Shown piece after piece: positions 1 to 64,000 of a stretch of 64,000 nucleotides of DNA. A program made the translations under genes and the position numbers. The notes below the pieces were generated by a model that did no database searches, was not told where the DNA came from, and worked only from the letters and a program-made list of their open reading frames with translations. The stretch spans positions 406,043 to 470,042 of the forward strand of contig CAWARI010000002.1 of assembly GCA_963784395.1 (NCBI GenBank), read 5' to 3'. The stretch is from an uncultured Alphaproteobacteria bacterium. GTDB lineage: Bacteria > Pseudomonadota > Alphaproteobacteria > Sphingomonadales > Sphingomonadaceae. Position 1 is the stretch's first letter. Each line of letters opens with the position of its first letter.

Positions 1-700
1 GCTGCGCCGTGAGATGACGGTGCGCTGATGCAATCCGCAGCAACAAGGCAAATTCGCGGTACACGTCGGCTGCATCGGCCTGCTCGACATGACGAGCGAA
101 CGCGGGAACGCGCCACTGCCCTTCGAACAGAGCACCCCAGATCGAAAAGGCATGCAACCCGAAATCTTCCTCCGCTGCGCCAGGCGCACTTGGGTGGATT
201 GCCTTCAGCGAAGGATTCCCCAGTCGCATCCCCAAGCCCGTTGCTGCGGCGGCTAACGGCCGCGGATCGAAGAGACGGGCATACGGCACCGGATCGAGTT
301 GCTCGAACATCCGGTTCACCGCGAACCTGCTGTCGCAGGCAAGGAGCCGATGGATTCGCGTCGTGCCAGATCGCATCTGCCCGACGATCACGACCGGCGC
401 CCCGAGCTGCCGTGTCTCTATTTCCGGGTGATCGGCAACAAGGCGGTCAGCACGGATTCTGGCCCGGACCAGCTTGACGAGCTGGACGTAGGCAGCGGTC
501 AATCCGAATGCGTTGAGGTCTGCTTCGTCGTGCAATGATCGGCAGAGAAGGTCGAGACGCTCCTGCCACGAACCATCCCTCGCTTCACCGCACTCACGCC
601 ACTGGGCCGAGGCGACGATTTGCTCGGGATGAAGGTTCGGCCTGGAAGCCCAGCCCTGTCGCCACGCCTGTTCAAGCAAGCGTGACACACGCGATAGCAT
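1..700 (-). CDS. Sulfotransferase family protein (partial, runs off the left edge; absent from ORF track)
   Basis: Manual minus-strand translation from ATG at 700: MLSRVSRLLEQAW...PVVIVGQMRSGTTRIHRLLACD. The GxxRSGTT PAPS-binding loop is present and the frame stays open to position 1. Confidence 0.8.
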   Translation of the reverse strand, partial: MLSRVSRLLEQAWRQGWASRPNLHPEQIVASAQWRECGEARDGSWQERLDLLCRSLHDEADLNAFGLTAAYVQLVKLVRARIRADRLVADHPEIETRQLGAPVVIVGQMRSGTTRIHRLLACDSRFAVNRMFEQLDPVPYARLFDPRPLAAAATGLGMRLGNPSLKAIHPSAPGAAEEDFGLHAFSIWGALFEGQWRVPAFARHVEQADAADVYREFALLLRIASAHRHLTAQ

Positions 701-799
701 TGGTGGAGAACGCGCATCCATCAGTGCAAAAGCTAGCCTAACCAAATCCCAATTGAAACCGGCACCCAGATTGTTAGGGTGGATCGGGGAGAATTTACG

Positions 800-2251
800 A
801 TGTTGCGTTACGTTCTAGTTTCGGTGGCGCTTGTTTCCGCGCCCGTTTCGGCCGCTTGGCACCGTGCTTCGAGCAGTCATTTCGTTATCTATGCGGACCA
901 AGAACCCGAAGCGCTCCGCGCATTCGCGCAGAAACTCGAGCGCTTCGACAAAGCGGTCCGTACGGCGCGCGGGATGAAGGATCCAACGCTCAGCAACGGC
1001 AACCGGCTGACGGTTTATGTCGTCGCCGACACGACAGCCGTGACGAGACTTCACCATGGGTCGGATTCGGCCGTTGCAGGGTTCTATCGTCCGCGTGCCG
1101 TCAATGCGCATGCGGTCGTCCCGCGCAAGGTCAGCAAGCAGGCCCAGATCACCCCCGACGTGGTCTTTTTTCACGAATATGCTCATCATCTGATGTTCCA
1201 AGACTTCACGACCCCGATGCCGTCCTGGCTGGTCGAGGGCTTCGCTGAATTCTACGCCATGGCCGACGTCAACGCCGATGGCTCAGTCGGTCTGGGCGGC
1301 GCGCCGGTGCATCGTGGCCGAACCTTGCGCCAGAAGGTTAATCCTCTCCCATTTACGCAGATGCTGGGCGGGGCGAGCGCAAGCACCGGGATGGAGCGCA
1401 GTTCCCTTTATGCCCGCGGCTGGCTGCTCACCCATTATCTGACCTTCTCGAAACAACGGAATGGGCAGCTCGAAGCCTATCTCAATGCGATGGCGCGCGG
1501 GATCGCGCCGGCGAAGGCCGCTCGGCAGGCATTCGGCAATATCGACCAACTCGAGGTCGAAACCGAAAAATATCTTCAGGCCGATAAATTTCCCTATTTG
1601 ACCCTGCCCGCTACCGCGCTTTCGATTAGCACGGTCGATGTCGTTCCGCTCGGCGCTGGGGGCGATGCCATCATGCCGCTACGGCTTCGCCTTGCCGCCG
1701 GGGCCGACGAGGACAAAGCCGAATTGGCCGAGAAAATCCGTGAGGTTGCCGGGCGCTACCGCGCCGACCCGCTAGCCGAGCTCACGCTCGCCGAGGCGGA
1801 ACTTGCCGCTGGTCGAAATGCGGCGGCGCGCATTACTGGCGAAAGAGCCTTGTCGCTCGATTCCCAGTCCGTGCCAGCCATGCTCGTTGTCGGACAGGCG
1901 ATCATGGCAGACGCACAGGCGAAGGTCGAAGGCGCGAACTTCGCGGAGGCACGCAGTTGGTTTAACCGCGCAAACCGCCTCGACCCCGAAAATCCGGCGC
2001 CGCTGCTGATGTTCTACAACAGCTTCGTCGCGGAAGGCGATCGGCCGACGCCCAATGCGATCGCGGCGATGCGTTACGCCGCCGCGCTCGCACCCCAGGA
2101 TCTTGGCCTTCGCCTTCTCGCGGCAAAGAGCCTGATCGCCGAGGGCAAGATCGCCGAAGCGCGCGCCGCACTCATTCCGATTGCTTATTATCCGCATGGC
2201 GGACGTCTCGCCGAAGAGGCGCGGCGATTGATGGAGCGAGGACGGAAGTGA
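800..2251 (+). CDS. Secreted gluzincin-type (DUF1570-like) metallopeptidase domain plus TPR-like C-terminus
   Basis: Signal peptide, HEYAH motif with downstream EGFAE third ligand, helical repeat C-terminus. Start placed at ATG 800 after GGGGAG. Confidence 0.75.
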   Translation: MLRYVLVSVALVSAPVSAAWHRASSSHFVIYADQEPEALRAFAQKLERFDKAVRTARGMKDPTLSNGNRLTVYVVADTTAVTRLHHGSDSAVAGFYRPRAVNAHAVVPRKVSKQAQITPDVVFFHEYAHHLMFQDFTTPMPSWLVEGFAEFYAMADVNADGSVGLGGAPVHRGRTLRQKVNPLPFTQMLGGASASTGMERSSLYARGWLLTHYLTFSKQRNGQLEAYLNAMARGIAPAKAARQAFGNIDQLEVETEKYLQADKFPYLTLPATALSISTVDVVPLGAGGDAIMPLRLRLAAGADEDKAELAEKIREVAGRYRADPLAELTLAEAELAAGRNAAARITGERALSLDSQSVPAMLVVGQAIMADAQAKVEGANFAEARSWFNRANRLDPENPAPLLMFYNSFVAEGDRPTPNAIAAMRYAAALAPQDLGLRLLAAKSLIAEGKIAEARAALIPIAYYPHGGRLAEEARRLMERGRK

Positions 2252-2356
2252 CATCCGCGCGCCGGAAGAGCATCAATTTGCATTTCGTTTCAGTGCCTTG
2301 CCATTCGCAGCAACTTCATTATCGATAGCAAGAAGAATTTCCAGAGGGGGGTAAAA

Positions 2357-3910
2357 ATGCGTTTCACTTATCTTTTTGGCGCGACTGCGCTTGCGCTGGC
2401 GTCGACTGCGCCAGCTTATGCCGAATGGTATCAGGCAACGTCCAAACACTTCGTGATCTATGGCGACATGCCGGAAGCCGAGATGAAGGATTACGCGGCC
2501 AAGCTCGAGAAATTCGATGCGGCTGCCCGTCTCATCCGCTCAATGAAGGACCCCACGGTCGGTGACGGCAATCGCGTTCAGGTTTTCGTGGTCGGCAGCA
2601 TGCTTGACGTCAATCGCCTCTATGGCGCTGCGGATGCCGGCATTGGCGGATATTACGTCGGGACGGTGACCGGACCGTATATCGTCACCCCGCAGAAGAT
2701 CCGTCGCCAGAATACGCGCACGGACAAGATCGATCCGGAAATCGTGTTCTTTCACGAATATACGCATCATCTCCAGTTGCAGAACACGCAGCGCCCGATG
2801 CCGGTATGGCTGACCGAGGGCTTCGCCGAATTCATGGGCAATCCCATCTTCGGCGACGATGGTTCGGTCGGCATCGGAGCGCCGGCGAAAGATCGCGCGG
2901 CCGCGCTCATCAAGGGGCGTTGGGCCCCGATGGCAGACTTGCTTGAAGGCAACACCTTCCGCCTGGGTTCGTCGGGTTTCTGGATCCAGAACTATGCGCA
3001 AGGCTGGCTGCTCAACCACTATCTCGCGTTCGAGCCCAGCCGAAAGGGCCAGATCGAGAAATATGTCGCCGGCATTGAGCGCGGCGATAATGCGCGCGAC
3101 GCTGCCGCGAATGCTTTTGGCGACCTTGGTGCGCTGGAAAACGAATTGCGGCAATATCTGAAGCGCAAGAGCCTGCCCTTCGTCAAAATCGATTCTACCA
3201 AGCTGAATGTGCCGCCAGTGACGGTAGTCGCCATGTCGCCCGGTGCGAGCGAAATGATGCCGTACCGGATCCACAGCAAGACGGGTTACGGATCGGTCAC
3301 GACAAATTACGTACTGGGCAAAGCGCGCGATATCGCCAAGCGCTACCCGACCGATCCGCTGGTGATGCGGACGCTCGCCGAAATCGAATTCGACAACAAG
3401 AATTACGACGAGACGATTGTTGCTGCGGAAGCCGTGCTCAAGGCCAACCCAAATTCGACCGAAGGCCTGATCTACAAGGGGCGCGGAATCCTGGCGAAGG
3501 CCAAGAAGTCCAATGATCCTGCCCTGTTTTCCCAGGCACGAACGCAATTCCTCGCCGCGAACAAGATCGATCCGGAAGATCCAGAGCCCTTGTTCCTCTA
3601 CTACCGTACGTATCGAGCGGCGAATGTTGCCGCACCGAAATCGGCGATCGAGGCACTGCATTACGCAAGCGTCCTGTCTCCGCGCGATTATAACCCGGCC
3701 GTCCAACTGGTGATGGAGCATTTGCGCCAGAACAACCTGAAGGCGGCTGGTGAAGCTCTCAAGCCGCTGGCTTACCTCCCGCATGCGGGACAGTCGCGCA
3801 ATAACGATGCGTTGAAGGTGCTGGAACTGATCGAAGCCGGCAATGGTAAGCAGGCACTCGCCATGGCGCAGGACAAGTTCCTACCCAAGAAGGACGAGAA
3901 CCCCAACTAA
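2357..3910 (+). CDS. Second secreted gluzincin (DUF1570-like) plus TPR protein, paralog of 800-2251
   Basis: Signal peptide, HEYTH...EGFAE, collinear similarity to the upstream gene, RBS GAGGGGG. Confidence 0.75.
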   Translation: MRFTYLFGATALALASTAPAYAEWYQATSKHFVIYGDMPEAEMKDYAAKLEKFDAAARLIRSMKDPTVGDGNRVQVFVVGSMLDVNRLYGAADAGIGGYYVGTVTGPYIVTPQKIRRQNTRTDKIDPEIVFFHEYTHHLQLQNTQRPMPVWLTEGFAEFMGNPIFGDDGSVGIGAPAKDRAAALIKGRWAPMADLLEGNTFRLGSSGFWIQNYAQGWLLNHYLAFEPSRKGQIEKYVAGIERGDNARDAAANAFGDLGALENELRQYLKRKSLPFVKIDSTKLNVPPVTVVAMSPGASEMMPYRIHSKTGYGSVTTNYVLGKARDIAKRYPTDPLVMRTLAEIEFDNKNYDETIVAAEAVLKANPNSTEGLIYKGRGILAKAKKSNDPALFSQARTQFLAANKIDPEDPEPLFLYYRTYRAANVAAPKSAIEALHYASVLSPRDYNPAVQLVMEHLRQNNLKAAGEALKPLAYLPHAGQSRNNDALKVLELIEAGNGKQALAMAQDKFLPKKDENPN

Positions 3911-4965
3911 AGGTCCAGGTTATCCTGTTCCTTCCAACTGGCACCCTCGGCCGCAAGCAATCGGCGTTTGCGGTCGAGGCCACCGGCATAGCCACCAAGG
4001 CTTCCATCGCTTCGGATGACTCGGTGGCACGGCACCAGCACCGCTACCGGATTTAATCCGTTCGCAGTGCCGACCGCCCGAACGGCACCGGGCTGGCCGA
4101 CGGCGGCGGCAATATCGGCATAGCTCCGGGTCTCGCCGAACGGGATCTTGCGAAGCTCTCTCCAGACTTTTTCCTGGAACGCAGTTCCCTGCACGTCGAG
4201 CGGGAGTTCGTGGTCGACAGGTGAGCCGATGACAGCCATCGCCTGCGCGACGAGCGGCGCGATCGTGCCATCGTCGGGCGCGATGTCGGCGTTGGGGAAA
4301 CGGCGTCGCAGTGCTTGTTCGTCACTGTCGAAGTTCAGCGCGCAGATGCCCTTTCCGGTCGCCGCTACCATCAATGGCCCAAGCGCGCTCTCCGCGATGA
4401 CGTAGCGGATCACCTCGCCGCGCCCGCCATCGCGCCATGCCGACGGCGTCATGCCCAGGCGGTCCTTGGCATCGGCATAGAAGCGGCTGGGCGCATTATA
4501 GCCCGCGTCATAAATTGCGTCGGTCACCCTCTTTTCTCCGGTCAACTGGTCGGCCGCCCGGCGCGCACGCACCGACCGGGCAAAAGCGGCAGGCGAAACC
4601 CCGATGTCGCGGGTGAAAAGGCGCTGGAAATGATGCGGCGCATAGCCGACCGCTTCGGCAAGCGCGACAAGCGATGGTGGGTCGTCCGCTTCCTCAATGA
4701 TTGCGACGGCTTTGGTCACCGCCGTCCGGTCGCGCCCGACCTCGTCAGGGCGACAGCGCAGGCAGGCACGAAAGCCCGCAGCGCGCGCCTTGGCCGGCGT
4801 CGCATAGAATACGACATTTTCGCGATTCGGGTGTCGCGCCGGACAACTGGGCTTGCAATAGATTCCGGTCGTCGTGACGGCACCGACGAAACGTCCGTCT
4901 TCGGCCCGATCGCGCCGTTCGAAGGCGGCCCAGGCCGCTTCGATGTCAAATGTTCGCATCAACAT
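3907..4965 (-). CDS. ada: Bifunctional transcriptional activator / O6-methylguanine-DNA methyltransferase Ada
   Basis: N-terminal GIYCKPSCPAR...FRACLRCRP Zn site, AraC-like HTH, C-terminal PCHRV active site. Start is 4965 or 4959. Confidence 0.92.
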   Translation of the reverse strand: MLMRTFDIEAAWAAFERRDRAEDGRFVGAVTTTGIYCKPSCPARHPNRENVVFYATPAKARAAGFRACLRCRPDEVGRDRTAVTKAVAIIEEADDPPSLVALAEAVGYAPHHFQRLFTRDIGVSPAAFARSVRARRAADQLTGEKRVTDAIYDAGYNAPSRFYADAKDRLGMTPSAWRDGGRGEVIRYVIAESALGPLMVAATGKGICALNFDSDEQALRRRFPNADIAPDDGTIAPLVAQAMAVIGSPVDHELPLDVQGTAFQEKVWRELRKIPFGETRSYADIAAAVGQPGAVRAVGTANGLNPVAVLVPCHRVIRSDGSLGGYAGGLDRKRRLLAAEGASWKEQDNLDL

Positions 4966-5003
4966 TGTCCTAACATAGAAGGTCGGCCTAGCCATCGCGT
5001 CCC

Positions 5004-5483
5004 ATGTCTTACGATCAAACGATGACGTTGCACGAAGGCGAACTGGGCCGCGACGACGTGCGCGCACTGATCGCGCTGCATTTTGCGGACATGCGGGCCA
5101 ATTCGCCGCCCGAAGCCTGTCATGTCTTGCCGATCGATGCCCTCGGCGGCCCCGATATCCGGATGCTGTCGTTGCGGGACGGCGCTGGCCTCTTGCTTGG
5201 CGTCGGCGCGCTCAAAATAAGCGACGAAGACCACGGCGAAATCAAATCGATGCGGACAGCTGCGTACGCACTCAGCCGGGGCATCGGTCGGCAAATGCTC
5301 GCACATTTGATCGCCTTGGCCCGCGATTCGGGACTGCGGCGGATCAGTCTGGAAACTGGCAACAGCAGCCTGTTCGATGCCGCCAACCGTCTCTATCTTT
5401 CGACTGGCTTCATCCGTTGCAGCCCTTTTGGCGGCTATGCCCAGACCCCCTTCACGCATTTCTACACGCTCGCGCTCTCATAA
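5004..5483 (+). CDS. GNAT family N-acetyltransferase
   Basis: GEIKSMRT...RGIGRQML acetyl-CoA motif, SLETG, ANRLY. Confidence 0.85.
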   Translation: MSYDQTMTLHEGELGRDDVRALIALHFADMRANSPPEACHVLPIDALGGPDIRMLSLRDGAGLLLGVGALKISDEDHGEIKSMRTAAYALSRGIGRQMLAHLIALARDSGLRRISLETGNSSLFDAANRLYLSTGFIRCSPFGGYAQTPFTHFYTLALS

Positions 5484-5944
5484 CGCTCGATCCGAGCCGC
5501 AAAGCAGCCGTAGGCGGCGTTGTGCGCGTCGACATAAGCGACCTGATCGTCGTCCAGCAGTTTCAGGAACTCCGCTTCCGCCGCACCCGCTGCTGCAAGC
5601 CGTGCAGCCTTGAGCATTCCGTCTTCGCCAAATCCGCGCAGGCTGAGCGGCCTGCCCTCGAAAACCGGCGGGAGGCAATTGACGAATTCCGCCGGACTCG
5701 TCGCATTTTCGCGCACGTAGACGGCATAAGCAGTGCGATAGGGCGTTGCGACGTCGTGACTGACGTAATGGGTCAGGATGAGACTCTCCCCATCGCGCGC
5801 GTCCTCGAGAGACACACGGCAGGGAAATCCCCGGTTGGATTCCGCTCGCACACGGATGGTGCGGAACCCGGCCAGTTGTTCGTCGGTCATCGCCAGCAGT
5901 GGGGCGAACTGCTCAGGGTCGAGGCCCCGGATTCGATAGGTCAT
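5462..5944 (-). CDS. DUF1203 family protein
   Basis: GFPCRVSLEDA, PYRTAYAVYV, VDAHNAAYGCFAARIER. Start placed at MTYRIRGL (5944). Confidence 0.75.
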   Translation of the reverse strand: MTYRIRGLDPEQFAPLLAMTDEQLAGFRTIRVRAESNRGFPCRVSLEDARDGESLILTHYVSHDVATPYRTAYAVYVRENATSPAEFVNCLPPVFEGRPLSLRGFGEDGMLKAARLAAAGAAEAEFLKLLDDDQVAYVDAHNAAYGCFAARIERYESASV

Positions 5945-6152
5945 CAAGAGCTCCTTCGTCGGTTCGAGCCACGCCCTACTCACCACTTTCCCCTCGCGCT
6001 TCCCGCCGCTTGCGGTCAAAGTTCGGACAGCTTCTTGCATCGCCGCGCTCCCCTTGCTAGGGGCGCGCCAACCCGTGAGGGGCGCGCGATTTTTTCGCTG
6101 CGCCCCGTTCAATGCATGGGACCAAAATTTCTCTGTCTGGAGCTATAGGCGC

Positions 6153-8239
<2,087 letters not shown>

Positions 8240-8264
8240 CCGGAACCTGAGGGAAAGTTAGGCG

Positions 8265-10687
<2,423 letters not shown>

Positions 10688-10693
10688 GCAGTC

Positions 10694-10882
10694 GTGGCGG
10701 GATCCCCTCTCCGCCTCGATGATTGCATTAACCGGGTTTGCCCTTGGTCGGGCGACCCGGTGCAGGCAGACAGCCTGTTCCTCTATCAGGGCAAGGTCGT
10801 CGGGTTCTGCAGCCCGGGCTGCCGGGACAAATTCGTGAAAGCGACCGCGGCATTCGACGTCGCAGCGCAAGGAAAGAAATAA
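10694..10882 (+). CDS. Small YHS/TRASH-like four-Cys protein inside the atp operon
   Basis: GTG start 6 nt after the atpD stop and stop 1 nt before atpC. Motifs C-x4-CPWSGDPV and GFCSPGCRDKF. Confidence 0.7.
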   Translation: MAGSPLRLDDCINRVCPWSGDPVQADSLFLYQGKVVGFCSPGCRDKFVKATAAFDVAAQGKK

Positions 10883-10883
10883 T

Positions 10884-11144
10884 ATGGCCGACCTTCATTT
10901 CGAGCTGGTGACACCGGAAAAGCTGGTACGCAGAGATGACGTCTACATGGTCGTCGTTCCCGGTGCCGAAGGCGATATCGGCGCAATGGCAGGCCACGCA
11001 CCGCTGATGACGACGCTGAAGGAATTGGCCGAGCTCCAGATTTTCAAAACGCAGGGCGCAGCGCCGGAGATTGTCCGGGTACGCGGCGGTTTCGCTGAAA
11101 TCGGCGACAACGGTCTCACTGTCCTAGCCGAGGCGATCGACTGA
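10884..11144 (+). CDS. atpC: F0F1 ATP synthase subunit epsilon, short form (N-terminal beta domain only)
   Basis: LHFELVTPEK, VPGAEGDIGAMAGHAPL, VRGGFAEI. Only 86 aa. Confidence 0.95.
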   Translation: MADLHFELVTPEKLVRRDDVYMVVVPGAEGDIGAMAGHAPLMTTLKELAELQIFKTQGAAPEIVRVRGGFAEIGDNGLTVLAEAID

Positions 11145-11176
11145 CGTTCGTCTGGCCCGATTTTTACGCGTTTGCG

Positions 11177-11209
11177 CTGCGGCAATCCTTCGATTGTCGC
11201 GGTTTTTTT
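11177..11209 (+). terminator. Intrinsic terminator of the atp operon
   Basis: CTGCGGCAATC-CTTC-GATTGTCGCGG hairpin (two G-U pairs) followed by T7. Confidence 0.8.
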
Positions 11210-11328
11210 ATAGCAGATGGCGATGATGGTAAAAATCGCAAAAATCTAATCGCGGTTAGGCTTTTCTAAAAGTTTGGCTCTTATTCACCATCCCATATTT
11301 CCACGAAGCGGAAGCATCGGGACGGGTT

Positions 11329-12846
11329 ATGAACGCATTCGGTAAGCGCAACGGTCAAGGTAGTCGCCCCCAGTTCGGGGTCGCACGTCCAATGAAGGGC
11401 GGGCAAGGCTCGGGAAGTGGTTCCGATGTCGAGGGTGGCGATCAGTTTCCGCCGATCGAAGAGGCGCTGGATGACGATTCCGGCGAGCCGTCGGCCCCTG
11501 CTGCCGTCCAGATGGGCGCGCTCGACCGCCTGAACCAGCGTCAGAACGGCAGCGGCGATGCTGCGTCGTCCAAGTCCGAGGGCTTTGAAGCTTCGGTCCA
11601 CAAGATCAAGGAACAGGTTCTCCCCCGCTTGCTTGAACGGGTCGATCCCGAGGCTGCGGCGACGCTTGGCAAGGACGAGTTGGCCGAGGAATTCCGGCCG
11701 ATCATCTCCGAAGTGCTGATGGAGTTGAAGATCAATCTCAACCGCCGCGAGCAATTCGCGCTGGAAAAGGTGCTGGTCGACGAACTGCTGGGCCTCGGTC
11801 CGCTCGAGGAGCTGCTTGCCGATCCGGCGATCAGCGACATCATGGTCAATGGTCCAGACCAGACCTTCATCGAACGCAAGGGCAAGCTGGAACTCGCGAA
11901 GATCCAGTTTCGCGATGAGGAACATCTGTTCCAGATCGCCCAGCGCATCGTCAACAAGGTCGGCCGCCGCGTCGACCAGACCACGCCGCTCGCCGACGCC
12001 CGTCTTCAGGACGGCAGCCGTGTCAACGTCATCATCCCGCCACTGTCACTGCGCGGCACTGCCATCTCGATTCGTAAGTTCTCCGAAAAGCCGATCACGC
12101 TCGACATGATGCGCGGTTTCGGATCGATGTCGGAAAAGATGGCGACGGTTCTCAAGATCGCCGGCGCCAGCCGCATGAACGTGGTCATTTCTGGCGGTAC
12201 CGGTTCGGGTAAAACGACCATGCTCAACGCGCTATCGAAAATGATCGACCCGGGCGAACGCGTGATCACCATCGAAGACGCCGCCGAGCTTCGCCTTCAG
12301 CAGCCGCATTGGTTGCCGCTGGAAACTCGTCCGCCGAACCTTGAAGGCCAGGGCGCGATCACCATTCGCGATCTCGTCATCAACGCGCTTCGTATGCGCC
12401 CGGATCGCATCATCCTGGGCGAAATTCGTGGTCAGGAGTGTTTCGATCTTCTGGCCGCGATGAACACGGGCCACGACGGATCGATGGCAACGCTCCACTC
12501 CAACAGCCCACGCGAATGCCTGGCGCGTATGGAGAACATGGTCATGATGGGCGACATCAAGATTCCAAAGGAGGCCATTTCTCGCCAGATTGCGGACTCG
12601 GTCGACCTGATCGTTCAGGTCAAGCGTCTCCGCGACGGTTCGCGCCGGACGACTAACATCACCGAAGTCATCGGAATGGAGGGCGAGGTCATCGTCACGC
12701 AGGAATTGTTCAAGTTCGAATATCTCGACGAAAGTGCCGACGGGAAGATCATCGGCGAGTATCGCTCGATGGGCCTTCGTCCATACACCCTCGACAAGGC
12801 CAAGCAGTTCGGCTTCGACCAGCCGTATCTGGAGGCCTGCCTGTAA
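11329..12846 (+). CDS. cpaF: Tad/Flp pilus assembly ATPase CpaF/TadA
   Basis: GGTGSGKTT Walker [37 protein letters not shown]. Confidence 0.95.
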
Positions 12847-12930
12847 CATCTATTCGACCGGCGGCTGTTGCACGTCGCCGTCGCCAAAGCCTAGGATGCC
12901 CTCAGGTTTTCAAGGTTCAGGGGACATTCC

Positions 12931-13755
12931 ATGCGGATCAAGACAATTTTCGCCGCCACGCTGGCGACTGCTTCCATCGGGCTGGCCTCCTGTCAGACCG
13001 CGGGCGCAGCGCCGATGTCGAGTGCCGACTACATCGCCCTTCGCGCCGCGATCGACGGACCGGCACGCAAAGATCAAAATCGCGCACGCGACGCCTATCG
13101 CCACCCTTATGAAACTTTATCGTTCTTTGGTTTGAGGCCGACCGATACGGTGGTCGAAATCTGGCCGGGCGGCGGCTGGTATACTGAAATCTTGGCACCC
13201 TATCTGGCGCAAGGCGGCGGCACCTATTTTGCCGTTGCCGGCGATCGCGGCCTCAATGGCGTCCGCAGCTTGTCGAGCGCCAGTCCGATCGCCTTCGGCG
13301 CGATCCGTACGGCCAATTTCCCAGTCCTCACCGATGGGGGCACCCCCGTCCCGGCTGAAACCGCCGATGCGGTCCTGACCTTTCGCAATGTCCACAACTG
13401 GATGATGGGCGACAGGCCGTTCGCCGACGACGCATTCCGCCAGATGTATGCGATGCTCAAGCCCGGCGGCACGCTGGGTGTCGTCGAACATCGCCTGCCC
13501 GAAAGTCGTGCCGATGCCGATCAACTGAAATCCGGCTACGTCAAAGTATCTACCGTCCGTCGTCTCGCCGAACAGGCGGGCTTCCGCTTCGTCGGATCGA
13601 GCGAGATCAACGCCAACCCGCGCGACAAGGCCGATTACCCCGAAGGCGTATGGACTCTACCCCCGACGTACACGCTCAAAGACGCCGACCGGGCAAAATA
13701 TGCCGCGATCGGCGAAAGCGACCGGATGACCCTGCGCTTCGTCAAGCCGCGCTGA
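12931..13755 (+). CDS. Predicted lipoprotein class I SAM-dependent methyltransferase
   Basis: Lipobox LASC, VVEIWPGGGWYTEIL motif I, LTFRNVHNW, LKPGGTLGVVEHR. Confidence 0.8.
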   Translation: MRIKTIFAATLATASIGLASCQTAGAAPMSSADYIALRAAIDGPARKDQNRARDAYRHPYETLSFFGLRPTDTVVEIWPGGGWYTEILAPYLAQGGGTYFAVAGDRGLNGVRSLSSASPIAFGAIRTANFPVLTDGGTPVPAETADAVLTFRNVHNWMMGDRPFADDAFRQMYAMLKPGGTLGVVEHRLPESRADADQLKSGYVKVSTVRRLAEQAGFRFVGSSEINANPRDKADYPEGVWTLPPTYTLKDADRAKYAAIGESDRMTLRFVKPR

Positions 13756-13813
13756 GAAAGCGGCGCTTGCCGCCAGCCTCCTCTCGCGGGTAGGTCGTAA
13801 GGCGGGGTAGAGA

Positions 13814-15298
13814 ATGACGATTCTGGCGAAAATATTGGCGAATGAAGGCGATGGTGTCGCAGTCGTCGTGGGCGACCGTGCGATCCGCTATGCCCAATTT
13901 TTGGCCGATATCCGCAGTGCCGCCGCGATGTTTGCAGATCAGGGCGTGGGTATCGGAACGAAAGTCGGGTTGCGTGCAGGCCCGCTCCTAACCGGGCAAT
14001 CCTACGCAAGCTGGGTCGCCCATCTCGCCACACTTTGGATCGGCGCACGTCACATCTCGATGGTTGAAGCGGGCTCGGTTAGCGACTGTATCGCGGCGGG
14101 CGTGGTCGAAATTGCCATTGGGTCGCAATTGGGGCTCAAACGCGTTCCCGCGACCCATCGGCAGATTCGCTTCGACCTTGATCTCGACGGCCTTCGCGAT
14201 TCCGAAGGCGCCGCTCCGAAGCTGGCTGACGACCAAGCAGTTCGCATCAACTTGACCTCCGGTACGACGGGACGTGCAAAGTTCGTTGCCTGGGACGCAG
14301 CGATGATGGAGCAGCGGGTTGCCCAAGTCGCCGAAGGGCTATCGCTGTCCCCGGAATCTCGGCTCTTTCCTCTGTTACAGATGCGCACGACCGCGGGGTT
14401 CCGCTATCCGATTGCAATCTGGCAGGTCGGCGGATCCGTCCAGCTACCAGAAGATGAACAAGCCTTGGCGCGGGATCATCGGGCGCTCGGAAAATCGAAT
14501 ATCCTGCTCTGTTCGCCGCCACAGCTGGAAGACCGATTGCGCGTTCACCAAGGGGATTGGGACGGCAAGGAAGGTCGCACGATCGTGACCCTGGGTGGTC
14601 GGCTGGGAACGGCCGTCCGTGACGAAGCGATGGCGAGAGCCTGTGGGCGGTTACTTATCAGCTACGGTGCAACGGAGACCGGGAGCATAGCCATCGGCGA
14701 CGCAGGGGCGATCGACCGCCATCCCGGCGCAGTCGGCTTTGTACGCAAGGGTATTGAAGTCGAAATTGTCGGTGACGACGGCCGCATCGTGCCGCCAGGC
14801 ACCAGCGGAATGATCCGGACAAGGTCGAACGTCATGGCGATGGGTTACGAACCGACCGAAATCGGAAGTTCGAACGACAACGCCCCATTTCAGCATGGGT
14901 GGTTTGTCCCTGGAGACCTTGGTTGCCTGTTTGAGGATGGCCTGCTGGCAATCGAGGGGCGAGCGAGCGATACGTTCAATCTTGGCGGCTGGAAAGTAAA
15001 CGCACAAGAACTTGAACAACGGATGCACAGAATTCGCGGGGTTCAGGACATTTGTGCTTGCGTCATGCAATTGGATGAGGGCGATTTGCTGACCTTTGCA
15101 TTGGTATGTCAGGACGAACAGGCAATCCCCTCGATCGCCAAACAGATCCAAAAACTCTTACTCAAAGGACGCCGGTTTCACGTTGTTCGTGTGCGGGCCC
15201 TTCCGCGGAATGCGATGGGCAAAATACCCCGCGCCATGATCGCCCAAAAATTGACCCAAGCCTACCAAGCGAAAAAAAAGAATATCGCCAATGCCTGA
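13814..15298 (+). CDS. Class I adenylate-forming (acyl-CoA/AMP ligase-like) enzyme
   Basis: LTSGTTGRAK (A3), SYGATETG (A5), PGDLG (A7), GRASDTFNLGG (A8), LPRNAMGKI (A10). Confidence 0.85.
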   Translation: MTILAKILANEGDGVAVVVGDRAIRYAQFLADIRSAAAMFADQGVGIGTKVGLRAGPLLTGQSYASWVAHLATLWIGARHISMVEAGSVSDCIAAGVVEIAIGSQLGLKRVPATHRQIRFDLDLDGLRDSEGAAPKLADDQAVRINLTSGTTGRAKFVAWDAAMMEQRVAQVAEGLSLSPESRLFPLLQMRTTAGFRYPIAIWQVGGSVQLPEDEQALARDHRALGKSNILLCSPPQLEDRLRVHQGDWDGKEGRTIVTLGGRLGTAVRDEAMARACGRLLISYGATETGSIAIGDAGAIDRHPGAVGFVRKGIEVEIVGDDGRIVPPGTSGMIRTRSNVMAMGYEPTEIGSSNDNAPFQHGWFVPGDLGCLFEDGLLAIEGRASDTFNLGGWKVNAQELEQRMHRIRGVQDICACVMQLDEGDLLTFALVCQDEQAIPSIAKQIQKLLLKGRRFHVVRVRALPRNAMGKIPRAMIAQKLTQAYQAKKKNIANA

Positions 15299-16472
15299 CC
15301 AGACTGCGGCACCAATCGCCATGTCGACGAGCAAAGCGGAGGGTCACCGCGCACGCCTGACGCGAACGTTGGAGGTACCATGTCCAGACGTCGATAAGGC
15401 GCGCCCGATAGAGGTGGGAGTTTTCTTGGGTGAGGGCGTGGGTCCAGAAGTCGTTCCCGTTGCGATCGATTTGCTCGAATATTTGGCGGACCATGACGGG
15501 CGAACGCTGAAACTGCATCAGGGCGGGTTGATCGGACTTCCAGCAAAGCAGCAATTCGGCAGCAGCTTGTCCAGCGAAGTGATTGATTTTGCGGGTAAGA
15601 TTTTCAGCGATGGCGGTGCGTTGTTCTGCGGTCCCGGCGGCGATCGTTTCGTTTATGAAATCCGTCGCGAATTTGACCTTTATTGCAAGTTCACCCCGCT
15701 CGAGCCCCTACCGGAACTGCGCGACGCCGGTGTGGTCCGACCGGAAACAGTCGCTTGTGCCGACATCATCGCGGTCCGTGAAAATATGGGCGGCATCTAC
15801 CAGGGAATCTGGGACGATACGGCCAATGATGGCGAACGCGTCGCGAGCCACCGCTTCGAATATCGCGAAGCCGATGTCCGCCGCATTATGGGCGTCTCGA
15901 TGCGCCTTGCCAAAAGCCGCCGCAACCAGGTTCATGTCGTGCTCAAGCCCGGCGGAATCCCGTCCATCTCGTCGCTGTGGCGCACTTGTGCCGAAGAAAT
16001 GGCGGCCGATACCGGGGTCGCCCTCAGCGAGCTCGAGATCGACAATGCCGTATACCAGTTGATTGCCAATCCGGGGCAGTTCGACGTGCTCGTGTCGCCC
16101 AACATGTTCGGCGACGTGCTCGCGGATTGCGGGTCACTCCTGCTGGCATCGCGCGGCCTCTCATTCTCCGGCAATTTCAACGATCGAGGCAATGGCGTCT
16201 ACCAGACCGGTCACGGCGCCGCCCGCGACATTGCGGGCAAGGACGTTGCCAACCCGATTGGCCAGATTCTCTCGCTCGGCATGATGCTGCGCGAAAGCTT
16301 TTGCTGGCCGGAAGCCGATGCGGCGCTCCGCTGCGCCGTACGAATGACTTTGGCGGGCGGGATTGCAACCGGCGACATTGCGGCGGCTGGATCCCGTATC
16401 GTCGGAACGCGCGCGTTCGGGGCCAAGGTGCGCGCAAATCTCGAGCAAGTCCTCGCAGAACGGTCGCTGTGA
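15291..16472 (+). CDS. Isocitrate/isopropylmalate-family beta-decarboxylating dehydrogenase, divergent
   Basis: GEGVGPEV, VRENMGGIY, IDN, NMFGDVLAD, HGAARDIAGKDVANP. Overlaps the upstream gene by 8 nt. Confidence 0.88.
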   Translation: MPDQTAAPIAMSTSKAEGHRARLTRTLEVPCPDVDKARPIEVGVFLGEGVGPEVVPVAIDLLEYLADHDGRTLKLHQGGLIGLPAKQQFGSSLSSEVIDFAGKIFSDGGALFCGPGGDRFVYEIRREFDLYCKFTPLEPLPELRDAGVVRPETVACADIIAVRENMGGIYQGIWDDTANDGERVASHRFEYREADVRRIMGVSMRLAKSRRNQVHVVLKPGGIPSISSLWRTCAEEMAADTGVALSELEIDNAVYQLIANPGQFDVLVSPNMFGDVLADCGSLLLASRGLSFSGNFNDRGNGVYQTGHGAARDIAGKDVANPIGQILSLGMMLRESFCWPEADAALRCAVRMTLAGGIATGDIAAAGSRIVGTRAFGAKVRANLEQVLAERSL

Positions 16473-18355
16473 GTGATCGTACCGCCCTCCTCCTGGTTGA
16501 CTGCCAGAACGACTTCCTCGATCGCGCCGGACTGACACCGCCGCGCGACGCCTTATTGCGGAGTATCGCGGCAGCACTCGACGACGCCCGTGCCCAGGGC
16601 ATGCCGATTTTCCACGTGAGGACCAGCGCTGGTCCCGAAGGTGGAAACGCCATGCCGCATCGCCGCGGCAATGCCGAGGTGATCGACGGGACGCATGGGG
16701 CGGCGTCACCAGACTTGGTAGCAGCGCAAGAAGGCGAGCCGATTTTCGAAAAGCGCTTCTTCAGCGCTTTCAATGCGCCGGGGCTAGTCGAAGCCTTGGC
16801 CGACGCTGGCATCACCGATCTCCGCCTTGCGGGTGTACACACCCATGCCTGCATCCAGGCGACTGCGCTCGACGCTTATGCTCGCGGCCTCAAGGTTCAG
16901 ATCGATCCAACGCTGATCGGGAGCGATCGTCCTGCCCTTGCCAAGCAAGCGTTGGAATGGATCGATGGACGCGCCGCCGAAGTGGTATCGTCGACAGGCA
17001 GCCCCGAATTCGTCCATCGGAAACCCACCGACCCCTCGGTCACTCTCTTCACAATTCGCGAATGTGACGCGACTTTCATCGACGAGGCTGTCGTTCGGCT
17101 GCGACAGAAACAACCGATCTTTCGGGCATTACCGCTTGAGGAGCGCAGGACACGCTTGCAGCAATTGCACGCACGCATTTCACGGGAACGCGTGCATTTC
17201 GTCGAGGCGCTGATCCGCGACGTCGGGAAGCCCCGCCGTGATGCCCAGGGCGAAGTCGATTATGGCCTCGCGCTGCTGGAGACAGTCGCTATGGCGCTGG
17301 ACGATCGGGAGCCGCATCCGGACCGCCTCGTGCGTTACCGACCGATCGGAATCGCTGGGATCATAACCCCGTGGAACAACCCGTTCGCCATCCCGCTCGG
17401 CAAGCTCGCTCCCGCGCTCGGTTACGGCAATGGTGTGCTGTGGAAGCCCGCTCCGGCGGGAAGTGGGATGGCTGCGATGCTCCACGACAGCCTTAGATCG
17501 GTGGGACTAGGCGCATTAGTCGAACGGATCGACGGCGATGCGGAAACGGGTCGTCAGCTAACCTCGGCGGACGGGATCGACGCATTGTCATTTACCGGTT
17601 CAGTGCCGGTCGGCCGGTCAGTCATCTTGCAAGCAGGACGACGCGCAATCCCGGTTCAGGCTGAGCTGGGCGGCTCGAATGCCGCCATCGTCGACGCCAG
17701 CGCGGACATTTCCGCCGCCGCGGGAGACCTGGTTAGCGCCATCTTCAGTTTTGCCGGCCAACGGTGCACGGCAATCCGCCAAATCGTCGTAATCGACGAG
17801 ATTTACGACGTTTTCGCCGCGCAGTTGAAGAATGCAGTCGGAAATTTGCGCGTGATCGACCCCGCTGATCCGGCATGCGACATGGGTCCGATGATCAACG
17901 CCGCAGCGCGCCAACGGGTCGCCGGGCAGGTCGAGGACGCGATTGCCAACGGCGCCATTCTGGTAACCGGCGGAACCGACGAAGTTCCGGGGTGCGACGG
18001 TCCCTGCTGGCTTCGGCCTACGATTCTTGCCAACCTTCCCGCGCACCATTCCCTGCTAACCGATGAAGCATTCGGCCCGGTCGCAACCCTCTTACGTGTC
18101 GCTACGTTCGAAGATGCGATTGCGGTGCACAACGCGACCGAATTCGGACTGGTCGGTGTGCTCTATTCTTCCGACGACAACCGGCAAAAAGAGTTTCTGG
18201 AGAAAGCCGAAGCGGGCATGCTTTCGGTGAATCGGGCTCGCCCCGCATTTTCTTCCGCTGGCCCGTTTTCAGGCTGGAAAGCGTCAGGCCATGGCGCGGC
18301 CGAGCACGGCCGTTGGAACCGCGACTTCTATACGCGTCCGCAAGTCGCTTACTAA
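16469..18355 (+). CDS. Isochorismatase-family cysteine hydrolase fused to an aldehyde dehydrogenase
   Basis: GTG start overlaps the upstream stop (GTGA). Hydrolase triad in VDCQND / KRFFSAF / HTHAC. ALDH motifs ITPWNNP, FTGS, ELGG, GQRCTA, EAFGP. The ORF-track extension from 15977 is out-of-frame overlap. Confidence 0.85.
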   Translation: MSDRTALLLVDCQNDFLDRAGLTPPRDALLRSIAAALDDARAQGMPIFHVRTSAGPEGGNAMPHRRGNAEVIDGTHGAASPDLVAAQEGEPIFEKRFFSAFNAPGLVEALADAGITDLRLAGVHTHACIQATALDAYARGLKVQIDPTLIGSDRPALAKQALEWIDGRAAEVVSSTGSPEFVHRKPTDPSVTLFTIRECDATFIDEAVVRLRQKQPIFRALPLEERRTRLQQLHARISRERVHFVEALIRDVGKPRRDAQGEVDYGLALLETVAMALDDREPHPDRLVRYRPIGIAGIITPWNNPFAIPLGKLAPALGYGNGVLWKPAPAGSGMAAMLHDSLRSVGLGALVERIDGDAETGRQLTSADGIDALSFTGSVPVGRSVILQAGRRAIPVQAELGGSNAAIVDASADISAAAGDLVSAIFSFAGQRCTAIRQIVVIDEIYDVFAAQLKNAVGNLRVIDPADPACDMGPMINAAARQRVAGQVEDAIANGAILVTGGTDEVPGCDGPCWLRPTILANLPAHHSLLTDEAFGPVATLLRVATFEDAIAVHNATEFGLVGVLYSSDDNRQKEFLEKAEAGMLSVNRARPAFSSAGPFSGWKASGHGAAEHGRWNRDFYTRPQVAY

Positions 18356-18377
18356 GACACGGAAATCCGGGGAAAAA

Positions 18378-18452
18378 TGGTGGGCGTGGCAAGGATTGAA
18401 CTTGCGACCCCTGCGATGTCAACACAGTGCTCTACCACTGAGCTACACGCCC
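18378..18452 (-). tRNA. tRNA-Val (GAC)
   Basis: Reverse complement GGGCGTGTAGCTCAGTGGTAGAGCACTGTGTTGACATCGCAGGGGTCGCAAGTTCAATCCTTGCCACGCCCACCA folds as a cloverleaf with anticodon GAC and encoded CCA. Confidence 0.97.
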
Positions 18453-18530
18453 ACTCTAGGGTCCGCCGCTGCTTCGCGGCGTGAACATCTGGCGGGCCTT
18501 TAGGAGAGGAAATCCGCGAGGGCAAGGCCC

Positions 18531-18914
18531 TTAAAGGCGTCCGTGCTGATCTTCGCTCTGAAACATGCGATCCACCTCGGCAACAAGGTCCTTGAGGTGG
18601 AAGGGCTTGGACAGCAGTTTCGCTTCCGGCGTCGTCTTGCCGGCCTGCAATGCGACCGCTGCGAATCCGGTAATGAACATCACGCGGATCGCAGAATCGA
18701 TCGAGCTCGCCTTCTGCGCCAATTCGATCCCGTCCATTTCCGGCATGACGATGTCGGTGAGGAGCAAGTCGAACTTGCCCGCCTGGAGCAACGGTACCGC
18801 TTCGGTACCGCAACCCACCGCCTCGACGTAGTAACCGACGCGCTGCAGCGCACGCTGCAGATATTCGCGCATGGACGTATCGTCTTCGGCAAGGAGAATG
18901 CGGATCATGGGCAT
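18531..18914 (-). CDS. cpdR: Single-domain response regulator CpdR
   Basis: ILLAEDD, LLTDIVMPEMDGIELA, FITGFAAVAL, SKPFHL. Sits between tRNA-Val and N-formylglutamate amidohydrolase as in other alphaproteobacteria. Start may be 18908. Confidence 0.88.
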   Translation of the reverse strand: MPMIRILLAEDDTSMREYLQRALQRVGYYVEAVGCGTEAVPLLQAGKFDLLLTDIVMPEMDGIELAQKASSIDSAIRVMFITGFAAVALQAGKTTPEAKLLSKPFHLKDLVAEVDRMFQSEDQHGRL

Positions 18915-19000
18915 TGCTATGCATCGAACGCGCGACTTTTTCTAGCGGGTCCGTCGCCGGGGTTCTTGCTGTCCTTAAATGGCACGGCTAGCGAAGGGAC

Positions 19001-19840
19001 GTGGACCGCAGCGCTCTCCCACCACCCGAAATCTTGCCGCACCGCTCGGCGCTTCCGGTCGCGCTATCAGTGCCGCACTCGGGGCGCATTTATGCTGACT
19101 GGCTGCTCGCACTGGCCACGGGTGATCAATCCGTGCTCGAGTCGCTTTCCGACCCTCTGGTCGATCGCCTGGCTTGGCGTGCGATTGCCGCGGGACATGG
19201 AGCAGTCGTCGCCCGTACGCCGCGTGCAGCGCTGGACTGCAACCGCTCGCCGGACGATATCGACCCTTCGGTGGTGACGGGGCCATTTCGCGCGCAGCCG
19301 ACCTCTCGTGCCAAGGCCGGGCTCGGCGTCGTTCCCGACCGGACAGCACGCCATGGCAAACTGTGGAACCAAATGCTGTCGCGGATCGATCTGGAACGGC
19401 GGATCGAAGAGGCACATGGGCCTTACCATCGCGCGATCGAGGAAGCTATGGATCGAATTGCCATTCGCCACGGCCAAGCCTTGCTGCTTGATTGCCACTC
19501 CATGCCAAAACGGCGCGGCCAGGCGGAATTGGTGATCGGCGACCGCCACGGCCTAAGCGCGGCACCATGGATATCGTCAGAGGCCGCGCGGATCGCGCGC
19601 AGCCAGGGTTGGGTGGTGGCCGTCAACCAGCCTTATGCGGGCGGCTTCATCGTGGAACGCCACGGGCAGCCGGAAAACGGCAGACACGCATTGCAGCTCG
19701 AGATCTGTCGTTCATGCTATCTGGACGCCGACGGCTTGGCTACCGGCGCCGGTTTTGACCGGGCGGCACGACTGATCGAAACGATGGCGGCTGACCTTGG
19801 CGCCGCAATGCTTCCCGATCACGCGATTGCAGCGGAATAA
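19001..19840 (+). CDS. N-formylglutamate amidohydrolase family protein
   Basis: SVPHSGRIY, PRAALDCNRSPDDID, PYH, LDCHSMP, NQPYAGG, HALQLEI. Confidence 0.88.
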   Translation: MDRSALPPPEILPHRSALPVALSVPHSGRIYADWLLALATGDQSVLESLSDPLVDRLAWRAIAAGHGAVVARTPRAALDCNRSPDDIDPSVVTGPFRAQPTSRAKAGLGVVPDRTARHGKLWNQMLSRIDLERRIEEAHGPYHRAIEEAMDRIAIRHGQALLLDCHSMPKRRGQAELVIGDRHGLSAAPWISSEAARIARSQGWVVAVNQPYAGGFIVERHGQPENGRHALQLEICRSCYLDADGLATGAGFDRAARLIETMAADLGAAMLPDHAIAAE

Positions 19841-19870
19841 AAAAAGGCCACCCCGTTTCCGGGATGGCCT
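19839..19870 (-). terminator. Intrinsic terminator of the sRNA (possibly bidirectional)
   Basis: AGGCCATCCC-GGAAAC-GGGGTGGCCT hairpin followed by T7 on the minus strand. Confidence 0.8.
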
Positions 19871-19947
19871 GAGTTCAGGGAGGAACGCACCTGGAAGATG
19901 CGTTGCCGGCCAAACGTTCAAGGGGTGGAAGCCCGCAAGACCGGCGT
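19839..19947 (-). ncRNA. Putative MmgR/SuhB (alpha-r8)-like small RNA
   Basis: Minus strand: CTTGAA-N17-CATTTG promoter-like element, two hairpins, GTTCCTCCCTGAACT anti-SD-like core, then a GC hairpin and T-run. Convergent with the N-formylglutamate amidohydrolase gene. The 5' end is estimated. Confidence 0.6.
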
Positions 19948-20012
19948 GATCCTCAAATGGTGTGCCGCGAGCGCGCTTCAAGCGTGCTTTGTCACCATCC
20001 GGCGCAACAAAG

Positions 20013-20825
20013 TCACGCTTCGGCGTCAGCCTTTGCGTCGGCCGTAGGCGCCTGTGCGACACCAAGTGGCCCCTTGCCCTGCTGAACCTGGCGATAAAAT
20101 ACTTCGCGAATCAGCGACAGGCTCATGAGATGCGCGAAGATGAGCGAGAGCATGCCGCTCTGGTTCATCTTGCGGAGCTCGTCACCACGCATGTCGCGAA
20201 GCTTCTCTTCGTCGATCATCCGGAACCCGCGATAAAGGAAGGGCTGCTCTGCGCCATCCGGCTGAATCGACACTTCGCCTTCCATGAGGAGGCCCGATTC
20301 CTGCAATTCCTGCATAAAAGCCTGTGTGCGCTGGCCGGCTGCTTCAAATTGTTCGCAGAACTGGAGAATGTTTTTCGTAAGTTCACTCGGCTGGTCGCCG
20401 TCGAACAGTGCCTCGCCCTCATGGTCGTCGGCAACGCCGCCCGAACCCGGATCGAAGCAAAGTGAAAGCTCATCGCTGTCAGGACGCAGACGCGCGAGCA
20501 TGAACGGATAGCGGCGAAGATACGCCGGCATATAGCTCTGCTTGTCGATCGGCAGGCCTTCGGCATCGAGGAAGGTATTGACGCCTTCATTGAGACCCAT
20601 GAGCGCGAGCGGGATGGGATCCTCGCCGGCCGAGAAGATGATCGGGTAGTCACGCTGCGCGTGAATGAATTCCTCGATCGTCAGCGGCACGGCGTGAATG
20701 CGGCCGACCTGCGGGATGGTCAGGAAACGCTTCAACTTGCTGTTGCCGTGCTGCGTAGAGTTCAGGGCTTCAAGACCGCTGTAAAGCAGGGGCAGGGAAG
20801 CGTTATTCGGCGCTTGGCTCGCCAT
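20013..20825 (-). CDS. SapC family protein
   Basis: VPLTIEEF, YPIIF, ALMGLNEGVN, YMPAYLRRYPFML, GFRMIDEEKL. Confidence 0.85.
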   Translation of the reverse strand: MASQAPNNASLPLLYSGLEALNSTQHGNSKLKRFLTIPQVGRIHAVPLTIEEFIHAQRDYPIIFSAGEDPIPLALMGLNEGVNTFLDAEGLPIDKQSYMPAYLRRYPFMLARLRPDSDELSLCFDPGSGGVADDHEGEALFDGDQPSELTKNILQFCEQFEAAGQRTQAFMQELQESGLLMEGEVSIQPDGAEQPFLYRGFRMIDEEKLRDMRGDELRKMNQSGMLSLIFAHLMSLSLIREVFYRQVQQGKGPLGVAQAPTADAKADAEA

Positions 20826-20976
20826 TCATATATCTCCATCTGAAGATCGGCTGCCGGTCGCTTCGACGCGGGCCGGCAAAGAAAAATCGACTATGCCGCC
20901 TCTAGGAAAGGCATGCCTCGCGCGCAAGTCTTTACGAGTGGCTGCAAAATTCGGAGGTGGAGCGATCTTCGCTACA

Positions 20977-20991
20977 GTTCATCCGTTGTTC
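20977..20991 (+). promoter_or_regulatory. GTTC-N7-GTTC direct repeat (alphaproteobacterial LexA-box match; overlaps a TTCA-N7-TTCA CtrA-like site)
   Basis: GTTCatccgttGTTC ends 47 bp upstream of ATG 21038. Confidence 0.45.
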
Positions 20992-21037
20992 AATGGTTCG
21001 CTGGCAAGTCTGCGCTCACCATGGCAGATACGACCAC

Positions 21038-21472
21038 ATGTTCTCCGGCCTGATCGGTCTTCTCGCGTTCCTGCTTGGCGGGGAAGACGCGCCAGCGAAG
21101 CAATCGACGCCACCGGTCAAAGTCATGATGGTCGAGCAGCGCATGATGCTTCGCGTCAGCGTCAGGCCGCGATCGACGATGATTGTCGACTGGGACGAGC
21201 GAAAGGGGCCCAAGTGCGTCCCTGCCCGCGCGATTGCGGGCGCAGCATTGGCGGGTCGGGACGGCATCGATTTCGTGCTTCGTAATCGCCAACGCGTACG
21301 TGCCCTGTTCGACAGCGATTGCGAAGGGCTCGATTTCTACGGCGATTTCTACATCCAGCCCGAAGATGAAATGGTTTGCGCGGGCCGCGACGTGATCCGT
21401 TCCCGGGTGGGAGGCTCGTGCGAAATTCGCAAGTTCCACACGCTCGTCCCCATCGTCGCCCGCGAGCGCTAA
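21038..21472 (+). CDS. Hypothetical exported protein with four Cys
   Basis: Hydrophobic N-terminus, KCVPARAIAGA, CEGLDFYGDFY, CAGRDVIRSRVGGSCEI. Confidence 0.6.
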   Translation: MFSGLIGLLAFLLGGEDAPAKQSTPPVKVMMVEQRMMLRVSVRPRSTMIVDWDERKGPKCVPARAIAGAALAGRDGIDFVLRNRQRVRALFDSDCEGLDFYGDFYIQPEDEMVCAGRDVIRSRVGGSCEIRKFHTLVPIVARER

Positions 21473-21518
21473 GGGGCAAATCCTTGACTTTTCGGGCGGT
21501 TCGACGCATCGCCCGCGC

Positions 21519-21551
21519 AGCCGCCGCACCCGTGCACGGCTCCCTTTTTTT
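21519..21551 (+). terminator. Hairpin plus T7 tract immediately upstream of the DEAD-box helicase start
   Basis: AGCCG-C-CGCAC-CC-GTGC-A-CGGCT followed by CCCTTTTTTT. Confidence 0.5.
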
Positions 21552-21563
21552 CCGGAACCATGA

Positions 21564-22940
<1,377 letters not shown>

Positions 22941-22959
22941 GGCAGCTCGGCGATCGGTC

Positions 22960-24090
22960 TCAGGCGTTGCGCGCCCGGTAACGATCGAGGAATGCGGCGG
23001 AATGAGCGTCGAACCGTCGATCCGCAATGGCGTCGCGCAAGCCCTGCATCATCTGCTGGTAAAAGGTCAGGTTATGCTCAGTCATTAGCACCGCGCCAAG
23101 GATTTCACCTGATCGGACCAGGTGGTGAACGTAAGCCCGGCTATAGGTCGAACATGTCGGACAAGTGCAGTCGGCATCGATCGGCGCAAGGTCTTCCGCA
23201 AAGCGCGCGTTGCGCATGTTGATCGGGCCATCGGCGGTAAACGCCTGCCCGTTTCGCCCCGACCGAGTCGGCAGTACACAATCGAACATGTCGATCCCGC
23301 GGCGGACGGCCTCGACAATGTCGTCGGGCTTGCCGACTCCCATGAGATAACGCGGCTTGTCGCTCGGCAGCTGGCCCGGCGCGAAGTCCAGGCAGGCGAG
23401 CATCGCTTCCTGCCCCTCGCCCACTGCAAGCCCGCCGACCGCGTATCCGTCGAACCCGACGTCGATCAAAGCGTCGGCCGACGTCTTGCGCATCTTTTCG
23501 TCGAGCACACCTTGCTGGATGCCGAAAATCGCGGCCGCCTTTGCATGGTCGCCGCCCCGATCGAATTCGTCGCGCGAGCGCCTGGCCCAGCGGATCGAGC
23601 GTTCCATTGCGTCACGCTGTTTCTTTTCGCTAACGTCGGGGCGGACCAGTTCGTCGAATTGCATAACGACGTCGCTGCCCAGCAAGCGCTGAACTTCGAT
23701 CGACCGCTCAGGCGTCAGCAGATGTTTCGACCCGTCGAGGTGGCTGCGGAACGCGACGCCTTCATCACTGACTTTCGTCAGGTCGGACAGGCTCATCACT
23801 TGGTATCCGCCGCTATCGGTCAGGATCGGGCGGTGCCAGTTCATCATCTTGTGCAGGCCGCCCAGCGCCGCCACGCGCTCCGCACCCGGGCGAAGCATCA
23901 GGTGATAGGTATTGCCAAGGATGATGTCGGCGCCGGTCTGGCGAACCGCTTCCGGTTTCATCGCCTTGACCGTCGCCGCCGTCCCGACAGGCATGAACGC
24001 GGGCGTGCGAATCTCGCCGCGCTGCATGGCGATCGATCCGGTACGTGCCGCCCCGTCGGTCACGGCAATGGAGAATGCAAAACGTGTCAT
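22960..24090 (-). CDS. tgt: tRNA-guanine transglycosylase
   Basis: [46 protein letters not shown] Zn site. Confidence 0.97.
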
Positions 24091-24140
24091 GGTGGCGCGT
24101 TCCCTAGCGGCTCGGGAGGTCGCCCGCTAGGAGGCGGTGC

Positions 24141-24896
24141 ATGATCGAACCCTGGATCTATGGCGCCCTGACGGCGACGGCTGTGTTGACCGGCTTCATC
24201 GATGCGATCGCCGGCGGCGGCGGACTGATCATGATGCCGGCTTTGCTCACCGCCGGCCTGCCCCCGGTGAACGCGCTTGCAACCAACAAATTGCAATCGG
24301 TCTTCGGCACCGGAATGGCGATGTCCAATTTCCATCGGTTCGGCCATATCGAATGGAAGGCAAACCGGCTGGCGATCCTGTTGATCTTCCTCAGCGCGAT
24401 CGGCGGCGCGCTGTTGGTGCAGGCGGTTCCAGTCAGGATCCTGGGCCTGATCATTCCCGTCCTGCTGATCGCTGCCGCGCTTTATATCCTGTTGTCGCCG
24501 CGAATGGGCGACGATGATGCCCATCACCGGCTTTCCGCTAAGGGCTATGCGCCGGTGGCTGGCGGAATCGGATTTTACGACGGATTCTTCGGACCGGCGA
24601 CTGGCACGTTCTTTACCACCAGCCTGGTCGCATTGCGCGGCCTCGGCCTGACCCGGTCGACCGCGCTGACCAAGGCGTTCAATTTCACCAGCAATATCGC
24701 AAGTGTCCTGATCTTCGCGCTTGGCGGTAAAATGTTCTGGCTGCTCGGCCTGTCGATGGCGATCGGATCGATGACCGGTGCGTGGCTGGGCAGTCATACG
24801 GCCATGCGGTTTGGAGCGAGCGTCATTCGCCCCCTCCTCGTCATCATCTCGCTGGCGATGACCGCGCGCCTGCTGTGGGGTTATTTTACCGGCTGA
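24141..24896 (+). CDS. TSUP (TauE/SafE/YfcA) family membrane transporter
   Basis: [33 protein letters not shown], multiple transmembrane segments. Confidence 0.9.
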
Positions 24897-25918
24897 GGGA
24901 GCAGCAGTGAAGAATCGCCATAGCTGTAGAAGCGATAGTCTTCCGCAATCGCATGCGCGTAAGCGGCTTGCATCGTGTCGAGACCCATCAGCGCCGAGAC
25001 CAGCATGAACAGGGTCGATTTCGGAAGATGAAAGTTGGTCATCAACCCGTCGGTCGCACGGAAGCGATAGCCCGGCGTGATGAAAATGGCGGTATCACCG
25101 TCGAACGGATGGATCGAGCCGTGTTCGTCGGCTGCACTTTCGATTAGGCGAAGCGACGTGGTTCCAACCGCAATCAGCCGTCCGCCACGCTCGCGCGCTT
25201 CATTTAGGCGCTGGGCGGTCGCTGCATCGATCCGTCCCCACTCGCTGTGCATCTTATGCTCTGACGTGTCCTCGACCTTGACCGGAAGAAAAGTTCCGGC
25301 CCCGACATGCAGAGTCAAAGTCTCCCTTTTGACCCCGCGCGCATTGAGGGCCGTGATCAGATGGTCGGTGAAATGGAGCGCGGCGGTGGGCGCTGCAACC
25401 GCTCCCTCTTCCTTCGCGAACATGGTCTGGTAATCTCTGCGATCGTCGTCGTCGGTCGGGCGCTTGCCCGCGATATACGGCGGCAATGGCATTGTCCCGG
25501 CGCGTTCGAGCAGCACTTCGACCGGCTCGTCGCCATGGAAAGCAAGAAGTATCGCGCCATTGTCATCTCGCCGAACTGCCGTCGCGCTGACCTCGGAGCC
25601 GAAATCCACCACCTCGCCATCGCGAAGGCGCTTGGCATTACGAACGAACGCCCACCATTCGCGCAGGGATTCGCGTTTGTGGAGCGTTGCGCCGATCCGC
25701 GCGTCGCCGCGCTTGCCTTCCAACTGGGCCGGGATAACCCTTGTATCGTTAAACACCAGCACGTCGCCGGGATTGAGCAGGTCAGGCAAATCGAGGACGT
25801 GGCGATCCGTGATCTGCCCACCGTCGACAAGGAGCATCCGCGCCGAATCGCGCGGCCGTGCGGGACGCAGCGCAATCCGGTCGTTGGGTAGGCTGAAATC
25901 GAAGTCGTCGACGCGCAT
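24881..25918 (-). CDS. queA: S-adenosylmethionine:tRNA ribosyltransferase-isomerase
   Basis: [58 protein letters not shown]. Confidence 0.97.
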
Positions 25919-26562
25919 TATTGCGTCGGTGCGGGCTCCGCCGGGGCGGGCTCGGCCAAAGTTGAGGCCGCGACCGGTGCGGACGCAGTCAACGGCCCGT
26001 CAATCCACGCGCGCACGATCTTGGTCGGGTTCATCGGCGGTTCGCCGACTTCGATCCGATCGACGACATCCATTCCGGAGATCACGCGACCGACGACAGT
26101 ATAGCGCCGATCAAGCGCCATGCCTGCCGACAGCATGATGTAGAACTGGCTGTTCGCGCTGTCCTGCGCTTCCGAACGCGCCATCGCCATCACGCCGCGA
26201 AGATGAGGCAGTGTGCTGAACTCGGCCCTGAGGTCCGGAAGCTGGGACCCGCCCGCGCCGGTTCCGAGCGGGTCACCCCCTTGGGCCATGAAGCCGGGGA
26301 TGACGCGGTGGAAGTTTAGGCCATTGTAGAAGCCCGAACTTGCAAGCTGCTGGATTCGATAGACGTTGTTTGGCGCGACGTCGGGGCGGAGCTGGACGAC
26401 GATCGTGCCACCATTCGACAATTGCAGGTTTAGCCGGTTCGCCAGATTCGCGGTCACCTCGGCTGGCGGCGTCAACGACGGGCCCGCAGGAGGAGTTGGC
26501 GTAGGAGCCGCCGCTACCAGCGCAAGCGCATAAAAAGGCAATGCAAACAGAGATTTGATCAT
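25918..26562 (-). CDS. Cyclophilin-type peptidyl-prolyl isomerase, exported
   Basis: [32 protein letters not shown], signal peptide from MIKSLF. Confidence 0.92.
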
Positions 26563-26636
26563 CGAATTTCTACTCCCGCCCCACATTTTCCTGGCTCTAA
26601 CCCAGCTTTGGCAATGCCGAAAGCGAAGATTGCGGC

Positions 26637-27122
26637 CTAGCGTCCGAGTTTCGCAGCCACGTCAGCGACGACGCCGGGGGGCACGAACTTGTCGATCGGG
26701 CCGCCATAGCGGGCGATTTCCTTGACGAGGTTCGACGCGATCGGCTGCAACGATACGTCGGCCATCAGGAAGACGGTCTCGATATCGTCGTTCAATTTCT
26801 GGTTCATGCCCGCCATTTGATATTCATATTCGAAGTCGGCGACGGCGCGCAGCCCGCGAAGGATCGACTTGGCACCCTGGCTTTCGGCGAAGTCCATCAG
26901 CAGCGCGTTGAAGGTCACGACCTTCACATTGTCGATCCCGGCAACTTCCCGTTCCACCATCGCGACCCGTTCCTCGACCGAGAACATCGGCGATTTCGAC
27001 GGATTGGTGGTGACCCCGACCACCAACGTATCGACCAGGTGCGTACCGCGACGAATGATGTCGAGATGGCCCAGCGTGATTGGATCGAACGTGCCGGGAT
27101 AGACCGCAATTCTCTTGCTCAT
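26637..27122 (-). CDS. coaD: Phosphopantetheine adenylyltransferase
   Basis: YPGTFDPITLGHLDII, RGLRAVADFEYE. Confidence 0.97.
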   Translation of the reverse strand: MSKRIAVYPGTFDPITLGHLDIIRRGTHLVDTLVVGVTTNPSKSPMFSVEERVAMVEREVAGIDNVKVVTFNALLMDFAESQGAKSILRGLRAVADFEYEYQMAGMNQKLNDDIETVFLMADVSLQPIASNLVKEIARYGGPIDKFVPPGVVADVAAKLGR

Positions 27123-28033
27123 CGGTCACGCTCCGTAATGTAGCGGGCAATAGCACGAAGCAGATCGGCTTCCTCGCCATGATCGCCAAGATGTTCGATC
27201 GCCTGATCGATTAGCATGTCGGCTTGCTGCCGCGCGCGATCTTCGCCGAGCAAGGAAACAAACGTTGCCTTGCCCGCATCGGCATCCTTGCCGACCCTCT
27301 TGCCGGCGGCTTCCTCGTCGCCCGAATGGTCGATCAGGTCGTCCGCGATCTGGAAGGCCAGGCCGATGTTGCGTGCATATCCGCGATAGGGGGTGCGCGA
27401 ATCGTCGGGAAGGCGCGCCATGATGCACGCCGCCTCGACGGCATATTCGATCAAGGCGCCGGTCTTGAGCTGTTGCAGCCGGGTGATCGCCGGAAGATCG
27501 AGCGTGTCGCCTTCGGCCGCAAGGTCGAGCATCTGGCCGCCGCCCATGCCGTCGAGGCCCGAAGCACGCGACAGTTCGAGAAGCAATTCACAGCGCACGA
27601 AAGGATCCTCATGGGTCGCGTCTTCGGCCATGATTTCGAACGCCAGATCATGAAAGCAGTCCCCGGCAAGCACCGCCGTCGCTTCGTCATAGGCCATATG
27701 GACGGTCGGCTTTCCGCGACGCAGATCGTCATCGTCCATGCAGGGCAGATCGTCATGGATCAGCGAATAGACGTGGATCGCCTCGATCGCCGATCCGGCG
27801 CGGATTGCACGGCCCTCGTCGATGCCGAACAAACGGGCTCCAGCGACGGTCAGCAATGGCCGGAGCCGTTTGCCGCCGCCGAGGGCCGCATGGCGCATCG
27901 CCTCAAACAATCGCGCACGGCCGTCGCCGGGAACGGTCAGGTAATGCGAGAAAAGGTCATCGACCGCACCAGCGATCCGGCGGCTTTCGTCGGCGACCGA
28001 CGGTAGTGCGCGATCGAGCATTTCAGTCGGCAT
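27119..28033 (-). CDS. ispA: Farnesyl/geranyl diphosphate synthase (polyprenyl synthetase)
   Basis: GGKRLRP, SLIHDDLPCMDDDDLRRG, GQMLD, KTGAL, FQIADD. Lies downstream of xseB. Confidence 0.92.
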   Translation of the reverse strand: MPTEMLDRALPSVADESRRIAGAVDDLFSHYLTVPGDGRARLFEAMRHAALGGGKRLRPLLTVAGARLFGIDEGRAIRAGSAIEAIHVYSLIHDDLPCMDDDDLRRGKPTVHMAYDEATAVLAGDCFHDLAFEIMAEDATHEDPFVRCELLLELSRASGLDGMGGGQMLDLAAEGDTLDLPAITRLQQLKTGALIEYAVEAACIMARLPDDSRTPYRGYARNIGLAFQIADDLIDHSGDEEAAGKRVGKDADAGKATFVSLLGEDRARQQADMLIDQAIEHLGDHGEEADLLRAIARYITERDR

Positions 28034-28265
28034 CGAACGGCACCGTGCCCTGAGGCTTGCCGTCAGGGCCGAGCGAAATCTGCTCGATCCGCTCCTGCGC
28101 CGACTGCAGCCGCGCTTCGCAATGCCGCTTTAGGCGGTCGCCGCGCTGGTAAAGCTCGATCGATTGGTCGAGCGGCGCGGTGCCCTGTTCGAGCGTGCGT
28201 ACGATCTGCTCGAGTTCGGCCAAGGCGGCCTCGAAACTCATGTCTGCGATGTTATCGGCTTCCAT
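28023..28265 (-). CDS. xseB: Exodeoxyribonuclease VII small subunit
   Basis: MSFEAALAELEQIVRTLE, LDQSIELYQRG, CEARL. Confidence 0.95.
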   Translation of the reverse strand: MEADNIADMSFEAALAELEQIVRTLEQGTAPLDQSIELYQRGDRLKRHCEARLQSAQERIEQISLGPDGKPQGTVPFDAD

Positions 28266-28308
28266 GGCTTAATCCTGTCGCCAGCGGCGGGGAATGGCAA
28301 GCCGCCGA

Positions 28309-29016
28309 TCAACGCTTGAACGGATCCTTGATGCCAGGAACGATCTCGTCATTCTCGATCACGTCGCCGCGCGCTTCTGCTTCAGCATCAGCTAGCGCCT
28401 TTTCGGCGTCGCGTGCATGCTGTTCGCGTTCGGCGCGCAGTTCGGTGATCAGCGCTTCGCGATCGCCGTCGAGACGGGTGTCGACGCGTTCTGCCATGCC
28501 GGCGGCCTTCTGCGCCTTGGCGACGGCGGCATCGAGTTCGCGCTGAGAGGTCAGGCCGAGGGTGACTGGATCCTTGGGCTGGATGTTGGCCATGTTCCAA
28601 TGGCTGCGGTCGCGGATCGCGGCGATGGTCGTGCGCGTCGTGCCGATCAGCTTGCCGATCTGGCCATCGGTGACCTCGGGGTGATTGCGGATGATCCAGG
28701 CGATTCCGTCGGGCTTGTCCTGACGCTTGGAGACGGGCGTGTAACGCGGACCCTTGGTCCGAGTGACCGCATCGGGCTCCTTGATCATCTTGAGTTCGTA
28801 GTCGGGGTCAGCCTGACCGCGCTCGATTTCCTCATGATTGAGTTCACCCGAGCGGATCGGATCGCGGCCGGTTAGCTTGGTCGCCGCGGTATCGTCGGCG
28901 ATGGCCTGCACCTCAAGGATGTGAAGGCCGCAGAAATCGGCAATCTGGGTGAAACCGAGCGACGTATTGTCGACCAGCCAGGCAGCGGTCGCGTGGGGCA
29001 TGAGCGGCTGAGCCAT
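28309..29016 (-). CDS. trcR: DUF1013 family cell-cycle transcriptional regulator TrcR
   Basis: PLMPHATAAWLVDNTSL, IADFCGLHILEV, KGPRYTPVSKRQDKPDGIAW, IGTTRTTI. Confidence 0.8.
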   Translation of the reverse strand: MAQPLMPHATAAWLVDNTSLGFTQIADFCGLHILEVQAIADDTAATKLTGRDPIRSGELNHEEIERGQADPDYELKMIKEPDAVTRTKGPRYTPVSKRQDKPDGIAWIIRNHPEVTDGQIGKLIGTTRTTIAAIRDRSHWNMANIQPKDPVTLGLTSQRELDAAVAKAQKAAGMAERVDTRLDGDREALITELRAEREQHARDAEKALADAEAEARGDVIENDEIVPGIKDPFKR

Positions 29017-29120
29017 CTCGAATCTCCAAAAACAAGAAGGGCCGCCCCTTCCCGGAGCGGCCAAATATTGAAAATCCGTTTAGTCGGCTTCACCCGCAAG
29101 GGCAAGGCTGAACGCTCGCA

Positions 29121-30116
29121 TCATTCCATCGTCAACACGATCTTCCCAACATGGTCGCCTGATTCCATGCGCGCATGCGCCTTGGCGGCATCGGCCAGCG
29201 GGAAGGCCGAATCGATGGCCGGTTTCAACCGATTGCCTTCCACGTACGGCCAGACAGTCTGCGCCAGTTCGTCGGCGACCATCGTCTTGAACGCCAGATT
29301 GCGCGGCCGCAGCGTCGATCCGGTCAGGATCAGCCGGCGGCGCATGACGTCGGGAATGGAAATTTCGGCCGTTGCGCCGCGCTGGAACGCGATCGACACG
29401 TGGCGCCCGTCGTCGGCAAGACAGGACAGGTTGCGCGCGACATAGTCGCCGCCAACCATGTCGAGGACGACGGCGACCCCTTTTCCCTCGGTGGCTTCCT
29501 TCACGGCGCCGACGAAGTCCTGGGCCTTGTAGTTGATCGCAAGGGACGCGCCCAACGCGCTGGCCGCCGCGCACTTCTCGTCGCTCCCGCAGGTCACGAT
29601 GACAGTCAGGCCGAACAGATTGCCGAGCGCGATCGCCATCGTGCCGATCCCGCTGGTTCCGCCGTGGACCAGCACCGTGTCGCCATCGGCGGCGAAACCG
29701 CGTTCAAACAAATTAACCCAGACAGTGAAGAGAGTTTCAGGAAGTGCGGCCGCGTCGCTCATGCGCAGGACTTCAGGAACCGGAAGGCAGGTGCCCGACG
29801 GCGCAATGCAATATTCCGCGTAACCACCACCAGCGACCAGCGCACAAACTCGGGTGCCGATGTGATGGGTTGCCCCCTCGCCCGCCGCGACCACCGTTCC
29901 TGCGATTTCCAGCCCCGGTATTTCGCTTGCACCGGGCGGCGGGGGATACAGGCCCATGCGCTGCAGCACGTCGGGCCGGTTGACCCCGGCGGCGGCAACT
30001 TTGACCAGCAATTCGCCAGCACCGGGCATTGGAACTGGACGTTCCTCGACCTTTAGAACTTCGGGGCCGCCGGGCGAAGTAATGGCGACGACGCGCATTG
30101 AACTGGGGATATCCAC
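29121..30116 (-). CDS. NAD(P)H-quinone oxidoreductase (zeta-crystallin/PIG3 type)
   Basis: AAGVNRPD, PGLEIAG, GGGYAEY, LVHGGTSGIG, GSTLRPR, HVGKIVL. Start is GTG 30116 or ATG 30098. Confidence 0.9.
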   Translation of the reverse strand: MDIPSSMRVVAITSPGGPEVLKVEERPVPMPGAGELLVKVAAAGVNRPDVLQRMGLYPPPPGASEIPGLEIAGTVVAAGEGATHHIGTRVCALVAGGGYAEYCIAPSGTCLPVPEVLRMSDAAALPETLFTVWVNLFERGFAADGDTVLVHGGTSGIGTMAIALGNLFGLTVIVTCGSDEKCAAASALGASLAINYKAQDFVGAVKEATEGKGVAVVLDMVGGDYVARNLSCLADDGRHVSIAFQRGATAEISIPDVMRRRLILTGSTLRPRNLAFKTMVADELAQTVWPYVEGNRLKPAIDSAFPLADAAKAHARMESGDHVGKIVLTME

Positions 30117-30162
30117 CACGCGCTTATTGACAGCCGCTTGGCGTCGGTCAACGCTGTCGTTC

Positions 30163-30357
30163 ATGGACGAGGAAGACGATTTCAAACCCGGCCAGCCGAT
30201 TGTCGAAATCGGCAAGGAAGACCTGGACCCCTTGTCGCTCAGCGAGCTCGACCAGCGCGTCGAACGGCTGAAGGCCGAAATTGCCCGGGTCGAAGCGCAC
30301 AAGGCGAAGGCCAGCGCCCATCGAAATGCTGCCGATGAGCTGTTTCGCAGGGGATAG
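30163..30357 (+). CDS. DUF1192 family small coiled-coil protein
   Basis: EDLDPLSLSELDQRVERLKAEIAR...AADELF. Lies upstream of clpA. Confidence 0.75.
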   Translation: MDEEDDFKPGQPIVEIGKEDLDPLSLSELDQRVERLKAEIARVEAHKAKASAHRNAADELFRRG

Positions 30358-30399
30358 TTGCCCGAAACGGCGAAGCGGGCGGCTTCTGCGCCGTCTCCC

Positions 30400-30428
30400 C
30401 TTGATTGACCCCGCCTCCCGTCCGACAT
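30400..30428 (+). promoter_or_regulatory. Putative sigma32 (RpoH)-type promoter of clpA
   Basis: CTTGAT-N15-TCCGACAT, same spacing as the yccA upstream element. Confidence 0.35.
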
Positions 30429-30448
30429 TGGACAGGTAAGGAGACCAC

Positions 30449-32791
30449 ATGGCCATTTTCGTTCGCGCCCTTGAACAGACCCTATCCAATGCACTCGGCG
30501 AGGCAGCGAAGCGTCGTCATGAATATGCGACCCTCGAGCATCTGCTGATCGCGCTGATCGACGACGAGCATGCCAGCCAAGTGATGACCGCGTGCGGCGT
30601 CAATCGCGACGAACTGAAGGCGACGGTCAAACATTACCTCGACAACGAGCTTGGTGCGCTAGTCGCCGACAGCACGACCGATCCAACCCCGACCAGCGGG
30701 TTCCAGCGCGTGGTCCAGCGCGCGATCCTGCACGTCCAGTCATCGGGCCGCGACGAGGTGACCGGCGGCAACGTCCTCGTCGCCTTGTTCTCGGAGCGCG
30801 AGAGCTATGCGGTGTATTTCCTGCAGCAGCAGGACATGAGCCGTCTCGACGCGGTGACCTACATCAGCCACGGCGTCGGCAAGGGTGAACCGGCCGCCGA
30901 GCCGCGCGATCCGTCGGGTCAGACCGAGGAAAAGGTCGAATCCAAAAGCGACAAGAAGGAAAGCGCACTCCAGCAATTCACGGTCAACCTCAACGAGAAG
31001 GCTAAGACCGGCAAGATCGACCCGCTGATCGGCCGAGGTGCGGAGGTCGATCGGACCGTCCAGATCCTCTGTCGCCGGTCGAAGAACAACCCGCTATACG
31101 TCGGCGATCCCGGCGTCGGGAAGACGGCGATTGCCGAAGGACTGGCGCGCAAGATCATTCACGGCGAAGTGCCGGATGTCCTCAAGGGCGCCGTCATCTA
31201 CTCGCTCGACATGGGCGCGCTGCTGGCCGGCACGCGCTATCGCGGCGACTTTGAGGAGCGGCTCAAGTCGGTCGTCACCGAACTTGAGAAGATGCCGGAG
31301 GCGATCCTCTTCATCGACGAGATTCACACCGTGATTGGCGCCGGTGCGACCAGCGGTGGGGCGATGGATGCATCGAACCTGCTCAAGCCCGCGCTTTCGA
31401 GCGGTGCTATCCGGTGCATCGGTTCGACGACCTACAAGGAGTTCCGCAATCACTTCGAAAAGGACCGCGCCTTGCTGCGCCGGTTCCAGAAGATCGATGT
31501 CAACGAACCGACGGTCGAGGAGACGATCAAGATCATCGCCGGCCTGCGCTCGAGCTTCGAGGAGCATCACGGCGTTCGCTATACGCCCGATTCGATCAAG
31601 AGCGCCGTGGAGCTTTCGGACCGCTACATCCACGACCGCAAACTGCCCGACAAGGCAATCGACGTAATCGACGAGGTCGGGGCGATGCAAATGTTGCTGC
31701 CGCCGAGCCGCCGCAAGAAGACGATCACCTCGAAGGAAATCGAGGCCGTTGTCGCGACGATGGCGCGGATCCCGCCGAAGAGCGTCTCGTCCGACGACAA
31801 GCGCGTTCTCGAATCGCTCGAGGCCGATCTGAAACGCGTCGTTTTCGGCCAGGACATCGCGATCGAGAAACTGGCAAGCGCAATCAAGTTGAGCCGGGCC
31901 GGTCTGCGCGATCCCGACAAGCCGATCGGCAACTATTTGTTCAGCGGCCCAACCGGCGTCGGCAAGACCGAAGTCGCGCGGCAATTGGCAAACGTCATGG
32001 GCATTCCGCTGCAACGTTTCGACATGTCGGAATATATGGAGCGCCACTCGGTCAGCCGGTTGATCGGCGCACCGCCGGGCTATGTCGGCTACGATCAGGG
32101 CGGTTTGCTCACCGATGCGGTCGATCAGCAGCCGCACAGCGTCCTATTGCTCGACGAAATCGAAAAGGCGCACCCTGATCTGTTCAACATCCTATTGCAG
32201 GTGATGGATAACGGGAAGCTGACCGATCATCATGGGAAAACGGTCGATTTCCGCAATACGATCCTGATCATGACGACCAATGCCGGCGCCGCCGACATGG
32301 CGCGTGAAGGGATCGGCTTCGGTGCGCTAAGCCGCGAAGACGTGCAGGAAGACGCCATCAAGAAGATGTTCACGCCGGAATTCCGCAACCGCCTCGATGC
32401 GGTCGTGCCGTTCGGATATCTACCCCCGGCCGTGGTTGCCCGCGTTGTCGACAAGTTCATCCTGCAGATGGAGATGCAGCTTGCCGACCGCAATGTGCAC
32501 ATCCAGCTCGACGACAACGCGCGCGAATGGCTGACCACCAAGGGCTACGACAAGCTGAATGGTGCGCGCCCGATGGGCCGACTGATCCAGGAAAAAATCA
32601 AGCAGCCGCTTGCTGAGGAATTGCTGTTCGGCAAGCTGGTCAATGGTGGTGAGGTCAAAGTCCACATGAAGGAAGGCCAGCCGACCTTCGAAATAGTGTC
32701 GGCTCCGCCCAAGGCCACCAAAGGCAAGTTGGTGGCGAAGAAGCCCTCGGCAAAGGCGCGCGCCGCCAAGACGGAAAAGCCGAAGGGCTAA
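30449..32791 (+). CDS. clpA: ATP-dependent Clp protease ATP-binding subunit ClpA
   Basis: HEYATLEHLL, two AAA modules (GDPGVGKT, GPTGVGKT), DMSEYMERH, FTPEFRNRLD. Confidence 0.97.
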   Translation: MAIFVRALEQTLSNALGEAAKRRHEYATLEHLLIALIDDEHASQVMTACGVNRDELKATVKHYLDNELGALVADSTTDPTPTSGFQRVVQRAILHVQSSGRDEVTGGNVLVALFSERESYAVYFLQQQDMSRLDAVTYISHGVGKGEPAAEPRDPSGQTEEKVESKSDKKESALQQFTVNLNEKAKTGKIDPLIGRGAEVDRTVQILCRRSKNNPLYVGDPGVGKTAIAEGLARKIIHGEVPDVLKGAVIYSLDMGALLAGTRYRGDFEERLKSVVTELEKMPEAILFIDEIHTVIGAGATSGGAMDASNLLKPALSSGAIRCIGSTTYKEFRNHFEKDRALLRRFQKIDVNEPTVEETIKIIAGLRSSFEEHHGVRYTPDSIKSAVELSDRYIHDRKLPDKAIDVIDEVGAMQMLLPPSRRKKTITSKEIEAVVATMARIPPKSVSSDDKRVLESLEADLKRVVFGQDIAIEKLASAIKLSRAGLRDPDKPIGNYLFSGPTGVGKTEVARQLANVMGIPLQRFDMSEYMERHSVSRLIGAPPGYVGYDQGGLLTDAVDQQPHSVLLLDEIEKAHPDLFNILLQVMDNGKLTDHHGKTVDFRNTILIMTTNAGAADMAREGIGFGALSREDVQEDAIKKMFTPEFRNRLDAVVPFGYLPPAVVARVVDKFILQMEMQLADRNVHIQLDDNAREWLTTKGYDKLNGARPMGRLIQEKIKQPLAEELLFGKLVNGGEVKVHMKEGQPTFEIVSAPPKATKGKLVAKKPSAKARAAKTEKPKG

Positions 32792-32858
32792 AGCCCGCCA
32801 CTTGCGTGGCTCGCCATATCTGCTTTGTTACGCTCCTTGGACTACAAGGGGGCAGACA

Positions 32859-34901
32859 ATGAAGGCATGGCGAGTCGCGCTGGCGGCACTTTCGGTCGGA
32901 ACATCGAGCATTGCGCTCGCAGCGCCTGGGGAAAAACCCAACCCTGCGTTCACCGGCATTGACCTGTTTAACCTTTCCGCCGCAAGCGATGCGCAGATCA
33001 GTCCGGATGGTCGACAGATCGCGTACGTCCGCCGATCCAACGATGTCATGACCGACACAGCGCGCTCCGCGATATGGGTCGTGGATGTGGCGTCCGGCGA
33101 GCAGCGCCCGCTGGTTGCCGGCAACGGAAATCACTTCAGTCCACGCTGGTCGCCCGACGGTCGGCGACTAGCTTATGCGTCGACTGCCGAGGGCGGCGCG
33201 GCGCAATTGTTCGTGCGGTGGATCGATACCGGTCAGAGCGTCCGGATCACCGGTCTTCCCGACAGCCCTTCGGGGATCGCATGGTCGCCCGACGGACGGC
33301 GCCTCGCTTACGCGATGAACGTGCCCGAAGACGGCCCGAAATTGGGCAGCGCACCGCCCAAGCCGGAAGGGGCGGAATGGGCCAAGCCCCTCGAGGTCAT
33401 CGACAAGGTCACCTACCGAGCCGACGGTACGGGGTACATCAAACCGGGGTTCGACCATATCTTCATGGTCGACGCTACCGGCGGCGCGCCGCGCCAACTG
33501 ACCTTCGGCGCGTTCCACGACGGCGCGCCGGAATGGGGAAAGGACGGCCACACCATCTATTTCTCGGCGGTTCGCAAGGCTGATTGGGAGACCAAGCCGG
33601 TCGATAGCGAAGTGTATCGTCTCGATATCGGCAGCGGCGTGATCAGCGCGCTGACCAGCCGCGACGGCCCCGATGCCAACCCACACGTGTCGCCCGACGG
33701 ATCGCGCATCGCTTACATTGGATATGATGATCACAAGAAGGGCTACGAACAATCGGGTCTCTATGTAATGGGAGCCAATGGTTCGGGCGTGCAGCGCATT
33801 GCCGGTGGACTCGATCGCGACATCCAAGAGATCAAGTGGGCCGCCGATGGCCGGTCGATCTTCGCCGCATACGAACAGGACGGGTCGGTCGCGGTCTCGC
33901 GCGTCTCGCTTGGGGGCAGCGTAACACCAGTCACGACGCAGGTTGGTGGCGGCGGGCTTGATCGCCCCTACGCCGGCGGAAGCTTCAGTATTTCTCGTGG
34001 CGGCATAGTTGCCTTCACGACCGACAGTGTCAGCCGACCCGCGGATGTTGCGGTGGCAAGCGGCGGCAAGACCCGGCAACTGACCCGGCTCAACGAGCTT
34101 GCGCTGTCCGGCAAGTCGCTCGGCACCGTTACGACGCTTGATGTGCGGGCACCCGACGGCGGCAAGGTTCCGACATGGGTGGTTCTTCCCGCCGGATACG
34201 ATCGAAGCAAGCCGATACCGGCCATCCTGGAAATCCACGGCGGACCCTATGCGGCTTACGGGCCCCACTTTTCCACCGATTATCAGCTCTATGCAGCGTC
34301 CGGCTATGCTGTCATCTACACCAACCCGCGTGGTTCGACTGGATATGGCCAGACCTTCGCCGACGGGATCGAAAAGACCTATCCGGCCAGCAATTACGAC
34401 GACCTGATGGCGGCGGTCGACGCGGCAGTCGCGGCGGGCATTGCCGATCCGAACAACCTATTCGTTACCGGCGGATCGGGCGGCGGCATCCTCACGGCGT
34501 GGATCATCGGCAAGACCACGCGTTTTGCTGCGGCGGCGAGTCAGAAGCCGGTGATCAACTGGACCAGCATGGCGCTGACCAGCGATGGCGTCCCGTTTTT
34601 CGGACCTTATTGGATGGGCGCGTTGCCGTGGGAGAATTACCAGAGTTATTGGGCACGCTCACCGCTCAGCTTGATGGCGAACGTGAAGACCCCGACGCTC
34701 GTCGTCGTTGGAAGCGAAGACTATCGCACCCCCGTCAGCGAATCCGAGCAGCTTTATTCTGCGCTTAAGTTGGTCGGGGTTCCGACCGCGTTGGTCAAAG
34801 TCCCCGACGCCAGTCATGGCGGCATTGCAGCACGGCCGAGCCAGTCGGCGGCCAAGGCAAGCGCGATCATCGCCTGGTTCGACCGTTATCGGAAACGCTA
34901 G
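32859..34901 (+). CDS. S9 family (prolyl oligopeptidase/acylaminoacyl peptidase-like) exported peptidase
   Basis: Signal peptide, beta-propeller SPDG repeats, IHGGP, GGSGGG nucleophile elbow, EDYRT, SHG. Confidence 0.92.
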   Translation: MKAWRVALAALSVGTSSIALAAPGEKPNPAFTGIDLFNLSAASDAQISPDGRQIAYVRRSNDVMTDTARSAIWVVDVASGEQRPLVAGNGNHFSPRWSPDGRRLAYASTAEGGAAQLFVRWIDTGQSVRITGLPDSPSGIAWSPDGRRLAYAMNVPEDGPKLGSAPPKPEGAEWAKPLEVIDKVTYRADGTGYIKPGFDHIFMVDATGGAPRQLTFGAFHDGAPEWGKDGHTIYFSAVRKADWETKPVDSEVYRLDIGSGVISALTSRDGPDANPHVSPDGSRIAYIGYDDHKKGYEQSGLYVMGANGSGVQRIAGGLDRDIQEIKWAADGRSIFAAYEQDGSVAVSRVSLGGSVTPVTTQVGGGGLDRPYAGGSFSISRGGIVAFTTDSVSRPADVAVASGGKTRQLTRLNELALSGKSLGTVTTLDVRAPDGGKVPTWVVLPAGYDRSKPIPAILEIHGGPYAAYGPHFSTDYQLYAASGYAVIYTNPRGSTGYGQTFADGIEKTYPASNYDDLMAAVDAAVAAGIADPNNLFVTGGSGGGILTAWIIGKTTRFAAAASQKPVINWTSMALTSDGVPFFGPYWMGALPWENYQSYWARSPLSLMANVKTPTLVVVGSEDYRTPVSESEQLYSALKLVGVPTALVKVPDASHGGIAARPSQSAAKASAIIAWFDRYRKR

Positions 34902-34959
34902 GGTCTAGCCAACTGAGGGTGGTGCGCTAAGCTGGGGCCAATCGTTCCAGGAGACCCCC

Positions 34960-36669
<1,710 letters not shown>

Positions 36670-36679
36670 GGAAACGGGG

Positions 36680-37306
36680 ATGCCGATCCAATTCTACACC
36701 AACCCGATGAGCCGCGGGCAGATCGTCCGCTGGATGCTTGAGGAGGTCGGGGAGCCGTATGATCAGCATTTCGTCGATTATGCGGTGATGGGTGACCGGG
36801 AATATGCATCGATCAATCCGATGGGGAAGGTTCCGGCGATTGTCGACGATGGGAAAACGGTCACGGAATGCGCGGCAATCATCGCTTACCTTGCCGAAGC
36901 ATTTCCCGGCGCGGACCTGGCCCCACGCGAGGGGGAGAAAGCGGATTATTATCGCTGGATGTTCTTCACCGCTGGACCCGTCGAACAGGCCATTACGGCG
37001 CGGTCTTACAAGTTCGAGCCGACCGAGGAGCAGGGTAAATCGGTTGGATTTGGCAGCTACGAGCGGACGGTGAACACGTTGTCGGGTCACCTCGCGGACA
37101 GTGACTATGTCTGCGGCGATCGCTTCACCGCAGCCGATGTCTATGTCGGCAGCCAGGTGATGTGGGGCATCATGTTCGGCACCCTGCCCGCCATGCCATC
37201 CTTCGAAGCCTATCGCGACCGGCTGTCGGGCCGCGAAGCCTATATACGGGCCAAGCAAATCGACACCCAGATGATTGCGGAGATGCAAGCCGCGCAGGGA
37301 GCCTGA
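36680..37306 (+). CDS. Glutathione S-transferase family protein
   Basis: SRGQIVRWMLEE, INPMGKVPAI, ECAAIIAYLA, FTAADV. Confidence 0.92.
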   Translation: MPIQFYTNPMSRGQIVRWMLEEVGEPYDQHFVDYAVMGDREYASINPMGKVPAIVDDGKTVTECAAIIAYLAEAFPGADLAPREGEKADYYRWMFFTAGPVEQAITARSYKFEPTEEQGKSVGFGSYERTVNTLSGHLADSDYVCGDRFTAADVYVGSQVMWGIMFGTLPAMPSFEAYRDRLSGREAYIRAKQIDTQMIAEMQAAQGA

Positions 37307-37308
37307 CG

Positions 37309-38181
37309 ATGAACGACGAGATCCGGCAGCAAGCCATCGGACTTTACGACCGCTTCACTCATGAAGGCATGGATCGCCGCGATTTCATGGCGCGGATGAC
37401 GGCGATCGCGGGCAGCGCCGCGGCTGCGGAATTACTGGTCGCGACGATTGCTGCGACTCCCGCGGCGGCGGCAGTCGTTCCGGCAGACGACAAGCGCCTG
37501 GTGACGAGCCGCGGACCGCTCGGCTTCGGCAGCAAGATGTCCGGCTATGTTGCTGCGGCGCGTGGCAACGCGAAGCGCGGAGTGGTGCTGGTCATCCACG
37601 AAAACCGCGGCCTAAATGCGCATATCGAGGATGTAGCGCGCCGCCTTGCATTGGCCGGCTTCATCGCCGTGGCGCCTGACGAATTGTCGTCGCAAGGCGG
37701 CACGCCCTCCGTCGAGGACAAGGCCCGCGACATGATCGGCAACGTCGACCTTGCGCAGGCGGTAAATGATACGGTCGCGCTAGGAGCGGCGTTAAAAAAG
37801 CGCCTGAAGCACAGCAACGGCAAGTTGGGGATCGTCGGATTTTGCTGGGGCGGCGCTTTCGTCAACCGCTTCGCAGTTGCAGCGGGCAAGACACTGGACG
37901 CGGGCGTCAGCTATTACGGTCCCGCTCCTGACCCGGCCGAAGCGGTCAAGGTCTCCGCACCGCTGACTATCCACCTCGCTGGCCTTGACGATCGCGTTGC
38001 CAAGACCGCGTTTGCGTGGATCGACGCGTTGCGAAAGGCCGACAAGACGGTGGCCTATTTCGGCTACGATGGCGTCAATCACGCGTTCAACAACGACACC
38101 TCGGCCGAGCGCTATAACAAGGCCGCCGCCGACCTGGCGTGGGGGCGGACGGTACGCTTCTTCCGGAAATATCTGGGATGA
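37309..38181 (+). CDS. Dienelactone hydrolase family protein (YghX-like)
   Basis: DRRDF Tat-like motif, HENRGLN, GFCWGG, NHAFNND. Confidence 0.9.
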   Translation: MNDEIRQQAIGLYDRFTHEGMDRRDFMARMTAIAGSAAAAELLVATIAATPAAAAVVPADDKRLVTSRGPLGFGSKMSGYVAAARGNAKRGVVLVIHENRGLNAHIEDVARRLALAGFIAVAPDELSSQGGTPSVEDKARDMIGNVDLAQAVNDTVALGAALKKRLKHSNGKLGIVGFCWGGAFVNRFAVAAGKTLDAGVSYYGPAPDPAEAVKVSAPLTIHLAGLDDRVAKTAFAWIDALRKADKTVAYFGYDGVNHAFNNDTSAERYNKAAADLAWGRTVRFFRKYLG

Positions 38182-38248
38182 TCGCTTGAGGCGGACGATC
38201 GGGAAAAGACTCAGGTAGCAGTCAGCACCGTCGATCGCGAGCCAAAGC

Positions 38249-38455
38249 CTAGTCCTTTTTCGCTCCGCGCATCCCGCGGTCGCTGAGAAAACGCTGACCG
38301 CGAGCCTCGCTCGACTTTTCGAGCAGGCGATCGGATGTTTCGGCCGCTGCCTCAGGCGTCAATTTCACATCGACTCCGTCAGGACCGTCGACGGAGACAA
38401 CGCCATCTTCGGCTTTCACGGTGCTTGGCTCGTTGTAGGTTCGATCATCAGTCAT
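38249..38455 (-). CDS. Small acidic hypothetical protein
   Basis: 68 aa, YNEPSTVKAEDGVVSVDGPDGVDVKLTPEAAAETSDRL, clean ORF in an intergenic gap. Confidence 0.65.
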   Translation of the reverse strand: MTDDRTYNEPSTVKAEDGVVSVDGPDGVDVKLTPEAAAETSDRLLEKSSEARGQRFLSDRGMRGAKKD

Positions 38456-38463
38456 CGACCTTC

Positions 38464-38488
38464 AACGCTGAACAAACGTTTCGGGTCC
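38464..38488 (-). promoter_or_regulatory. Putative EcfG (sigmaT)-type general stress promoter
   Basis: GGACC-N16-CGTT, one mismatch to GGAAC-N16/17-CGTT, ending 8 nt before ATG 38455. Confidence 0.4.
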
Positions 38489-38560
38489 ATCAGAGCGTCG
38501 AAGCGTCCGCGACGACATCCTTGCGATTTCGTCCACGCCAACCCCTCGGTAAAAGACGGC

Positions 38561-38803
38561 CTATTCGTCCTTGGGGTATTGGGCCTGGGTCTTTGGACCT
38601 TTGACAGCGTCGTCGTCGGGATCGTCATGACCCTTCACACGCTCGACCGTCGGCTCCCCACCCATGGCGGCGTGAAGTTCCGCCCGCGTCCCGACCCGGG
38701 TCGCCACATTGCCACCAGATCTGCTGCCCTGACTCGGTGTCGGAAGGTCACCGGCCTTGTCGATCAACTCGTTATCAGAGTGAATGGGTGGGCGTTTGGT
38801 CAT
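38561..38803 (-). CDS. Small hydrophilic hypothetical protein
   Basis: 80 aa, strong RBS AGGAGG, DNELID...PTPSQGSRSGGNVATRVGTRAE. Confidence 0.65.
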   Translation of the reverse strand: MTKRPPIHSDNELIDKAGDLPTPSQGSRSGGNVATRVGTRAELHAAMGGEPTVERVKGHDDPDDDAVKGPKTQAQYPKDE

Positions 38804-38920
38804 GGATATCCTCCTGGGCTCGAACCTATAGCACGTGGGCAGCGATCCAACCTAAAACATTCCAATTGAAGGCAAGTTTCCCGATCTGAAAAAGTCGGCA
38901 AGCATCGGAATCTTCCGAAC

Positions 38921-38952
38921 GAAAAGGGCCGGCGGATTGCTCCGCCGACCCT
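38921..38952 (-). terminator. Intrinsic terminator downstream of the yccA-like gene
   Basis: Minus strand AGGGTCGGCGGA-GCAA-TCCGCCGGCCCT followed by TTT. Confidence 0.7.
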
Positions 38953-39004
38953 CTCGATCACCAAAAGCGAGCGCGCGCGAGGCGGGCCGCCGATCCGCGT
39001 GTTC

Positions 39005-39748
39005 CTAGTTACGGTTGCCCATGAAGCTGAGCAAGAACTGGAACATATTGATGAAATCCAGGTAGAGACTGAGTGCGCCCATGATAGCGGTCTTGCCCAT
39101 CATGTCGCTGCCCGCGACCTGGAAATAGATGCTCTTGATCTTCTGCGTGTCGTAAGCCGTGAGACCTGCGAAGATCAGCACGCCGATCGCGCTGATCGCC
39201 ATCGCCATCGCGCCCGACTTGAAGATGAACGCATTGAGCAGGATTGCGACCAGCAAGCCGATTACGCCCATCACCAGGAACGTGCCCAGCCCACTAAGGT
39301 CGCGCTTCGTGGTGTAGCCGTAAACTGACAGTCCAAGGAATGCCGCGGTGACCGCAAAGAAGGTCTGCGCAATCGATGTCCCGGTATAGACCAGGAAGAT
39401 CGTCGACATCGACAGACCCATCAGGGTCGCGAAACCCCAGAACAGCATTTGCAGCGTCCCGGTTGACATGCGGTTGATGCCAAAGCTCATCGCAAAAACG
39501 ATGGCCAGCGGCGACAGCATGATCAGCCAGACGAGTAGGCCACCCGATGCGAAAATCTGCGCCGCCATTCCGCTGCTTGCGAAAAGCATCGCAACGATTC
39601 CGGTCAACGCGACGCCGGACGCCATGTAATTGTACACCTTAAGCATGTAGGACCGCAGCCCCGCATCGCGGGCGGCGCGCGGCACGCCTACCGAAATCGC
39701 CGGGTCGAAACCGGACGAGGTGGTACGGGGGTCAAACTGGTTCTGCAT
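39005..39748 (-). CDS. Bax inhibitor-1/YccA family membrane protein
   Basis: GLRSYMLKVYNYM, YGYTTKRDLS, LTAYDTQKIK, LSLYLDFINMF. Confidence 0.93.
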   Translation of the reverse strand: MQNQFDPRTTSSGFDPAISVGVPRAARDAGLRSYMLKVYNYMASGVALTGIVAMLFASSGMAAQIFASGGLLVWLIMLSPLAIVFAMSFGINRMSTGTLQMLFWGFATLMGLSMSTIFLVYTGTSIAQTFFAVTAAFLGLSVYGYTTKRDLSGLGTFLVMGVIGLLVAILLNAFIFKSGAMAMAISAIGVLIFAGLTAYDTQKIKSIYFQVAGSDMMGKTAIMGALSLYLDFINMFQFLLSFMGNRN

Positions 39749-39787
39749 TTCTACTCCTCATCCCGAAGGAAAGCCTTCAGGACCAAT

Positions 39788-39816
39788 ATATCGGGAATGT
39801 TGCCCTCTTGTTCAAG
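39788..39816 (-). promoter_or_regulatory. Putative sigma32 (RpoH)-type promoter of the yccA-like gene
   Basis: CTTGAA-N15-CCCGATAT on the minus strand. Confidence 0.45.
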
Positions 39817-39860
39817 GAAAACCGGTCGCCGGCCTGTCCCATTTCGATTAATGACAAGCC

Positions 39861-40394
39861 ATGATCCGGCTGTTCGTCGCTTTGCCCTGCCCGCCCGACC
39901 TGGAAAATGCGGTGATCGAGGCGCAGCACGGGATCGAGGGGATGCGCTGGGTTCCGCCCGAAAACCTGCACTGCACCCTGCGCTTCATCGGAGAGGTGGA
40001 ACGGCCGGTGGCAGAGGATATTGCAACGGCGCTGGAGGGAATGTCGGGCGCGGCGCCGACGGTGCGGCTGGCCGGGGTTGGTGTGTTCGACCATGGCCAA
40101 AGCGGTGCCGTTTGGGCACGGGTCGCGCCAAAGGAGCCGCTGGAGGCGCTCCACCGCAAGATCGACCGCGCGATCGTGCGGTGCGAATTGAAGGCGGAAT
40201 CGCGCGCGTTCATTCCGCACATCACGCTGGGCCGCTGGAGCCGCGGTGCGGTCGAAAATACGCGCTGGGCGGATCGCTGGGCCGGACTGGAAAGCGCGCC
40301 GGTGCGGATCCCGGAATTTCATCTTTACGAAAGCGTCCTGGGAAGCAACGGCCCGACCTATCACCCCCGTCTGTCGGTGCGCCTGCGGACGTAA
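39861..40394 (+). CDS. thpR: RNA 2',3'-cyclic phosphodiesterase (2H phosphoesterase)
   Basis: MIRLFVAL, two HxT motifs (LHCTLRFIGE, PHITLGR), LYES. Confidence 0.92.
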   Translation: MIRLFVALPCPPDLENAVIEAQHGIEGMRWVPPENLHCTLRFIGEVERPVAEDIATALEGMSGAAPTVRLAGVGVFDHGQSGAVWARVAPKEPLEALHRKIDRAIVRCELKAESRAFIPHITLGRWSRGAVENTRWADRWAGLESAPVRIPEFHLYESVLGSNGPTYHPRLSVRLRT

Positions 40395-40474
40395 CGGCAT
40401 AAGCGGTTGTTTCGAAGGCGGCCGACCCCATCTAGGGCGCACGCGATGATCATCCGGCAGCTCTTGCGCGCCGT

Positions 40475-40489
40475 GAACAAATCTGGAAC
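40475..40489 (+). promoter_or_regulatory. LexA (SOS) box of uvrA
   Basis: GAAC-aaatctg-GAAC, a perfect alphaproteobacterial GAAC-N7-GAAC, 12 bp upstream of the uvrA ATG. Confidence 0.85.
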
Positions 40490-40501
40490 AAACATCCGGC
40501 T

Positions 40502-43432
40502 ATGCTGACTCACATTTCGGTGCGCGGGGCGCGCGAACATAATCTCAAAGGGGTCGATATCGAGATCCCGCGTGAGAGCCTGACGGTCATCACCGGCCTT
40601 TCGGGTTCGGGCAAATCGAGCCTGGCGTTCGACACCATCTACGCCGAGGGGCAGCGTCGCTACGTCGAATCGCTGTCGGCCTATGCCCGGCAGTTCCTGG
40701 AAATGATGCAGAAGCCGGACGTCGAACATATCGACGGTTTGTCTCCCGCCATCTCGATCGAGCAGAAAACGACCAGCCGCAACCCGCGTTCTACGGTCGC
40801 GACAGTCACCGAGATTTACGATTACATGCGCCTGTTGTGGGCGCGTGTCGGCGTCCCTTATTCGCCCGCTACCGGCCTCCCGATCGAGGCGCAACAGGTC
40901 AGCCAGATGGTCGATCGCGTGATGGCGCTGCCCGAAGGATCGCGGCACTATTTGCTGGCGCCGGTGGTGCGCGGGCGCAAGGGCGAATATCGCAAGGAAC
41001 TCGCCGAATGGCAGAAAGCGGGCTTCACCCGGGTTCGCATTGATGGCGAATTTCACGAGATCGAGGACGCACCGGCTCTCGACAAGAAATACAAGCACGA
41101 CATCGAGATCGTGGTCGACCGGATCGTGGTTCGCGACGGGATCGAAAGCCGCCTCGCCGACAGTTTCGAAACTGCGCTGAAGCTTGCGGAGGGGCTCGCC
41201 TATCTCGACCCCGCCGATCCGCCGAGCGCGGAAGATGCCGGAGCCCAATCCGGCATGAAGCTGGATTTCGGAGTCCCCGGCCGGATCCTGTTTTCGGAGA
41301 AGTTCGCCTGTCCGGTGTCGGGCTTCACAATTGCCGAGATCGAGCCGCGCTTGTTCTCGTTCAACGCACCGCAAGGGGCATGCCCGGCTTGCGACGGCCT
41401 GGGCGAAAAGCAGATTTTCGACGAAGATCTCGTCGTTCCCAATCACGATATTTCACTCACCAAGGGTGCTGTCGTGCCGTGGGCGAAATCGAACCCGCCT
41501 TCGCCTTATTATATGCAGGTGCTGGGCAGCCTCGCGCGCGCCTATGATTTCTCGCTCGACACCAAGTGGAAGGACCTGTCCGAAGAAGCGCAACAGGTCA
41601 TCCTGCGCGGGACGAAGGGCCGTCCGGTCGCCTTGCGCTTCGTCGATGGCCGGAAGAGTTACGAGGTCAAAAAGTCGTTTGAAGGCGTGCTCGGCAATCT
41701 CGAGCGGCGGATGCTGTCGACCGAAAGCGCATGGATGCGCGAGGAGCTATCCAAATATCAGGCGGCCCATTCCTGCGAGGTCTGTCACGGCGCGCGCCTC
41801 AAGCCCGAGGCGCTGTCGGTCAAGATTGCCGGCGAAGACATCAGCATGTCGGCGCGCCGATCGGTGATGGACGCACTCGACTGGTTTTCGACGCTCGAGC
41901 AGCATCTCACGCCCAAGCAGGGCGAAATCGCCAAGGCGATTCTGAAGGAAATCAACGAACGGCTCGGCTTCCTTCACAATGTCGGGCTCGACTATCTCAA
42001 CCTCAACCGCACGTCCGGCACCTTGTCGGGCGGCGAAAGCCAGCGGATCCGCCTGGCGTCGCAGATTGGCTCAGGCCTGTCCGGCGTGCTGTATGTGCTC
42101 GACGAACCTTCGATCGGCCTTCACCAGAAGGACAACGACCGTCTGCTCGAAACGCTCAAGCGCCTTCGCGGACTCGGCAATACGGTGCTTGTCGTCGAAC
42201 ATGACGAAGATGCGATCCGCACTGCCGATCATATCATCGACATGGGACCGGGGGCCGGCGTTCATGGCGGCGAAGTGGTCTGTTCAGGCTCGCTCGACGA
42301 TATCCTGGCCTGCACCGAAAGCCTGACCGCCGATTATTTGTCGGGCCGCCGCGCCATTCCAATCCCGGACAAGCGGCGCAAGGGCAGCGGCAAGAAGCTC
42401 ACCGTCCATGGCGCCAGGGAGAACAATCTTCGCGACGTCACGGCATCGATCCCGCTCGGAACCTTCACGTGCATCACGGGTGTCAGCGGATCGGGCAAGT
42501 CGAGTTTCACGATCGACACGCTTTACGCCGCCGCGGCACGCCAATTGAACGGGGCCCGCATCCTCGCGGGAAAGCACGACAAGATCAGCGGGCTCGAGCA
42601 TCTCGACAAGGTGATCGACATCGACCAGTCGCCGATCGGACGCACGCCGCGTTCCAACCCGGCGACCTACACCGGCGCGTTCACGCAAATCCGCGACTGG
42701 TTCGCGGGGCTGCCCGAAAGCCAGGCGCGCGGCTACAAGCCGGGCCGCTTCAGTTTCAACGTCAAGGGCGGTCGCTGCGAAGCGTGCAAGGGGGACGGCC
42801 TCATCAAGATCGAAATGCACTTCCTGCCCGACGTCTACGTTACCTGCGACGTCTGCCACGGAAAGCGCTACAATCGCGAAACTCTAGAAGTGAAATTCAA
42901 GGGACGAAGCATCGCGGACGTGCTCGACATGACGGTCGAGGATGCGGTCGAATTCTTCAAGGCGGTTCCCGGCATCCGCGACAAGATGGCGATGCTGGCT
43001 GAGGTCGGGCTCGGCTACATCAAGGTCGGACAGCAAGCGACCACCCTTTCCGGCGGTGAGGCGCAGCGCGTCAAACTCGCCAAGGAACTCTCACGCCGCG
43101 CCACCGGCAACACGCTCTACATCCTCGACGAACCGACCACCGGCCTACATTTCGAGGACGTCCGCAAGTTGCTCGAAGTGCTTCACGCGCTGGTCGAACA
43201 TGGCAACACCGTCGTCGTGATCGAACATAATCTCGACGTCATCAAGACGGCGGACTATCTGCTCGATCTCGGGCCGCTAGGCGGCGTCAATGGCGGAGAA
43301 ATCGTCGCCCAAGGAACGCCCGAACAGGTCGCTGCGACAACCGCGAGCTTCACCGGCCAGTATCTCGCTCCCATGTTGGCCAAAAGCCGTTCGAAAGCAG
43401 CACGTTCGTCGAAAATTCCGGTCGACGCCTGA
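40502..43432 (+). CDS. uvrA: Excinuclease ABC subunit A
   Basis: GLSGSGKS and GVSGSGKS Walker A motifs, two LSGGE signatures, Zn-finger CxxC pairs. Confidence 0.99.
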
Positions 43433-43495
43433 TTGCGGGTCGTGGCATGATCATCGCCGCCACTTGAACCAGCGGAACAGGCGAGGAGTGCTGAA

Positions 43496-44281
43496 ATGTC
43501 GCAAATGATATCCCGCCGGATCCTCGGGGAGGCGCTTGCCATCACCGCGCTTATGGTGCCCGGCCAGGTGATGGCGTCAGGTCCTTCACTTTCGACGCCG
43601 GTGCCGTCGGTTGCCCCACCCAAACCGGAAACCCGAACCGGCGTGATCGAACTCGCGGGCAAGGCTTACGCTTATCTTCCGAAGGGCATGGACAATCGTC
43701 CGCGTCCGCTCCTTGTTTCGCTCTACGGAGCAGGTGGCCAGGCGAGCGCCGTACTCGACGCCTATCGCGAATTCGCCGACCGCGAGGGATTCATCCTGAT
43801 GATCCCGACGTCGCGCCGTGGCACTTGGGACATGATTGAAGATCTGAAGTCGCGGATCGGCATCGAAATGAATGTCACACCGCGATACGGCAAGGATTTG
43901 AAGGCGATCGATGCCGCATTGGCCGAACTCTTCACCAAGGTCGCGGTCGATCCAAAACGGATCGGGATTGTCGGATTCTCTGATGGCGCAACCTATGCCT
44001 TGAGCATTGGGACGGCCAATCCGCATTTATTCAGGACCGTCATCGCATTCTCGCCCGGTCCGGCCTTCCCAACCAAGTTCGATCCCAACCAGAATGTCTT
44101 CATCAGCCACGGCGAAAATGACGACATCCTGCCTTACGCAAATACCCGCGGGATCGTTTCAAAACTCCGCGTCAAGAAGATGCCGGTGACGTTCGAGAAG
44201 TTCAGCGGCAAGCATGAAGTGCCGCGCGACATCCGTGAAAAGGCACTCGCTCTTTTCATGGGAAAGCCCTTGGGCAGCTAG
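43496..44281 (+). CDS. Exported alpha/beta hydrolase (phospholipase/carboxylesterase-like)
   Basis: SRR Tat-like leader, GFSDG nucleophile, HGENDDIL, GKHEV. Confidence 0.8.
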   Translation: MSQMISRRILGEALAITALMVPGQVMASGPSLSTPVPSVAPPKPETRTGVIELAGKAYAYLPKGMDNRPRPLLVSLYGAGGQASAVLDAYREFADREGFILMIPTSRRGTWDMIEDLKSRIGIEMNVTPRYGKDLKAIDAALAELFTKVAVDPKRIGIVGFSDGATYALSIGTANPHLFRTVIAFSPGPAFPTKFDPNQNVFISHGENDDILPYANTRGIVSKLRVKKMPVTFEKFSGKHEVPRDIREKALALFMGKPLGS

Positions 44282-44647
44282 GGGCGTTCCACACTGATTT
44301 CGACGCGCCGGTTTTGCACCTCTCGCACGCCGTCGGCAGTTACAATGATCGGTGCGTTTTCGCCGACAGCGGACACCGCGATTGCCGAACTCGGAAACGC
44401 CCTTTCCCGCCAGATAGTCACGCACCGCTTGGGCGCGTTTGCGCGAGCTTGCACGGTTCGACCATTTCGATCCCGAACGGTCGCTATGTCCGACGACCTG
44501 AATTCGCATGCCATCGCGATACTCGCTCGCAATCGCGTCGAGCGTCGCGGAGGCGTCCCGCGTAATTTCCGACTTGCCCCAATCGAAGAAGACGTATTTG
44601 GGATGATCGGGGGCAGCTTGAAGCAAGGCAAGGGCTAAGAAAATCAT
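44278..44647 (-). pseudogene. OmpA/Pal-like peptidoglycan-binding domain gene with a +1 frameshift
   Basis: VFFDWGKSEI...VVGHSDRSG...SRKRAQAVRDYL lies in one frame and AVGENAPII...QNRRVEI in another. Span is 370 nt (3n+1), with an extra base in the A3 run at 44395-44397. Confidence 0.75.
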
Positions 44648-44822
44648 TTCACTGCCATAAGAAGGCGCGGTGCAGGCGGCAAGCTGCCTAACTCGCAATC
44701 AGCCCATAGGCGCGAAGCGGCGCCAAGCGCGGATCATAACCTTTGCACCGACCTGAGCCGGAAATAATTGGATCATTTGCAAGCTCGCGTTTGACCAGCT
44801 TGAAGCGCTCGGCCTCCTGCTT

Positions 44823-46364
44823 TTACGCTAGCGACGCCAAAGGCACCCGGATCGTCGCAACAAACCCATCGTCCCAACCGCGAATGATCTTGCCGCGCAG
44901 CTGCCGCTCGATGCTCATGTCGATCAGGGTCGATCCGAAGCTTGGAATCCCGTTTCCGTCGCGCGCCGGGCCGCCGTTTTCGCGCCAATCGAACACCACG
45001 TTGTCGCCATCGCGCGCCACCTCCAGCACGACTATGCCCTCCTCGCTCGCCAACGCGCCATATTTCACCGCATTGGTTGCCAGTTCGTGGAACACCAGCG
45101 CTAATGGCGTCGTCGCCGATTCCTTCACCGCGAAATCCTCGCCGCGCATCTCGACCCGCGACACATCGCCATCAAAATAAGGCGCGAACAGCTCGGTCAA
45201 CATGCCCTGCAACGTCCGGCTCGCGGTGTCCCCGGCGCCTTGCGGACGCACATAATCATGCGCCCGGCCCAGTGCATGAATCCGGTCGCGCAGCCCGTCC
45301 GCCATCGGCTTCAACATCGGCAGGCTTCGCGCCTCGAACGAGATCAACCCACCGACCACCGAAAAGATGTTCTTTATCCGGTGACTCAATTCGCGGCTCA
45401 ACAGGTCGCGCGTTTCTTCCAGGACGCGGCGCTCGTGAATGTCGGTGTTAGTACCGAACCAGCGCGTCACTTTGCCGTCCGCATCTTTCATCGGCAGGCC
45501 GCGCGCCAACGTCCAGCGATATTCGCCATCGTGGCGGCGCAGGCGATATTCGATTTCGTACGGCGTCCCCTGCTCGACCGCTTGCGACCAGGCCGCAACC
45601 GCCAGCTCGATATCCTCGTGGTGCAATGCTTCAAGCCAGCCGTCGCCCAGGTGATCGTCGATCGACTTGCCGGTGAAATCGGCCCAGCGCGCATTGAAAT
45701 AATCGCACTGCCCCGCCGTGTCTGTCGACCAAGCCATTTGCGGGATGGCGTCGGCCAGCGCGTCGAACCGCGCCCGGCTGTCATCCAGCGCTTCCTTGGT
45801 CTTTTCACCCGCCAGCGCGATCCGCCGGTCGTTGATGCGCCGCATCGCTGCGCGCGCCATGACCCTCAGTCCTTGCCGCTGGATAGACGTCAGCCCGCCC
45901 GGCCGCGCATCGGGACTGATAACGCACAGTGAGCCCAACGGCGTTCCGTCGTCCGCGACCAGCGGCGCACCGGCATAAAAGCGGACGAACGGCGCACCGG
46001 TGACCAATGCATTGTTCGCGAACCACGGGTCCAATCGCGCGTCGACCACCTCGTAAATCTCATCGGAAAGCATTGCATATTGGCAAAAGCTCGCCGACCG
46101 GGGCGTTTCCTGCGCATCCAGCCCGCGCCGCGCCAGGAACCGCTGGCGATGCTCCTCGACCAGACTGACCAGCGAAATCGGGGTGTCGCACAATATTCCG
46201 GCGAACTCGACCAGTTCCTTGAGCTCGGGATCGTCCAGCAAACTGTCGGGACCGTGCGCCGCAACAACATCTGCACGATTCGAGACGGCGCTCTCGCTTC
46301 CGCGATCCGCGTCGTTGGACGGACCACTTTCGACGGCCGTTCGCTCAAGTGGTTGCGCACCCAT
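44823..46364 (-). CDS. GAF-PAS HWE-family sensor histidine kinase
   Basis: GAF (SFCQYAM, RFYAGAPL), PAS/PAC (W..ALHHED, YRWTLARG), ELSHRIKN H-box, HELATNAVKYGAL, WRENGGP, FGSTLI. Confidence 0.92.
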   Translation of the reverse strand: MGAQPLERTAVESGPSNDADRGSESAVSNRADVVAAHGPDSLLDDPELKELVEFAGILCDTPISLVSLVEEHRQRFLARRGLDAQETPRSASFCQYAMLSDEIYEVVDARLDPWFANNALVTGAPFVRFYAGAPLVADDGTPLGSLCVISPDARPGGLTSIQRQGLRVMARAAMRRINDRRIALAGEKTKEALDDSRARFDALADAIPQMAWSTDTAGQCDYFNARWADFTGKSIDDHLGDGWLEALHHEDIELAVAAWSQAVEQGTPYEIEYRLRRHDGEYRWTLARGLPMKDADGKVTRWFGTNTDIHERRVLEETRDLLSRELSHRIKNIFSVVGGLISFEARSLPMLKPMADGLRDRIHALGRAHDYVRPQGAGDTASRTLQGMLTELFAPYFDGDVSRVEMRGEDFAVKESATTPLALVFHELATNAVKYGALASEEGIVVLEVARDGDNVVFDWRENGGPARDGNGIPSFGSTLIDMSIERQLRGKIIRGWDDGFVATIRVPLASLA

Positions 46365-46418
46365 AACGGATCGCTAGCGACCCACTTTCAAAAACACAAA
46401 CTTTTGTTTTTAAGGGGT

Positions 46419-47036
46419 TTAATACCCCATCAAGGCAAGCACTTCCTTGCGGCTTCGCTCATCTTCACGGAACGTGCCCATCATCCGACTTGTTGTCATC
46501 ATCACCCCCGTCGTCTGCACACCGCGCGCCGTCATGCACGCATGGCTCGCCTCGATCACCACCGCGACGCCCTTGGGCTCCAGATGATCCCAAATGCAGT
46601 CCGCAACCTGTGCCGTCAGCCGTTCCTGAACCTGCAACCGCCGCGCAAAGCCATGCAAAACCCGCGCCAACTTACTGATTCCAACCACCTTATCACCAGG
46701 CAGATAAGCAATCGCCGCCTTCCCGATAATCGGCGCCAAATGATGTTCGCAATGCGATTGGAAAGGAATGTCTTTCAGCAAGACAATTTCGTCATATCCG
46801 CCGACTTCCTCGAACGTGCGCGACAAGTGATCGGCCGGATTTTCCGCATAACCCTTGGCATACTCCTTCCACGCCCGCGCAACACGCGCTGGCGTGTCCA
46901 GCAATCCCTCGCGCTCGGGATCGTCGCCGGCCCAACGGATCAGGGTCTTGACCGCCGCGGCGACGTCGTCGGGCACGCGCAGCTTGGCCGGAGCCTTGAT
47001 CAAGTCGCCATCGTCTGGACTGCCGGCCATATTCAT
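46419..47036 (-). CDS. folE: GTP cyclohydrolase I
   Basis: [43 protein letters not shown]. Confidence 0.96.
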
Positions 47037-47047
47037 TCCTTGTTTCT

Positions 47048-47124
47048 TGGTGGCCCCGACAGGATTCGAACCTGTGACCTCTGGTTTAGGAAACCATTGC
47101 TCTATCCTGCTGAGCTACGGAGCC
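47048..47124 (-). tRNA. tRNA-Arg (CCT)
   Basis: Reverse complement GGCTCCGTAGCTCAGCAGGATAGAGCAATGGTTTCCTAAACCAGAGGTCACAGGTTCGAATCCTGTCGGGGCCACCA, anticodon CCT, encoded CCA. Confidence 0.95.
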
Positions 47125-47160
47125 GCTCGCGCGACGAGATAGAGATGGCACGAGGCTTAA

Positions 47161-47991
47161 TCAATCAGCGACGGCGCCAATCTCCTTGCGATGCGACAGC
47201 GCCGGAATCTGGCTTCGGACCTCCGAGATCCTCGCCAAGTCGATTTCCGCGAAATGGACGCCATTGCGATCCTCTGCGTCGAGAAGCACCGTGCCCCAAG
47301 GGTCAACAACCAGACTGTGCCCATAGGTCTTGCGTCCATCTTCATGCGCGCCGCCTTGCGCTGCAGCGACAATGAACAGCCCCGCCTCCACGGCCCGCGC
47401 GCGCAACAGGACGTGCCAATGCGCTTGGCCGCTGGGCACCGTGAACGCCGCCGGCACGGTGATGACGTCCGCGCCAGCTTCCGCAAGCGCGGAAAACAGA
47501 GCCGGAAAGCGCAAGTCGTAGCAAATGGTAAAGCCGAGCGTCCCGACCGGCGTATCCCGCACAACCCGTGCCATCTCGCCACCCCGATAAGCGGCCGATT
47601 CACGCCAGCTTTCGCCGGTCGGCAAGTCAACGTCGAACAGATGGATTTTGTCGTAGCGGCCACGGATGGCACCATCTTTGTCGATAACGAACGAACGATT
47701 GACGAACCGTCCGCTGTCGTCCCCAGCATCGAGAGCTAGCGACCCCAAGTGTACCCAGATTTTCAAAGCTGCTGCTGCCTCGCGTGCCGTAGCGAGCAAC
47801 GGGTCGTCCTCTTCCCGGTAAACCGATGCGTGTGCGCGCTCCCGGTTGCTGTCGAGCAAGTTCGACATTTCCGGCGTGAAAATCATTTCTGCACCACCGT
47901 GGGCGGCCATGCCGATTGCATCAACGACGCTCTGCCGATTGGCAGCGGGATCGATACACGTCTGTGATTGGTAAAGAGCGATCCTTGTCAT
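47161..47991 (-). CDS. Carbon-nitrogen hydrolase (Nit/deaminated glutathione amidase-like)
   Basis: FTPE, YDKIHLFDV, ICYDLRFP (E-K-C triad), RARAVE, TYGHSLVVDPWG. Confidence 0.92.
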   Translation of the reverse strand: MTRIALYQSQTCIDPAANRQSVVDAIGMAAHGGAEMIFTPEMSNLLDSNRERAHASVYREEDDPLLATAREAAAALKIWVHLGSLALDAGDDSGRFVNRSFVIDKDGAIRGRYDKIHLFDVDLPTGESWRESAAYRGGEMARVVRDTPVGTLGFTICYDLRFPALFSALAEAGADVITVPAAFTVPSGQAHWHVLLRARAVEAGLFIVAAAQGGAHEDGRKTYGHSLVVDPWGTVLLDAEDRNGVHFAEIDLARISEVRSQIPALSHRKEIGAVAD

Positions 47992-48248
47992 GTGGCGGCG
48001 AGCATCTCCGTAAGTTTCCCGTCCATCTCGAGCGAAAAGAGATCATCGCAACCGCCGATATGCAGGCCGTCGATAAAGATCTGCGGTACGGTGCTGCGCC
48101 CAGCCGACCGCGCAACCATTTCGCTGAACTTGGCTCGGTCGCGACCAACGTCATATTCTCGATATTCCACGCCCTTCATGTCGAGCATCCTCTTGGCCCG
48201 AATACAGTAGGGGCAAGTCACCTTGATGTAGATTTCCACGTCAGCCAA
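47988..48248 (-). CDS. grxC: Glutaredoxin 3
   Basis: TTG start, CPYC, TVPQIFI, GGCDDL. Confidence 0.92.
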   Translation of the reverse strand: MADVEIYIKVTCPYCIRAKRMLDMKGVEYREYDVGRDRAKFSEMVARSAGRSTVPQIFIDGLHIGGCDDLFSLEMDGKLTEMLAAT

Positions 48249-48278
48249 CGGTCACTCCTTGAAAAGGCCTGGGTCACA

Positions 48279-49022
48279 TTAACGCGTAAACGGAGCCGGA
48301 CGCACCACTCGCGCAAAACAAATAGGTTCGACATCCGCCGCGCCGACCTTCAGCAATGCCTTCGCACACGCATCCGCAATGCTTCCGGTGGTGAGGACGT
48401 CGTCAATCAGAATGATCCTCTTGCCTTGAATATCCGCCTTGCGGCTGATCGAAAAGGCACCGCGCACTTCATCCCCGCTCTGGCGGATGTCATTCCTTTG
48501 AGCGGCCGGGTGCGGGTTCGTCCGCCGCATCCCGTCGAGAAGTATCCGCACGCCCGTTCGCCGCGAAATAGACGGCGCGATCAACGCGGACTGGTCGTAA
48601 CCGCGGGTCCAGATCCGGGAGCGATGCAATGGAACGGGGACCAGAATCGCTTGCTTCATTTCGCCTGAGACGAAACGTGGCATGTAACGCCTCATCGTCC
48701 GCCCAAGCGCGACCCGACGACCGTCTGTCAACTTGAGAACGAGTGACCGAGCGTTAACACCATAACCAATTGCATCGCGAGTACGAGCGATGGCGGGAGG
48801 CTTTGCCAGGCAGCGCGCGCACATGTCGGCGTCGGTCGCTTCGAGCGGGAAGCCGCAACACTGAAAGCCATCGTCACCGAGCCAGTCGATCGATGGCCAA
48901 CAGTCCATGCGAAAGGAATGCATATCCTCGGTAATCGCACCGCATCCCCCGCAGCGCGGCGTACGCGCAAGTTCTACGATGGCGCGAATGCCGCGGCTGC
49001 CGAGAGTAATGACGTTGCGCAC
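48279..49022 (-). CDS. comF: ComF family protein (Zn ribbon plus PRTase-like), apparently degenerating
   Basis: LVPVPLHRSR, IILIDDVLTTGS, FARV. Two Zn-ribbon Cys positions are replaced and an internal segment reads in a shifted frame. Start (GTG 49022) is uncertain. Confidence 0.7.
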   Translation of the reverse strand: MRNVITLGSRGIRAIVELARTPRCGGCGAITEDMHSFRMDCWPSIDWLGDDGFQCCGFPLEATDADMCARCLAKPPAIARTRDAIGYGVNARSLVLKLTDGRRVALGRTMRRYMPRFVSGEMKQAILVPVPLHRSRIWTRGYDQSALIAPSISRRTGVRILLDGMRRTNPHPAAQRNDIRQSGDEVRGAFSISRKADIQGKRIILIDDVLTTGSIADACAKALLKVGAADVEPICFARVVRPAPFTR

Positions 49023-49065
49023 AATGCACTTGTTGCCGCGTAATCCACACTGCACAAGCGGCTGC

Positions 49066-49821
49066 GTGCAAAAACCTATCTTCGACATTCGACGCCGCGG
49101 CCTCATCAAGTCGCGCGCGGCACGGAGCCACACGACCCATTTCCTGCTCGATCGCGCATTCGATGACATGATCGATCGGGTGACGCTGGCGGATCACCAT
49201 ACGATTGCGCTCGTTGGGCGCTTTCGCCCCGAGTGGCTCGGTTTTCTGGAGAAGCAGGGGGCGCGCGTCCTCTTGATCGATCCCTCGGCGATTGAGTCCG
49301 GCGACGCCGAAAGCTTGGCTGTTGAGAGCGCTATCGGCGATGCTCTTGCCATATGCTCGCTGGTCATCTCATTTGGCTTGCTCGATCATTGCAATGACCC
49401 GAAGCTTGCGGCTTTCCTCCTTGGGCAACTACTCGCTCCTGAAGGAACGCTCGTTGGTTCGATCGTCGGTGGCGAAAGCCTGACTTTTCTTCGCGGCATT
49501 CTACTGGAGATGGATCGATCAGGCGGCCAAGCGGCAGCACGCCTTCATCCGATGATGGACGGTCAATCCGTGGCTGCACTGCTTGGTGACGCCGGATTTC
49601 AGAATACGGTAGTGGACGTTGACCGATTGCATGTCCGTTACCGTGATTTGCCGCACCTGGTTTCTGATTTGCGCGACATGGGATGTAGTCGAAGCCTCTC
49701 GGCACCGGCGACGCCTATTAAGCCTTCCGCATGGCGGCACACGACGTCGACGATGGGGGTCAAATCGGCCGAAGAGCGATTTGACCTCATCAATTTTGCT
49801 GCACGAAAAGCGCATGGCTAA
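49066..49821 (+). CDS. BioC-like SAM-dependent methyltransferase, divergent
   Basis: FLLDRAFDDMIDR, LDHCND, RLHPMMD, LLGDAGF..VVDVD, LVSDLRDMG. Divergent from comF, the usual alphaproteobacterial arrangement. GTG start inferred. Confidence 0.7.
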   Translation: MQKPIFDIRRRGLIKSRAARSHTTHFLLDRAFDDMIDRVTLADHHTIALVGRFRPEWLGFLEKQGARVLLIDPSAIESGDAESLAVESAIGDALAICSLVISFGLLDHCNDPKLAAFLLGQLLAPEGTLVGSIVGGESLTFLRGILLEMDRSGGQAAARLHPMMDGQSVAALLGDAGFQNTVVDVDRLHVRYRDLPHLVSDLRDMGCSRSLSAPATPIKPSAWRHTTSTMGVKSAEERFDLINFAARKAHG

Positions 49822-49832
49822 CGCTTTCTTAA
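49818..49832. promoter_or_regulatory. CtrA-like box upstream of the first pilin
   Basis: CTAA-cgctttc-TTAA, one mismatch to TTAA-N7-TTAA, with an extra GTTAAC half-site at 49852. Confidence 0.55.
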
Positions 49833-49906
49833 TCGCGGCGCAGAACATCTTGTTAACTAGCCGGGTCTAGTCTCCTCGTTGTGGACCAAGACCAGAGGAG
49901 GGTGGC

Positions 49907-50089
49907 GTGAATGCTATCCGAATGAAATTGCGTACGCTGCGCATCGACCAGCGCGGCGCAACAGCGATCGAATATGGGCTGATCGCGGCCCTGATCGTCA
50001 TTGCGATGATGGGCGGGCTTTCGACGCTTGGCGGTGGCGCGAACGGCATGTGGGGCAAACTAAGCAACGAGGTGAATAACAAGATGTAG
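49907..50089 (+). CDS. Flp family type IVb pilin 1
   Basis: GTG start with RBS GAGGAGG, prepilin site RG|ATAIEYGLIAALI, hydrophobic helix. Confidence 0.92.
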   Translation: MNAIRMKLRTLRIDQRGATAIEYGLIAALIVIAMMGGLSTLGGGANGMWGKLSNEVNNKM

Positions 50090-50128
50090 CCAGGCATCTA
50101 CAGACCGCTGGAGAAGGACACTCTGGGG

Positions 50129-50143
50129 TTAAATAGATATTCA
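50129..50143. promoter_or_regulatory. CtrA-like box upstream of the second pilin
   Basis: TTAA-atagata-TTCA, one mismatch. Confidence 0.5.
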
Positions 50144-50189
50144 CCAATCCCGATCAATAACTGGTAATCAGACCATTGTTGGGCGGAAT

Positions 50190-50351
50190 ATGATGCACCA
50201 GTTTCAGAAGCTTCTTAAAGACATCTCCGGCGTGTCTGCGATCGAATACGCGATCATCGCGTCGCTGATCGCTGTTGCCGCCGTTGCTGGGATGACCGCG
50301 CTTGGTACCAAACAGGGTCAGCAATTCAACAACATCGACAATAACCTTTAG
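50190..50351 (+). CDS. Flp family type IVb pilin 2 (53 aa; absent from ORF track)
   Basis: Manual translation MMHQFQKLLKDISG|VSAIEYAIIASLIAVAAVAGMTALGTKQGQQFNNIDNNL*. Confidence 0.88.
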   Translation: MMHQFQKLLKDISGVSAIEYAIIASLIAVAAVAGMTALGTKQGQQFNNIDNNL

Positions 50352-50363
50352 TCCGCGGCAGGA

Positions 50364-51833
50364 CTATCTTCTGCGCGCTCCGTAAACGACAAGCTTCACC
50401 CGCTGACCGGGCAACAGTCGGCTGTTCGCCGTCAGATTGTTGAGCGACAGGAAGCGTTCCAATTTATAATCCCGATAGGCCATCAAACCGCTAAGCGACT
50501 GAACGGTGTCGCCGCGCTTGACGGCAACCACGTCGATCACCCTCGGTCGAATTGCTGCAGCTTCTTGCGCGCTTATCTTGCGCATACTGTCGACCATCGA
50601 CGTAAACGGACCAATGCCCGTGCCGGCACGGGTCAGCATAACAAAATGATAGACGGTGTCGCGATCCCAACGGTACGCCATCACACTTACATCGACCGCG
50701 CCAGATGAGGTATTTGCGCGACCGACGCTGTACATCGCTTCCAGGCCATTGATCGTTGTGCGGGCCGGCTGCCCCATTGCGACCTGTTGGCGACCTCCGG
50801 TCAATCCATACACGACCTGCGTGATATATTGTTCGACCGAGCCGTTGTAACGCCCGCCACTGAATTGCGCCTGCCCTCCCGTGCCCGAAATCGAGACCGC
50901 GCTCGCGCCATTCTGCATCAGGAACCCGGTTGGGATGCTGAATTGCATACCAAGGTCCGGATGGGTGAACGATCGGCCGTCGACGATGCCCTGGGCTGGA
51001 TCGTCATCGACAATCGCGCCGTCGAGCATGTTCAGGAACTGATCGCGGTTGGTGATTCCCCTGCCCGCCTTGCCGGTGCGCTGTGCCTCCGACTGCGCCC
51101 GCTGCACGCGATTTTCGCTAATCGGATGCGTACTCGCCCATTCCGGGGTCGAACGACCACTATTTCCTTGAATCCGACTTTCGAGCGCGCTTGCACGACC
51201 GAGTGAGGCCAGGATGCGCGGCCCGCCGAGTGGATCATATCCAGCTGCGACAACATATCGCGTTCCCAGCGTGTCGGCCTGATACTCCTGATCGCGAGAG
51301 AAGCTGAGAGTCGCCATCTGCGAATATTGCATCGCACCCTGCGAAATCAGATTGCCGAACGCATTATTGCCGACGACGCTGCCCAGCACGGCGCCAAGGA
51401 CGCCAAGGATGGAATTGCGCTGGGTTGCCGCCTTGCGCTGCTGCGAGTGATTAGCGGCGATGTGTCCGGTTTCATGGCCGAGAACGAATGCCAATTCCGC
51501 CTCGTCGTCCATCAACGTCATCAGCTGTCGCGTGATGTAGACGTAACCACCCGGCATCGCGAAAGCATTTTCGACTGCGCTATTCAATGTCGTGAAGCGA
51601 AAGGACTGCCCCGGGTTGGCGATCCCGGAATAAGCCGACACGCGGCGCCCGACGCCTTCCACATAGGTCGCGCGCGGACCGGTTTCCATACCGCCGAATT
51701 CCTTCACCAGTTCAGGATGCTGTTTCTGCGATTCAGCAACGTCACGCTGGCTGAGGTAACGCTGTTGGGCCGGGGCTGCTGCGGGAAGGATGATTGCCGC
51801 GCTGGCAGCAAGCATGATCAGGGTGTGACGCAT
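50364..51833 (-). CDS. M48 family metalloprotease with C-terminal LysM domain
   Basis: Signal peptide, NAFAMPGG, HETGH, EYQAD, THP, C-terminal VKRGDTVQSLS...NNL. Confidence 0.9.
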   Translation of the reverse strand: MRHTLIMLAASAAIILPAAAPAQQRYLSQRDVAESQKQHPELVKEFGGMETGPRATYVEGVGRRVSAYSGIANPGQSFRFTTLNSAVENAFAMPGGYVYITRQLMTLMDDEAELAFVLGHETGHIAANHSQQRKAATQRNSILGVLGAVLGSVVGNNAFGNLISQGAMQYSQMATLSFSRDQEYQADTLGTRYVVAAGYDPLGGPRILASLGRASALESRIQGNSGRSTPEWASTHPISENRVQRAQSEAQRTGKAGRGITNRDQFLNMLDGAIVDDDPAQGIVDGRSFTHPDLGMQFSIPTGFLMQNGASAVSISGTGGQAQFSGGRYNGSVEQYITQVVYGLTGGRQQVAMGQPARTTINGLEAMYSVGRANTSSGAVDVSVMAYRWDRDTVYHFVMLTRAGTGIGPFTSMVDSMRKISAQEAAAIRPRVIDVVAVKRGDTVQSLSGLMAYRDYKLERFLSLNNLTANSRLLPGQRVKLVVYGARRR

Positions 51834-51914
51834 CGGTAACTCCATTCACTGGCAATCTGAATTTGCCACCGTGAACGGGCACTGAAGCGATATGGTTCCG
51901 AAACGGCGTGGGCG

Positions 51915-52859
51915 TCAGGCGCCGATCGCGAGAAACTTCTTTCGACGCTGCGCCACCAGTTTTTCACCGCTCAGACGCATGGCCGATTCGATTTCCTCGA
52001 CGATTGCATCGCCCAGCGAGTCGATCGCCGCATTCGGGTCGCGATGCGCGCCGCCGAGCGGCTCCGCGACGATTCGGTCGACGACACCAAGCGCCTCGAG
52101 ATCCTGCGCAGCGACTTTCATAGCTTCGGCAGCGTCGGCTGCCTTGTCAGCGGTCCGCCACAGGATCGAGGCGCAACCTTCGGGTGAAATTACCGAATAG
52201 ATTGCGTGTTCGAACATCAGGACGCGATTGGCGGCCGCAAGCGCCACGGCGCCGCCCGACCCGCCCTCGCCCGTGACGACCGCGATCAAAGGCACCGTCA
52301 GTGCAAGGCATTGCTGGGTCGAACGCGCAATGGCTTCCGCCTGGCCGCGCTCTTCGGCCTGAACGCCAGGGAATGCGCCCGACGTGTCAACGAGCGTGAC
52401 GACCGGAAGTCCGAAGCGGTCGGCCAGCTGCATCAGCCGGATCGCCTTGCGATAGCCTTCGGGCTTGGCCATCCCGAAATTATGCTTGAGCCGCGATGCA
52501 GTGTCATCGCCCTTTTCATGGCCAATCAACATCACCTTATGGCCGCGAATCTCGGCAAGTCCGCCGATGATCGCAGGATCGTCGCCGAACGCGCGGTCGC
52601 CTGACAGCGGCATCCAGTCGTCGGTGAGCCGGGCGACGAAATCCTTGAAATGCGGGCGATCCGGATGACGGGCGACCTGCGCCTTCTGCCACGGCGTCAA
52701 TCGCGCATACGTATCCTTGAGGAGCTTGGCGGCTTTCGCCTCCAGTCGCTCGACATCGGCGTCGATATCGATTTCGCCTTCACTCGCAGTCTCGCGCAGG
52801 TCAGCGACACGCTTTTCTAGGTCGGCAATCGGCTTTTCGAATTCGAGATAGCTTTTCAT
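51915..52859 (-). CDS. accA: Acetyl-CoA carboxylase carboxyltransferase alpha subunit
   Basis: YLEFEKPI, ARHPDRP, NFGMAKPEGYRKA, GEGGSGGA, SVISPEGCASILW. Confidence 0.98.
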   Translation of the reverse strand: MKSYLEFEKPIADLEKRVADLRETASEGEIDIDADVERLEAKAAKLLKDTYARLTPWQKAQVARHPDRPHFKDFVARLTDDWMPLSGDRAFGDDPAIIGGLAEIRGHKVMLIGHEKGDDTASRLKHNFGMAKPEGYRKAIRLMQLADRFGLPVVTLVDTSGAFPGVQAEERGQAEAIARSTQQCLALTVPLIAVVTGEGGSGGAVALAAANRVLMFEHAIYSVISPEGCASILWRTADKAADAAEAMKVAAQDLEALGVVDRIVAEPLGGAHRDPNAAIDSLGDAIVEEIESAMRLSGEKLVAQRRKKFLAIGA

Positions 52860-52909
52860 GGTTGGCGCGCGGACTAGGACGCACGGGGGCGGACGTCAAC
52901 GCAATCGCA

Positions 52910-53794
52910 TCACCTGCCTCGTGCCAGTGGATGCCGCTCATTGACCAACTGGACCAGACGATCGCTGTCGACATGCGTGTATATCTGGGTGGTTGCAATG
53001 TCCGCATGTCCGAGCAGGGTTTGCAATGCTCTCAGGTCGGCGCCTCCCGCTAGTAGATGCGTCGCGAAGGCATGCCGAAGAACATGAGGACTCACCCTTT
53101 CGGGTGCAATCCCGGCACGCGCGGCGATCCCTCGCAATAGCTGGAACAAGCGAACGCGGCTGAGATGCTTCGTCCGGCTTGGAAAAAGGAACTTGCTGTC
53201 GTCCGGCACATGCGCCGACCACGCTTCAACCGCCGCGGCAGCACGCTGCGATACCGGGACAAGACGCTCTTTCGATCCCTTTCCGCGCATGATCAGGAAG
53301 GGTTGCCCCGGCCGAACGGCACGCCGCGCGAGCGACACCAGTTCCGTCGCGCGCAGTCCGGACCCGTAGAGCAATTCCAGCAATGCCAGATCGCGCAGCG
53401 CGGCCGGTCGGCCGCTTGCCGACAATTCCTCGACGACCTGGAACATCCGCGCCACTTCGTCCTCGTCGAGAATCCTCGGCAGAGGTCGAACGAGTTTGGG
53501 GCGCGCAAGCGCAGCCGAGGGATCGTCTTCGCGGAGACCCTCGTCGTGAAGGAAGCCGTAAAATCGACGAAGGGCCGCCGATCTCCGTGCGAGCGTCGAT
53601 CCTGCCAGATCGCTCCACGCGGGCGCAAGACCCTTCAATGCCTCCATCGACGCGGATCCGAGCCCGTCGGACAGACTTTCGGAAGCCGCCTCCAAGTCAT
53701 TGCGATAGGCAAGCAACGTATTGCGCGAGGCCCCTGCCTCCGACGCCAGCATGTCGAGAAATCGGTCGACCAGCGCGCGGTCGTCCGCCTTCAC
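52910..53794 (-). CDS. xerD: Chromosomal tyrosine recombinase XerD
   Basis: SRNTLLAYRND, LYGSGLRATEL, GKGSKER, SPHVLRHAFATHLL, LGHADIATTQIY. Next to accA. Confidence 0.88.
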   Translation of the reverse strand: MKADDRALVDRFLDMLASEAGASRNTLLAYRNDLEAASESLSDGLGSASMEALKGLAPAWSDLAGSTLARRSAALRRFYGFLHDEGLREDDPSAALARPKLVRPLPRILDEDEVARMFQVVEELSASGRPAALRDLALLELLYGSGLRATELVSLARRAVRPGQPFLIMRGKGSKERLVPVSQRAAAAVEAWSAHVPDDSKFLFPSRTKHLSRVRLFQLLRGIAARAGIAPERVSPHVLRHAFATHLLAGGADLRALQTLLGHADIATTQIYTHVDSDRLVQLVNERHPLARGR

Positions 53795-55590
53795 GTCCGG
53801 GCCAATGCCTCGGCGGCAATCATCCGTGCGTAGAAATCGAGACCGTTACGACGCAACGCCGTCACCAGATGGAAAATGTGAACGCCGGGCACCGAGTTGA
53901 AGTCCTGCGCCTGCAAGCCAACGGCGGAGAGGACCGCCACGGTTCCCGCTTGCCGACGCTGCGAGGCGCCATCGATCGTTTCGGTCCAGACATTGCGCCG
54001 TCCAAGGCCGAGTACGTATTTCGCACTGATCCTGCCCGCTTCCTGGGCACCGATCTTGCCGAGGCCAGCGAGCCCTGCCACGAGCAATGCACTGCGCTGA
54101 CGATCCGTACTGTCATCCTCGTCGAGGAAATTCTCGAGCTCTGCGCCGTCGATTGAGGGCGTTGGCGACGCCAAGGCCAGCATCGCCCAGCAGCGGGCTC
54201 TTGCCGAGTTCGACATGTCGTCGATCACCGTCATCCAGCGCTCCGCTGCCGACTGGTTCCCGGACGCCAACATCGCCGCAATCAGGTCGGGTGCGACATC
54301 TTCAAGGTCGGCGTCGGGCGCGATCAGCGATGCCGCACGCGCGACCAGCGCGCGGCTCGCCTCTTTCTCGATCGGCGATCTCCCGGACGCCAACAACTTT
54401 CGGATCGCGGCAACACGCGCGTCCCGATCGGCGCCGACCATCGCCAAGCGCAATTGCCAAGCGTCGGTCTGGGCAAGCGAATCCGGTTCCGTCGAATCGT
54501 AGACTTGCGAATACAGATCGACCAACGCCTGCGAGGAGAATACCCCTAGTCCGGTCGCGACACGCGCAGCGGCCAAGCGATCGGCGGGCGTCAACATCGG
54601 CGCGCGCGCCTGCCAAGCAAGCAAACGCGGCGGCGCCTTAGCTAGCAACTTGTCGGGAAGAACAATCCCGGTGGCGGTCGCCAACCCGAACCGCCAGATC
54701 GTCAGTACGTCAACCGGCTCCCATTCGACCGTCGCGGCGCGCGCGGTATCCGCTCCTGCCCCGACGACCTTTGCAGCAAGGGTCAAATCGATTTGTTCGA
54801 ACCGACCACGGCGGCGCGATGTTTCGATATCGGACGCGGCGACTTCGCTGTTGCCGGAGAGCGAGGCGCACATCGCATCGACCAATGGCTTAATCCTGCT
54901 ATCGTTGCGGCTGACCCCCTCCTTGATCGGGCAAAGGGCTGCCGGATCGGCGCTTGCCAGCGCTACTTGGGTCCCGACCTGGTAGAGTTTCGGCGTGAAA
55001 TCGCGAACGTCGACACCTGCGACCAGCAGGCGCGCCGCGTCGGCTTCGCCCATGCGCAGCAACAGCCAGCTACGCTCGGCTACCCAATCCGCAGGGTGAG
55101 CGTCGGATGGCGCATTGCCGCCGGTCAGCAAGGCGTTGCGGATCATGACATGGCCCCAGCGTGACGCCAGAGGAGCCTTCGTACGGCGAAGCAGGATCGA
55201 CAGGAACTTGCCGCTCGATGCGCCCCACAATTGTTCGCCAAAACCAGACGTTCCGGGCTGGAGCGGGCCAACCAGCGCCACGTCACGGCGCGAACCGGCC
55301 GGCAGCTCGACCTGGGGGACGGGGCGCAGTGCAGCCACCGCCTCGGCACCGATTTCTGCCGGCGTCGCCTCGACAACATCGTTGCGATCGATCTGTCCTG
55401 CCGGCGTTGTCGACGCCTTTGACGGGGTCGCCGTGACCGGGGCAGGTTTGGGCGTCGAAGGGTCTCCAAAGCCCGGCGGCAGAATGGATTCCGGCTTATC
55501 CTGGGCAAGCGCCGGCAGCCCTACGATCAGGGCGCCCCCGGCAAGCAGCAGGAATAGTTTATTTCGCGGAAGCATCGGTTGCGACTTCAC
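53791..55590 (-). CDS. Conserved exported hypothetical protein upstream of xerD
   Basis: Signal peptide, Pro-rich linker, PESILPPGF, WVAERSWLLLRMG, ARMIAAEAL. Start is 55590 or 55575. Confidence 0.65.
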   Translation of the reverse strand: MKSQPMLPRNKLFLLLAGGALIVGLPALAQDKPESILPPGFGDPSTPKPAPVTATPSKASTTPAGQIDRNDVVEATPAEIGAEAVAALRPVPQVELPAGSRRDVALVGPLQPGTSGFGEQLWGASSGKFLSILLRRTKAPLASRWGHVMIRNALLTGGNAPSDAHPADWVAERSWLLLRMGEADAARLLVAGVDVRDFTPKLYQVGTQVALASADPAALCPIKEGVSRNDSRIKPLVDAMCASLSGNSEVAASDIETSRRRGRFEQIDLTLAAKVVGAGADTARAATVEWEPVDVLTIWRFGLATATGIVLPDKLLAKAPPRLLAWQARAPMLTPADRLAAARVATGLGVFSSQALVDLYSQVYDSTEPDSLAQTDAWQLRLAMVGADRDARVAAIRKLLASGRSPIEKEASRALVARAASLIAPDADLEDVAPDLIAAMLASGNQSAAERWMTVIDDMSNSARARCWAMLALASPTPSIDGAELENFLDEDDSTDRQRSALLVAGLAGLGKIGAQEAGRISAKYVLGLGRRNVWTETIDGASQRRQAGTVAVLSAVGLQAQDFNSVPGVHIFHLVTALRRNGLDFYARMIAAEALART

Positions 55591-55696
55591 TCTCGATCAC
55601 AGATTGCGGCACCTTGTCAGCGCTGGACGACAAGAAGAAGATCGCGCCGACGACGACCAGCAGGAGTAGGATCAGCAACAGGATTCCGCGGGGCAT
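55559..55696 (-). CDS. 45-aa single-pass membrane protein
   Basis: MPRGILLLILLLLVVVGAIFFLSSSADKVPQSVIESEVATDASAK, divergent from aroK. Confidence 0.55.
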   Translation of the reverse strand: MPRGILLLILLLLVVVGAIFFLSSSADKVPQSVIESEVATDASAK

Positions 55697-55766
55697 ATTT
55701 TTTCCGTCTCGATTGATGATTGAAGGCCTTTTGCCCGACCACCCATCCCTATGTATAGCCCGCAAT

Positions 55767-56306
55767 GTGGAAAAGCTGATCGACAATCTTGATCGTCCGA
55801 TCGTCCTTGTCGGCTTGATGGGGGCTGGGAAGTCGACGGTGGGTCGCCGTCTTGCCAAAAAGCTCGGCCTGCCTTTCGTCGACAGCGACGACGCCATCGA
55901 GGACGCAGCCGGTTACAGCGCCGCCGAAATTTTCGAACGCTTCGGCGAAAAGGATTTCCGCGATGGGGAGCGCCGACTGGTTGCGCGCCTGATCGATGGG
56001 ACCGTTGGCGTGGTTGCAACCGGCGGCGGCGCTTTCGTGGACCCGCGCACCCGCGAATTGCTCAACGAACGTGCAATCACCGTGTGGCTCGATGCGCCGG
56101 TCGCAGTTCTTGCCGAGCGGACATCGCGCCGCGACACACGTCCGCTGCTGCGCGGCGGCGATGCGAAAGCGACGCTTGAACGGCTCGCCGAGGAGCGCCG
56201 TCATTCCTATTCGGAAGCGCATATCCGAATCACCAGCGGCGGGGGTGGCCACCACGACGTGGTCGAACGGATCATCGCCGCAGTAAAGCGCCACTTGCAA
56301 TCATGA
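55767..56306 (+). CDS. aroK: Shikimate kinase
   Basis: GLMGAGKSTVG, DSD, FRDGE, ATGGG, RPLL. GTG start. Confidence 0.95.
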   Translation: MEKLIDNLDRPIVLVGLMGAGKSTVGRRLAKKLGLPFVDSDDAIEDAAGYSAAEIFERFGEKDFRDGERRLVARLIDGTVGVVATGGGAFVDPRTRELLNERAITVWLDAPVAVLAERTSRRDTRPLLRGGDAKATLERLAEERRHSYSEAHIRITSGGGGHHDVVERIIAAVKRHLQS

Positions 56307-57373
56307 CGACAATCACCGTGGTCCACGGCCAGATCAGCTACGACATCATCGTCGGCGACCTTTCCGGCGCACTTCCGCAGATCGATCGTTTGTCCGACGG
56401 TCGGCTGCTGCCGCTGGTCAGCGACGAAACCGTGTTCGGGTTGCACGGCGCGAAGCTGACTGATGTCGCGATGATTCCACCGATCCTTGTTCCGCCGGGC
56501 GAAGCGGCGAAGGACTGGAGCGGGTTGCGTAAGGTTGTCACCGCACTTGCTGAACGCGGTGTCCAGCGCGGTACACCGTTCATCGCGCTCGGTGGTGGAT
56601 CGATTGGCGACCTGACGGGCCTGTCAGCAGCGCTCTACATGCGTGGAAATCCGGTCATTCACATTCCAACGACCTTACTTGCGCAGGCCGACAGCGCAGT
56701 AGGCGGAAAAACCGCGATCGATTCCGACGGGGTGAAGAACCTGGTCGGTCTGTTTCACCCGCCCGCTCTGGTCGTCGTCGACCCGGCGCTCATCGACACG
56801 CTCGACCGCCGCCAGTCCATCGCGGGATATGCGGAGATCGCGAAATATGGATTGATCGACGATCCCGAATTTTTCCTGTGGTGCGAACGCTACGGCGCAG
56901 CAATCGTAACTGGATCGGCAGACGCGCGCCTGCACGCCATCACGCATTGCTTAAAGGCCAAGGCGCGGTCCGTGATGGCCGACCCGGAAGAACGGACTGG
57001 GGTGCGCGCGTTACTCAATCTGGGCCACAGCTTTGGCCATGCCATCGAATCGGCCGCCGGTCTCGGCGGCTTGTTACATGGCGAGGCGGTCGCCATCGGC
57101 ATGGCAACTGCGTTCCGGCTGTCCGCAAAGCTTGGGCTATGTCCTGATAAAGATTCCGAACGGGTGTCGGCGCATCTCGCCTCGGTCGGACTGCCGACGC
57201 GGATCGCCGATAGCGGGGTAGATCGCCGCTCGCTGATCGACTGGATGTCGCTCGACAAGAAAAATGCCGAAGGGCGGCTAACCCTGATCCTTGTTCGGGG
57301 AATCGGCCGGGCCTTCGTCGACCGATCGATCGACCGGACCATCGTCGCCGACTTTCTCTCGCGCGCTCCCTGA
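56303..57373 (+). CDS. aroB: 3-dehydroquinate synthase
   Basis: ALGGGSIGDL, PTTLLAQADSAVGGKT, KNLVG, LNLGHSFGHAIE, HGEAV, DKK. Confidence 0.95.
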   Translation: MTTITVVHGQISYDIIVGDLSGALPQIDRLSDGRLLPLVSDETVFGLHGAKLTDVAMIPPILVPPGEAAKDWSGLRKVVTALAERGVQRGTPFIALGGGSIGDLTGLSAALYMRGNPVIHIPTTLLAQADSAVGGKTAIDSDGVKNLVGLFHPPALVVVDPALIDTLDRRQSIAGYAEIAKYGLIDDPEFFLWCERYGAAIVTGSADARLHAITHCLKAKARSVMADPEERTGVRALLNLGHSFGHAIESAAGLGGLLHGEAVAIGMATAFRLSAKLGLCPDKDSERVSAHLASVGLPTRIADSGVDRRSLIDWMSLDKKNAEGRLTLILVRGIGRAFVDRSIDRTIVADFLSRAP

Positions 57374-59173
57374 TTCCTCGACCATCGGACGATCCGGCCG
57401 GAAGGCACGTTCATCACCGGCATGGAGGTCGCCTGTCGCGCTCTGCCGCTCGAGCCGTTCGCAGTCGCGATTGCGATATTCGCTTTCGACCCGATCGATG
57501 ATGTCCCGGTCGAAGCCGACCTGCTTGAGCGCCTGCCGCCCCATCTTCACCGCGCTGTCGAACATTTCGCGCTGGGCATAAGCAAGATCGAGCGAGTCAA
57601 GCGACAGCAGATGACGCCGATCGAATGCGCGGACCATCACCGAAGCCTGTGGAAATGCCTCGAGGATTTTTTCCAGCGCATCGTGGGAAAGCGACCCGTC
57701 TTCGTTGTCGTTGCAAAAGATGATCGCGCGGGCGTCGCCGGCGCCAGCGGTGCGCAACAAGTCGACGCGGGTCCCGTCACCGAAATACACCTTGGTGCCG
57801 AATTCTTCGCTCAACTCGATCTGTTGCGGCTTTTTGTCGATCAGCGTTACGCCGACCTTCTTGGCCATCAGCATCTGTGCGACAGTCTGGCCGAACCGGC
57901 CATATCCCACGACGATAACCGGTGCGTCCGGCGACTTTTCCGGCCCTTCCATATCGTCCCGGCTCACCGCGCGCCGGTCGAGCCAGCCGGTCAGTCGCAT
58001 CAGGAACGGTGTCGAAGCCATCGACAAGGTGACGACCGCACCAAACAACGATGCTGCCTCCGGCAGGATCAGTCGCGCGGCCGCTGCCTGCGCGAACAGG
58101 ACAAACCCGAATTCCCCTGCCTGGCTGAGCAACAGTCCAAGGCGAATACTGCGCCGCCAGTCATTGCCGAACAGCTTTGCAAGGGCGGTGACGATCAATC
58201 CCTTGATGACGACAACGGCGGTGGCGATTCCAATAACGAACAGCGGACGCTCCGCGATTACGCGAAGGTCCAGCATCATGCCGACTGCCATGAAGAAGAG
58301 GCCAATCAGGATGCTCCGGAACGGCTCGACGTCGCTTTCGATCTCGTGGCGATAGGGCGATTCGGCGAGCATCACGCCTGCAACGAACGCGCCCAAGGCG
58401 ACCGACAGGCCAAGCAGGTGCATCAAAGTCGCGGCCGCGATCACCGTGAAAAGACCAGCAACGATGAACAATTCCTGTTCCGCGAAACGGCCGATCAGGC
58501 GGAACATCGGATTGAGTAGGAAACGTCCCGCAAGCACGAGACCGGCGACCGCAAGCACAGTGTAGAGCGCCAGCGTCCACCCCGTCGGTGTGCTCGGGTC
58601 AGGCGCGACGCGCGACATTGCGGCAATGATCGTGATCAGCGGAACGATCGACAAATCCTGGAACAGCAGGACGGAAAACGCCCGCTCACCGCGCGGCGTG
58701 TTGAGCAGCCCGTCGGCCCGAAGCATCGGGAGCACCTGAGCGGTCGACGACAAGGCTAGCGACAGGCCAAGCGCGAGCGAAGATTCAGGCGAAATGCCTA
58801 GCGCGAGGTAGATGAATCCGCTGAGCGCGAGGCCGCAAATCGTGACCTGCGTGAACCCAAGTCCAAAGATGTCCTTGCGAAGTCGCCACAAGCGGCTCGG
58901 ATTGAGCTCCAGCCCGATGATGAAGAGCAGCAGTGCGATCCCTATCTCGGAGATGGACGCGAGCCGTTCGGGTTCACCGACTAGGTCCAGCACCTGCGGC
59001 CCGATGATTACGCCGCCAACGATATAGCCAAGGGTCGCGCCCAGACCGAGCTTTCGGAACACCAGCACCGAGAGAAGTGCCGCACCGAGCATGACCGCAA
59101 GCGCTTCGAGCATCGTCCCGGTCGCATGCGCCGTCTCGGCTGCGGTCGCTGCAGCGAGCATCAGGTTCGTCAT
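57278..59173 (-). CDS. CPA2 cation:proton antiporter with TrkA-N domain (KefB/KefC-like)
   Basis: GIALLLFIIGLEL, ALSSTA, LLFQDL, GAFVAG, QAGEFGFVL, GYGRFGQ, GDGTR. Confidence 0.92.
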   Translation of the reverse strand: MTNLMLAAATAAETAHATGTMLEALAVMLGAALLSVLVFRKLGLGATLGYIVGGVIIGPQVLDLVGEPERLASISEIGIALLLFIIGLELNPSRLWRLRKDIFGLGFTQVTICGLALSGFIYLALGISPESSLALGLSLALSSTAQVLPMLRADGLLNTPRGERAFSVLLFQDLSIVPLITIIAAMSRVAPDPSTPTGWTLALYTVLAVAGLVLAGRFLLNPMFRLIGRFAEQELFIVAGLFTVIAAATLMHLLGLSVALGAFVAGVMLAESPYRHEIESDVEPFRSILIGLFFMAVGMMLDLRVIAERPLFVIGIATAVVVIKGLIVTALAKLFGNDWRRSIRLGLLLSQAGEFGFVLFAQAAAARLILPEAASLFGAVVTLSMASTPFLMRLTGWLDRRAVSRDDMEGPEKSPDAPVIVVGYGRFGQTVAQMLMAKKVGVTLIDKKPQQIELSEEFGTKVYFGDGTRVDLLRTAGAGDARAIIFCNDNEDGSLSHDALEKILEAFPQASVMVRAFDRRHLLSLDSLDLAYAQREMFDSAVKMGRQALKQVGFDRDIIDRVESEYRNRDCERLERQSATGDLHAGDERAFRPDRPMVEESGSAREKVGDDGPVDRSVDEGPADSPNKDQG

Positions 59174-59610
59174 GACTGGAGCCTCCGGGCTTCACGAGCA
59201 AGCGCGCGGAAGGGAAGCAGGATCGCACCATGGCGGCCAGCGCGTGTGCGGGCAGGTTCGAGCAGGTCGAGGCCCGGCCACGGTGCGGATGCCTCTTTTC
59301 CGCTAAGCCAATTGGCAACCAACTCGTCGACTTCGGTGAGCGATTGAGCGGTTCGTCCGACAGCGGCGCTCGCGACCAGTGCGGCCGCGGCCTGACCGAA
59401 AGCGCATGCCTGTACTGCTTGGCGGACGGAGACGATGCAACCCTCCTCGTCTCGATCGATGGCAAGGCGAAGGCGACTTCCACAAGCGGGTGAACGCAAT
59501 TCGCTTTCTTCGGCGAGTTCGGCGAAGTCGACCTGATTCGGGATCGCCGCTGCAAGCCGCAGGATCTCGCGCGTGTAAATCGGATCGCCGACGCTCACGC
59601 TCGCCGCCAT
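59170..59610 (-). CDS. NifU-N/IscU-like Fe-S scaffold-family protein
   Basis: YTREILRLA, SPACGS, QACAFGQAAA. Two Cys only. Confidence 0.7.
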   Translation of the reverse strand: MAASVSVGDPIYTREILRLAAAIPNQVDFAELAEESELRSPACGSRLRLAIDRDEEGCIVSVRQAVQACAFGQAAAALVASAAVGRTAQSLTEVDELVANWLSGKEASAPWPGLDLLEPARTRAGRHGAILLPFRALAREARRLQS

Positions 59611-60905
59611 GTCGTCCCGTCCGGCCCGTCCTCGAGCAAGATCCCGTCTGCCTTGAGTTCGTCACGAATACGATCCGCCGTTGTGAAGTCACGGGCTTTC
59701 TTCGCCGCGTCGCGCTCGGCAATGAAAACTTGGATCGCGGAATCATCATCCGACCCACTGCGGAACCAGTCGTCCTGGCTTTCCTCGAGCAAACCAAGGA
59801 ATTGCGCCGAAGCCTTGAGCGTCGATGGATCGGATATCTGGCCGAGACGCGCCATTGCGAGCGGCGTGTTGAGGTCGTCGCGCAACGCATCGATCATGCC
59901 TTTGTCGATTGCGCCTGCTTCGACGTTGCCAGCCTTGCGGTAAAGGCCGTCCAATGTCGCCTTCGCTTGCGCAATCAGTGCTTCGGTCCATGGCAACGGC
60001 TGGCGATAATGCGCCGATAGCAACGCCAGCCGCAGGACCTCACCTTTGTGCGACTTCAGCAATTGCTCCGGCGTGACGACATTGCCGAGCGACTTGGACA
60101 TCTTCTCCGCGCCCATGTCGACAAAACCATTGTGCACCCAATATCGCGCTAGCGGCGCGCCGTCGTGGGCGCATCGGCTTTGGGCGATTTCATTCTCGTG
60201 ATGCGGGAAGATGAGGTCCAGTCCGCCACCATGGATATCGATCGTCTCGCCCAGATGCGCGCGGATCATCGCCGAACATTCGATGTGCCATCCGGGGCGC
60301 CCGCGTCCCCACGGGCTATCCCAGCCGACCTGATCGACATCGCTTGGCTTCCACAGGACGAAGTCTGCGGGATCGCGCTTGTACGGCGCCACTTCGACAC
60401 GCGCACCGGCGATCATCGCATCGCGGTCGCGCCGCGACAGCGCGCCATAGTCGGGGTCGCTCTGAACCGCGAACAGGACATGACCTTCGGCTTCATAGGC
60501 ATGACCCTTGGCGACCAATGTTTCGATCATCGCGATCATAGGCGCGATTTCCTGCGTCGCATGTGGCGCGACCGTCGGCGGTTTGACGCCCAGCGCGCCC
60601 ATATCGTCAAGGTAGAAACACTCGAACCGGTCGGTGATCACGCCGACATCGACGCCTTCCGACGTTGCCGATGCCATGATCTTGTCGTCCACGTCGGTGA
60701 CATTGCGGGCATAGATGACGTCAGCGTCGGGATAGGCCTGTTCCAGCACACGGCGAAGCAGGTCGAAGATGACCGCAGGGCGCGCGTTGCCGATATGGGC
60801 GCGACCGTAAACCGTGGGGCCGCAGGCATACATGGTTATCCGTGCCGGGTCGGCGGGCACGAAGTCGCGCTTCGCGCGCGCCAGCGTGTCATGGAGCCGG
60901 ATCAT
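59595..60905 (-). CDS. cysS: Cysteine--tRNA ligase
   Basis: [46 protein letters not shown]. Confidence 0.98.
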
Positions 60906-61408
60906 TTTTCGCTGCCGGTGCGGCGCTGTTCCACCCAGTCGGCGACTGCCTTGCTGCTGGCGTTGAGCAATGGGTAGGTGCGGGAGCTGGTCATCCACTC
61001 GGGACGCTCGGTCTGTGGGCCATAGACCAGGTCGGTCGCCAAATGGGCGAGCAGGAAGAACAACGTCGCCCCGATCAGGCCCTTGAGCATACCGAAGCCG
61101 CCGCCAAGAATCCGGTCGATCGGGCCGAGCACCGAGCGGCGTGCCCTGCCACCGACGGCCCGGGCGAAGAGTTTCACCGCAATATATGTCGGCAGGAACA
61201 GCAGGACAAAGGTGACCGCGGCCGCGCCAGCATCGGTTCCGACCGACCCGACCAGCGCATCGGCAACCGGCGCGTGAAACATTTTCAGGATGATCACGCC
61301 GGCGACCCAGGCCATCAGCGACAGGATTTCGTGGGCGAAGCCGCGCACGAAGCCGACCATGGCTCCACCGCCGAGCAGGAGAAGTACGAAGATATCGAGC
61401 GCCGTCAT
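60902..61408 (-). CDS. CvpA family membrane protein
   Basis: LDIFVLLL...GFVRGFAHEILSL, DRILGGGFGMLKG. Confidence 0.88.
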   Translation of the reverse strand: MTALDIFVLLLLGGGAMVGFVRGFAHEILSLMAWVAGVIILKMFHAPVADALVGSVGTDAGAAAVTFVLLFLPTYIAVKLFARAVGGRARRSVLGPIDRILGGGFGMLKGLIGATLFFLLAHLATDLVYGPQTERPEWMTSSRTYPLLNASSKAVADWVEQRRTGSEK

Positions 61409-61449
61409 GTCCTTGCCGCTAGCCTCCCTCTTGCTTCGATGCCAGCCCC

Positions 61450-62814
61450 TTAGCGGCCAAGGATGCGATCGACGAGCGCCTTCAACGTCGCGAAATGCTC
61501 GAGCGACATCCCGTCCGCGCTGGTGCCTGTCGGCGTCCATGCCCGCTCGAAGCCCAGTTTGGACGCCTCTTTTAGGCGGAGGCCGGCATGGGCGACCGGC
61601 CGGACTTCGCCGGACAAAGCAACTTCGCCAAGCACGATTGCGTCCTGCGGTACCGGTCGTTCGCTGATCGCGCTAACCAACGTCGCCGCGACCGCAAGAT
61701 CGGCAGCCGGGTCGCTGAGCCGATATCCGCCCGCGACGTTCAGATAGACTTCGACCGTCGCGAATGAGAGACCGCAGCGCGCCTCGAGCACCGCCAGGAT
61801 CATCGCCAGCCTGCCGCTGTCCCAACCGACCGCCGACCGTCGCGGCGTCGCACCGCTGGCAAGGCGAACAGTCAGCGCCTGGAGTTCGACAAGGACCGGC
61901 CGCGTGCCTTCGATGGCCGGGAAAATCGCGGTTCCGCTGACCGCCTCGGCGCGCTTGGTCAGGAACAGGCTGGATGGATTGCCGACCTCGGCGAGTCCGG
62001 CTCCTTCCATCGCGAACACGCCAATCTCGTCGGTGCCACCGAAGCGGTTCTTGATGGCGCGCAGGATCCGATATTGGTGGCTCCGCTCCCCTTCGAAGCT
62101 GAGCACGGTATCAACCATATGTTCGAGCACTCGAGGACCGGCGATCGAGCCGTCCTTGGTGACATGGCCGACCAGGACGACCGCAGTTTCGTGCTGCTTC
62201 GCAAAGCGCACCAATTCCTGAGCGGACGAGCGGACTTGGCTGACAGTGCCTGGTGCACCTTCGATTAGGTCGCTGTGCATGGTCTGGATAGAATCGATCA
62301 CGACCAGCGCCGGTGCTTCGCCTTCTCCTAGCGTCGTCAGAATGTCCCTAACACTGGTGGCAGCGGCCAATTCGACCGGCGACCCGCCGAGGCCGAGGCG
62401 AAGCGCACGCAGCCGAACCTGGTTGGCGGCTTCCTCACCGGACACGTAGATCACCCGGCGACCGCTCGACGCCAGCTTGGCAGCGACCTGCAACAACAAG
62501 GTCGATTTACCGATCCCCGGATCGCCGCCGACCAAGGTTGCCGATCCAGCGACGAGGCCGCCGCCGACCGCGCGATCGAATTCGGTGATCCCCGTGCTCA
62601 TCCTCTCCGGAAGCGCCACTTCCTCGTCCAGGCTGCTGAGCAGGACGGTGCGGCCACCGCTCGACAGGTCGTGCTTCGCGGAAAAAACGGTCGATACGGT
62701 TCCGGCGTCTTGCACGAGACTGTTCCAGTCGCCGCAATCGCCGCACTGGCCCTGCCAACGCGAGGAGACGGAGCCACAGGACTGGCAGACGTAACGGGAC
62801 TTGGTTTTAGCCAT
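61450..62814 (-). CDS. radA: DNA repair protein RadA/Sms
   Basis: CQSCG..W.GQCGDC Zn finger, GDPGIGKS, KNRFG, Lon-like C-terminus. Confidence 0.97.
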   Translation of the reverse strand: MAKTKSRYVCQSCGSVSSRWQGQCGDCGDWNSLVQDAGTVSTVFSAKHDLSSGGRTVLLSSLDEEVALPERMSTGITEFDRAVGGGLVAGSATLVGGDPGIGKSTLLLQVAAKLASSGRRVIYVSGEEAANQVRLRALRLGLGGSPVELAAATSVRDILTTLGEGEAPALVVIDSIQTMHSDLIEGAPGTVSQVRSSAQELVRFAKQHETAVVLVGHVTKDGSIAGPRVLEHMVDTVLSFEGERSHQYRILRAIKNRFGGTDEIGVFAMEGAGLAEVGNPSSLFLTKRAEAVSGTAIFPAIEGTRPVLVELQALTVRLASGATPRRSAVGWDSGRLAMILAVLEARCGLSFATVEVYLNVAGGYRLSDPAADLAVAATLVSAISERPVPQDAIVLGEVALSGEVRPVAHAGLRLKEASKLGFERAWTPTGTSADGMSLEHFATLKALVDRILGR

Positions 62815-62877
62815 GCCAAAAGCTCTAGCATCCGCCTGCCGCTTGTCGAGCGGTCGGCGCCTCGCTACGCGCCGCAT

Positions 62878-64000
62878 ATGCCACTTATTCCAGAGCCGAT
62901 GCGCGTCGGCGACTTCCGGCTGTTCTGGATCGCCCGCTTCGCGGCGGTTCTCGCGACCATGGGGATGGTCGTGATCATCGGCTATCAGGTCTACGACGTC
63001 GCCCGATCGGATTACGGCATGTCGATCCGCCAGGCGTCGCTGGTGCTCGGCATGCTGGGCTTTGCGCAATTCCTCCCCCTTGCGCTGCTCACCCCGGTCG
63101 CCGGGCTGGTCGCGGACCGCTACGAGCGGCGCACGGTCGCCCGGCTCGCCAATCTGGTCGATATGGGCGTCGCGCTCGGGCTTGGCTGGATGACAGCGAC
63201 CGACAGCTTGAACCTGCCGCTCATGTTCCTGTTCGCAGCGTTGCACGGCGTTGCCCGCGTCTTCGTCAATCCCGCAATGTCGTCGATTGCGCCCAATATC
63301 GTGCCCGCCAAGATCCTTCCCGAAGCGATCGCGATGAGCTCAATCGCGTGGCAAGTCGCTTCAGTATGTGGGCCGGCGCTGGGCGGCTTCCTCTACGCCG
63401 CGGATCCTGCGATGCCTTATTGGGTTGCGGCGGCGCTGATGGGGGTCGCGATCATTGCGCTCACCCCAATCCGGCCGGTTCATCCACCCGCCGACCCGGC
63501 GCAGCGTCTCATCCACCCATTCCGCCGAATGGTCGACGGGCTGCTCTACGTTCGGAACCACCGGTTCCTGCTGGGCGCGATCACACTGGACCTGTTCGCG
63601 GTCTTGCTTGGCGGGGCCACTGCGATGCTGCCGGTATTTGCGCGCGACATATTGCAGGTTGGGACGGAGGGCCTGGGCCTCCTTCGCGCCGCGCCTGCGG
63701 TGGGCGCTTCCAGCCTCGCGATTTACTACGCATGGTTTCCGTTGCGGAAAGATGTCGGCATCAAGATGTTGCTGGCGGTGGCCGGCTTCGGTGCGATGAC
63801 GATCCTGTTCGGCGTGTCGAAGTCGATGACCCTGAGCCTCGCCGCACTGGTGATGCTCGGCGGGTTCGACATGTTGTCGGTCTACGTCCGCTCCAGCCTT
63901 GTCCAGCTTCATACTCCCGATGCGATGCGTGGGCGAGTTTCGGCGGTTTCGGGGCTCGCAATCTCGGCGTCCAACGAACTGGGTGAGCTGCAATCCGGTT
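62878..64000 (+). CDS. MFS transporter (partial, runs off the right edge; absent from ORF track)
   Basis: Manual translation MPLIPEPMRVGDFRLFWIARF...GLVADRYERR (MFS motif A)...ITLDLFAVLLGG...PDAMRGRVS. Confidence 0.88.
   Translation, partial: MPLIPEPMRVGDFRLFWIARFAAVLATMGMVVIIGYQVYDVARSDYGMSIRQASLVLGMLGFAQFLPLALLTPVAGLVADRYERRTVARLANLVDMGVALGLGWMTATDSLNLPLMFLFAALHGVARVFVNPAMSSIAPNIVPAKILPEAIAMSSIAWQVASVCGPALGGFLYAADPAMPYWVAAALMGVAIIALTPIRPVHPPADPAQRLIHPFRRMVDGLLYVRNHRFLLGAITLDLFAVLLGGATAMLPVFARDILQVGTEGLGLLRAAPAVGASSLAIYYAWFPLRKDVGIKMLLAVAGFGAMTILFGVSKSMTLSLAALVMLGGFDMLSVYVRSSLVQLHTPDAMRGRVSAVSGLAISASNELGELQSG

Follow-up and report, generated by a model that had tools for sequence, protein, structure and literature searches.

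The window analysed here is a 64,000-nucleotide stretch of the genome of an uncultured member of the Sphingomonadaceae, and it contains three overlapping genes that abut a tRNA gene. The first (13814-15298, + strand) encodes a 494-aa ligase of the ANL type, the second (15291-16472, + strand) a 393-aa dehydrogenase resembling 3-isopropylmalate dehydrogenase (IPMDH), and the third (16469-18355, + strand, GTG start) a 628-aa fusion of an isochorismatase-fold cysteine hydrolase with an aldehyde dehydrogenase (ALDH). The ligase and dehydrogenase genes overlap by 8 nt (ATGCCTGA) and the dehydrogenase and fusion genes by 4 nt (GTGA), which is the arrangement that the original prediction read as translational coupling. 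The end of the operon had also been placed correctly: the fusion stop codon (18355) lies 22 nt from the 3' end of a tRNA-Val(GAC) gene (18378-18452, - strand; detected by ARAGORN and Rfam), which points its 3' end towards the cassette and forms its right boundary. The left boundary is a 58-nt spacer (13756..13813, + strand) between the upstream gene (12931-13755) and the ligase start. The upstream flank comprises the atp operon, a T2SSE-type ATPase and a 274-aa hypothetical protein, and downstream lie the tRNA, a single-domain response regulator, an FGase-family gene and SapC. The 274-aa upstream gene was considered as a fourth member and rejected, being kept in cassette-less genus-mates and missing from cassettes elsewhere. 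Within the three-gene operon there is no transporter, regulator or carrier protein, again as had been predicted. A scan for consensus promoters and terminators, the 58-nt spacer included, performed no better than on shuffled sequence; neither a riboswitch nor another cis-element was detected by Rfam ahead of the cassette, be it in the window or in nine related loci (tRNAs only, besides an unrelated TPP riboswitch in locus L025); and PADLOC returned no defence-system match. Judged from their arrangement, the three genes form one compact, probably co-translated cassette.

The enzyme types originally read from the three genes were upheld by Pfam, which recognised AMP-binding in the ligase (PF00501, 92 bits), Iso_dh in the dehydrogenase (PF00180, 216 bits), and Isochorismatase (residues 5-175) followed by Aldedh (184-625) in the fusion. 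None of the three proteins reached an NCBIfam equivalog cut-off, and the four catalytic domains belong to familiar superfamilies in which no characterised subfamily fits any of them. For the ligase, ANL superfamily membership is supported by the PF00501 match and by the core motifs TSGTTG, YGATE, GD, GR..D and PRNAMGK (which holds the C-terminal catalytic Lys); these motifs, named by reading, are kept in 16 cassette ligases. Its top NCBIfam matches all fall far under their cut-offs, including the second-best, malonyl-CoA synthase (MatB, PRK07514), at 88 bits against a cut-off of 558, a score that leaves the ligase outside the MatB family. The best relatives in the PDB are the malonyl-CoA synthetase MatB and oxalate-CoA ligase, with E 1e-17 or weaker (PDB 4FUQ, E 1e-17).

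In the fusion, the cysteine hydrolase domain occupies residues 1-175 (16469..16993, + strand; PF00857, 113 bits) and the ALDH domain residues 184-628 (17018..18355, + strand; PF00171, 374 bits), and the catalytic residues of both are conserved across phyla. The putative Asp-Lys-Cys triad of PF00857 was identified by reading as D11/K95/C128 and is kept, together with H49, across the family and phyla. The BiuH equivalog gave only 41 bits (cut-off 370), and the PncA, RutB, YcaC and YecD set of equivalogs 33 vs 195, 27 vs 174, 21 vs 378 and 16 vs 310 bits; because the hydrolase domain fits no characterised subfamily, an amidase activity is a class-level guess. The ALDH domain carries N303, E399 and C433 (in GQRCTA), invariant across phyla, as the predicted oxyanion Asn, general-base Glu and catalytic Cys of PF00171. 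Among solved structures it comes closest to SSADH and MSA-DH, at approximately 165-185 bits (relatives that include the MSA-DH structure 8S33), but the carboxylate-binding arginines of these enzymes were not found when the motifs were aligned by eye: Ser427 stands six residues before the catalytic Cys, Gly311 occupies the 'ITRK' Arg position, and Arg432, beside the catalytic Cys, is invariant instead. A simple picture of the substrate as the semialdehyde of a dicarboxylate would be weakened by the lack of these arginines. The AF2 model of the fusion (pLDDT 86.8) retrieved only generic ALDHs with Foldseek, giving no pointer to substrate, and its two-domain architecture is without a counterpart among solved structures.

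The dehydrogenase has LeuB as its best-scoring named family, yet it scores 199 bits against leuB TIGR00169 (cut-off 353), a model on which canonical LeuBs from that order reach 440-471 bits; the tartrate/D-malate dehydrogenase model gives 128 bits. In the gene tree, 45 family sequences are split from 8 sphingomonad LeuBs with 100/100 support. By score and by phylogeny alike the enzyme stands apart from LeuB; the original prediction had named clustering with such housekeeping orthologues as grounds for its refutation, and none of the refuting outcomes that it listed came about. The motifs GGIY, LKPGG, EIDNA and FGDVLAD align to the catalytic motifs of 1A05, from which the catalytic Tyr and Lys and the Asp-x3-Asp metal ligands of the PF00180 superfamily are predicted to be present. 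The substrate site appears to have changed. In 1A05 numbering, we take R95, R105 and R133 to clamp the malate moiety of the LeuB substrate and E88, L91 and L92 to line the pocket for its isopropyl group, and neither an intact Arg triad nor the Glu/Leu/Leu pocket is apparent in the dehydrogenase family. Arg105 aligns to Thr135, a position that is T/V/S and never Arg in the approximately 46 family members with a residue there; E88/L91/L92 become D/G, V and Y, with R119 and K133 added. Across the same approximately 46 members, R119, V121, Y122, R125 and K133 are each the sole residue at their position, and F120 is near-invariant. Genome content points in the same direction: leuA, leuC and leuD are all missing, the sole match to LeuC being an aconitase (106 bits), and no HMGL-like domain (LeuA-type synthase) was found in the whole genome. 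Because LeuC and a LeuA-type synthase are lacking, there would be no isopropylmalate available to oxidise. No second IPMDH-like gene accompanies the cassette dehydrogenase in the genome (the remaining Iso_dh gene encodes a type-II NADP-ICDH), and most members of the genus are without leuB and leuC and also without the cassette dehydrogenase. A second Iso_dh gene of the relative G003 was tried as an orthologue and rejected (32% identity, outside the family). On sequence grounds the cassette dehydrogenase is not LeuB, and it is predicted to be an NAD-dependent beta-decarboxylating enzyme with a substrate pocket rewired family-wide; its routine annotation as 3-isopropylmalate dehydrogenase is a mis-annotation that finding the pathway's substrate and product would correct.

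The original prediction had expected a locus outside the core genome, and indeed the cassette is found in only 3 of 301 sampled Sphingomonadales genomes, with empty sites in the genus-mates L094 and L098; in cassette-less genus-mates the upstream gene is followed by tRNA-Val after approximately 90 nt. The ligase-dehydrogenase-fusion trio recurs at approximately 15 sphingomonad loci in at least four differing genomic contexts. The tRNA-Val junction of the window is also present in L008, L009, L012, L016, L018 and L022, and in different genomes the cassette abuts the 3' ends of tRNA-Val, tRNA-Cys and tRNA-Arg, for which chance adjacency is expected at approximately 1% per context. This combination of tRNA 3'-end adjacency with presence/absence variation is that of a tRNA islet. 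No att-like or tRNA-derived direct repeats were found at the cassette, and there is no integrase among the flanking genes. The gene tree of the dehydrogenase family conflicts with taxonomy and, alongside the three tRNA contexts, supports the earlier suggestion of a horizontally acquired compact module: the cassette is accessory and horizontally mobile among sphingomonads. Composition is near native. GC3 is 0.63 for the ligase and 0.69 and 0.68 for the other two genes, compared with 0.77-0.79 for atpG/atpD and 0.72 (sd 0.057) as the average over the genome, and the GC content of the cassette is not distinct. The greater use of A/T-ending codons that had been noted in the first gene is thus real relative to atp but mild, the ligase lying at approximately the 7th percentile of the genome. 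Because the composition is near native and the tRNA-Val site is common to divergent members of the genus, any acquisition must be old.

Beyond the sphingomonads, the dehydrogenase and the fusion form a core pair that was found to be adjacent in all 46 testable loci. These loci span at least eight phyla (Pseudomonadota, Acidobacteriota, Actinomycetota, Planctomycetota, Verrucomicrobiota, Rhodothermota, Binatota and Thermodesulfobacteriota), and in 45 of them the fusion gene is immediately preceded by the IPMDH-like gene in the same orientation, whilst in the remaining one the two are divergently adjacent. One lineage has a natural triple fusion of Iso_dh, isochorismatase and Aldedh (1049 aa), identical in two independent assemblies. 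An apparent Iso_dh-ICH fusion, P0242, has out-of-frame sequence at its junction and was discarded as a frameshift artefact. The adenylating partner varies. An ANL ligase lies upstream of the core in sphingomonads and in L021, L029 and L033, a short AMP-binding gene lies near it in L026 and L040, and A-PCP or A-PCP-TE genes are found nearby in other loci; in some loci the adenylating gene follows the core or is encoded on the other strand, and in at least 13 loci no such gene was detected near the core. The window's ligase shares just 25% identity over 107 aa with the A-PCP of locus L117, and the adenylating partner of the core recurs in several unrelated, non-orthologous forms. The core pair itself is an ancient functional unit that has been transferred widely and is uncharacterised; searches of the literature for this combination of domains, for the fusion, for the STM4012-type radical SAM and for decarboxylating dehydrogenases with isochorismatase-like proteins turned up nothing relevant.

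The families that recur near the core were tallied in 33 non-sphingomonad loci, with the 25 commonest listed. AMP-binding (10) and Rieske (10) lead, followed by radical SAM (7), GT2 (4), GT28_C (4), Methyltransf_24 (4), PP-binding (3) and thioesterase (2). Families of regulators, solute-binding proteins and TRAP or MFS transporters do not appear among these 25. The order in L117 is ATP-grasp / triple fusion / A-PCP / Rieske / O-methyltransferase. Because regulators and solute-uptake families are missing from these commonest neighbours, the tally suggests that the core serves biosynthesis rather than catabolism, and both it and L117 fit the preference for biosynthesis voiced in the original prediction. 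Of the Rieske, glycosyltransferase, methyltransferase and radical-SAM partners, none has an orthologue in the window's genome.

By analogy with known enzymes, we propose that the core yields a 2-oxo or dicarboxylic acid from a masked hydroxy-aldehyde acid and that the ligase adenylates the product, a scheme to which we give a little less than an even chance. The cysteine hydrolase domain would strip an amide or acyl mask; the fused ALDH would at once oxidise the aldehyde to a substituted malate, probably with an extra anionic or polar group; and the IPMDH-like enzyme, with NAD+ and Mg2+, would oxidatively decarboxylate this malate. The ANL ligase would then adenylate the core product, in sphingomonads most likely giving a CoA thioester that is passed to unlinked enzymes, whilst in other phyla an A-PCP or A-PCP-TE enzyme would do the same job alongside tailoring enzymes. 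The order of these steps is suggested by analogy only. The position of the ligase as the first gene of the window's operon suits a scheme that starts with activation equally well. The occurrence of A-PCP or A-PCP-TE and tailoring enzymes elsewhere would make the cassette a minimal form of a small-molecule building-block pathway. In its widest form, which we put forward tentatively as a possibility, the pair is the signature of an undescribed, phylum-spanning route to an unusual 2-oxo or dicarboxylic building block that is adenylated and attached to a carrier, CoA, glycan or peptide acceptor, with the sphingomonad cassette as its minimal, tRNA-hopping form. If true, this would define a new beta-decarboxylating dehydrogenase subfamily, give the isochorismatase-ALDH fusion its first function and probably reveal a new class of metabolite. 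A combination conserved in at least eight phyla and welded into a 1049-aa polypeptide argues for a real pathway that is missing from current metabolic maps, and the sphingomonad cassette, a good lead towards a new small-acid pathway, is a convenient entry point because it is the most compact self-contained version, with three genes, free of tailoring enzymes and in a host that has no LeuB of its own.

The sphingomonad cassette contains no carrier protein, acyltransferase or tailoring gene, and for this reason, together with the missing partner orthologues, its end point may be catabolic, with an acyl-CoA entering central metabolism. A catabolic or detoxifying shunt can be drawn in full, and we consider it less likely than the proposed scheme: an N-containing compound taken up generically (an amide, ureide, enamide or acylated amino-aldehyde) would be degraded by the hydrolase, which frees a reactive aldehyde, the ALDH, which oxidises it, and the IPMDH-like enzyme, which decarboxylates the hydroxy-diacid, and the ligase would feed the final acid (e.g. 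malonate or an oxalate-like acid) into central metabolism as a CoA thioester. The self-contained sphingomonad cassette, without tailoring genes, suits such a shunt, as does the fact that malonyl-CoA synthetase and oxalate-CoA ligase are the best solved relatives of its ligase and malonyl-CoA synthase the second-best NCBIfam match, but these similarities are weak (E 1e-17; 88 bits against 558). The logic of PaaZ, in which a hydrolase-ALDH fusion traps a reactive aldehyde, is also compatible. Carnitine catabolism runs from a Rieske enzyme through an ALDH to a decarboxylating dehydrogenase (PMC11353897), and Rieske oxygenases account for 10 ORFs among the distant neighbours. Against degradation stand the lack of any transcription-regulator or uptake family among the 25 commonest neighbour families of the 33 non-sphingomonad loci and the recurrence near the core of PCP, thioesterase, glycosyltransferases, methyltransferases and radical SAM, with an ATP-grasp enzyme in L117.

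A protecting-group scheme that begins with activation is improbable. Here the ligase would make a thioester or amide of one carboxylate of a hydroxy-polycarboxylate, the IPMDH-like enzyme, having lost the arginine for that carboxylate, would take the derivatised substrate, the hydrolase would deprotect it and the ALDH would finish. This follows the window's gene order of ligase, dehydrogenase and hydrolase-ALDH, and the T/V/S that stands, in all family members with a residue there, in place of one of three carboxylate-clamping arginines would suit an uncharged group there; Lys133, invariant two positions before the lost Arg, could however simply substitute for it. The source of the aldehyde is not obvious in such an order, and the scheme sits poorly with the 13 or more core loci that lack a detected adenylating gene nearby and with those where that gene is downstream or on the opposite strand. 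Finally, that housekeeping genes lie side by side by chance, the dehydrogenase being the organism's LeuB (as the genome's sole IPMDH-like gene, with LeuB its top-scoring named family) and the ligase and fusion being unrelated to it, has virtually no probability left, being refuted by the HMM score under the leuB cut-off, the separate 100/100 clade, the missing LeuC and LeuA-type synthase, the absence of leuB and leuC, as well as of the cassette dehydrogenase, from most of the genus, the 46/46 adjacency across phyla and the triple fusion.

A known precedent for an ALDH that is followed by a beta-decarboxylating dehydrogenase is the lower carnitine pathway of Acinetobacter baumannii, which starts with the CntA/B Rieske monooxygenase and in which MSA-DH, binding the substrate carboxylate via Arg166 and Arg284, forms D-malate that a decarboxylating malate dehydrogenase converts to pyruvate (PMC11353897). 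As would be the case in the core, an ALDH makes a hydroxy-dicarboxylate and an enzyme of the IPMDH/ICDH superfamily decarboxylates it to a 2-oxo acid, and in other phyla a Rieske oxygenase is often found near the core. The carnitine pathway differs in having no hydrolase domain, fusion or ligase, and it has its own transporter and regulator. The window's genome lacks the Rieske partner, the cassette ALDH lacks (by reading) Arg166 and Arg284 of MSA-DH, and the cassette dehydrogenase is nearer to LeuB than to tartrate/D-malate dehydrogenase (199 vs 128 bits) with a pocket signature of its own. With LeuB it shares, on a reading of the alignment, the fold, the catalytic Tyr and Lys, three metal-binding Asp and the NAD-type GxxxDIAG; it differs in its score under the cut-off, its separate clade, the T/V/S at Arg105 (1A05), and the replacement of the Glu88/Leu91/Leu92 pocket by D/G, Val and Tyr plus Arg119. 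MatB-type malonyl-CoA/oxalyl-CoA synthetases are the best solved relatives of the cassette ligase, which has the full ANL motif set, but it is not their orthologue (E 1e-17; 88 vs 558 bits). The hydrolase domain has the fold and, by reading, the Asp-Lys-Cys triad of PncA, RutB, BiuH, CSHase and YcaC, whilst the equivalog models give 16-41 bits on it against cut-offs of 174-378, and to our knowledge none of these characterised hydrolases is fused to an ALDH. PaaZ is an oxepin-CoA hydrolase fused to 3-oxo-5,6-dehydrosuberyl-CoA semialdehyde dehydrogenase; its hydrolase is a C-terminal MaoC hot-dog domain where that of the cassette is an N-terminal isochorismatase-fold cysteine hydrolase, homology is limited to the ALDH domain, and paa genes are absent. 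The likeness to PaaZ is an architectural analogy, and would lie in a hydrolase-ALDH fusion that oxidises a reactive aldehyde immediately upon its release.

Three genes on the + strand of the window were predicted to overlap one another and to end 22 nt from the 3' end of a tRNA-Val gene, and the ORF and tRNA coordinates bear this out. The first (13814-15298) encodes a 494-aa ligase of the ANL type with an AMP-binding domain, the second (15291-16472) a 393-aa IPMDH-like dehydrogenase with an Iso_dh domain, and the third (16469-18355, GTG start) a 628-aa fusion in which an Isochorismatase domain (residues 5-175) is followed by an Aldedh domain (184-625; all Pfam). The ligase/dehydrogenase junction reads ATGCCTGA (8-nt overlap) and the dehydrogenase/fusion junction GTGA (4-nt overlap); the distance of 22 nt, counted from the fusion stop codon, follows from the position of tRNA-Val(GAC) at 18378-18452 on the minus strand. 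The cassette is one operon with four catalytic domains, and none of its three proteins reaches an NCBIfam equivalog cut-off. The A/T-leaning codon usage claimed for the first gene is present but mild: GC3 is 0.63 in the ligase (0.69 in the dehydrogenase, 0.68 in the fusion), compared with 0.77-0.79 in the atp genes and a mean across the genome of 0.72 (sd 0.057), and the GC content of the cassette is not unusual.

The dehydrogenase and the fusion form a conserved core. With each species represented by one genome, a scan yielded 265 relatives of the fusion, from which 80 loci were kept, 52 of them with full-length isochorismatase-ALDH fusions. Of the 46 loci with room to test, 45 have the IPMDH-like gene immediately upstream of the fusion and in the same orientation, and one has it adjoining the fusion divergently; these loci represent at least eight phyla. 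The gene tree of the dehydrogenase family disagrees with taxonomy. When the hydrolase domain alone was compared with 1.84 billion representative proteins, 295 matches were found at E <= 1e-10, and the best 150 of these are nearly all 580-690-aa fusions or fragments. Among them is P0266, a triple fusion (Iso_dh, Isochorismatase and Aldedh; 1049 aa) in which the family signature is retained; it is identical in two independent assemblies, which makes an assembly artefact unlikely. Another apparent fusion, P0242, was rejected as a frameshift artefact. The candidate catalytic residues of the hydrolase (D11/K95/C128) and of the ALDH (N303/E399/C433) are conserved across phyla, and the AF2 model of the fusion is confident (pLDDT 86.8), with no solved structure among those compared sharing its two-domain architecture.

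The cassette dehydrogenase belongs to a subfamily distinct from LeuB, with which it does not cluster: its 199 bits on the leuB model fall short of the cut-off of 353 and of the 440-471 bits reached by genuine LeuBs in the same order, and a maximum-likelihood tree separates 45 family members from eight sphingomonad LeuBs with split support of 100/100. Alignment to the substrate-bound LeuB reference structure 1A05 revealed that the enzyme retains the catalytic Tyr, Lys and Asp-x3-Asp motifs, that Thr135 stands at the canonical Arg105 and that Asp118/Val121/Tyr122 stand at the Glu88/Leu91/Leu92 pocket. Across an alignment of about 46 relatives, Arg119, Val121, Tyr122, Arg125 and Lys133 are the sole residue at their positions, Phe120 and Pro136 are near-invariant, and position 135 is T, V or S and never Arg. 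Judged from sequence, the substrate is probably a malate-like 2-hydroxy acid with a polar or anionic group on its side chain, and one of its carboxylates may be bound otherwise or be missing. The window (C2:406043-470042) lies in a 2.26-Mb genome that is 99.99% complete, and the closest loci are from Sphingomicrobium MAGs. Its only Iso_dh-family genes are the cassette dehydrogenase and a type-II NADP isocitrate dehydrogenase; a search of the genome found neither a LeuB above cut-off nor a LeuC nor any HMGL-like domain (LeuA/homocitrate/citramalate synthase), so that isopropylmalate or a related chain-elongation intermediate is unavailable to the cassette dehydrogenase. Since leuB and leuC are likewise missing from most genus-mates in a sample that includes 'Sphingomonas alba' and Sphingomicrobium nitratireducens, genus-wide leucine auxotrophy is suggested. 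Genomes of the genus measure roughly 2-2.5 Mb and come from apparently free-living bacteria.

An adenylating partner of the core is recurrent. The ANL ligase is found immediately upstream of the core in sphingomonads and at loci L021, L029 and L033, and this trio stays together in differing genomic contexts; the partner is a short AMP-binding protein at L026 and L040 and an A-PCP or A-PCP-TE enzyme elsewhere, and at some loci the ligase is encoded on the opposite strand to the core. The window ligase and the A-PCP of locus L117 are barely related (25% identity over 107 aa), from which it seems that unrelated enzymes took on the adenylating role independently on more than one occasion. The commonest families among 144 neighbouring ORFs from 33 non-sphingomonad loci are AMP-binding and Rieske/LigXa_C with 10 each, Radical SAM (HemN-like, nearest the STM4012 family) with seven, GT2, GT28_C and Methyltransf_24 with four each, PP-binding with three and Thioesterase with two; five ABC-ATPase domains occur as well, FtsE-type in at least some cases, and FtsX domains are also present. 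The 25 commonest neighbour families listed include no transcription regulator and no solute-binding, TRAP or MFS family. Adenylating and tailoring-type partners are united in a single operon at L117:2549-11918, which encodes an ATP-grasp protein (623 aa), the triple fusion (1049 aa), an A-PCP (815 aa), a Rieske LigXa-like protein and an O-methyltransferase, and shows the pathway in its most complete form; L118 carries the same genes, the source being an AT-rich uncultured organism in two independent assemblies. The tally and L117 together look biosynthetic rather than catabolic, in agreement with the preference expressed in the original prediction, and a catabolic shunt, the reading that this profile disfavours, retains a minor though real chance. 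None of the extra partners was found in the window's genome. At two loci the fusion is separated from the Rieske oxygenase by an Amidohydro_2 gene (LigW/ACMSD-type; L032:9859-11154 and L035:9901-11139), a hint that the extended pathway acts on an aromatic or heteroaromatic acid by decarboxylase or hydrolase chemistry. A relative, G003, has a second Iso_dh gene, only 32% identical to that of the window, next to a plain ALDH encoded on the same strand (L116:6196-8914).

The cassette is not core to its relatives: the fusion is present in three of 301 sampled Sphingomonadales genomes, all of the window's genus, and the dehydrogenase is absent from all of 15 further MAGs of the genus. Two loci from genus-mates, L094 and L098, are exact empty sites, in which the 274-aa upstream gene is followed after ~90 nt by tRNA-Val with the cassette absent. 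The 3' end of tRNA-Val(GAC) adjoins the cassette in the window and at L008, L009, L012, L016, L018 and L022, that of tRNA-Cys(GCA) at L010, L014 and L091, and that of tRNA-Arg(CCT) at L023; given 48 tRNA genes spread over 2.26 Mb, chance alone would place the cassette against one with a probability of ~1% per context. No integrase was found among the flanking genes and no att-like repeats at the cassette. The tRNA-Val site is common to divergent genomes, so any transfer is old or the pattern is one of repeated loss. With its recurring core, patchy occurrence and a dehydrogenase apart from LeuB, the original interpretation of a compact, acquired module holds overall. The 274-aa protein (12931-13755, +) comes after a T2SSE-type ATPase, an order that is conserved, and has no Pfam, NCBIfam or PADLOC match; its gene occurs in 15 of 41 genus genomes, independently of the cassette. 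Between tRNA-Val and an FGase-family gene, a 127-aa ORF (18531-18914, -) that reads as a putative single-domain CheY-like response regulator occupies the same position in L094, an empty-site genome. Where the cassette abuts tRNA-Cys, the ~200-nt tRNA-ligase spacer (L010:5093-5300, L014:5159-5350, L091:6162-6352) holds a conserved stretch, ...GCGTGCCA...AAAGCGCGTTGCG...GGCTTTGCTAnTGCA..., that may serve the cassette as a promoter or operator of its own.

For the pathway itself we infer the order hydrolase, ALDH, dehydrogenase, ligase: the hydrolase domain would unmask an amide or acyl group, exposing an aldehyde that the fused ALDH would at once oxidise to a substituted malate; oxidative decarboxylation of this malate by the IPMDH-like enzyme would give a 2-oxo acid, which the ligase would activate. 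This scheme is weakened by an ALDH domain that appears, by reading, to lack the arginines with which SSADH and MSA-DH bind the carboxylate, by a hydrolase domain that matches no characterised subfamily, and by the weak resemblance of the ligase to malonyl-CoA and oxalyl-CoA synthetases; an activate-first scheme is a less probable alternative. A literature search found no characterised pathway matching the cassette, comparison with defence systems gave no match, and no riboswitch (Rfam) was found upstream of it in the window and nine related loci. Built from known folds, the cassette is a solid enzyme-discovery lead. Its hydrolase-ALDH fusion mirrors, by general analogy, the logic of PaaZ, in which a hydrolase is likewise fused to an ALDH. 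An ALDH followed by a decarboxylating dehydrogenase is the characterised order in the carnitine pathway of A. baumannii (PMC11353897), which provides a precedent for the ALDH-then-dehydrogenase order proposed here.
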